The notes below the pieces were generated by a model, which was given only the letters and a program-made list of their open reading frames with translations, searched no databases and was not told the DNA's origin. The position numbers and the translations under genes are program-made. From an uncultured Clostridium sp. (lineage in GTDB: Bacteria > Bacillota > Clostridia > TANB77 > CAG-508): DNA of 64,000 nt. Numbering within the stretch: position 1 is the stretch's first letter; each line of letters opens with the position of its first letter. The stretch lies in assembly GCA_947426525.1 (NCBI GenBank), contig CANEEJ010000001.1, positions 23,617 through 87,616 of the forward strand, read 5' to 3'. This document shows positions 1 through 64,000 of the stretch, piece by piece.

Positions 1-786
1 TCTTATATGAAGACGAAGGAGCATTGCAAAAAACAGATAAAATAGAAAATTATTATGGATTTGCAAATGGAATTGGTGGAAAAGAGTTATATGAAACAGG
101 AATTAACCAAGCTAAAAGTATAGGTGTTGAAATTCAAAAAGAAGAAGTGACAGGAATACAAATGCAAGAAAAAGGATTTGCAGTGAAAACCTCTAAAAGT
201 CTATATGAAACCAAAAGTATTATTTTAGCAACTGGTAACAAAAAGAATAAACCTAATATAAAGAATATAGATGATTTTGAAGGAAGAGGAGTTAGTTATT
301 GTGCTATATGTGATGGCTTTTTCTATCGCAACAAAAAAATAGCAGTTGTAGGGGATGGAAATTATGCTATTTCAGAATTAAATGAATTAGTTAATTTAAC
401 AGATAAGATAACTATTTTAACCAATGGAAAAAAAGAGCCAGAATTGAGGAACGATAAACAAGAGGGAATAGAAATTAACACAAAAGAAATCGAAGCTATT
501 TTAGGAAATGAAAAAGTAGAAAAAATCCAATTTAAAGATGGAACAACTTTAGAAACAGAAGGAATATTTATTGCTACAGGAGTAGCAGGAAGTATGGAAT
601 TTGCAAAAAAATTAGGCGTGTTAACACGGAAAAAATGAAATTAAAATCAATGAAAAGATGGAAACCAATATAAAAGGAATTTATGCTTGTGGTGATTGCA
701 CAGGAGGTTTACTACAAATTTCAAAAGCGGTGTATGAAGGAACAAAAGCTGGAATGGAAGTTATAAAATTTGTAAGAGGGATTTAA
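1..786 (+). CDS. trxB: thioredoxin-disulfide reductase, C-terminal part (5' end outside window). The frame breaks at an in-frame CGG near 628-630 and a +1 shift is needed to recover the conserved C-terminus.
   Basis: ORF 24..638 matches TrxB (CAIC redox motif; 'AVVG' may be a GxGxxG-type NAD(P)-binding motif). After ~630 the conserved C-terminus (GIYACGDCTGG...) continues in the +1 frame up to the stop at 784-786. Confidence 0.8.
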
Positions 787-820
787 GGACGTCCCTTAAA
801 AAGAAGAAGGAGGAATAAAA

Positions 821-1129
821 ATGAGTGTATTAAAAATAAGTGAGGAAAATTTTGAAGAAGAGGTTTTGAAGGCAGACAAGCCAGTTATAATAGATTTTTA
901 TGCTGACTGGTGTGGACCATGTAGAATGATGTCACCTATTATAGATGAAATAGCAGAAGAAAAGGCTGAAACGCTAAAGGTAGGAAAAGTTAATGTAGAT
1001 GAAAATCAAGAATTAGCTATGAAATATGGAGTAATGAGTATACCAACTATTGTTATTATCAAAAATGAAAAAGTAGAAAAAACTTTTGTCGGTGTAAGAA
1101 GTAAAAGCGAAATACTAGAAGCAATTTAA
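821..1129 (+). CDS. trxA: thioredoxin
   Basis: 102 aa with the WCGPC active site; a good RBS (aggagg) precedes the start. Confidence 0.9.
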   Translation: MSVLKISEENFEEEVLKADKPVIIDFYADWCGPCRMMSPIIDEIAEEKAETLKVGKVNVDENQELAMKYGVMSIPTIVIIKNEKVEKTFVGVRSKSEILEAI

Positions 1130-1136
1130 TGGGCGC

Positions 1137-1180
1137 AAAAATGAGACACTTAAGACCTGTCCCCAACCGTCTCATTTTTG
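1137..1180. repeat. GGGAC-core palindromic element, A-family: aatgagac..gacctgtcccc..gtctcatt. It is followed by a T-run and probably acts as the trxA terminator.
   Basis: Perfect 8-bp inverted arms aatgagac/gtctcatt flank the gacctgtcccc core; the same element recurs at 31780, 38545, 40548, 51671 and 60281. Confidence 0.8.
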
Positions 1181-2064
1181 TGCTTCCAAAAGTATTTTCA
1201 TATCATCTGGTAGGTTTGCTTCAAAAGTTAAAGCTTTTTTAGAAATAGGATGAATGCATGAGATTTTATAACTATGTAAGGCTTGTCTACTAATAAAAGG
1301 AGAAGGTGAGCCATATAAAGTGTCACCGAAGTAAAGGATGACCTATAGCAGACATATGTACACGAATTTGATGAGTTCTACCTGTTTCTAATTGGCATTT
1401 AACAAAACTAAATTTTTCAAATTCTTTTATTACTTCATAATGAGTAATGGAAGGTTGCCCTTTTTTTTCATCGACGCATCTTTCAATAATACTACCGTTT
1501 TTTCTTGCAATTGGTAAGGAGATGGTATCAGTTTTTTGATTTAATAAACCGTTTAACTAAACACAGATACTCTTTTTGAAAGGTTTTATCAGCCATCTGG
1601 CGAATGAAACACTCTTGTATATATTCACATTTAGCAAAAATGACAAGACCAGATGTATCTAAATCTAAGCGATTAACAGGACGAATTTTCTTTGCTAAAT
1701 GAATGGAGTTAAAATAAAATTTGATACCATTAGAAAGAGAATCAGTATAATGTAAGCGAGAAGGGTGAATAGGAATACCAGCAGGTTTATGAACAACTAA
1801 AAACCAGTCATCTTCATAAATGATATCTAAATTCATTTTGGTAGGAGTAATGTTGGAGCTATTTTCTGGCATAGCAAAGTTAATTTCTAGAATATCTCCT
1901 GAATTCACATTATCGTTAGTGTTACAGTTTTTTTGATTGACTAAGATTTTTTTATTTTTTATTAATTTGTTTAAAAGTCTAGTAGAAATATTTAATTCGT
2001 TTGTTAAAATATAGTTTATAGATTTTCCCGTATGATTGTTTTCTATTTTATAAATTATTTTCAT
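1172..2064 (-). CDS. RluA-family pseudouridine synthase. The frame breaks twice at in-frame CGG codons (plus-strand ccg near 1549-1551 and 1326-1328).
   Basis: Removing one C before GG at each site gives a continuous translation with RluA motifs: HRLDLDTSGLV, then GLLNQKTDTISLPIAR, then HPLLGDTLYGSP. The stop TGA lies inside a palindromic repeat arm. Confidence 0.7.
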
Positions 2065-2348
2065 AGTTTTTAAAATCTCCTTATAAGCTCAATTTTAATT
2101 ATTATACAAGGTTTTGTTTAGAAAAGCAATGGGAGTAGTTATGTAATAGCTTTTTATAAAAAAGAACAAAAAAGATTGAAAATTATGTAAATTTATGTTA
2201 TAATGCAAGGCGAAGTACATTGAAAATTAAAAATGTAGTAGTAACAAATGCAAATTTGTAAAAAAAAGAAAGGATGAAGCAAGATGAAACTAAAATTTCA
2301 GCAGGCTATTTTAGATGTTGAATCTAAAAACAACAAGGAGGTCTAAAA

Positions 2349-3212
2349 ATGGGAAAAAGTGAACAAGTTAAAATTCCTGAAGAACCAGTATGGCAAACAT
2401 TAAGAGAAAAATTGGACTGTGAAGATTGTGAAAATAGTTCCTGTTCTCATCGGGGTTATTTTGGACACAGTCTACATATGCTGATGGATTGTCCTAAAAA
2501 AGCGGTACCCATTAATTTCTTTCTCAACTATGTTTCGGCAATTCCTATTTTCTTTTTATTTAGGAAAATATTTAGTTTGACATCTGGAAAGTTCTTTTTA
2601 TCACTATTCGTTTCACTTGTGGTTTTATTTTTCTATGATATGACTTTTGTCGTAATTGAAAAAATAATTGGAATGTTTTTTACCAATTTAGAAAAGAAGC
2701 GACTGGAGGATTATCAGAAAAAACTTAAAAAAATAGAAGAAATGAAGAATGAGAAGGAAGAACGAGAAAGACAGGAGAAAGAAAGAGAAAGGCAACGTTT
2801 GAAAGATATTGAAGATGCCCGTGCTATATACAATCGATTTAAGAAACTAGAGAGTTCAAAGGTAATAAAAGAAAGATTTAGCAAGCCATATGATGAAATG
2901 CTTGTAGGATTAAAAGAAGTGTGTGATGATTTACAATTAGAGCACTTTTCCAATCGAGTGGTAAAAAATCTATTTAAGTTTTATTTGCCAGAACTCTTAG
3001 ATGCTTCTGAAAAGTTTGTAGCAGAGTATGAAAAAGAGCTCTTATCACCCAAAGAATTAGCAATTTTTCGGAAACTGTTAAAAACAGCAGAAGAAAACTT
3101 TGGAACAGCGAAAAGGGCTATGCAGCAACATCAAAAAGCTTCTAATAGCTTGTATGCTAACATGCTAGAATTAGATGAAGCATTTTCTTCAACAAGAACA
3201 AGGAGGTTATAG
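2349..3212 (+). CDS. hypothetical membrane and coiled-coil protein, possibly XpaC-like
   Basis: Strong SD (aaggagg) 7 nt upstream. An N-terminal Cys-rich stretch is followed by two TM helices and a long KE-rich coiled coil. It contains two in-frame CGG codons that appear to be read as Arg. Confidence 0.45.
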   Translation: MGKSEQVKIPEEPVWQTLREKLDCEDCENSSCSHRGYFGHSLHMLMDCPKKAVPINFFLNYVSAIPIFFLFRKIFSLTSGKFFLSLFVSLVVLFFYDMTFVVIEKIIGMFFTNLEKKRLEDYQKKLKKIEEMKNEKEERERQEKERERQRLKDIEDARAIYNRFKKLESSKVIKERFSKPYDEMLVGLKEVCDDLQLEHFSNRVVKNLFKFYLPELLDASEKFVAEYEKELLSPKELAIFRKLLKTAEENFGTAKRAMQQHQKASNSLYANMLELDEAFSSTRTRRL

Positions 3213-3213
3213 A

Positions 3214-4245
3214 ATGAAAACTGGGAAACGTATTTTTGTGTGGATGATTGTTTTGGCTATAAGTGTAGTGTTTACGATGAAGGAAGAAGATAAATCTAAG
3301 CCTATACAGAAAACGACTGCTTATGTTTCTTCTGACTTCAAAGAAAGTTATGGAGGAATAGAAGAAAGTTTTAATGAGCATGAGCTAGGTTACTCTTTAC
3401 AAGTTTCCAATAAAAGAATGGCAGGCGACAGCTTTGTAATCACAACTGATATCAATGAGGTATCATCAAAAGATTATGAAGTAATGGGAAAAACTCCATT
3501 GCTTGTCGTTATGAAACGGAAGGGAGACATGTTAAAAAGCTATAAAGAAAATGGTCTATTGTCAGGAAAAATGAAGATAGATGAAGATGATGAGGTGGAA
3601 ATTAACTTCAAAAAAATAATGGAAGCTGTACTTAAAAATGAAAAATGGAGTAAGTTCGGCGGAAAGGACAAAGAAATTAAAGTCTTTTATCCAGAACCTG
3701 ATACAGTAGAAGGCAAATTGTTTAAGCATTTTCTTTTAATTACGGCTAATAATGGTTCCTATCCAACAACACAGGAGGAAGTTCAAGCAGCACAGGAATT
3801 GGTAGATCAATTTTTAGCAAATCCAAATGTGAAGGCTGTCAATGTCATGAATCGATTGACCGGTGTTAATGATATTGGAAGTGACATTTATGTTACTTTT
3901 GAAAACAATATTATGCAGTTGGATGAAGATGAATATGAAGACGAATTTTATGTTAGCTATCCAAAAGAAACAGTAGTAAAGGAAATATTTTTTGAAAGTA
4001 AATCTGAAATTGGAGATAAAACACAAAAAATATTGGGAGAAGATCCGGGTTTCTTTAGCAATAGTATAGCATGTGAAATTTGTAAAAGTAACACCAAATA
4101 TCGATATGAAGCAAGAAAAGATATTGAAGAATACCGCGATCACGCTGAGAATGGCATTTGGAATTCAATAAATTTTAAAAATGCTTACAATGCTATTGAA
4201 ATTCCAGAAAATGCACTGCGTTCGACAGACCCAATAATTCCATAA
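3214..4245 (+). CDS. hypothetical secreted or lipoprotein-like protein
   Basis: N-terminal hydrophobic signal-anchor; one in-frame CGG is read as Arg in the ORF-track translation; a GGGACG hairpin terminator follows. Confidence 0.45.
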   Translation: MKTGKRIFVWMIVLAISVVFTMKEEDKSKPIQKTTAYVSSDFKESYGGIEESFNEHELGYSLQVSNKRMAGDSFVITTDINEVSSKDYEVMGKTPLLVVMKRKGDMLKSYKENGLLSGKMKIDEDDEVEINFKKIMEAVLKNEKWSKFGGKDKEIKVFYPEPDTVEGKLFKHFLLITANNGSYPTTQEEVQAAQELVDQFLANPNVKAVNVMNRLTGVNDIGSDIYVTFENNIMQLDEDEYEDEFYVSYPKETVVKEIFFESKSEIGDKTQKILGEDPGFFSNSIACEICKSNTKYRYEARKDIEEYRDHAENGIWNSINFKNAYNAIEIPENALRSTDPIIP

Positions 4246-4257
4246 TTACTACATTTT

Positions 4258-4295
4258 TAGCGTCCCTAATTCAAATGAGTTAGGGACGTTTTTTG
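4258..4295 (+). terminator. intrinsic terminator (hairpin aacgtccctaa / ttagggacgtt plus T-run)
   Basis: Perfect 11-bp stem followed by TTTTTT. Confidence 0.75.
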
Positions 4296-4448
4296 GTGGT
4301 CGCTTACGCAGTGTTTCAAAATTATATAAGTTGCCCCTTACTTGGCAAAAGTCGAAGTTTAAATTTTGTAGTAGAAGATTGAAAAAAATAAAAAAATTCA
4401 GTATAATAAGAATGCAAAAAAATATAGACAAGAAAGGAATCGAAAAAA

Positions 4449-5126
4449 ATGAGAATTCGATATAAAAAATGGGCAAGACCAGAATTAGAAGCCAGTAAAT
4501 TTTACAGAGATGAGCCAGAAAAATTAAAAGGAAAATGGAAAGAAGAATTTGAAAATCCAAATCAACCTTTACATTTAGAATTAGGATGTGGAAAAGGGCA
4601 ATTTATGGCTAGATTGGCAGTAGAAAATCCAAATACAAATTATATAGCAATTGACCTAGTAGATGCTATGTTAGGTCTAGCGAAAAGAAATATTGAACAA
4701 GCCTATCAAGAAGCCAATAAAGAACCTAAAAATGTTTTAATTACAAGATTTGACATTGAAAGAATTTTTCTTATTTTAGAAAAAAAGGATGAAGTAGAAA
4801 GAATTTATATTAATTTTTGTAATCCATGGCCAAGAGGAAAACACAGAAAAAAGAGATTGACCCATTCCATCCAATTAGAAAAATATAAACAATTTCTAAA
4901 AGAAAAGGGAGAAATTTATTTCAAAACCGATGATGACGAATTATTTGAAGCTAGTTTAATCTATTTAGAAGAAAGTGGATTTGAAATTGTGAAAAAAACT
5001 TATGATTTGCATGAACAACCAATCTTTGAAAAAAATATAGAAACAGAACATGAAAAAATGTTTTCGGAACAAGGAATTAAAATCAAAGCGTGTATAGCAA
5101 GATTACAACAAGGAAAGAAGGAGTAA
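4449..5126 (+). CDS. trmB: tRNA (guanine46-N7)-methyltransferase
   Basis: LELGCGKGQF SAM motif, typical TrmB length; a promoter-like ttgaaa..tataat lies upstream. Confidence 0.85.
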   Translation: MRIRYKKWARPELEASKFYRDEPEKLKGKWKEEFENPNQPLHLELGCGKGQFMARLAVENPNTNYIAIDLVDAMLGLAKRNIEQAYQEANKEPKNVLITRFDIERIFLILEKKDEVERIYINFCNPWPRGKHRKKRLTHSIQLEKYKQFLKEKGEIYFKTDDDELFEASLIYLEESGFEIVKKTYDLHEQPIFEKNIETEHEKMFSEQGIKIKACIARLQQGKKE

Positions 5127-5129
5127 AAC

Positions 5130-5642
5130 ATGGAAATACAAGAGGTAGTAGACAATTGCAATGATAGAGAATTTGTATTAAAAGCTGTAAAAGAAAATGG
5201 AAAGTTTTTAGACTTTGTAGCAGAGGCATTTAAAGATGATAAAGGAGTAGTGAAAATAGCGTTACACCAAGATAGTGAGGCTTTAGAATTTGTAAGCGAA
5301 AGACTAAAAGATGATAAAGAAATAGTAGCAATGGGAATAAAAGGAGCACCTTGGACGATTTGTTATGCTTCTGAAAGGCTAAGAGCAGATAAAGAATTAG
5401 TATTAGAAAGTTGTAAGAATTATGGACAAGCTTTATATTATGCGGTAGAAGAACTTCGCGATGATGAAGAAGTAGTTAAGGCAGCTATTACCAATAAAGG
5501 TAGTATTATTAAGTATGCAAGTGATAGATTACGAGACAACAAAGAACTTGCTATCATTGCTGTTAAACAAGATAAATCAGCTTATCATTTTTTATCTTGG
5601 AGACTAAGACAAGAGGAAGAAATAAAAAATGCAATGGCTTAA
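5130..5642 (+). CDS. DUF4116 repeat protein
   Basis: Tandem repeats of about 30 aa (EFV..A..D..VV..A...), characteristic of DUF4116. Confidence 0.55.
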   Translation: MEIQEVVDNCNDREFVLKAVKENGKFLDFVAEAFKDDKGVVKIALHQDSEALEFVSERLKDDKEIVAMGIKGAPWTICYASERLRADKELVLESCKNYGQALYYAVEELRDDEEVVKAAITNKGSIIKYASDRLRDNKELAIIAVKQDKSAYHFLSWRLRQEEEIKNAMA

Positions 5643-5729
5643 AATCGATAAACTTTTCTAAAACTACTTGTACTTTTTTAGAATTGTTTATATAATAAGA
5701 ATGTAAAAGAAGAAGGAGGAGAAAGAAAA

Positions 5730-6722
5730 ATGTCGTTTATTGAGGAAATAAAACAAAGAGCGAAAAAAGAAATTAAGACAATTGTTCTTCCTGAAGCAGA
5801 AGATATTAGAATTTTACAAGCAACAGAGCAAGTACTAAAAGAGCAATATGCGAATATTGTATTAGTAGGAAATCAAAAAAATATAGAAAAAAAGGCAGAA
5901 GAAAATCATTTGAACATTAAAGATGCTAAAATTATAGATCCATCAACTGCTGAAGAATATGAAAAATATGTTAATTTATTATATGAATTAAGAAAACATA
6001 AAGGAATGACAATAGAAAAAGCACAAGAATTAGTAAAAGACCCTGTTTATTATGGAATGCTTATGGTAAAAGAGGGAAAAGCAGATGGACTTGTTTCTGG
6101 TGCAGTTCATTCTACTTCAGATACATTAAGACCAGCCCTGCAAATATTAAAAACGGCACCTGATACAAAACTAGTTTCTGCTTTTTTTGTTATGGTAGTT
6201 CCAGACTGTGAGTATGGAGAAAAAGGAACATTTGTATTTGCAGATAGTGGTCTTAACGAAAATCCAGATGCAGAGAGCTTGTCAGAAATAGCCATTTCTT
6301 CTAGTAAAAGTTTTAGACAATTAGTAGAAAAAGAACCAAAGGTAGCGATGCTTTCTTATTCAACTTATGGAAGTGCAAAATCAGAATTGACAGAAAAAGT
6401 GATAGAGGCAACCAATTTAGTTAAACAAAAAGACCAAAATATTTTGGTAGATGGAGAGCTTCAATTGGATAGTGCGATTGTTCCAGAAGTTGCTCAATTA
6501 AAGGCTCCTAATAGTCCTTTAAAGGGGGAGGCAAATGTATTGGTGTTTCCAGATTTGAATACAGGAAATATTGGTTATAAGTTGGTGCAAAGATTGGCTA
6601 AGGCAGAGGCTTATGGTCCTCTTTGCCAGGGAATTAGTAAACCTGTGAATGATTTGTCTAGAGGTTGTAGCTGGGAAGATGTGGCAGGGGTTGTTGCAAT
6701 TACTGCTGTGCAAGCTCAGTAA
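5730..6722 (+). CDS. pta: phosphate acetyltransferase (or butyryltransferase)
   Basis: 330 aa PTA_PTB-family protein (GDSGLNENP..., SRGCS motif), sitting upstream of two acetate/butyrate kinase genes. Confidence 0.8.
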   Translation: MSFIEEIKQRAKKEIKTIVLPEAEDIRILQATEQVLKEQYANIVLVGNQKNIEKKAEENHLNIKDAKIIDPSTAEEYEKYVNLLYELRKHKGMTIEKAQELVKDPVYYGMLMVKEGKADGLVSGAVHSTSDTLRPALQILKTAPDTKLVSAFFVMVVPDCEYGEKGTFVFADSGLNENPDAESLSEIAISSSKSFRQLVEKEPKVAMLSYSTYGSAKSELTEKVIEATNLVKQKDQNILVDGELQLDSAIVPEVAQLKAPNSPLKGEANVLVFPDLNTGNIGYKLVQRLAKAEAYGPLCQGISKPVNDLSRGCSWEDVAGVVAITAVQAQ

Positions 6723-6744
6723 AATTAATGAAAATCAGCATCTT

Positions 6745-6822
6745 GCACATTTTCGCTCTTAATTACAAACCTTGATGTACCCTCGTACACCTTCGGCTTG
6801 TAATTAAGATTGAAAATGCACA
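6745..6822. repeat. long imperfect palindrome (about 78 bp) between pta and ackA
   Basis: An outer stem tgcacattttc/gaaaatgcaca, an inner 11-bp perfect stem cttaattacaa/ttgtaattaag and a small gtac..gtac hairpin; no clean U-run follows. Confidence 0.5.
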
Positions 6823-6921
6823 ATATACTAATTTTGATTAATTTTATAATCAAATGAAAAGCTTCGTTTTATTGTGTTATTAAAAATAATAAAATTTTAG
6901 ATGAAAAGGAGGGACTAGATT

Positions 6922-8119
6922 ATGAAAATTTTAGTTCTAAACTCAGGAAGTTCATCATTAAAATATCAAGTGATTGATATGCAAACAGAAGAGATGTTAG
7001 CAAAGGGATATTTTGAAAGAATTGGTCAACCAAACTCTTTTCTAACACATAAAGTAAATGGTGTGGCACACAAATTCGAACATCCAGCTAAAAACCATGA
7101 AAAAGCCATCAATTTTGTTTTAAACCGATTAACAAATGAAAATTATGGAGTATTAAAAGATTTAGGAGAGTTAGCAGGAATTGGACATAGAGTGGTTCAT
7201 GGAGGAGAAAAATTTAGTGACTCTGTTATCATAACCAATGAAGTAATTGAAGAAATTAAAAAATGTTCTGATTTAGCACCATTACATAATCCAGCATGTA
7301 TTTTAGGAATTGAAGCTTGTAAAAAAATAGTGCCAAACATGCCAATGGTAGCTGTATTTGATACCGCATTTCATCAAACCATAGCAGAAGATAAGTATAT
7401 GTATCCAATTCCTTATAAATATTATAAAAGATATGCAGTAAGAAAATATGGATTTCATGGAACGTCTCACCAATATGTTTCTGGTAGAGTAGCGGAAATT
7501 ATGGGAAAAGATATCAAAGAATTAAAAATAGTAAATTGTCACTTAGGACAAGGATGTAGTGTCTGTGCTATTAAAGATGGAAAATCAGTAGAAACCAGTA
7601 TGGGGTTAACACCACTTCGGAGGAATTCCAATGGGAACTAGAAGTGGAGATTTAGATCCATCCATTCTTACTTATTTAATGCAAAAAGAAAACCTAACAG
7701 CAGATGACATGAATTTTATCCTAAACAAAGAATCAGGTGTTTATGGAATATCAGGAGTATCTGTAGACTTTAGAGATATTGAAACAGAAGCATTATCAGG
7801 AGGAAAACGAGCACAATTATCTTTGGATGTGTATCATTATCTAGTAGCTTGTTATGTAGCAAGATGTGCAGTAGCTATGGGAGGAATTGATGTTTTAACC
7901 TTTACAGCTGGAGTAGGAGAAAAAGGACCGATGTCAAGAAAAGCTATCTGTGAGCAATTAGAATTTTTAGGTGTTAAAATAGATGAAGAAAAGAACCAAA
8001 TTAGAGGAGAAGAAGCCGAAATATCAGCTTCTGATTCAAGAGTGAAAATTTATATTGTTCCAACTAATGAAGAATTAATGATAGCAAGAGAAACTTTAAA
8101 ATTAGTAAACAGGGATTAA
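6922..8119 (+). CDS. ackA: acetate/butyrate kinase paralog 1. The frame breaks at an in-frame CGG near 7618-7620.
   Basis: ORFs 6922..7641 and 7631..8119 together align colinearly with the downstream paralog. Removing the C gives [18 protein letters not shown], against LTPLGGIPMVTRCGDLDP in paralog 2. Confidence 0.8.
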
Positions 8120-8196
8120 GGGACACCCCTTGAAAAACAATTTCCCCATTTAAATTTAGAACAAGTGGGGGTAACAAAGAAAGGAAGATTTAAAAA

Positions 8197-9387
8197 ATGA
8201 AAATACTAGTATTAAATTGTGGAAGTTCATCACTAAAATATCAACTAATCGATATGGAGACAGAAGAGGTATTAGCTTCTGGAAAATATGAAAGAATAGG
8301 AGAAAAAGAAGCGTTTATTACACACAAAGCACAAGGACAAAAAAAGCAAATTGAAAATCCAGCTTATAATCATACAGAAGCAATTGAATTTGCATTAAAG
8401 CAGCTTACCAATCCAGAATATAAAGTAATTGATAGCTTAGATGAAATTGAAGCAATTGGACATCGTTTGGTTCATGGAGGAGAGAAAATTGCAGAATCTG
8501 TTGTAATTGACGATAGTGTGATTGAAGTATTAAAAGATTGCACTGATTTAGCACCATTACACAATCCAGCATGTATTTTAGGAATTGAGGCTTGTCAAAA
8601 TGTAATGCCAAATAAACCAATGGTAGGAGTATTTGATACTGCTTTCCATCAATCCATTCCAAAGGAAAGATATATTTATCCAATTCCATATGAATATTAT
8701 GAAAAATATGGTGTAAGAAAATATGGTTTCCATGGAACTTCACATATGTTTGTTTCACAAAGATTAGCAGAAATAGAAAACAAGTCAATAGAAGAAATGA
8801 AAATTGTAACTTGCCATTTAGGACAAGGAGCTAGTATTTGTGCTATTGAAGGCGGAAAATCAGTTGATACTAGTATGGGATTAACGCCATTAGGAGGAAT
8901 TCCAATGGTAACAAGATGTGGAGATTTAGACCCATCCATTTTACTATATTTAATGAAAAAGGAAAAATTATCAGCAGAAGAAATGGAAACAATTTTAAAT
9001 AAACAATCTGGAGTGCAAGCTATTTCAGGATTAGTACCAGACTTTAGAGAAATTGAAACTGCTGGAAACGAAGGAAATGAAAGAGCAAAAATGGCATTAG
9101 ATAGTTTCAAATATGCAATTGCAAGTTATATTGCTAAATATGCAGTAGCCATGAATGGTGTAGATTACATTATTTTTACAGGAGGAATTGGTGAAAATCA
9201 AATTAATATCAGAAAGGGAATTTGCGAACAATTAAAATTTATGGGAGTAGAAATTGATGTAGAAGCAAATCAAGTTAGAAGCGAAGAGAAAGTTATTTCA
9301 AAACCAAATTCTAAAGTTAAATTATATGTAATTCCAACGAATGAAGAGTTGATGATTGCAAAGGAAACAGAAAGATTAGTAAAATAA
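8197..9387 (+). CDS. ackA: acetate kinase paralog 2
   Basis: Intact 396 aa protein of the acetokinase family, starting with [16 protein letters not shown]. Confidence 0.9.
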   Translation: MKILVLNCGSSSLKYQLIDMETEEVLASGKYERIGEKEAFITHKAQGQKKQIENPAYNHTEAIEFALKQLTNPEYKVIDSLDEIEAIGHRLVHGGEKIAESVVIDDSVIEVLKDCTDLAPLHNPACILGIEACQNVMPNKPMVGVFDTAFHQSIPKERYIYPIPYEYYEKYGVRKYGFHGTSHMFVSQRLAEIENKSIEEMKIVTCHLGQGASICAIEGGKSVDTSMGLTPLGGIPMVTRCGDLDPSILLYLMKKEKLSAEEMETILNKQSGVQAISGLVPDFREIETAGNEGNERAKMALDSFKYAIASYIAKYAVAMNGVDYIIFTGGIGENQINIRKGICEQLKFMGVEIDVEANQVRSEEKVISKPNSKVKLYVIPTNEELMIAKETERLVK

Positions 9388-9552
9388 TAAAAGAAGGGCA
9401 GAAAAGATTTTTAAATTTTTTCTGTTTTTTTATTGACAAACGATGGAACATATGATTAAATATTGACTATAAAAATGAAAAGGCAATATTTACATATTAC
9501 TCAAAAACACCTCATGAAGTTCCTTCATATTAGTAAGAAAGGTGGTGATGAA

Positions 9553-10116
9553 ATGGAAACTTCAACAGAAAATATAATTTTAAAAGAAATACGAGCAGTT
9601 AGAACAGAATTACAGGACTTTAGAGCAGAAAATGAAAAACGCTGGGAAGAGAATGACAAACGTTGGGAACAAAACGAAAAACGTTGGGAAGAAAATGACA
9701 AACGTTGGGAACAAAACGAAAAGCGTTGGGAAGAAAATGACAAACGTTGGAAGCAAAACGAAAAGCGTTGGGAACAAAATGATAAAAAGTTAGAAGAGAT
9801 AAACCAAAGATTAGATAGTAATACAGAAAGAATAACAGCATTAGAAGAAGGTCGCGTAGAAGACAAAAGAAGTATTCTAGTAGTATTAGAAACTATGCAA
9901 AAAAGTATTGATAGTCAATTTAAAGAAATGAAAGACTATATGGATGTGAAATTTGACCAACTTTTTACAGCCAAAAGAGAAAATGAAGCAGAGCATGCTG
10001 AATTTAAAAAATTACTATGTGTTTATGGAAGAAGAATTGATTTTCATAATGCAAGAATAAAATTTTTAGAAGAATGGAAAGAGCAAACAGATTTTAGTGA
10101 ATATGAAGCAGTGTAG
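9553..10116 (+). CDS. coiled-coil protein with tandem heptad N(E/D)KRWE(E/Q) repeats
   Basis: A 21-bp unit is repeated about 8 times in frame across 9631-9798. The RBS aaaggtgg precedes the ATG at 9553; a promoter-like ttgaca..N17..tattga lies upstream. Confidence 0.5.
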   Translation: METSTENIILKEIRAVRTELQDFRAENEKRWEENDKRWEQNEKRWEENDKRWEQNEKRWEENDKRWKQNEKRWEQNDKKLEEINQRLDSNTERITALEEGRVEDKRSILVVLETMQKSIDSQFKEMKDYMDVKFDQLFTAKRENEAEHAEFKKLLCVYGRRIDFHNARIKFLEEWKEQTDFSEYEAV

Positions 10117-10164
10117 TCTTTTTTGAAAAAATACTTGCAAAATAAAAAAAACATGATATAATAT

Positions 10165-10460
10165 AATACAATAAATAAAAGAGAAAAACGATAACAAGGA
10201 CACGATAAATAATATAATATCTTAAAGAGAGCCAAAGGGAGCTGGAAATTTGGTAAGTAAAAATTATTTATTATCACCTTATAAGTTGTTAGACTGAAAT
10301 TTTGGTTAAAAGAAGATTAAGTTTAACCGTATCTCCTGCGTTAAAGGAAAATGAAGAGAGTAAATAAATTTACTAAAATAGGTGGTACCGCGGAATCAAA
10401 AGCTATTTCGTCCTAATTAATCAGTTACATTGATTAGGATTGAAATAGCTTTATTTGTAT
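10165..10460 (+). promoter_or_regulatory. T-box riboswitch leader with terminator/antiterminator
   Basis: A sigma-A-like promoter (ttgcaa-N17-tataat at 10135-10161) starts the leader. The conserved T-box motif aaataGGTGGTACCGCGg is at 10377-10394, overlapping the terminator hairpin aaagctatttc...gaaatagcttt plus a T-run (10399-10455). An AGAGA-containing stem I region is present. Confidence 0.6.
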
Positions 10461-10536
10461 TAAAACAAATGAAAAGCAATACTTTTGATTTGTTTTATAA
10501 AAATAAAAAAGGAAAGAAAGAGAGGAACATGAAAAA

Positions 10537-10782
10537 ATGAGAGAACTAAAAATTAATGGAGTTTACAAACACTTTAAAGGAGACTACTATATCGTAGAAA
10601 ATGTAGCAACATTTAGTGAAACAAGAGAAAAACTAGTAATCTATCGTGGATTATATGGAAACAATGAACTATATGCTAGACCATATGAAATGTTCTTATC
10701 AGAAGTAGACCACGAAAAATATCCAAACGTAGAGCAAAAGTACAGATTTGAACTACAAGAAATCGAAAGCAAAAACAAATAA
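10537..10782 (+). CDS. DUF1653 family small protein
   Basis: 81 aa; the GxY.HFKG.YY.V....F.E.....V.YR.LYG motif is typical of DUF1653. It lies between the T-box leader and ileS. Confidence 0.55.
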
Positions 10783-10790
10783 ATTCTTCT

Positions 10791-10895
10791 GATGTTTTTT
10801 GGGACGGGGTCAAAAAACATCGGGTTAAAAAGTTATTAAAAAAAGAATATAGAAAATTTAAGACGATGTTTTTTGACCCCGTCCCAAAAAACATC
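10791..10895. repeat. B-family MITE-like element: two inverted copies of the hairpin gatgtttttt-GGGACGGGGTC-aaaaaacatc around a 42-bp spacer
   Basis: Copy 10791-10821 and its reverse complement 10865-10895. An identical architecture recurs at 62220-62332. Confidence 0.85.
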
Positions 10896-10909
10896 AGGAA
10901 GGAAGGAAA

Positions 10910-13900
10910 ATGTACAAAAAAGTAGAATTGAAAAATGGATTTGTTGGCATGGAGAAAGAGGTTGCTGAGAATTGGAAGAAAAAAGACATTATTAAAAAGA
11001 ATTTTGCTATGAATGAAGGAAAAAGATATTTTACCTTTTATGATGGACCACCAACAGCAAATGGAAAGCCACATGTGGGGCATATTGAAACTAGAGTTAT
11101 GAAAGATATTATCCCAAGATATAAAGTTATGAAAGGATACCAAGTAATTCGTAAAGCTGGATGGGATACACATGGTCTTCCAGTAGAGCTTGAAATTGAA
11201 AAGAAATTAGGTATTTCAGGAAAAGAGCAAATTGAAGAATATGGCGTAGAAAAGTTTGTAAAAGAATGCAAGGAAAGTGTGTTTACCTATGTTTCTATGT
11301 GGGAAGAAATGACAAACAAAGTAGGTTTTTGGGTAGATATGGAACATCCATATGTTACGTATCATAACGAATATATCGAATCTGTATGGTGGGCTTTAAA
11401 ACAAATGTGGGATAAAGGACTTTTATATGAAGGTCATAAAGTTATGCCATATTGCCCAAGATGTGGAACAGCATTATCTTCTCATGAGGTAGCACAAGGA
11501 TATAAAGATGTAAAAGATTTAACTTGTATTGCTAAATTCAAAGTAGTAGATGAAGATAAATACATTCTAGCTTGGACAACAACACCTTGGACATTGCCTT
11601 CTAACTTAGCTCTTTGTGTTAATAAATCTTATGAATATGCAGAAGTGAAAGCTAATGTTGGAACTGATGATGAACCACAATATGAAACTTATATTTTAGC
11701 CAAAGATTTATTAGAGGCAGTTTTAAAAGAAACTCCTTATGAAGTAATCAAAACATTCAAAGGAGAAGAATTATTAGGAACCAAATATGAAAGATTGATG
11801 CCATGGGGCGAAGTGGAAGGAAAAGCCTTTGAAGTGATTCATGGTGACTATGTTAATCTTGATGATGGTACAGGAATTGTTCATATTGCACCAGCTTATG
11901 GTGAAGATGATAGCTTGGTATCAAAACAAAATGGAATTACTTTTATCAATCTAGTTGATAAAGCAGGAAACTTTGTAAAAGAAGTAGAACCTTGGGCAGG
12001 AAGATTTGTAAGAGATTGTAACGAAGATATCTGCAAATGGTTAAAAGAAGAAAATAAATTATTTAGCAAAGAAAAACACCTACACTCTTATCCACATTGC
12101 TGGAGATGTGACACACCACTTCTATACTATCCAAAAGAAAGCTGGTTTGTTGCTATGAGCAAACTAAGAGATGAATTAGTAGCTAATAACAACAAAGTAA
12201 ATTGGAACCCAGACACCATCCGAACAGGAAGATTTGGAAAATTCCTAGAAAATGTAATTGACTGGGGAATTTCAAGAGATAGATATTGGGGAACGCCATT
12301 ACCAGTATGGACTTGTGAAGATGAAAATTGTCGTCATCAAGAATGTATCGGTTCAATTGAAGAATTGAAAGAAAAAGGAATCGAAGTTCCAGAAAATATT
12401 GAATTACACAAACCATATATTGATGATGTAGACCTAAAATGTCCTAAATGTGGTAAAAAAATGCACAGAGCAAAAGAAGTAATTGATTGTTGGTTTGACT
12501 CTGGTTCTATGCCTTTTGCACAATGGCATTATCCATTTGAAAATAAAGAAATGTTTGACAACAACTTCCCAGCAGGATTTATTTCAGAAGCAGTTGACCA
12601 AACAAGAGGATGGTTCTATACTTTAACAGCAATAGGAACAGCATTATTTGGAAGAACACCATTTGAAAATTGCATTGTATTAGGACACGTTTTAGATGAA
12701 AAAGGTCAAAAAATGTCTAAATCCAAAGGAAATGGTGTAGACCCAATGCAATTATTAGACACAGTAGGAGCAGATGCAACTAGATGGCATTTTTATACTT
12801 GTAGTGCTCCATGGTTACCAACAAGATTAGGATTAAATAATGTACAAGAAACACAAAGAGGATTTTTAAGCACATTATGGAATGTATATTCTTTCTATGT
12901 GTTATATGCTGAAATAGACCAATTCAATCCATTAAAATATGCTAATTTTGAGGCAACTAATATTATGGACAAATGGATTATTTCAAAATTAAATACATTA
13001 GTAAAAGAAGTAGATGAAAAATTAGAACACTATGACATTACAAATGCAGCATTATTGATTGAAAGCTTTACTGATGAACTTTCTAACTGGTATGTACGTA
13101 GAAACAGAGAAAGATTCTGGTTAACTGAGTTAAATAATGAAAAAATTGGAGCATATTGTACCCTATATCGTGTATTAACAACTTTAATAAAAGTAGCAGG
13201 GCCATTTGTACCATTTATGGCAGATGAAATCTATCAAAACTTAGTAGTAGGATTAGACAACCAAGCTCCTGAAAGTGTTCACTTATGCTTATGGCCAGAC
13301 GTAAATGAAAAAGAAATCAATAAAGAGTTAGAAGCAGAAATGGATTTAGCTTATAAAATAGTAAAACTTGGACGTGGAGCAAGAAATGTAGCTAATATTA
13401 AAAATAGACAACCATTATCTAAAATGTTAATCTCAATTGACACTTTACCAGAATATTATGCAGACATTGTAAAAGAAGAACTAAACGTAAAAGAAATTAA
13501 CCTAGGAGCAGAAATGTCAGACTATGTTAATTTTGAAATCAAACCAAATCTACCAGTATTAGGAAAAGAATATGGAAAATTAATTCCAAGAATTAAACAA
13601 GCAATTAGTGAAAAAAATCAAATGGATTTAGCTAATACGGTAAAAAATGGCGGTGTAGAATACATTGAAATTGATGATACACAAATTGCTTTAAATGCAG
13701 ATAACTTGCTTATTACAATGCAAGGAAAAGAAGGTTTTGCTTTTAGTGGTGAAGGAGAAATGGGTGTAGTATTAGATACTCATATTTCGCCAGAACTAAA
13801 AGAAGAAGGACAGGTAAGAGAAATTTTGTCTAAAGTACAAAATATGAGAAAAGACAAAGGATTTGAAGTGCTAGACAATATCCATCTTTATGTAGCTGGA

Positions 13901-14056
13901 AACGAAATGCTGGAAGAAATTATTAAAAAGAATGAAGAATTTATTAAACATGAAACATTAGCAGTTGAAGTTATTTACAATAAAGATAGAACGTCTTATA
14001 CAGAAACTAACATCAATGGCGAAATGTTAAAGGTTGATGTAGAAGTAGTAAAATAA
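10910..14056 (+). CDS. ileS: isoleucyl-tRNA synthetase
   Basis: 1048 aa, with an HIGH-type motif (PHVGH), KMSKS and zinc-finger C-terminal motifs. A T-box leader lies upstream. Confidence 0.95.
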
Positions 14057-14081
14057 ACTTTTAGGAAGGAACAAAAACAAA

Positions 14082-14567
14082 ATGGAAGAAGTATTAAAAA
14101 AATTAGATGAGTTAGGAATTCAATATGAATTAGTAAAACATGCACCTGTTTATACCATAGAAGATATGAACAATTTAGACCCAGATACATTCAAAGGAGC
14201 GGAAATTTGTAAAAACCTATTTTTAAGAGATCAAAAAGGAAAAAGACATTTTTTAGTAATTCTTTGTGGTGACAAACAAGCAAGAATGGATAAGATTCAA
14301 GAGCAAGCTTATACTACAAGATTAAGCTTTGGGTCAGCAGAGAGATTACAAAAGCACTTAGGTTTAGAAGCTGGTCACGTTAGCCCAATGGGATTAATCA
14401 ATAATCCAGAAAAAACAGTAGAAGTTTTACTAGATAAAGACTTAAAGAAAAAAGATAAATTAGCTTTTCATCCAAATACCAATGAGGCTTGCGTATTAAT
14501 TACTTATGCTGATTTGAAAAAGTTTTTAGATGATTGTGGTCATGAAGTTGAATTTATTACGATATAA
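14082..14567 (+). CDS. YbaK/ProX-type aminoacyl-tRNA deacylase
   Basis: 161 aa; resembles the YbaK/ProX deacylase family; sits directly after ileS. Confidence 0.7.
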   Translation: MEEVLKKLDELGIQYELVKHAPVYTIEDMNNLDPDTFKGAEICKNLFLRDQKGKRHFLVILCGDKQARMDKIQEQAYTTRLSFGSAERLQKHLGLEAGHVSPMGLINNPEKTVEVLLDKDLKKKDKLAFHPNTNEACVLITYADLKKFLDDCGHEVEFITI

Positions 14568-14731
14568 AAATGAGAAAACTAGATTAGTTCGTACTAGTCT
14601 AGTTTTTATTATGACAAAATGTAAAAATTTACTGTTAGATATTGATTTTGGATTCGAAATGTTATATAGTAAATAACATAGGAAATGAGAATAAGCAGAT
14701 GTGGTTTGCCTCCAACAAGGAGGTGAGGCGT

Positions 14732-14854
14732 ATGATAGAAATACAAGTATTAATTGCAACAATATACATATTATATTATTCATTAATTGGAGTAACTATC
14801 ATAGCTCTTTCTTCGATTATAGCACTTGTAATATTACTATGTAAGAGCAAATAA
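14732..14854 (+). CDS. small hydrophobic peptide (40 aa; candidate type I toxin-like or small membrane protein)
   Basis: RBS aaggaggtgaggcgtATG; a single TM helix with a basic C-terminus (CKSK). A hairpin gacgcatct...agatgcgtc lies just downstream. Confidence 0.35.
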   Translation: MIEIQVLIATIYILYYSLIGVTIIALSSIIALVILLCKSK

Positions 14855-15056
14855 ACCAAAAAAACAGACGCATCTGTAACTGACCAAAGTAAGATGCGTC
14901 AAAACCATTTTACAGAGGTAAACCAAGTTTGTGGTTTCTCCATTTCCTATTTTTATTATACACATTTATTTTAAAATTGTCAATTTCAAATAGACTTTTT
15001 TCAAAGTATGCTTTATAATAATAACAAATTCAGAAACAAAAAAGGAAATAATTAAT

Positions 15057-15635
15057 ATGAAAAACATAGAGAAATATTATAAAAACACAGAAAATGCATT
15101 ACCACACGTAATTGTAAGGAAATTTATTGAAATGAAAACAAAGCCAGGAAATGCTATTGATTTAGGATGCGGAGCAGGTAGAGATACTATATTTTTAATA
15201 AAAAATGGCTGGAATGTTTTAGCAATAGATAGAGAAAATACAGAAGAAATCATAATGAATCAATTAAATAACAAAGAAATAAAAAGATTTGAATTTAGCA
15301 AGCAAAATTTTGAAAATATTGAATTACAGAAAGTTGATTTAGTAGTTGCTAATTTTAGTATTCCGTTTTGCAAAAAGGAAAATTTTTATGAATTTTGGGA
15401 AAAGATAGTAGCTAACATTGAAAAAGGAGGATATTTTGTAGGAAATTTTTTTGGACTAAACGATTCTTGGACGAAACTAAAAAAAATGATATTTTTATCA
15501 AAACTGCAAACACTAGAATTATTTAACGATGTATTTGAAATATTAGAATTTGAAGAAATTGAAGAAGACGGAAAAACAGGATTGGGAAAGATGAAACATT
15601 GGCATATATTTAATATTGTGGCTAAAAAGAAATGA
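15057..15635 (+). CDS. class I SAM-dependent methyltransferase
   Basis: The DLGCGAGRD motif I is present. The gene overlaps the downstream HD gene by 4 bp, so the two are probably an operon. Confidence 0.6.
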   Translation: MKNIEKYYKNTENALPHVIVRKFIEMKTKPGNAIDLGCGAGRDTIFLIKNGWNVLAIDRENTEEIIMNQLNNKEIKRFEFSKQNFENIELQKVDLVVANFSIPFCKKENFYEFWEKIVANIEKGGYFVGNFFGLNDSWTKLKKMIFLSKLQTLELFNDVFEILEFEEIEEDGKTGLGKMKHWHIFNIVAKKK

Positions 15636-16429
15636 AGAAGGTAGAAAATATGATAGATATTGGAAAAGCGAAAAAAGAATTTAAAAATTTCTTAGAAAAC
15701 TATAAAAACCAAAAGGAATTAGGATTTGAATTAAAAGTAGTTCATACATATCAGGTTGCTCAGAACTCAAAAAAATTAGCGGAAGAATTAAAATTAAAAC
15801 AAGAAGACATTGAACTAGCTGAATTAATTGGACTACTTCATGATATTGGCAGATTTGAAGAATTAAAAATGTTAAATCGATTTGATAATATAAAATTTGA
15901 CCATGCAGAACATGGTGTAAAGATGTTATTTGAGGATAACTTAATTAGAAACTTTGTAGAAGACAACCAATATGATGAAATCATAAAACAAGCGATACAA
16001 AATCATAGTAAATTTGAAATCCCAAAAGATTTAGAAGCAAGAACATTATTGCATTGTAAAATAATTCGAGATAGTGATAAATTAGATAATTTTAGAGTAA
16101 AACAAGAAGAAAGAATGGAAGCAATATTTCCTAAAATTATTAGTGCAAAAGAAGAAATTGAAAATTCGAAAATATCAGAATCAGTTTATCAGGCAATAAA
16201 AGAACTAAAATGTGTAAAATTAAAAGATAGGAAAACACCATTAGATTACCTGGTTTGCATTTTAGCATTTATATTTGATTTGAATTTTTCTGCATCGTAT
16301 CAAATTGTAACAGACCAGGACTATGTAAATCAAATGATTAATCGATTTGATTATAAATTACCAGAAACGAAAGAGAAAATGGAAGAGATTAGAAGAATTG
16401 TAAATCAGTATATTAAGGAACAAATTTGA
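15632..16429 (+). CDS. HD-domain phosphohydrolase
   Basis: The LHDIGRFEE...H..D pattern of an HD domain. Confidence 0.6.
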   Translation: MKKVENMIDIGKAKKEFKNFLENYKNQKELGFELKVVHTYQVAQNSKKLAEELKLKQEDIELAELIGLLHDIGRFEELKMLNRFDNIKFDHAEHGVKMLFEDNLIRNFVEDNQYDEIIKQAIQNHSKFEIPKDLEARTLLHCKIIRDSDKLDNFRVKQEERMEAIFPKIISAKEEIENSKISESVYQAIKELKCVKLKDRKTPLDYLVCILAFIFDLNFSASYQIVTDQDYVNQMINRFDYKLPETKEKMEEIRRIVNQYIKEQI

Positions 16430-16442
16430 AAGGAAGTGAATT

Positions 16443-16787
16443 ATGGAATTCAATTTTTTAGAAAGAATACAAGGAATGGCAAAAAAAACAATCGAAGAAA
16501 ATAAAATAAAACTAGAAAATGGCAACATTAGTCAAGAAGAAATCGAGCTAGCCCAAAAACTACATGCTATCGAAGAATTTAGTATTGATCGATTGGAAGA
16601 AGAGATAGCAGTCTTAGAAAACAGAAAGACAGGTAAAATCATAGAGATAGAACGAAACAAATTACCAGAAAACAGCAAAGAAGGAGACATTTTAAAAAAG
16701 ATTAATGGAAAATATAGTTTAGATGCGGAGAAAACAGTAGAAGAAAGCAATCGTATTAGGGACAAAATGAACGATTTATGGAATTAG
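16443..16787 (+). CDS. DUF3006 family protein
   Basis: The C-terminal half matches the DUF3006 pattern (IDR.E...AVLE......I....LP....EGDIL); it is typically paired with a ComEC-like MBL hydrolase. Confidence 0.5.
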   Translation: MEFNFLERIQGMAKKTIEENKIKLENGNISQEEIELAQKLHAIEEFSIDRLEEEIAVLENRKTGKIIEIERNKLPENSKEGDILKKINGKYSLDAEKTVEESNRIRDKMNDLWN

Positions 16788-16804
16788 AGAAAGGATAAAA
16801 TTAG

Positions 16805-17750
16805 ATGAAAAACAAAAATAAAAAAATACAAATTACAGTAGGAATAATAGCGACTATAGTATTATTAATTTTAATTTTGTGTGGAGCTAATACAGAGATA
16901 TTAAACCAAGTTAGTAAGGTCGCAGGATTAAACATTGTATTTGAAAATAAACAACAAGAAGCAGAAACAGCAACAACAACTGGAGAATTTATTGCAGAAG
17001 ATAAGCTAAAAGTGTATTTTATTGATGTAGGTCAAGCAGATAGTATTTTAGTTATGAATCAAAAGGAAAGTATGTTAATTGATGCTGGCAATAATGAAGA
17101 TGGAGAAGAAGTGGTAAAATTCATACAAGAAAAAGGAATTAAAAAGTTAAATCATGTGATACGGAACTCATCCACATGAAGACCATATAGGTGGGCTAGA
17201 TGATGTAATTAACAACATTGAGATTGAAACTATTTATATGCCAAAAATCGAGACAACAACAAAAACTTTTGAAGATGTATTAGATGCTATTCAAGGCAAA
17301 AACTTAAAAGTAACAGCACCAACAAAGGGAAAAACTTTTAAAGTAGGGGAAGCAAATTGTGAAGTGATGACAGACTCTATATTAGACAAAGAAAACCTGA
17401 ATTTATCATCCATTATTGTTCGATTAGAATTTGGGAATACTAGTTTCCTATTTATGGGAGATGCTGAAAGCAAAAATGAGAAAACGAGACAATGGCCTAA
17501 AACAGATGTGTTAAAAGTAGGACACCATGGTTCCAATACAAGTACAAGTGAGAATTTCTTAAAACAGGTATCACCACAATATGCAGTCATTATGGCTGGA
17601 AAAAATAATAGTTATGGATTACCAAAAGATAAAATTTTAGAAAGATTAAAAAAGAAAAATGTTACGATTTATCGAACAGATGAAAAAAGAACCATTGAAA
17701 TGACATCAGATGGAAACAAAATTGAAACGGGATTTGGGGACGTCCCTTAA
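16805..17750 (+). CDS. secreted MBL-fold hydrolase (ComEC C-terminal-like). The frame breaks at an in-frame CGG near 17162-17164.
   Basis: Removing the C before GG restores the HVIGTHPHEDHIGGLD metallo-beta-lactamase motif, and the +1 frame then runs uninterrupted into ORF 17238..17750 with no further stop. An N-terminal signal-anchor is present. Confidence 0.7.
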
Positions 17751-17897
17751 AATCCCTCTTATGGGGAATTAGGGGACACCCATTAGGTGTTGCGTTTAAA
17801 GAAGAAATACTAAATTTAGCGAAATGTTGCAATTTTATGTGAAGTGTGTTAAAATAGTTATCGATACTGCAAATGTGATTTGTAAAGGAGGTCTTTT

Positions 17898-18323
17898 ATG
17901 AATTTAAAAGAACAATTAGGAATTCTAGCGAGAAAGCATGAACAAGAAGTGGAAGAGGAAAGGCGTGAGGAGGAAAGAAAAAAGATTCGGTCACCAGAAG
18001 ATTGGGAGATAATTGAAGAATATCTTAGGAACCTGTTAACTAAATTTGCTTCTTTTGAAGAACTTGTTAAAGTAGGTTTTAGAAGGACAAAATTTATTCC
18101 TATTGAATGCAGTTCTAATGATATTTTATTTCCAAAAGATGATAAGCGTCAACTTCTTTTTTTAAAAGATGGAAAACCATTGGAGATTACAAATGAAGAC
18201 CTGAAAAGGTTCTGCAACCAACATAATCTTAAATTGAGATATCTTTTAAACGACAATGACTGCTATAGGTTTTCCAGGAAATATGACAAATTTAATACCC
18301 ACACGTTTCTTATTGGAATATAA
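17898..18323 (+). CDS. hypothetical protein (141 aa)
   Basis: Promoter ttgcaa-N17-tgttaaaat and RBS aaggagg upstream; a perfect hairpin terminator at 18327-18361. It contains one in-frame CGG read as Arg (KKIRSPED). Confidence 0.4.
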   Translation: MNLKEQLGILARKHEQEVEEERREEERKKIRSPEDWEIIEEYLRNLLTKFASFEELVKVGFRRTKFIPIECSSNDILFPKDDKRQLLFLKDGKPLEITNEDLKRFCNQHNLKLRYLLNDNDCYRFSRKYDKFNTHTFLIGI

Positions 18324-18503
18324 GAGTAAAATAGCACACTACAATGTAGTGTGCTATTTTTAAACCATGAATTCTGCTTTTTGTTTAAAATCACTTGACA
18401 GTTTACAATAATAAAGATAAAATAGAATAGTAGGAAAAAATATATGAACATAAATTAATATATATTTTATTCGAACATTGAAAATTAAATAAGAAAGAGG
18501 TGT

Positions 18504-20051
18504 ATGATTATGAACATAGTAATCATAATCGCCGCTGTCTTAATCTCATTAGCAATCGGTAGCGTATTTGGAATAGCATACCGCAAAAAAGTTGCAGAGT
18601 CTAAAATTCAAGGAGCAGAAAATGAAGCAAAAAGACTAGTTGATTTAGCGAAAATAGAAGCAGAAAATTTAAAGAAAGAAGAAATTTTCAAAGCCAAAGA
18701 AGAAATCATGAATAGTAGGAAAGAGTTAGATCAAGAGATTAAAGAAAGAAGAGGCGAAGTACAAAAACAAGAATCTAGATTAATCCAAAAAGAAGAAAAT
18801 CTAGAAAAACGTGAAGGGAATTTCGAAAGAAAAGAACGTGAATTAGAAAGAGAGATGCAAGAAGTAGAAAAACAAAAAGAAGAAATTTCAAAATTACATG
18901 ACGAAGAAATGGTACAACTTCAAAAAATAGCTTCTTTAACACAAGAAGAAGCAAAAGCACAATTGCTATCTGAAATGGATAGACAATTAACAGCTGAAAA
19001 AGCAGCGTTAATTCGTGAAAAAGAGCAAAAGGCAAAAGAAACAGCCATTAAAAATGCGAAAGAAATTCTAAGCTATGCCGTACAAAAATGTGCAGCAGAC
19101 CATTCACAAGAAACTACCGTATCTATTGTAGCACTTCCAAATGATGATATGAAAGGAAGAATTATAGGTAGAGAAGGTAGAAACATAAAAGCATTAGAAA
19201 CCTTAACAGGAATCGACTTAATCATTGATGATACACCAGAAGCAGTCGTTTTATCAGGATTTGACCCACTAAGAAGAGAAGTTGCTAAAATTGCATTAGA
19301 AAAATTAATTGATGATGGAAGAATCCATCCAGCAAAAATCGAAGAAATGGTTGAAAAGGCAAAAGAAGAAGTAGAAACAACCATCAAAGAAGAAGGAGAA
19401 AGAGCAGTTTTAGAAACTGGTGTTATTGGACTTCATCCAGACATTGTAAAACTAATTGGAAAATTAAAATATAGGACAAGTTATGGTCAAAACGTATTAA
19501 ATCACTCAATTGAAGTTTCTAACCTAGCAAGAATTATGGCAGAAGAATTAGGATTAGATCCAAAACTAGCAAGAAGAGCTGGACTTTTACATGATATTGG
19601 AAAAGCACTAGACCATGATATGGAAGGAACACACGTTGAAATAGGAGTAGAGGTTCTTAAAAAATTCAAAGAAAATCCACTTGTTATCAATGCTGTAGAA
19701 GCACACCATGGTGATGTAGAACCACAAACTTTAGAAGCAGTTTTAATCCAAGCAGCAGATGCGATATCAGCATCAAGACCAGGAGCTAGAAGAGAAACTG
19801 TAGAAGCTTATATCAAGAGATTACAAAATCTTGAAGAAATAGCAGACTCTTTTGAAGGAGTTGAAAAATCATTTGCTATTCAAGCTGGTAGAGAAGTAAG
19901 AATTATTGTAAAACCAGACAGAATATCAGATGATAAAATGACAATCTTAGCAAGAGATGTTTCTAAGAAAATTGAAAATGAAATGGATTATCCAGGTCAA
20001 ATAAAAGTAAATATCATTAGAGAGACAAGAGTAGTTGATTATGCAAAATAA
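18504..20051 (+). CDS. rny: ribonuclease Y
   Basis: N-terminal TM helix, coiled-coil, KH and HD domains (LLHDIGK); an intrinsic terminator follows at 20052-20085. Confidence 0.95.
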
Positions 20052-20165
20052 AAATAGAGGCTTAAAGTAGGCCTCTATTTTTTTGTGTAAAAGTATTGTT
20101 AACTAATTTAAGTAATGTTATAATAAAGGAGGAACAATTAAATAAATTTATAAGGAGAGATACAA

Positions 20166-21098
20166 ATGTTAAAGAAATTTTTAATTAGTTTATGGATTAT
20201 CATGATTATAGTATGCACAACATTTAGTTATGCTACTAATGTTAAAGTAACAAATGAGAACTTAAATGCAGCTTTTCAAAAATATGTGTCATCAGATGCT
20301 AATACGATGGGATATGAAATATCAGTAGCAGATAATATTATTAATATTAATGTTAATAATGAGGAATATAAATTAAATTATGATTTAACGGATAAACCGA
20401 CTTTTTCGATGACTATTCCAATTGAAAAAGGAATGGAATACCAAGAATTTAAAAATCAAACTAGTAATTTGATTTTACCTATGCTTGGTTATATAGCAGT
20501 AACCGATATTCAAGGAGTAGAGCTAGAAGATGCTAGCGAATATTTTTTGATGACCTATCTAAATAATGCTTTAAAGGGAGATGTAACAAGTAAAAATTCT
20601 TATATTATTATTGATGATGTTAATTTAGAAGATGGTGTTACAATTGATAAAACTGAAAGCAGTGATCAAATTATCTATGTTTCTGAATTTGGAGAAAGAG
20701 TAATGGAATATGTAAATGCTACTTATAAAGATAAACAAATAATTAGAGATGCCTCAGATGAAGAAATTAATTCTTACGAATATACAGTTGAGAGAAAAGA
20801 AGTAACAGATACATCTTGTGAAATTGTAGCAACACTAAGTGTAAATCTTGATGCGGACTTTTCGAAACTAAATGGATATAGTGATCAAGAAAAGGACGAT
20901 ACTCCTGCTAAAAAAGATGATAACACTATTGTTCAAGACAATAAAATGAATAACGGTAATGTAAATAATGATAAAACTACTTCAAAAACTGTTTTACCCA
21001 AAGCAGGTATGAATAATATTGTTTGTATGATATTATTTTTCAGTGTGGTTTTAGTAGTTGTATTTATTGTTAAATTAAAAAAATATAAAGATGTATAA
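20166..21098 (+). CDS. cell-wall-anchored surface protein with an LPKAG sorting signal
   Basis: Signal peptide; the C-terminus has LPKAG, then a hydrophobic stretch and a KKYK tail, which is a sortase substrate layout. Confidence 0.55.
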   Translation: MLKKFLISLWIIMIIVCTTFSYATNVKVTNENLNAAFQKYVSSDANTMGYEISVADNIININVNNEEYKLNYDLTDKPTFSMTIPIEKGMEYQEFKNQTSNLILPMLGYIAVTDIQGVELEDASEYFLMTYLNNALKGDVTSKNSYIIIDDVNLEDGVTIDKTESSDQIIYVSEFGERVMEYVNATYKDKQIIRDASDEEINSYEYTVERKEVTDTSCEIVATLSVNLDADFSKLNGYSDQEKDDTPAKKDDNTIVQDNKMNNGNVNNDKTTSKTVLPKAGMNNIVCMILFFSVVLVVVFIVKLKKYKDV

Positions 21099-21107
21099 CA
21101 TTTTTTA

Positions 21108-21896
21108 ATGGAAAGAAGGAATACCATGAAAATATTAGCTATAGGAGACTTAATTGGAAATGCTGGTATCAAAGAATTAAAAAAGCAACTAGCAGACATA
21201 AAGAAAAAAGAAGAAATAGATTTTGTTATTGTAAATGGAGAAAATTCAGCAGAGGGAATGGGTTTAACAGAAGCAAATTTTAAAGATATCCTAGCAATGA
21301 ACATTGATGTTATTACCATGGGAAACCATACTTGGGGAAAAAAAGACATTTTTAAATTTATAGACCATCCAAAATTAATCCGTCCAGCCAATTATCCTAA
21401 AGGAGTAGTAGGAAAAGGATATAACATTTATACCTGTCAAAATAAAAAAATAGCAGTGATTAATTTAATAGGAAGAGTAGATATAAATGTACTTTCTGAA
21501 AACCCATTTATTACTGTCAAAGAAATTGTTGAAAAAATCAAAAATAAAGTAGATATGATTTTTGTGGATTTTCATGCAGAAGCAACTGCAGAAAAAATTG
21601 CAATGGGTTACTTCTTAGATGGAAAAGTTACAGCTGTGTATGGAACCCATACACATGTACAAACAGCAGATGAAAAAATTCTGCCAAACGGAACAGGCTA
21701 TATAACAGATATTGGAATGACAGGACCAAAACATTCTGTTATTGGAATGGACATAGCAGCATCTTTAAAGAGATTTGAGACCACTTTACCAGAGAGATAT
21801 CGAATAGCAACTGGTGAATGTATATTAAATGGTGTGGTATTTGAAGTAGACGAAATAAATAATAAGGTAAAAAGTATAAAAAGATTGTACCAATAA
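21108..21896 (+). CDS. ymdB: YmdB-family metallophosphoesterase (2',3'-cyclic-nucleotide phosphodiesterase)
   Basis: Conserved rny-ymdB synteny; GDLIGNAG and GNHTW motifs. Confidence 0.85.
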   Translation: MERRNTMKILAIGDLIGNAGIKELKKQLADIKKKEEIDFVIVNGENSAEGMGLTEANFKDILAMNIDVITMGNHTWGKKDIFKFIDHPKLIRPANYPKGVVGKGYNIYTCQNKKIAVINLIGRVDINVLSENPFITVKEIVEKIKNKVDMIFVDFHAEATAEKIAMGYFLDGKVTAVYGTHTHVQTADEKILPNGTGYITDIGMTGPKHSVIGMDIAASLKRFETTLPERYRIATGECILNGVVFEVDEINNKVKSIKRLYQ

Positions 21897-22050
21897 ATTA
21901 ACCGTCGAACAAAGTCGAAAAGAAGAGAATATTGCGATGAAATCTCCTAAAAATTTCCAAAAAACACTTTACAAACATTTCCAGATAATGTAAAATAACA
22001 ATCGTAAAAGTTGCAACAAAAAAATAAAAATTATAGGAGGCAAAAGAAAA

Positions 22051-22314
22051 ATGGAAGTTTTAAAAATTTCATCCAAATCAAACCCTAATTCAGTAGCAGG
22101 AGCGATAGCTGGATTAGTAAAAGAATCAAATAAAGCAGAAATGCAAGCAATTGGAGCAGGAGCATTAAATCAGGCAGTAAAAGCAGTGGCAATCGCAAGA
22201 GGCTTTGTTGCACCAGCAGGAGTAGACTTAGTATGCATACCAGCATTTGCAGAAGTGGAAGTGGAAGGAGAAGACAGAACTGGTATCAAACTAATTGTAG
22301 AATCAAGAGTTTAA
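22051..22314 (+). CDS. spoVS: stage V sporulation protein S
   Basis: 87 aa with the typical SpoVS sequence (MEVLKISSKS...AIGAGA...). Confidence 0.9.
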   Translation: MEVLKISSKSNPNSVAGAIAGLVKESNKAEMQAIGAGALNQAVKAVAIARGFVAPAGVDLVCIPAFAEVEVEGEDRTGIKLIVESRV

Positions 22315-22450
22315 AAATAAGGAGTAATAGGGACGTTTCCTCTTGCTCCTTTTTGTTTTTGAGAAATCTATTGTCTCTTAAAAAAATACAATAAATTACT
22401 TGAAAAATCATTTAATTTAGGGTATGATAGCAAAAGAATAGAGGTGGAGT

Positions 22451-43455: not shown

Positions 43456-44001
43456 TTGTTTATGAAATTATTATTAACTAGACACGGACAAACTGACTGG
43501 AATGTAGCACTTAAAATTCAAGGAACAACAGATACGGAGTTAAATGACACAGGAATCAAACAAGCGGAAGAAACAAGAGAAAAACTTAAAAATGAAAAAA
43601 TAGATGTTATCATAGCATCTCCATTGAAAAGAGCAAGAAAAACAGCAGAAATTATTGCAGAGGGAAGAAATATTCCCCTTATTATCGATAAAGAAATTCA
43701 AGAAAGATGTTTCGGAAAGTTTGAAGGAAAAACACCAAAAGAATTTGATTCTGATGAAATATGGAACTATAAATTAAATAAACAATATGAGGATGCAGAA
43801 AGTACAGGTGAACTATTCGAGAGAATTCAAGGATTTTTAGAAAAAATCAAAGAAAAATATAAAGACAAAACAGTTTTAGTTGTTACACATGGAGGAGTAA
43901 CAATACCAATTCGAGCAACTTTGGAGGGAATTCCAGAAGGAATGGAAGTGCTAAGAGGATTAGGAATTGGTAACTGTGAAGTAAAAAAATACGAACTATA
44001 A
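43456..44001 (+). CDS. histidine phosphatase (phosphoglycerate mutase family) protein
   Basis: LLTRHGQTDWN (RHG motif). Confidence 0.75.
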   Translation: MFMKLLLTRHGQTDWNVALKIQGTTDTELNDTGIKQAEETREKLKNEKIDVIIASPLKRARKTAEIIAEGRNIPLIIDKEIQERCFGKFEGKTPKEFDSDEIWNYKLNKQYEDAESTGELFERIQGFLEKIKEKYKDKTVLVVTHGGVTIPIRATLEGIPEGMEVLRGLGIGNCEVKKYEL

Positions 44002-44013
44002 AAGGGGATAAGA

Positions 44014-44970
44014 ATGGAAGGGGAAAAACTAAAGAGAAGAAAAGTATTAGTAAGCAAAATGAATGCTAAAATACCAGAATTTTTAATTGAAATGTTAGAA
44101 AAACAATATGGGGAAGAAATGACTACAGCAATTTTACAAGGATATCAGGTCAAAAGAAGAACTACTTTTCGTGTAAACACATTAAAAGCAAAAATAGAAG
44201 AAATAATAGAAATTTTAGAACAAAACAATATAGAATATGAAACAGTAGAATGGAGCAAAGAAGCATTTATATTAAAAAAAGCTACTGAGAACGAAATAAG
44301 AAATTTAGAAATATACAAACAAGGAAAAATTTATTTACAAAGTTTATCTTCTATGTTACCACCCATTATTTTACAACCGAAAGAAGAAAAAGATATCCTA
44401 GATATGGCAGCAGCACCAGGAGGGAAAACAACACAAATAGCGTCAATAACCAACAACAGAGCAAATATTACAGCTTGCGAAATGAATAAAATTAGAGCGG
44501 AACGATTAAAATATAACCTAGAAAAACAAGCAGCCAAAGCGTATGTTATGGTGCAAGATGCCAGAAAAATTGACAATTTTTTCTCCTTCGACCAAATTTT
44601 ATTAGATGCACCATGTAGTGGAAGTGGAACGATTAATATACAAAACAATGACCAAGATAATAAAATAGCAAAAAATTTCACTATAAAATTAATACAGAAA
44701 TCAGTTGAGACCCAAACAGCACTATTAAAAAAAGCCATTAATCTATTAAAAGTAGGAGAAGAAATGGTATACTCAACATGTTCTATTTTAGCAGAAGAAA
44801 ATGAAGAAATTCTTCAAAAAATACGCAAGCAAATAGAGATTGTACCAATCAATTTAAGGGGAATGGAAAAGTTACCGCTTCTTCCAACAAAAATAAAAGG
44901 AACCTTATGTATTCTTCCAAATGAACAATATGAAGGATTTTTTGTAGCTAAAATCAAAAAAGTTTCATGA
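44014..44970 (+). CDS. NOL1/NOP2/Sun-family RNA (cytosine-C5) methyltransferase (RsmB/F-like)
   Basis: DMAAAPGGKT and DAPCSGSG motifs. Confidence 0.7.
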   Translation: MEGEKLKRRKVLVSKMNAKIPEFLIEMLEKQYGEEMTTAILQGYQVKRRTTFRVNTLKAKIEEIIEILEQNNIEYETVEWSKEAFILKKATENEIRNLEIYKQGKIYLQSLSSMLPPIILQPKEEKDILDMAAAPGGKTTQIASITNNRANITACEMNKIRAERLKYNLEKQAAKAYVMVQDARKIDNFFSFDQILLDAPCSGSGTINIQNNDQDNKIAKNFTIKLIQKSVETQTALLKKAINLLKVGEEMVYSTCSILAEENEEILQKIRKQIEIVPINLRGMEKLPLLPTKIKGTLCILPNEQYEGFFVAKIKKVS

Positions 44971-44999
44971 CTATTTTGAAATGAAAAGGAGAAAATGAG

Positions 45000-45308
45000 A
45001 TGTATTATACATATATGTTAAGGTGTAAGGATAACTCCATTTATACAGGAATTACTACGAATATAGGACATAGAATGACAGAGCATTTTACAAAAGTGAA
45101 TGGAGCCAAATATACGTATACACATACAGCACAAAAACTAGAGGCAGTATGGCAGACAGAAAATAGAGCTTTAGCTTCTAAGCTGGAATACCGAATTAAA
45201 CAATTGACCAAAGCTAAAAAGGAAGAATTAATTCGTAAAAATAATTTAGAAGAATTATTATATGAAAATATAGATTGTAGTCAATATATAAGAATTGAAA
45301 AAGAATAA
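45000..45308 (+). CDS. GIY-YIG nuclease family protein
   Basis: YTYMLRCKDNSIYTGIT...R..EH is a GIY-YIG motif. Confidence 0.65.
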   Translation: MYYTYMLRCKDNSIYTGITTNIGHRMTEHFTKVNGAKYTYTHTAQKLEAVWQTENRALASKLEYRIKQLTKAKKEELIRKNNLEELLYENIDCSQYIRIEKE

Positions 45309-45352
45309 ACATAGAAAAAGTAACTATTTTAAATATAGTTACTTTTTTGGGG

Positions 45353-45916
45353 CTAATTTAAAGGAATGGTATTGTAAATGCTTGCGATAGTACCAGTCTG
45401 TTCAGCAGTAGTAACAACAATTGGATAGTAGTTGTTCTTAGCCATCCATTCATAAACTTCATAAGAATGATTACAACTCATGGTATAAGCATCTTTTAAA
45501 AATTGTCTTAAATTAGGATTTGTAACTTCCATTGAAGCAATCGCATATTCTTTACCAGCTCTTTTCAATGTTAAAAGATAAGATAAAGCGATTTCTCTAT
45601 CTGTTAGTTTCATAACATCAGTATTTACAGTAACTGGCTCTGCAGTTTTAGTCGCATCTATATTTTCAGCAAAAATGGATGTATTTAATTGTGGTACATT
45701 CAATTTACCAGTTGCAATATCTACATCTTTTACAAATTCTACCTTTCGATTATAATCTTCTACATGGATAGGAAAATGGGTTTCTAATATAGATTTTAAC
45801 TCTTCATTTGTAACTTGATTTTTGAACAAAGACATACAAGTAATGGTATTTACACAACTTGTGATTAATTCATTTAAATAACTTAATTCGCATATTGTCA
45901 GTTTCAAAAAAATCAC
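45353..45916 (-). CDS. spore coat protein F-like (Coat_F domain)
   Basis: LTDREIALSYLL..K.....Y..A..E..NP.LR, then H.Y, typical of the Coat F domain; the start may be internal. Confidence 0.5.
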   Translation of the reverse strand: MIFLKLTICELSYLNELITSCVNTITCMSLFKNQVTNEELKSILETHFPIHVEDYNRKVEFVKDVDIATGKLNVPQLNTSIFAENIDATKTAEPVTVNTDVMKLTDREIALSYLLTLKRAGKEYAIASMEVTNPNLRQFLKDAYTMSCNHSYEVYEWMAKNNYYPIVVTTAEQTGTIASIYNTIPLN

Positions 45917-46019
45917 CTCCTAATATATAAAAAATAGTATAACCAGAAATTGATAAAATATGAATAAAACAGTTTCAAATAACAAGTAAGTTTGTTATAA
46001 TAAAAAAGGAGGAGAAAAA

Positions 46020-46679
46020 ATGAAGAAGTATTTGATTTTAGATTTTGGAAAAGTGTTATTCTATCCTACTACTGGACACTGGTTTATTACACCATTATTG
46101 TTAGAAAAAGTAAATAGGAAAAAAATAAATCAGGAACAATTGCAGCAAGCAATGGAAAAATACAATCCTATTCTTTCGAGAAAGATTACAACAGAGGAAG
46201 AAGAATATAAAATGTTTTATGAATTTTACGAAAATATTTTCAATGAAATTGAGTATCCTATTGGAGAAAGTAATATTCATGAAATAGCCTATGATATAAC
46301 TTATCATGATGAAAAATATAGAATGTATGATAAGGTAAAAGAAGAGTTAGAGATACTTAGCAAAAAATATACATTACTATTATTATCAGACAATTGGCCT
46401 TGTGCAATTCGAATTCTAAAAAATGCAAAACTTTATGATTATTTTGAAAAAATTTACATATCATCTGTATATGGCGTACAAAAGAAAGAAAAAGTATTTT
46501 TTGACTATCCAATTCAAGATTATAAAATCAAAGAATCAGAAGCTATTTTTGTAGATGATAATCAAGAATTATTAGATATTGCTGTCCAAAAAGGATTAGA
46601 GGTAAGACTTATGAACAGAGAAAAAGAAGAAGTAGATTCTAAATATAAAATGATAAATAACCTGTTTGAAATAGAGTAA
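46020..46679 (+). CDS. HAD-family hydrolase
   Basis: N-terminal DFGKVL and C-terminal FVDDN motifs. Confidence 0.55.
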   Translation: MKKYLILDFGKVLFYPTTGHWFITPLLLEKVNRKKINQEQLQQAMEKYNPILSRKITTEEEEYKMFYEFYENIFNEIEYPIGESNIHEIAYDITYHDEKYRMYDKVKEELEILSKKYTLLLLSDNWPCAIRILKNAKLYDYFEKIYISSVYGVQKKEKVFFDYPIQDYKIKESEAIFVDDNQELLDIAVQKGLEVRLMNREKEEVDSKYKMINNLFEIE

Positions 46680-46691
46680 TAGGAGGTACAA

Positions 46692-47654
46692 ATGAAAATA
46701 AGTGGAATTGATAAAGATTTTAAAACTATTATTGATGAATTAGATAACAAAGGCTTTAAGCCATTTGCATCTTGTGATGGTGTATTAGCGAATCATAAAA
46801 ATTCCAATGAGGTCAATGAAGCCTACATTGCTTTTTTAAGAAGTCCGAAAATTATTGATTTAATGTCAGCTTTTCTAGCAGAGAAAGAAAAATTTACTGT
46901 AATATTAGGAACGCAAAAATATGTAGATACCCATGAGCTTTATGGTAATCTAATACAAGGTAATACCTATCAGGCTTCTTTTCAAAATAAAATGGGAGAA
47001 AATACTTCTTATTTTGAAGAGATTATTAGAAATATAATAAGTGAAAAAGTGACTGCTCCAAAAGAAGAAAAAAGAAAACTAGAAAAAGTGAACAAGGTTT
47101 TAGAAGAAAATTCTGCTTCGGAATTATCCTATACAATTGTTCTTAATGATAAGTATTTTCCCTATAAGGAAAAAAGTGAAGGTATGAATCAATTGATAAT
47201 TATGACGAAAACAGGTGAAGAGAAAATAGAAGGTAAAGTAAGCATAAAAACAGAAAGGGATATGCAAGTATTGGCAAACTTGTTATCGCAAAAAGATAAA
47301 GCAAATCAGTTCATAATAGATGGCGAGGACAGAGGAACTTGTAGGATTTATTTTAAAGAGGAAGATTTTCCTTTAGTATTACAGCAGATACCTTACATTA
47401 GTCAAATAGCACCAACTTTGCCTACGTTTGAAGGTAGAGAATGGATAGGAACAGATGAAGAACTAGATGAAATGTATAACGACTATTACGACGAAATGTG
47501 GGATTTTGAAGAGGAAGAAGTACAAGAAATGACGCCTTTAGAACAAAGAGAAGAAAAACTTTCTGATTTAGAAAGAGAGCTAGCAAGAATTATAGAAGAA
47601 GAACGAGAAATATTAAATTCAAAAGATGGTGAAGATATTGAGAAAGAAAAATAG
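46692..47654 (+). CDS. hypothetical protein (320 aa) with an acidic C-terminus
   Basis: Long ORF with an RBS; no recognisable domain. Confidence 0.4.
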   Translation: MKISGIDKDFKTIIDELDNKGFKPFASCDGVLANHKNSNEVNEAYIAFLRSPKIIDLMSAFLAEKEKFTVILGTQKYVDTHELYGNLIQGNTYQASFQNKMGENTSYFEEIIRNIISEKVTAPKEEKRKLEKVNKVLEENSASELSYTIVLNDKYFPYKEKSEGMNQLIIMTKTGEEKIEGKVSIKTERDMQVLANLLSQKDKANQFIIDGEDRGTCRIYFKEEDFPLVLQQIPYISQIAPTLPTFEGREWIGTDEELDEMYNDYYDEMWDFEEEEVQEMTPLEQREEKLSDLERELARIIEEEREILNSKDGEDIEKEK

Positions 47655-47928
47655 AGATGAGAAATCATTAATAAAAGTAAATGTAACATCTAATAGAGTT
47701 ACGCAAAAGGAACATTTTAAACAAACTATTAAAAATATCGAAGATGAAAATACAAAATTGTTAAAGCTTCAAAGACAATATCGTAATGGAGAGGTAAAAG
47801 AAGAGGAGTTAACACAAGTTCAGATAAAATCATTATGCGATTTATATGACAAACAAATTGAGGCTTTACAAAAGTCAGTTCAATTAGCAAAAAATAGGAT
47901 TTTAGAACATAGAAAAAATAATCAATAA
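47626..47928 (+). CDS. hypothetical coiled-coil protein (100 aa)
   Basis: ORF only; weakly supported. Confidence 0.25.
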
Positions 47929-47962
47929 AATTAGAAGTTTTTTCGGTCAAAAGGGAGGAAAA

Positions 47963-49919
47963 ATGTTTAAATTACACTCAGAATATAAGCCAACAGGCGA
48001 CCAACCACAAGCGATAGAATATTTAAGTAAAGGAATACAAGAAGGAAAGAAATTTCAGACGTTACTTGGAGTTACAGGTTCTGGAAAAACTTTTACTATG
48101 GCAAATATCATAGAAAAAGTGCAAAAGCCAACACTTGTTTTAGCACATAATAAAACACTAGCAGGACAACTTTATAGTGAATTCAAAGAGTTTTTTCCAG
48201 AAAATAACGTAGAATACTTTGTATCCTATTACGATTATTACCAACCAGAAAGTTATATTCCATCAACAGATACTTTTATCGAGAAGGATTCGTCTATTAA
48301 TGATGAGATAGACAAACTACGACATTCTGCAACCTTATCTTTATTTGAAACGAAAGATGTTATCATAGTAGCTTCTGTGTCTTGCATTTATGGTTTAGGA
48401 GATCCAGTCGATTATCAAGAAATGATGTTATCATTAAGAGTAGGAATGAACAAATCCAGAGATCAAGTTTTGAAAAAACTGGTAACCATGCAATATACAA
48501 GAAATGAAATTGATTTTAAAAGAGGAACGTTTCGAGCAAAAGGAGATATTGTAGAAATCTATCCATCAGACCAATCAGAAGCAGCAGTTCGAGTAGAATT
48601 TTGGGGAGATGAAATCGAAAAAATAATAGAAATCAATCCTTTAACTGGAAAATCGATTGGTAATCGAAAACATATTTTGATATCACCAGCATCTCACTAT
48701 GTAACTACTAAAGATAAAATGGAAAGAGCTATTGGAACAATTGAAAAAGAGATGGAAGAAAGAGTAAAATACTTCAAATCGCAAAATAAATTGATTGAAG
48801 CACAAAGAATTGAAGAAAGAACTAACTTCGATATGGAAATGATGCGAGAAACGGGATTTTGTTCTGGTATTGAAAACTATTCTAGACATATTAGTGGAAG
48901 AGAAGAGGGAAGTCCACCTTATACGTTATTTGACTATTTCCCAGATGATTTTCTGTTATTGGTAGATGAGTCTCATGCAACCATCCCACAGGTAAGGGCA
49001 ATGTATAATGGAGATAGAGCAAGGAAAGAATCACTTGTTAATTATGGATTCCGTTTACCATCAGCCTTTGATAATAGACCGTTAAAATTTGAAGAATTTG
49101 AACAACGTTTAAATCAAGTAGTATTTGTTAGTGCTACACCAGCTGACTACGAAAAAGAACATAGCAAAGACAATGTAATAGAACAAATCATAAGACCAAC
49201 TGGATTATTAGATCCAAAAATACAAGTAAAACCAGTTACTAACCAAATTGATGATTTGATTGAACAAATACGAATTCGAGTTGAAAGAAAAGAAAGAGTT
49301 TTAGTAACAACATTAACGAAAAAAATGGCAGAAGACTTGACAGAATATTTAAAAAGTCTGGAGATAAAAGTAAATTATATGCATTCTGATACAAAAGCTT
49401 TAGAAAGAATGGAAATTATTCGTAATTTAAGACTACGGAGAATTTGATGTGTTAGTAGGAATTAATCTATTAAGAGAAGGATTAGATATACCGGAGGTAT
49501 CGTTAGTGGCGATACTAGATGCTGATAAAGAAGGCTTTTTACGTTCAGAAAGATCATTAATCCAAACCATAGGACGTGCTGCTAGAAATACAGATGGAAC
49601 TGTTATTATGTATGCAGATGAATTAACAGATAGTATGGAAAAAGCAATTTCAGAAACCAATAGAAGAAGAAAAATTCAAGAAGAATATAATCAAAAACAT
49701 GGAATTACGCCAAAGACAATTCAAAAATCAGTGCGTGATAATATTACGATGACAACGGTAGAAGATATTAGTGTAGAATATAAATTAGAGAAAAATGAAA
49801 ATATTCAAGATGTTATCACACAACTAACAGACCAAATGTTACAACATGCAGCTAATATGGAATTTGAAAAAGCAGCCGAATTACGTGATAAAATTAAAGA
49901 ATTAGAGAAATTATTGTAA
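47963..49919 (+). CDS. uvrB: excinuclease ABC subunit B. The frame breaks at an in-frame CGG near 49436-49438.
   Basis: ORFs 47963..49447 and 49449..49919. Removing the C gives ...[41 protein letters not shown], canonical UvrB. Terminator at 49919-49950. Confidence 0.9.
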
Positions 49920-50355
49920 AAGCCCTATTCTATAAGAATAGAGCTTTTTCATATACTGTATTTGAAGTTAGTTAACTAGTTAATAAAAAGAGTTTTCAAT
50001 TGGTCACAGTTTACTTGATAAAATTCGTCTTTTTTATAAAAGGTAATATGATGTTTTTCTAAAAAGCAAATTTCTTCTGGATTTAATCATAACGAAATAA
50101 ATGTTGTTTTAGCACATATTACTTTGCTATAGAAATATTTAGAAATCATAGAAATCTCCCCCTTATGTGAATGCACTTAAATACAGTAAATGAATTTCTT
50201 ATAAACAAAGCTTAAAAAATATTATAACGAATAAAAAATGCAAAGTTTGTCGAAACTGGAAAGAAAAAATAAAAAAATTAATTTGCCATTTTCTAGAAAA
50301 ATGTGTTATAATAGATAGCTGAAATATTCAATAAAAAAAGAAAGGAGAAAAAAGA

Positions 50356-51048
50356 ATGAGTATGATATATGAAGTAGCAAATTCTTTTTGGTTCCAAGCA
50401 ATTGTTAAATTAGTTTTGGGATTTATGCTAGCAGGCATTATAGGATTAGAACGTTCTTCTTGGAGTAAGCCAGCAGGATTTAGAACACATGCACTAGTAG
50501 GAATAAGTGCTGTACTAATCATGTTATGTGGTGAATATATGTCAAAATTATATGACATGGATCCTTCTAGAATACCAGCACAATTGTTATCTGGAATTGG
50601 ATTTATTGGTGCAGGAACTATTTTAAGGGATGGATTTAATGTAAAAGGCTTGACGACAGCAGCGGGGTTATTAGCTGTTACATGTATTGGCTTAAGTATA
50701 GGAGCAGGATTTTATTTAGGAGGAATTGTAACAACTTTAATTGTATATGTTATTTTATCTTATTCCTATAAAATTTCAGATAAATTAGACCATTTTGATA
50801 TATTAGAATTAGACATAAAAATCAGTAATAATGTAAAGGAAGCATTAACACAGATAGAAGAATATTTAAGTGACTATCAGGTTGATATCAAACAAATAAA
50901 AAGACCAAAAAAAGAAGAAAAAGAAAGTGAATTAGAAATCGTTCATATCGTAGGGCATTACAATAAAAAGGGATTTAAAAAGAATGAACTATTAAGAAAT
51001 ATCACTTCAATTGAAAACATTGAAGAAGTATTACAAGAAGAAAATTAA
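50356..51048 (+). CDS. mgtC: MgtC/SapB family membrane protein
   Basis: MgtC N-terminal TM domain; extended -10 promoter ttgcca-N17-tgttataat upstream. Confidence 0.75.
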   Translation: MSMIYEVANSFWFQAIVKLVLGFMLAGIIGLERSSWSKPAGFRTHALVGISAVLIMLCGEYMSKLYDMDPSRIPAQLLSGIGFIGAGTILRDGFNVKGLTTAAGLLAVTCIGLSIGAGFYLGGIVTTLIVYVILSYSYKISDKLDHFDILELDIKISNNVKEALTQIEEYLSDYQVDIKQIKRPKKEEKESELEIVHIVGHYNKKGFKKNELLRNITSIENIEEVLQEEN

Positions 51049-51148
51049 TGATTTTGGGGACGGAGGAAAAAATCATGACAATGTTTTCTGAAAACCATTT
51101 TAGATTTATAAGGTGACAAAACTAAAAAACATACATATCATATAAAAG

Positions 51149-51677
51149 GTGATGTGTATGTTTTTTTTGAAGGAATTAAAAGAAGATGCTAACAATATAA
51201 AAGAAAAAGACCCTGCTTGTAGAAATATATTAGAAGCAATTGTTTTATATCCAGGGTTTCATATTCTTGTTTTTCATAGAATAGCACATTTCTTATATCG
51301 CCATAAATGGTTATTCTTAGCCAGATTAATTTCACAAATTGGAAGATTTTTTACGGGAATTGAAATTCATCCAGGAGCTAAAATTCGGGAGACGATTGTT
51401 TATTGACCATGGGATGGGAATTGTTATAGGAGAAACTGCAACAGTAGGAAATGACTGTACAATTTATCACAATTCAACATTAGGCGGGACAGGAAAAGAT
51501 AAATATAAAAGACATCCTGATATTGGAAATAATGTTATGGTAGGAGCGGGAGCAAAGGTGCTTGGACCTATTAAAGTGGGAAATAACGTGAAGATTGGGG
51601 CAAATACAACAGTATTAAAAAATATACCAAACAATGTTACAGTAGTTAGATGCAATCAAATTGTAAATAAGAAATGA
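51149..51677 (+). CDS. cysE: serine O-acetyltransferase. The frame breaks at an in-frame CGG near 51386-51388.
   Basis: ORFs 51149..51406 and 51339..51677. Removing the C gives ...[22 protein letters not shown] with hexapeptide repeats. Confidence 0.8.
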
Positions 51678-51785
51678 GACGGTGGGGACAGGTCTTAACT
51701 GTCTCATTTTTTGTTTTCTAATAAAATAAATTTTGCTAAAATATAAAAATGAGACAGTTAAGACCTGTCCCCACCGTCTCATAAA
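51671..51785. repeat. A-family MITE-like element: a 34-bp hairpin (atgagacggtggggacaggtcttaactgtctcat) and its exact reverse complement around a 39-bp spacer
   Basis: 51673-51708 versus 51748-51783 are perfect reverse complements. The stop codons of the convergent cysE and OPRT-like genes lie in the arms. Confidence 0.85.
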
Positions 51786-52645
51786 TTATATAAGTTTCCT
51801 TCTGTTAGAAGTTTAACTCTTTTTAATGTTCTTTCATTATCAGATTTTAAAGCATCTTCAATAAATTCTGGATGATTGATTAAGAAGTTTCTCATAGTTT
51901 CATATGGGGCATGATAAAATCCTTTTAACATTTCTAATTGACCATTGTTGATAATTCCTAATTCAAAAGCTTCTTCGAAAAGAGTATTATCTACTAAAGC
52001 TAAAGGAATGGTTTTAATTCCTTCTTTTTCTAATACTTCTGTTCCACCTTGTTTTCTATCAACAACATAGCAAGTCCATAATAATTTTCCATTTAAGTTT
52101 TTAACAGCTGGAATCCATGAACGGACATAATTAGAAGCGGCTGTTACTAAATCAGAAGCATTTAATACTGTTTTTCCTTCAATGTCTGTTATTTTTTCAG
52201 TAGAAGAAAAGTCGTATGGGCTTACAAAGGCTTCCATATCTTTGAATAAAGTAAGATGTGGTTTCTTTAAAAGATAAGCAATCATATTAGAAAAATACCA
52301 ATCTCTTCTTTCACCACCAGAAATGTAATCGATTTCATCTACATTAACGTTTTCTGCTATAGCTTTTATCATAGTGTCAATTGTGTATTTGAAAATAGGG
52401 TTGTTTTCGTATTGAGCGAATACCTTTTCAAATACTTTTTTTGGTAAATTAACTCTGTCTTCTAATAGAGTATCAATATATGCTAGGAATTCTGTTGCCT
52501 CTTTTTCATTTCCATAAAGAAAATGGGTGTTTACAAAGTATGGTGAAATGGTTCCTGATGTTAAAAAGAATGGTTTGTTTTCTTCACAAAATTTTACAGC
52601 TTTTGTTTCGAATAAATATGACATGATATCTGGCATAATAGTTCC
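51779..52645 (-). CDS. phosphoribosyltransferase-family protein, OPRT-like (pyrE candidate)
   Basis: FFLTSGTISPYFVN and YISGGERRDW resemble the PRPP-binding motifs of orotate PRTase. The upstream 80 aa of ORF 51779..52885 is read-through, so the start is set at MPDIM. Confidence 0.5.
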   Translation of the reverse strand, partial: GTIMPDIMSYLFETKAVKFCEENKPFFLTSGTISPYFVNTHFLYGNEKEATEFLAYIDTLLEDRVNLPKKVFEKVFAQYENNPIFKYTIDTMIKAIAENVNVDEIDYISGGERRDWYFSNMIAYLLKKPHLTLFKDMEAFVSPYDFSSTEKITDIEGKTVLNASDLVTAASNYVRSWIPAVKNLNGKLLWTCYVVDRKQGGTEVLEKEGIKTIPLALVDNTLFEEAFELGIINNGQLEMLKGFYHAPYETMRNFLINHPEFIEDALKSDNERTLKRVKLLTEGNLYNL

Positions 52646-52827
52646 TCCTAAAAATATAATTCTAAAGATTATTGTAAAGAAAAAAACGGAATTTGTCAAG
52701 AAAAGGCTAAAATGATTGAAAATTTCACTAAAATGTGTTAAAATAATAGTATAGAACAAATGTAATACTCTCTTGGAAGTTTTACAGGAGGGAGTAGCTA
52801 CTATTTCATAAAAAGGAGGATTATACA

Positions 52828-53109
52828 ATGTTAAGAATTGACGAATTGAAATTAGTAGAGAAGTTTCGAAAGACGAAGACACCAACAGATGTTAAGGCGG
52901 TCCTAAAAATGATACGGCAGTTGATAGACTCCAAGAACCTCACATATGAGGAAATATTGGAGAGATGTCTTCATACAGAGGACATAACAAGTAGGTTTTG
53001 CGACCCCATATATCCAGTGTTTAAGAATGACTTAGCGGCGCTGTTGGATGGAAAGTCAGAAGACGATTGCATAATTATCTTAACAGAGATAAGAATTATG
53101 CTTTCGTAG
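52828..53109 (+). CDS. hypothetical protein (93 aa), locally GC-richer
   Basis: RBS aaaggagg. It contains an in-frame CGG read as Arg (KMIRQL); a terminator follows at about 53112-53160. Confidence 0.35.
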   Translation: MLRIDELKLVEKFRKTKTPTDVKAVLKMIRQLIDSKNLTYEEILERCLHTEDITSRFCDPIYPVFKNDLAALLDGKSEDDCIIILTEIRIMLS

Positions 53110-53310
53110 GAAAAAGGAAGTAGGTGTTTTATCAAACGATAAGCACCTGCTTTCCTTTTATATGAGCTGAACTTTATATATAAAAGGTTAGCAAATATTA
53201 ATCAGCCCACTATTGTTCTTTTATGACAAACCAGTCTTTTTTCTATAAAATTATTGCAAAGATTTTCTAAAAATGGTAAAATAATATAAATGGAATTTTG
53301 GGAGGTAAAA

Positions 53311-54585
53311 ATGAAAACATTATTAAAAAATGGAACATTAATTGACTACAAAACAAACACATTTGAGAAAAAAGACATTTTAATAGAAGACGACAAAATT
53401 AAAAAAATCAACAATGAAATTACAGAAACAGCAGACAATACAATTGACTGTACAAACTTATATATAATGCCTGGAATGATTGATATGCACTGCCATTTAA
53501 GAGAACCTGGATTTGAGCATAAAGAAACAATCGAAACAGGTAGCAAAAGCGCCGTTTGTGGTGGTTTTACTACAATTTGTCCAATGCCAAATACAAAACC
53601 AACACCAGATAGCGCTATTGTTTTGCAAAAAATCATAGAAGAAGCCAAAAGAGTAAACTTATGTAATGTATTACCTTATGCATCTGTATCAAAAGGAGAA
53701 AAAGGGGAAGAACTAGTAGATTTCGAAGAATTAAAAAAAGCTGGAGCCATAGCCTTTTCTGATGATGGAATGCCAGTTGTAAATAGTAGAATGATGAGAG
53801 AAGCTATTTTAGAAGCAGATAAGTTAGGAACATTTGTAGCATCACACTGTGAAGAAAAATCAGTAGCAGCAGGAGCAATCAACGCAGGGAAAGTAGCAGA
53901 ACAATTAGGGGTAGAAGGGGTATTGCCAGAAGCAGAAGAAATTATGGCAGCAAGAGAAATTGTCATAGCAGAAACGAATGAGGCAAGAGCACATATCTGT
54001 CATATCAGTACAAAAACAACCAAGAATATGGTAAGAGATGCCAAAAAAAGAGGCGTAAAAATTACTTGTGAAACCTGTCCACATTATTTTACCTTTACCG
54101 TAGATGAAGTACTAAACTCAGGTGTAAATGCTAAAATGAATCCACCATTAAGAGAGGAAAAAGATAGACAAGCTATCATAGAAGGATTAAAAGAAGGAAC
54201 TATTGATGCAATCATTACAGACCATGCACCACATACTGAAGACGAAAAAAATAAAGGATTAGGAACTGCACCAAATGGAATTATTGGATTTGAAACAGCC
54301 CTATCAGCAGAAATCATGAACTTAATTGACACGCAAGAATTAACATATTTGGACTTAGTAAAAGTAACATCTTATAACCCAGCTCAATTATTACATATCG
54401 ATAGAGGAATCATAGAAGAAGGAAAAGTAGCTGATATTACTATTTTTGACCCAAATGAAACTTATATCTATACAAAAGAAATGATAGTATCAAAAGCAAA
54501 AAATACACCTTTTATTGGAAGAAAATTAAAAGGAAGAGTGCAATATACAATTGTTGGAGGAAAAGTCGTATACGAACGTTCTTAA
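53311..54585 (+). CDS. pyrC: dihydroorotase
   Basis: Metal-binding motif DMHCHLREPG, then DHAPH. Confidence 0.9.
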   Translation: MKTLLKNGTLIDYKTNTFEKKDILIEDDKIKKINNEITETADNTIDCTNLYIMPGMIDMHCHLREPGFEHKETIETGSKSAVCGGFTTICPMPNTKPTPDSAIVLQKIIEEAKRVNLCNVLPYASVSKGEKGEELVDFEELKKAGAIAFSDDGMPVVNSRMMREAILEADKLGTFVASHCEEKSVAAGAINAGKVAEQLGVEGVLPEAEEIMAAREIVIAETNEARAHICHISTKTTKNMVRDAKKRGVKITCETCPHYFTFTVDEVLNSGVNAKMNPPLREEKDRQAIIEGLKEGTIDAIITDHAPHTEDEKNKGLGTAPNGIIGFETALSAEIMNLIDTQELTYLDLVKVTSYNPAQLLHIDRGIIEEGKVADITIFDPNETYIYTKEMIVSKAKNTPFIGRKLKGRVQYTIVGGKVVYERS

Positions 54586-54606
54586 AATCATGAAGGAGGA
54601 AACAAA

Positions 54607-54960
54607 ATGGGAAATTTATTAATTTGGTATCCTAAATGTTCTACTTGTCAAAAAGCGAAAAAGTGGTTAGAGGAAAATCAAGTAACATTTGAGGAACAAC
54701 ATATTGTGGAAGAAACACCATCAAAAGAAGAATTAAAAAAATGGATTAATCAAAGTGGATTAGATATTAAAAAGTTTTTTAACACAAGTGGATTAAAATA
54801 CAAAGAACTAAATTTAAAAGAAAAATTATCCAATATGACAGAAGAAGAAAAAATAGAATTATTAGCATCCAATGGAATGTTAATAAAAAGACCATTATTC
54901 GTAAATGAAAAAGTAGTTTTAGTAGGATTTAAGGAAAAAGAATGGAGAGAGAAAATATGA
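54607..54960 (+). CDS. ArsC/Spx-family protein (arsenate reductase-like)
   Basis: Thioredoxin-like fold with N-terminal CSTC. Confidence 0.65.
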   Translation: MGNLLIWYPKCSTCQKAKKWLEENQVTFEEQHIVEETPSKEELKKWINQSGLDIKKFFNTSGLKYKELNLKEKLSNMTEEEKIELLASNGMLIKRPLFVNEKVVLVGFKEKEWREKI

Positions 54961-55883
54961 ATGCAATAGACAAATTAATTGAAAAAATAAAAGAAACGAA
55001 TAATCCAACTGTAATTGGATTAGACCCAAGATATGAAATGTTACCTAAATGTGTGACAAATAAATATTCACAAGATTTAGAAGGGGTAGCAAAAGCAATT
55101 TTAGAATTTAATAAAGCTCTAATTGATAATACCTGTGATATCATACCAGCTATTAAACCACAAATTGCTTTTTATGAGATGTATGGAATACCAGGAATGG
55201 AAGCATTTAAAGAAACTTGTCGCTATGCCAAAGAAAAAGGAATGGTAGTTATAGCTGATATCAAAAGAGGAGATATTGGTTCAACAGCAGCAGGCTATTC
55301 AAATGCCTTCTTAGGAAGAACGTCAATTGGAGAAAAGGAAGAAGCCATTTATGACGTCGATTTTGTAACTGTAAATCCTTATATGGGAACTGACTGCGTA
55401 AAGCCATTTATCGAAGATTGTAAAAAATATGATAAAGGAATTTTCGTCTTAGTAAAAACATCCAATCCATCTTCAGGAGAATTACAAGACTTAAAACTAG
55501 AAAATGGAAAAGAAGTATATAGTCAAGTAACTAACTTAGTAGAAACATGGGGAGAAGAATTAAGAGGGGAAAATGGATATAGTAGTGTGGCAGCAGTAGT
55601 GGGAGCAACTTATCCAGAACAATTAGAACAAATTAGAAAAGCGGCACCACACACCTACTTTTTAATACCAGGCTATGGAGCACAAGGCGGAAAAGCAAAT
55701 GATATTGCTTTGGGATTTGATAATAACGGATTAGGTGGTATTGTAAATGCTTCAAGAAGTTTAATGTGTGCTTACCAATCAGATAGATGGAAAGACCAAT
55801 TTGCAGAGGAAGATTATGCAAAAGCAACAAGAGCAGAAGCATTAAGAATGAAAGACGAATTAAATCAAGCAATTAATGGTTAA
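54942..55883 (+). CDS. pyrF: orotidine 5'-phosphate decarboxylase (type 2, long form)
   Basis: VIGLDP and DIKRGDIGST motifs. Confidence 0.85.
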   Translation: MERENMNAIDKLIEKIKETNNPTVIGLDPRYEMLPKCVTNKYSQDLEGVAKAILEFNKALIDNTCDIIPAIKPQIAFYEMYGIPGMEAFKETCRYAKEKGMVVIADIKRGDIGSTAAGYSNAFLGRTSIGEKEEAIYDVDFVTVNPYMGTDCVKPFIEDCKKYDKGIFVLVKTSNPSSGELQDLKLENGKEVYSQVTNLVETWGEELRGENGYSSVAAVVGATYPEQLEQIRKAAPHTYFLIPGYGAQGGKANDIALGFDNNGLGGIVNASRSLMCAYQSDRWKDQFAEEDYAKATRAEALRMKDELNQAING

Positions 55884-55950
55884 TGGTCAAACTAGGACAA
55901 GCACAACTAGATACCATTATCAATAAAAATGTCAAAAAGGACCGTCCCTA

Positions 55951-56766
55951 TTGGCAATAGAAGGAGGAAAAATGATGTCAGAGCAAGTATTTGCAGAATT
56001 AGTAAAAAAAGAACAATTAAAACCAGATATATTCAAGTTTAGTGTAAAAGCACCAACGATTGTAAAAGAAGCAAAACCAGGAAATTTTATAGAAATAAGA
56101 GTAACAGATCAAACAGAACCATTTTTAAGAAGACCTATTAGTATCTACAATTTAGACAAAGAAAATGGCATTTTAGAGTTTATCTTTCAAGTGAAAGGAA
56201 AAGGAACTGAAATTTTGGCTAAAAGAGAAGTGGGAAAAGAAATTGATATCATAGGACCAATTGGTTATGGAACTTTTAAATATGAAAATTATCAAAACAT
56301 TGCCATTATTGGTGGAGGAATTGGTGTATTTCCATTGTATGATTTGGCCAAATGCGCAAAGGAAGATAATAAAAATGTTTCTACTTATTTAGGATTTAGA
56401 AATAAAGATTTTGTTGTAGTAGAAAAAGAATTTGAAGAAGTGTCCAATAAACTTGTTGTAACAACAGATGATGGAAGCTATGGCAAAGAAGGCTTTGCTA
56501 TCAATTATTTAGAAGAAGATATAGAAGTAGGTAAAGTAGAAGCTATTTATGCTTGTGGTCCATTACCTATGTTAAAAGCAGTGCAAAAATTAGCATTAGA
56601 AAAGGACATTCCATGTCAAATTTCATTGGAAGAAAAAATGGCATGTGGTTTAGGCGTATGTTTGGGATGCGCTGTAAAAACTGCCAAAAGCCCAGCAGAT
56701 AATCCAGAATATTGGCATGTTTGCAAAGCTGGACCGGTGTTTAATGCTAAAGATGTGGAAATTTAG
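55951..56766 (+). CDS. pyrK: dihydroorotate dehydrogenase electron-transfer subunit
   Basis: FAD/NAD-binding fold with C-terminal 2Fe-2S cysteines (CGLGVCLGC). Confidence 0.85.
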   Translation: MAIEGGKMMSEQVFAELVKKEQLKPDIFKFSVKAPTIVKEAKPGNFIEIRVTDQTEPFLRRPISIYNLDKENGILEFIFQVKGKGTEILAKREVGKEIDIIGPIGYGTFKYENYQNIAIIGGGIGVFPLYDLAKCAKEDNKNVSTYLGFRNKDFVVVEKEFEEVSNKLVVTTDDGSYGKEGFAINYLEEDIEVGKVEAIYACGPLPMLKAVQKLALEKDIPCQISLEEKMACGLGVCLGCAVKTAKSPADNPEYWHVCKAGPVFNAKDVEI

Positions 56767-56781
56767 AAAGAGGAGAGTAAA

Positions 56782-57309
56782 ATGCCAAGTTTTAATATTC
56801 ATATAGCAATAGCAAATCAATATATAAAATGTCATCCTAATGAAATTAAAAACGAAGAAGATTTTATTAAAGGAAGCATTGCACCAGATTTGAGTAACAA
56901 TAAATATGAAAGTCATTATGATAATTATGCAGAAAGACATAATGGATTATCTAAATTTGTTGAGCAAACTGAAATAGATATCCATACTGACTATGGAAAA
57001 GGATATTTTTTGCATCTAATTGCAGATGAGCTTTTTTACCATATGATATTTAGACAAGAGTGTATTACTGCCAAGAAAATGAATACAGATTTTTATCATG
57101 ATTGGGATTGCTTAAATAAACCAATAATTGAAGAATACAAAATAAAAGAGGTACCGAAAGAAGCGGAGAAATATTTTAATATTACATTAGAAGAAAAGAC
57201 ACAATTTCTTGAATTTCAAAAAGTAAAGAGATTTATTGATGATTTGAGTAAAATATCTTTAAAAGAGCAAGAAAAAGAAATAAAAAACAATCGAAATCCA
57301 ATAATATGA
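56782..57309 (+). CDS. hypothetical protein (175 aa) inserted between pyrK and pyrD
   Basis: His-rich N-terminus (FNIHIAIA...H.D..), possibly a Zn-hydrolase-like fold; unknown family. Confidence 0.4.
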   Translation: MPSFNIHIAIANQYIKCHPNEIKNEEDFIKGSIAPDLSNNKYESHYDNYAERHNGLSKFVEQTEIDIHTDYGKGYFLHLIADELFYHMIFRQECITAKKMNTDFYHDWDCLNKPIIEEYKIKEVPKEAEKYFNITLEEKTQFLEFQKVKRFIDDLSKISLKEQEKEIKNNRNPII

Positions 57310-57319
57310 GGAGGAAAAA

Positions 57320-58228
57320 ATGAATACACAAGTAAATTTAGCAGGAATAAAAATGAAAAATCCAGTAACAGTAGCATCTGGAACATTTGGTTATGGAAGA
57401 GAATTTAGTAACTTTTTTGATTTAAGTAAATTAGGTGGAATTATTACGAAAGGAACAGCTTTAAAACCTTGGAGTGGAAATAAGCCTTCTAGAGTTTATG
57501 AAACAGCCAGTGGAATGCTAAATAGTATTGGTTTACAAAATCCAGGAATTGAATATTTTGTACAAAATGATTTACCATTTTTAAGAAAATTTGATACAGC
57601 TGTTATCGTAAATGCGATAGGAAAAAGCGTCGAAGAATATGTGGAACTTTGCAAAGTGCTAAATACATTAGATATTGATGGCGTGGAATTAAATTTATCA
57701 TGCCCAAATGTAAAAGAAGGATGTATGGCTTTTGGAAATACTTATGAAGGAGTAAAACAAGTAACTTCAGAAGTAAGAAAGGTCTTAGACAAACCACTTA
57801 TTGTAAAATTAACGCCAAATGTTACAGATATTGCTTCTATTGCTAAAGCGGTAGAGGATGCAGGGGCAGATGGGGTATCTTTGATTAACACTTTATTAGG
57901 AATGAAAATTGATATAGATAAAAGAAGACCTGTTCTTGCTAATAATATGGGAGGACTTTCAGGTCCAGCTATTAAGCCTGTAGCAGTTCGCATGGTTTAT
58001 CAAGTAGCACAAGCAGTTAATATTCCTGTTCTTGGAATGGGTGGAATTGTAAATGGTGACGATGCTATTGAATTTATGTTAGCTGGTGCCAATGCTATTT
58101 CAATTGGAGCAGGAAACTTCATTAATCCATATACTAGTGTAAATACTGTTGAGGGTATTGAAAATTATATGAAAAAACATAATATTGAAGATATTAATAG
58201 TATTGTAGGAACTGTCGAAATGAATTAA
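57320..58228 (+). CDS. pyrD: dihydroorotate dehydrogenase 1B catalytic subunit
   Basis: Active-site LSCPN and GGI(V/S)NG motifs. Confidence 0.9.
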   Translation: MNTQVNLAGIKMKNPVTVASGTFGYGREFSNFFDLSKLGGIITKGTALKPWSGNKPSRVYETASGMLNSIGLQNPGIEYFVQNDLPFLRKFDTAVIVNAIGKSVEEYVELCKVLNTLDIDGVELNLSCPNVKEGCMAFGNTYEGVKQVTSEVRKVLDKPLIVKLTPNVTDIASIAKAVEDAGADGVSLINTLLGMKIDIDKRRPVLANNMGGLSGPAIKPVAVRMVYQVAQAVNIPVLGMGGIVNGDDAIEFMLAGANAISIGAGNFINPYTSVNTVEGIENYMKKHNIEDINSIVGTVEMN

Positions 58229-58257
58229 ACAGTTAGTAACAGAAGGGAATAAAGCCG

Positions 58258-59109
58258 ATGGAAATACTAGTAGGAAAAACAGCAGGATTTTGCTATGGTG
58301 TTAAAAGAGCTGTTGAAGGAGCAGTATTAGAAAGTAGAAAAGCACATATTTGCTGTTTGGGTGACATTGCACATAATAAGCAGGTGGTCCAAAATTTAGA
58401 GAATTTAGGGATAAAATGTATTGATACTATCGAAGAGGCTAATGAAAATATTCTGATTCGAGCACATGGAGCACCAAGGGAAATATATGAAACAGCAAGA
58501 AAAAAGAATATAAAAATACAAGACTATACTTGTCCAAATGTTTTAAGAGTTCATAAAATTGCTGAAAAATACAAAGAAAAGGGATATTTTATCTTTTTGT
58601 TAGGAGAAAAGAACCATCCAGAAAATATTGGAACAATAAGTCATTGTGGTAAAGACTATTATATTTTTGAAAAAGAAGAAGAATTTGAAGTAGCAATGCA
58701 AGCTTTTCAAAAAACCAATAAAAAGAAATTACTTGTGATTTTGCAAACGACATATAGTTTACAAAGATTTCAAAAGATAGAACAGTTACTAGAAGACAAA
58801 CTACAAAAAGATGTAAAGTTATTAGTTAAAAATACGATTTGTAAAGCAACAGAATTAAGACAAAGAGAAACAGAAGAAATTTCTAAAAAAGTAGATATGA
58901 TGATTATTATTGGCGGAAAGAATAGTTTTAATACTAAAAAGATATATGAAATAGCAAAGAAAAATTGTAAAAATACTGTTTTAATAGAAAATGTTCAAGA
59001 ATTAGAAACAGAAGAAAGTCCTATTAAAGTAGGAATTATGGCTGGTGCATCAACACCAAAAGAAAATATAGACGAAGTAATTGAATTTTTAAAAAGAAGA
59101 TCTTTATAA
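58258..59109 (+). CDS. ispH: 4-hydroxy-3-methylbut-2-enyl diphosphate reductase
   Basis: The GFCYGV, RAHG and conserved Cys motifs of IspH/LytB. Confidence 0.9.
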   Translation: MEILVGKTAGFCYGVKRAVEGAVLESRKAHICCLGDIAHNKQVVQNLENLGIKCIDTIEEANENILIRAHGAPREIYETARKKNIKIQDYTCPNVLRVHKIAEKYKEKGYFIFLLGEKNHPENIGTISHCGKDYYIFEKEEEFEVAMQAFQKTNKKKLLVILQTTYSLQRFQKIEQLLEDKLQKDVKLLVKNTICKATELRQRETEEISKKVDMMIIIGGKNSFNTKKIYEIAKKNCKNTVLIENVQELETEESPIKVGIMAGASTPKENIDEVIEFLKRRSL

Positions 59110-59120
59110 AGACCTTCTTT

Positions 59121-59612
59121 TTAATTTTCTTCATTTTCATTATTATTCTCAACAATCACATTGTCTTCAGAAATTGTTGCTTCTCCACCTGGACCAACAT
59201 ATTCAGATTTACCAAATGCTAAAATCATATAGAAAATAGTTGGTAAGAAGTAAAGACCAACAGCCCATCCACCATCTTTTCCAAAAGATTTTGCTAATTT
59301 GTAAGATAAAACAGCATTCAATGCAATTGGTGCAATCCATCCAACAAATGGGATAATAGCGGCAAAATAAACAAAAATCAACCAAGGTGAAAGTCCAGAA
59401 ATCTTAAATAAAATAACAAGATTGTAGATAGGGACAATTGATTTCCAACCTTTTTCTCCGGTTTTTTTGTATAATTTCCACATAGCAATTAGTTGAATGA
59501 CAGCGATTACTAAAATAATAAATAGATAAACCATTATAGCACCAAGTAAAGCTGTTGCAAAAGCGGTAGAAGCATCATAATTACTATAATAACTAGAATA
59601 ATCATATTGCAT
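59121..59612 (-). CDS. hypothetical membrane protein
   Basis: 4 TM helices; unknown family. Confidence 0.4.
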   Translation of the reverse strand: MQYDYSSYYSNYDASTAFATALLGAIMVYLFIILVIAVIQLIAMWKLYKKTGEKGWKSIVPIYNLVILFKISGLSPWLIFVYFAAIIPFVGWIAPIALNAVLSYKLAKSFGKDGGWAVGLYFLPTIFYMILAFGKSEYVGPGGEATISEDNVIVENNNENEEN

Positions 59613-59806
59613 ATTGAATCATCCTCCTTTTATTTTTATGTAATTATATTTTCGCATTTCATAAATAAAAAGTCAAGAAAAAAACTAATATTATAACAAG
59701 AAACGACAAAAAATATAAAATTTTGAAAAACCATTGTATTAAAAAAATTGGTTTGATATAATTTAAACAATGATTTAATAACATAGTATTAAAGGGAGGA
59801 AAAAAT

Positions 59807-60292
59807 ATGTGTGAATGTGGATGTGAAGAAAACAAAAAAGACAAATTTATAGAAGAACTTTTTTTAGAATACAAGCCAATTAAAGATAATTTGATACAAA
59901 TGTTAAATGAAATACAAGAGCATTATGGATATGTACCAATGGATGTTCAAAAAGAACTATCCGAATTTTTATCCATTCCAATGGCAGAAATTTATGGAGT
60001 AGTTACCTTTTATTCCAGATTTTCTTTAAAACCAAAAGGAAAATACAACATATCTGTATGTTTAGGAACCGCTTGTTATGTAAAAGGTTCACAAAAAATA
60101 ATGGACCGATTACTAGAAAGACTAAAAATTGAGCCAGGAGAAACAACAGAAGATGGTATGTTTTCCATTGAAGAAACTAGATGTGTAGGAGCTTGTGGGT
60201 TAGCGCCAGTATTTACAGTAAATGGAGAAGTATATGGAAAAGCTACTGTTCAAAAGCTAGACCAAGTATTAGATGAGTTAATGAGACAGTAG
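59807..60292 (+). CDS. NuoE-like 2Fe-2S thioredoxin-fold subunit of a bifurcating [FeFe]-hydrogenase (HydC/HndA)
   Basis: CLGTACYVKG....RCVGACGLAP cysteine pattern. Confidence 0.85.
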   Translation: MCECGCEENKKDKFIEELFLEYKPIKDNLIQMLNEIQEHYGYVPMDVQKELSEFLSIPMAEIYGVVTFYSRFSLKPKGKYNISVCLGTACYVKGSQKIMDRLLERLKIEPGETTEDGMFSIEETRCVGACGLAPVFTVNGEVYGKATVQKLDQVLDELMRQ

Positions 60293-60352
60293 GGACAGGT
60301 CTCATCTGTCTCAAATGAGACAAAATAGACCTGTCCCCAGTGTCTCAAAAGG
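60281..60352. repeat. composite A-family element between the hydrogenase cistrons; its 3' end gtctcaaaaggagg supplies the RBS of the NuoF-like gene
   Basis: atgagacagTAGggacaggtctcatctgtctcaaatgagacaaaatagacctgtccccagtgtctcaaaagg. The TAG stop of the upstream gene lies in the element. Confidence 0.85.
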
Positions 60353-60361
60353 AGGATTTTT

Positions 60362-62221
60362 ATGAAAACAACAAAAGAACTTCAACAAATTAGAGAAGAG
60401 AAAAGAAAAGAACTAGATTTAAGGGTTAATACAAAAGCAGATACAAGAGAAAAGCATATCCTAGTTTGCCAAGGGACAGGATGTACATCGTCTAAGTCGC
60501 CAGAAATATTAGATACGTTTAAGAGAATTATAAAGGAAAAAGGAATTGAAAATGTAAGGGTGATTAAAACAGGTTGTTTTGGACTTTGTGCGAAAGGTCC
60601 TATTGTAATTATTAGACCAGAAGATACTTTTTATGCTATGGTAAAACCAGAGGACTGCGAAGAAATTATACAAACACATATTATGGAAGGGAACAAAGTA
60701 GAAAGATTATTAGCAAAAGATATTGATGGGACTAAGGTAAATCGCTTAGATGATTTGAATTTTTATAAAAAACAAAAGAGAATTGCTCTTAAAAATTGTG
60801 GGATTATTAATCCAGAAAATATTGATGAATATATTGCTTTTGACGGTTATCAGGCATTAGAAAAAGTATTAACTAAGATGTCTCCAAATGAAGTAATTGA
60901 AGAAATTACAAAGTCAGGGATACGTGGTAGAGGTGGAGCTGGTTTTCCAACTGGCAAGAAGTGGGAATTAACAAAGGATTCAGAAGGAAAACAAAAATAT
61001 GTAGTATGTAATGCTGATGAAGGAGATCCGGGGGCTTTTATGGATAGAAGTATCTTAGAAGGGGATCCTCATTCAGTGCTAGAAGCTATGGCGATTGCTG
61101 CTTATTGCATTGGAGCAGACAAAGGATATATTTATGTAAGAGCAGAATATCCAATTGCTGTAAAGCGTTTGGAAATTGCTATTAATCAAGCAAGGGAATA
61201 TGGCTTATTAGGAAAGCATATTTTTGATACCGATTTTAATTTTGATATTGAAATAAGATTAGGAGCAGGAGCTTTTGTTTGTGGAGAAGAAACAGCCCTT
61301 TTAGAGTCTATTGAAGGAAAACGTGGTCAACCACGTGTAAAACCACCATATCCAGCACAAGAAGGATTATGGGGAAAACCAACTTTAATTAACAATGTAG
61401 AAACTTATGCCAATATAGCACAAATTATTTTAAAAGGAAGCGAATGGTATTCTTCTATTGGAACCGAAAATTCAAAAGGAACCAAGGTATTTGCTTTAGG
61501 TGGAAATGTTAACAATATTGGACTTGTAGAAGTACCTATGGGAACTACATTACGAGAAATTGTATATGACATTGGTGGAGGTATTCCAAATGGAAGAGAT
61601 TTTAAAGCAGCACAAACAGGAGGACCTTCTGGTGGATGTATTCCAAAAGAGCATTTAGATACGCCAATCGACTATGAATCCTTAAAAGAAATTGGTTCCA
61701 TGATGGGATCAGGTGGATTGATTGTTATGGATGATACAAAATGTATGGTATCGCTTGCAAAATTCTACCTAGAATTTACAGTAAGTGAAAGTTGTGGAAA
61801 ATGTACACCTTGCCGTATTGGAACTAAAAGAATGCATGAAATATTAGAAAAATTATGCAATGGAGAAGGAACCGAACTAGATATTTATAAACTAGAAAAG
61901 CTAGCTAGCAATATTCAAAAAGCTAGTATCTGTGGACTAGGACAAAGTGCACCAAATCCAGTTATTAGCACTTTAAAATATTTTAGAGAAGAATTTAAAG
62001 AACATGCCATTGACAAAAACTGTAGAGCCTTAGAATGTAAAGCAATGTCTAAAATTACAATCAATGAAGAAAAATGTAAAGGATGCGGTTTGTGTCAAAA
62101 ATCTTGTCCAGTTAACGCTATTCAAGGAGAAGCAAGAGAAAAGCGTGTAATAGACCAAGAAAAATGCATTAAATGTGGTACATGTTTAGCAAGCTGTCCA
62201 TTTAAAGCAATTGGCAACTGA
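60362..62221 (+). CDS. NuoF-like NADH-binding FMN/Fe-S subunit (HydB/HndC)
   Basis: N-terminal 2Fe-2S domain, an FMN/NADH-binding core (GRGGAGFPTG), and C-terminal 2x[4Fe-4S] CxxCxxCxxxCP motifs. Confidence 0.9.
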   Translation: MKTTKELQQIREEKRKELDLRVNTKADTREKHILVCQGTGCTSSKSPEILDTFKRIIKEKGIENVRVIKTGCFGLCAKGPIVIIRPEDTFYAMVKPEDCEEIIQTHIMEGNKVERLLAKDIDGTKVNRLDDLNFYKKQKRIALKNCGIINPENIDEYIAFDGYQALEKVLTKMSPNEVIEEITKSGIRGRGGAGFPTGKKWELTKDSEGKQKYVVCNADEGDPGAFMDRSILEGDPHSVLEAMAIAAYCIGADKGYIYVRAEYPIAVKRLEIAINQAREYGLLGKHIFDTDFNFDIEIRLGAGAFVCGEETALLESIEGKRGQPRVKPPYPAQEGLWGKPTLINNVETYANIAQIILKGSEWYSSIGTENSKGTKVFALGGNVNNIGLVEVPMGTTLREIVYDIGGGIPNGRDFKAAQTGGPSGGCIPKEHLDTPIDYESLKEIGSMMGSGGLIVMDDTKCMVSLAKFYLEFTVSESCGKCTPCRIGTKRMHEILEKLCNGEGTELDIYKLEKLASNIQKASICGLGQSAPNPVISTLKYFREEFKEHAIDKNCRALECKAMSKITINEEKCKGCGLCQKSCPVNAIQGEAREKRVIDQEKCIKCGTCLASCPFKAIGN

Positions 62222-62332
62222 TGTTTTTTGGGACGGGGTCAAAAAACATCACCTTTTATAATCTTAGGACGAATGAGAAAGAGAAGAAGTAAAAAATAAG
62301 CGATGTTTTTTGACCCCGTCCCAAAAAACATC
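62220..62332. repeat. B-family MITE-like element (gatgttttttGGGACGGGGTCaaaaaacatc and its inverse) between the NuoF-like gene and hydA
   Basis: Same architecture and near-identical sequence as 10791-10895. The TGA stop of the upstream gene overlaps the element's first bases. Confidence 0.85.
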
Positions 62333-62347
62333 GTAAGGAGGAAAACG

Positions 62348-64000: not shown

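What the first reader, a model, noticed from the sequence alone, without database searches (positions are those of the whole stretch)
62220..62332. A second MITE-like family (B-family, GGGACGGGGTC loop) present as two near-identical inverted-pair elements of about 110 bp, upstream of ileS and upstream of hydA
The elements at 10791-10895 and 62220-62332 are almost identical. Each is a 31-bp perfect hairpin, gatgtttttt-GGGACGGGGTC-aaaaaacatc, followed by a spacer of about 40-48 bp and then the exact inverse of the hairpin. Both end just upstream of the RBS of a large, highly expressed gene. One sits between the T-box/DUF1653 unit and ileS; the other sits between hydB and hydA.

The loop core GGGAC(G/A)GG is shared with the A-family and with the C-subfamily (tggtcaaNttGGGACAGGCa at 27821 and 42935). 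Several isolated GGGGACGTCCC or GGGACACCCC terminator hairpins (781, 4260, 8120, 17737, 22323) also carry the GGGAC motif.

This suggests one superfamily of structured elements built around a GGGAC recognition core. It could be a target for a transposase, a nucleic-acid-binding protein or a restriction-like system. I cannot identify a cognate protein in this window.
Basis: seen in the sequence. Interest (0 to 1): 0.65.

Follow-up and report, generated by a model that had tools for sequence, protein, structure and literature searches.

The report
REP-like hairpin repeats with transposase partner
The two "elements" are pairs of a 31-base hairpin repeat scattered through the genomes of a group of uncultured gut Clostridia. 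In related genomes the same hairpin flanks a single-copy REP-type tyrosine transposase gene, so this is a new member of a known class of small mobile DNA, not a new kind of system.

Summary
GATGTTTTTTGGGACGGGGTCAAAAAACATC occurs four times in the window (0 expected), as two inverted pairs. One pair lies between DUF1653 and ileS, the other between hydB and hydA, and each ends just before the ribosome-binding site.

The repeated unit is the 31-nt hairpin, not a 110-bp element. The spacers (43 and 51 nt) are unrelated. In a relative about 90% identical, both hairpins are intact while the spacers are scrambled.

The hairpin occurs at least 156 times in 109 loci from about 20 Clostridia genome assemblies. 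One stem pair covaries, and each genome has its own stem variant. Pairs almost always have the same polarity (45 to 1).

The window holds no cognate protein, but related genomes do. There, a 250-260 aa Y1 HUH transposase is flanked by this hairpin, (+) upstream and (-) downstream. It matches Pfam Y1_Tnp and NCBIfam REP-associated tyrosine transposase, and its nearest solved structure is E. coli TnpA-REP (4ER8). All six lineages fetched by protein alone carry GGGAC-bearing inverted repeats around the gene.

This fits the published TIRYT/TIRtron class, whose terminal repeats share GGGGWSAS. The window's A family (GGGGACAG) fits that consensus exactly.

Verdict: a REP/REPIN-like repeat family, a new member of a known kind.

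The parts
10791..10821 (+). B-family hairpin unit, 31 nt, GGGACGGGGTC on the + strand. It starts 8 nt after the DUF1653 stop codon.
   Evidence: Exact match. Unit boundaries. Intact apart from a 1-nt deletion in the 5' arm in the ~90%-identical relative L109.
10822..10864 (.). 43-nt A-rich spacer of the ileS doublet. Not conserved.
   Evidence: 21 nt and a different sequence in L109. No similarity to other spacers. No promoter-like site.
10865..10895 (-). B-family hairpin unit in inverse orientation. It ends directly before the ileS Shine-Dalgarno sequence (ATG at 10910).
62220..62250 (+). B-family hairpin unit. Its first two bases are the GA of the hydB TGA stop codon.
   Evidence: 31/31 identical in L082.
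62251..62301 (.). 51-nt spacer of the hydB-hydA doublet. Not conserved.
   Evidence: Scrambled, with indels, against L082. No promoter-like site.
62302..62332 (-). B-family hairpin unit in inverse orientation. It ends 3 nt before the hydA Shine-Dalgarno sequence (ATG at 62348).
60282..60347 (.). A-family doublet between hydC and hydB: hairpins at 60282-60313 (+) and 60316-60347 (-), 2 nt apart. The first hairpin supplies hydC's last three codons (MRQ) and its TAG stop.
   Evidence: Both hairpins identical in L082, with a spacer of 2 nt in the window against a longer, unrelated AT-rich one in L082.
38548..38615 (.). A-family doublet: 38548-38580 (+) and 38583-38615 (-).
51675..51781 (.). Two A-family hairpins, 51675-51706 (+) and 51750-51781 (-), between convergent genes.
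40552..40584 (+). A-family single hairpin after a gene end.
31783..31814 (-). A-family single hairpin.
1142..1174 (-). A-family single hairpin.
27823..27855 (+). C-family hairpin, ATGGTCAA..GGGACAGGCA..TGACCAT.
42938..42970 (+). C-family hairpin.
25706..25770 (-). Two GGGACAGG motifs 36 nt apart in direct orientation, with a small hairpin between them. Here the motif is at the foot of a hairpin, not in the loop.
   Evidence: The same 34-36-nt direct spacing recurs in other loci.

Best explanation
The B-family hairpins are REP-like extragenic palindromes, and their inverted pairs are REPIN/BIME-like doublets. They belong to a repeat family tied to a single-copy REP-associated-type Y1 (HUH) tyrosine transposase of the TIRYT/TIRtron kind.

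Shown:
- The unit is a sharply bounded 31-nt hairpin.
- It is dispersed in many copies through the genomes of a clade of uncultured gut Clostridia.
- One stem base pair covaries, and each genome has its own stem variant.
- Orthologous intergenic sites are filled in some lineages and empty in others.
- In related genomes the same hairpin flanks the transposase gene with the same (+)...(-) polarity as the doublets.
- GGGAC-bearing inverted repeats flank this gene family down to 43% protein identity.

Inferred:
- The transposase binds the hairpin when it folds in single-stranded DNA, for example at a replication fork. It reads the GGGAC(R)GG motif and cuts and rejoins the strand, as E. coli TnpA-REP and IS200/IS605 TnpA do. 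This spreads and homogenises the hairpins.
- Copies persist only in the few tolerated bases between a stop codon and the next Shine-Dalgarno sequence. That would explain why the two pairs sit exactly there.
- The A and C families are sister families using the same motif, possibly with a paralogous transposase.
- Once transcribed, a doublet would form a 31-bp duplex just upstream of the ribosome-binding site. Any effect on the hyd or ileS mRNAs is secondary and untested.
For: Repeat family:
- 4 of 4 identical copies in the window, 0 expected.
These hold 156 copies.
- Boundaries are sharp at -10/+20 around the motif. Stem position 9 is A:T, C:G or G:C, with 120 Watson-Crick and 20 G-U pairs of 156.
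- Genome-specific variants: GATG..CATC in 19 of 22 CAMNWO copies, GGTG..CACC in 17 of 18 CANRFX copies, and GCTG..CAGC as the commonest form in CALXCH (10 of 23).
- Doublet polarity is +- 45 against -+ 1.

Mobility:
- Filled against empty orthologous sites: L052/L026 vs L019/L042, L005 vs L021, L033 vs L090.
- A decaying copy in L026.
- Among 80 hydC relatives, the hydCBA intergenic regions are either short stop-SD-ATG gaps (14-31 nt) or carry other GGGAC-type elements. The B doublet is present only in the window and its ~90%-identical relative.
- A mixed B(+)/A-like(-) pair follows ileS in L046.

Maintenance:
- Against the ~90%-identical relative, all six B and A hairpins are identical apart from one 1-nt deletion, while the spacers are scrambled.

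Cognate protein:
- ORFs of 254-260 aa in L030, L043, L047 (the nearest relative of the window) and L079.
- Pfam Y1_Tnp, E = 8e-14. NCBIfam REP-associated tyrosine transposase, 78.4 bits against a cut-off of 80.
- Invariant NH.H and Y-I-H-x-N-P motifs.
- AlphaFold model with pLDDT 86. Best PDB match is 4ER8, TnpA-REP bound to a REP hairpin (E = 4e-7, TM 0.70), followed by IS608 and ISDra2 TnpA.
- Flank anatomy is hp(+), 70-100 nt, gene, 14-77 nt, hp(-).
- Six of six protein-based fetches, which carry no hairpin ascertainment bias, show GGGAC-bearing inverted elements around the gene.
- DUF378/ABC-F-transposase-Tex synteny is kept down to 46% identity, which indicates single-copy vertical inheritance.

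Literature:
- TIRYT genes are flanked by terminal inverted repeats sharing GGGGWSAS, some self-complementary and arranged in dimers (PMC3733652).
- TIRYTs correspond to TnpA-Y1 subclass 2.1 (PMC6006769).
- The A family's GGGGACAG fits GGGGWSAS exactly.
Against: - The window's own genome was not available, so its transposase gene was not seen. tblastn finds none in the window, and two exact-protein look-ups found no matching contig.
- No biochemical evidence exists for this protein family. Cleavage sites and the role of the loop motif are inferred.
- Doublet spacers are not homologous, unlike classical REPINs. So it is unclear whether the doublet or the single hairpin is what gets copied, and the 45:1 polarity is not mechanistically explained.
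- The canonical 5' GT[AG]G foot of REPs is absent.
- The B motif matches GGGGWSAS at only 6 of 8 positions.
- In L079 the upstream flanking hairpin is inverted.
- Perfect conservation at orthologous sites could reflect host-level selection and not transposase activity.
Confidence: 0.8

Rival explanations
1. Host cis-regulatory RNA module. The doublet is transcribed within the operon, folds into a 31-bp duplex (an RNase III-type substrate) or into two stabiliser hairpins, and uncouples the stability or translation of the upstream and downstream cistrons. This would be its primary, selected function.
For: - The doublets lie between co-directional genes, including both junctions of hydCBA, so they are probably co-transcribed with them.
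- Perfect 31-bp duplex, -58 kcal/mol.
- The (-) hairpin ends 0-7 nt before the Shine-Dalgarno sequence in 26 of the 33 hairpins that abut a gene start. The (+) hairpin starts within -3 to +14 nt of the stop codon.
- Hairpins are perfectly conserved while spacers drift.
Against: - Many relatives have plain 14-31-nt stop-SD junctions in the same operon, so the module is dispensable.
- The same unit occurs as singles after terminal genes and around the transposase gene.
- A 31-nt identical sequence at more than 100 loci needs a copying mechanism.
- There are no expression data.
- This reading is compatible with the main explanation as a secondary, co-opted role.
Confidence: 0.12
2. Intrinsic (bidirectional) transcription terminators or insulators that happen to share sequence.
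For: - The consensus scan flags the B hairpins as terminator-like.
- A-family units carry A-runs on the 5' side and T-runs on the 3' side, and sit after gene ends and between convergent genes.
Against: - B stems are almost all A-T.
- A T-tract follows only 67 of 156 copies on the GGGAC strand against 57 of 156 on the other strand.
- The doublets sit inside operons (hydCBA), where termination would be harmful.
- This reading does not explain the flanking of the transposase gene.
Confidence: 0.04
3. A classical MITE: a deletion derivative of a DDE-transposon with 31-bp terminal inverted repeats, moved as a ~110-bp unit.
For: - Inverted 31-bp ends with fixed polarity.
- Filled sites differ from empty sites by roughly the whole doublet.
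Against: - The internal sequence is not conserved, even within one genome.
- Spacers range from 2 to 61 nt.
- No target-site duplication is seen.
- Many single units and mixed A/B pairs exist.
- The associated gene is a Y1 HUH enzyme, not a DDE transposase.
Confidence: 0.03
4. An invertible promoter switch: inverted repeats recombined by a site-specific recombinase to flip the spacer.
For: - Perfect 31-bp inverted repeats directly upstream of genes.
- Each arm resembles a recombinase site, with symmetric arms around an asymmetric core.
Against: - Spacers of 2-61 bp are too short and too variable.
- No promoter-like hexamers lie in either spacer.
- No recombinase gene is adjacent.
- Single copies are common.
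Confidence: 0.01

Closest known systems
TIRYT / TIRtron systems (Di Nocera et al. 2013, PMC3733652), equated with TnpA-Y1 subclass 2.1 by Quentin et al. 2018 (PMC6006769)
   Same: - A RAYT-like Y1 transposase, longer than classical RAYTs, with a C-terminal extension.
- The gene is flanked by inverted repeats carrying a GGGGWSAS-type motif. The A family's GGGGACAG fits exactly.
- Copies of the flanking repeat are dispersed in the genome, some self-complementary and arranged in dimers.
   Different: - The host is an uncultured clade of gut Clostridia.
- The motif sits in the loop of a perfect hairpin.
- Density is high: 16 units in 64 kb of this window.
- The B motif (T)GGGACGG departs from the consensus at 2 of 8 positions.
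- Quentin et al. found no REP-like structures next to subclass 2.1 genes.
- Subclass assignment was not tested against reference sequences.
REP / BIME / REPIN elements with RAYT (TnpA-REP) of Enterobacteria and Pseudomonas (PMC2817692, PMC3116915, PMC3479197)
   Same: - Short extragenic palindromes in high copy.
- Inverted doublets able to form long hairpins.
- A single-copy, vertically inherited Y1 transposase gene flanked by its own repeats.
- Genome-specific repeat variants.
- The structural best match is 4ER8.
   Different: - No GT[AG]G foot.
- Stems are A-T rich, not G-C rich.
- Doublet spacers are not conserved.
- The protein scores just below the NCBIfam cut-off (78.4 against 80 bits) and has an extra ~100-aa C-terminal domain.
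IS200/IS605 insertion sequences and their gene-less derivatives
   Same: - Y1 HUH fold.
- Hairpin ends recognised in single-stranded DNA.
- No target-site duplication.
   Different: - The gene is single-copy and syntenic (ABC-F-gene-Tex), not multi-copy.
- No tnpB.
- The ends are inverted, not in the same orientation.
- The Y motif is Y---NP (class 2), not the class 1 type.
Intercistronic RNase III processing hairpins (for example phage T7 early mRNA)
   Same: A long duplex between cistrons, ending just before the next ribosome-binding site.
   Different: This is a resemblance only. No processing data exist here, and these elements are repeated mobile DNA.

Membership tests
REP/RAYT (REPtron) | Short extragenic palindromes in many copies per genome | tested here: met
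   Sixteen hairpin units in the 64-kb window.
REP/RAYT (REPtron) | Conserved GT[AG]G tetranucleotide at the 5' foot of the hairpin | tested here: not met
   The foot is G[A/G/C/T]TG (GATG, GGTG, GCTG, GTTG). The conserved motif lies in the loop.
REP/RAYT (REPtron) | A Y1 HUH transposase gene with HuH and Y---NP motifs, flanked by the same repeats | tested here: met
   Met in related genomes only. Fold match to 4ER8. The window's own genome was not available.
REP/RAYT (REPtron) | NCBIfam NF047646 equivalog score at or above the cut-off | tested here: not met
   78.4, 68.1 and 56.7 bits against a cut-off of 80. A related family, not an equivalog.
REPIN | Inverted doublet of fixed polarity able to form a long hairpin | tested here: met
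   +- 45 against -+ 1. 31-bp duplex.
REPIN | Doublet copied as a unit, with spacer length and sequence conserved among copies | tested here: not met
   Spacers of 2-61 nt with no similarity beyond shuffled controls.
TIRYT/TIRtron | RAYT-like gene flanked by terminal inverted repeats | tested here: met
TIRYT/TIRtron | GGGGWSAS motif in the flanking repeats | tested here: inconclusive
   The A family's GGGGACAG fits 8 of 8. The B family's TGGGACGG fits 6 of 8. L112 and L195 have GGGGACGG, 7 of 8.
TIRYT/TIRtron | C-terminal HTH / DnaA_C-like domain (subclass 2.1) | tested here: inconclusive
IS200/IS605 | Multi-copy element carrying its own transposase, often with tnpB | tested here: not met
   One gene per genome in a conserved ABC-F-gene-Tex context. 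NCBIfam IS200 model scores 18-22 bits against a cut-off of 55.
Classical MITE | Terminal inverted repeats plus target-site duplication plus conserved internal sequence | tested here: not met
   Only the inverted ends are present.
Known Rfam RNA families | Match at gathering score | tested here: not met
   Only the T-box passes. At E <= 1 there are only far sub-threshold microRNA-precursor hairpin models.

The most novel reading that the evidence does not exclude
This clade of gut Clostridia hosts a long-lived REPIN-RAYT-like partnership of the poorly understood TIRYT / subclass 2.1 branch, for which no REP-like partner had been found. The recognition motif would be displayed in a hairpin loop, so that several stem families share one enzyme. 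The doublets would have been co-opted as precise intercistronic modules, set between stop codon and ribosome-binding site, that the host keeps under selection. They would also donate stop codons and C-terminal residues to genes such as hydC and hydB.
Probability: 0.2. Interest if true: 0.6.

Novelty: new member of a known kind. Interest (0 to 1): 0.4.

Why it matters
REP/RAYT systems are well studied in Proteobacteria. The TIRYT / subclass 2.1 branch has no biochemistry and, according to the 2018 survey, no recognisable REP-like partner.

This clade provides a clear substrate-enzyme pair: a 31-nt hairpin with an invariant loop motif and a 250-260 aa enzyme. That makes the recognition rule directly testable.

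It also explains a large share of the intergenic repeats in these small, AT-rich gut genomes. It warns annotators that hairpins next to ribosome-binding sites and stop codons here are repeat copies, not gene-specific regulators. These repeats are also a plausible cause of contig breaks in metagenome assemblies of these genomes, though that was not tested here.

Tried and rejected
- Exact-protein look-ups for the window's HydC and DUF1653 found no contig, so the source genome could not be extended.
- Rfam at gathering threshold found only the T-box. The permissive Rfam search gave only sub-threshold microRNA-like hairpin hits.
- Terminator reading: the T-tract test showed no strand bias worth noting, 67 against 57 of 156.
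- Invertible-promoter reading: no promoter-like site in either spacer.
- MITE-as-unit reading: spacer-to-spacer alignments were no better than shuffles.
- SECIS, DNA-uptake-sequence, KOPS, attC and recombinase-site readings were considered from memory. They were dropped because the units occur in both orientations, after all three stop codons, as singles, and around a Y1 transposase gene.
It was redone with database proteins.
- Comparison with L002 at window position 20051-21111 gave no clean empty site, because a whole gene differs there.
- The 'isolated GGGAC hairpins' were examined and could not be tied to the family.
Full report
**1. The observation**

The 31-mer GATGTTTTTTGGGACGGGGTCAAAAAACATC is present exactly four times: 10791-10821 (+), 10865-10895 (-), 62220-62250 (+) and 62302-62332 (-). 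No matches appeared in 100 dinucleotide-preserving shuffles (sequence read).

Each copy is a 10-bp stem around an asymmetric 11-nt centre. It folds at -11.0 or -9.5 kcal/mol as RNA and about -8 as DNA. Each inverted pair can instead form a perfect 31-bp duplex: -58 kcal/mol as RNA with z = -8.9, and -42 kcal/mol as DNA with z = -12.2.

A T-box lies at 10182-10418, followed by DUF1653 (10537-10782) and IleRS (10910-14056). The second locus holds NuoE-like HydC, NuoF-like HydB and the [FeFe]-hydrogenase HydA, which starts at 62348.

Both pairs end 0-3 nt before a Shine-Dalgarno sequence. The spacers are 43 and 51 nt and share nothing, so the two 'elements' are identical only in their arms.

**2. 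The GGGAC core**

GGGACRGG occurs 19 times against 0.40 expected. Seventeen occurrences are intergenic. Sixteen of them lie on the 5' side of the loop of hairpins with different stems:
- ten A-family units (TGAGACrGT..GGGGACAGGTCT..GTCTCA);
- four B units;
- two C units (ATGGTCAA..GGGACAGGCA..).

There is also a tandem pair at 25706-25770 where the motif sits at the foot of a small hairpin.

GGGAC/GTCCC is the second most enriched intergenic 5-mer after the Shine-Dalgarno sequence: 23 observed against 3.3 expected in 10 kb of intergenic DNA, and only 14 in 54 kb of coding DNA.

**3. The family outside the window**

Almost all come from about 20 genome assemblies labelled uncultured Clostridia or Clostridium, from animal and human guts. 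These loci hold 156 copies.

The nearest relative is CAMNWO01. It is about 90-91% identical to the window over about 20 kb.

Aligned on the motif, conservation stops sharply at -10 and +20, so the unit is exactly 31 nt. Stem position 9 covaries, being A:T, C:G or G:C, with 120 Watson-Crick and 20 G-U pairs of 156.

Each genome has its own dominant stem variant:
- GATG..CATC in 19 of 22 CAMNWO copies and 4 of 4 in the window;
- GGTG..CACC in 17 of 18 CANRFX copies;
- GCTG..CAGC as the commonest form in CALXCH (10 of 23).

Orthologous sites carry the variant of their own genome (L003/L080 against L092).

**4. Arrangement**

Nearby motifs are almost always in one inverted polarity: +- 45 times, -+ once.

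With the GGGAC strand as reference, the 5' side of a unit abuts one of two things:
- the stop codon of a same-strand gene, within -3 to +14 nt in most of 76 cases and often overlapping it;
- the Shine-Dalgarno sequence of an opposite-strand gene, 0-7 nt away in 26 of 33 cases.

A doublet is therefore stop - hairpin(+) - spacer - hairpin(-) - Shine-Dalgarno.

Thirty B doublets have spacers of about 20-61 nt. These spacers are no more alike than shuffled sequences. Mixed pairs exist, such as B(+) with A-like(-) after ileS in L046.

**5. Conservation and turnover**

Against the ~90%-identical relative, both B doublets and the A doublet keep their hairpins intact, with one 1-nt deletion among six units. 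Their spacers are scrambled or differ in length: 43 against 21 nt, 51 against 45 nt, and 2 nt against a longer, unrelated AT-rich spacer.

At greater distances, sites are filled in some lineages and empty in others. L052 and L026 are filled while L019 and L042 are empty; the same holds for L005 against L021 and L033 against L090. L026 also shows a decaying copy.

In L046 ileS follows its T-box directly, with neither DUF1653 nor the doublet.

Among 80 metagenomic relatives of hydC, the two hydCBA junctions take two forms. Some are plain 14-31-nt stop-SD-ATG gaps. Others are occupied by different GGGAC-type elements, again with GTCCC next to the Shine-Dalgarno sequence and GGGAC next to, or fused with, the stop codon. 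The B doublet at hydB-hydA is confined to the window and CAMNWO.

No target-site duplication is visible.

**6. The partner protein**

In L030, an ORF of 259 aa lies between a (+) and a (-) B hairpin. Homologues lie in the same setting in L043, L047 (CAMNWO) and L079.

The evidence that this is a REP-type Y1 transposase is:
- Pfam Y1_Tnp at E = 8e-14.
- NCBIfam 'REP-associated tyrosine transposase' at 78.4 bits against a cut-off of 80, and the IS200 model only weakly.
- Invariant NH.H and Y-I-H-x-N-P motifs in fifteen homologues, which is the class 2 signature, plus a conserved helical C-terminal ~100 aa with no Pfam match.
- An AlphaFold model with pLDDT 86, whose best solved match is 4ER8, E. 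coli TnpA-REP bound to a REP hairpin (E = 4e-7, TM 0.70). IS608 and ISDra2 transposases follow.
- By sequence alone the 4ER8 match is weak, E = 0.083.

The family has 457 members at E <= 1e-5.

Six lineages were fetched by protein only, so they carry no ascertainment bias for hairpins. All six have GGGAC-bearing inverted elements, (+) 70-210 nt upstream and (-) downstream:
- B hairpins in L110/L111;
- GGTGTTTTTGGGGACGGAGGAAAAAAACACC in L112/L113;
- non-hairpin 20-mers AGGGACGCCCTTCAAAAT in L114;
- further variants in L195, L196 and L197.

The gene sits in a conserved position, directly after an ABC-F ATPase gene or with a dCMP deaminase gene between them. DUF378 lies upstream of ABC-F and Tex downstream of the gene in most of the lineages fetched. 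This context holds down to 46% protein identity, which indicates single-copy vertical inheritance.

A more distant paralogue in L009 is followed by two C-like units. This hints that each stem family may have its own enzyme.

The window itself encodes no such protein.

**7. Comparison with the literature**

Di Nocera et al. 2013 described RAYT-like genes flanked by terminal inverted repeats, which they called TIRtrons and TIRYTs. Many of these repeats share the motif GGGGWSAS. Some are self-complementary, dispersed in moderate numbers and arranged in dimers (PMC3733652).

Quentin et al. 2018 equate TIRYTs with TnpA-Y1 subclass 2.1. These are long proteins with a C-terminal helix-turn-helix-like domain, and the authors found no REP-like structures near the genes (PMC6006769).

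Bertels et al. 2017 note Group 1 RAYTs in Clostridia with low flanking-repeat abundance (PMC5581495).

The A family's GGGGACAG fits GGGGWSAS exactly. The B family's TGGGACGG fits 6 of 8 positions. The canonical GT[AG]G foot of REPs is absent. The REPIN property of a conserved spacer is also absent.

**8. Mechanism**

Shown: a repeat family with structural covariation, lineage-specific gain and loss, and a physically linked Y1 transposase gene whose flanks carry the same motif across deep divergence.

Inferred from the biochemistry of TnpA-REP and IS200/IS605 TnpA: the enzyme recognises the hairpin in single-stranded DNA, reads the GGGAC(R)GG motif, and cleaves and rejoins the strand. This would disseminate and homogenise the units.

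Three things remain unexplained:
- the 45:1 polarity of pairs;
- the lack of spacer homology;
- the perfect conservation at orthologous sites.

That conservation could reflect enzyme-driven homogenisation or host selection. The position between stop codon and Shine-Dalgarno sequence is most simply explained as the only tolerated space in a compact genome.

An RNA-level role for the 31-bp duplex, in processing, stability or translation, is possible but untested. B units are not convincing terminators. No promoter lies in the spacers.

**9. Verdict**

The sequence observation is confirmed. It is partly wrong: the element is not a 110-bp near-identical MITE.

It is a new member of the REP/RAYT-TIRYT kind in an uncultured clostridial clade. 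Its interest is moderate, mainly as a clean substrate-enzyme pair for an unstudied branch of Y1 transposases.

Noticed in passing
window 60282-60313 and 62220-62222: Repeat units supply coding sequence. The 5' arm of the A hairpin plus the TAG of TAGGGAC encodes the last residues (MRQ) and the stop of hydC. The GA of hydB's TGA stop is the first two bases of the B hairpin, whereas the relative L082 uses TAA two bases upstream of the hairpin.
   Followed up: partly
window 10182-10910 compared with L046 6780-6870: In the window and in CAMNWO, a DUF1653 gene and the B doublet lie between the isoleucine T-box leader and ileS. In L046 the T-box terminator is followed directly by ileS. In the window's arrangement the T-box therefore governs DUF1653 first.
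   Followed up: partly
window 787, 8121, 17738, 17774 (+ strand): A ~28-nt motif, GGGATT(T)..GGGAC[GA][TC]CCCTTNAAAA, occurs four times in the window and not at all in 785 kb of related loci. It resembles the 20-mers flanking the transposase gene in L114. However, the copy at 17738 lies at the 3' end of the long ORF 17238-17750, and the orthologous sequence in L002 lacks GGGAC.
   Followed up: partly
L116, L118, L128, L138 (hydC-hydB or hydB-hydA junctions) and L109 5130-5275: Another small repeat family (..GAACCGGCACCAAATGCCAAAATGGCAAAAG.., with variants containing GGTCCC) fills the same intercistronic gaps in other lineages, often in tandem.
   Followed up: no
window 20051-21111 compared with L002 1059-1292: A 310-aa gene (window 20166-21098) is absent from the ~90%-identical relative. 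That relative has instead a 233-nt segment with a different terminator and a single B hairpin.
   Followed up: no
window 6720-6846: A 52-nt imperfect inverted repeat (83% complementary, 23 nt apart) lies between two genes. It is unrelated to the GGGAC families.
   Followed up: no
L197 6826-12126: In this lineage about 5 kb has been inserted between the transposase gene and Tex, including genes with resolvase and Bro-N domains nearby. The downstream (-) hairpin lies 3 kb away inside that stretch.
   Followed up: no
L079 6198-6611 and L110 4416-4697: In two lineages a dCMP/cytidine deaminase-family gene lies between the ABC-F gene and the transposase gene, with B hairpins on both sides of it.
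   Followed up: no
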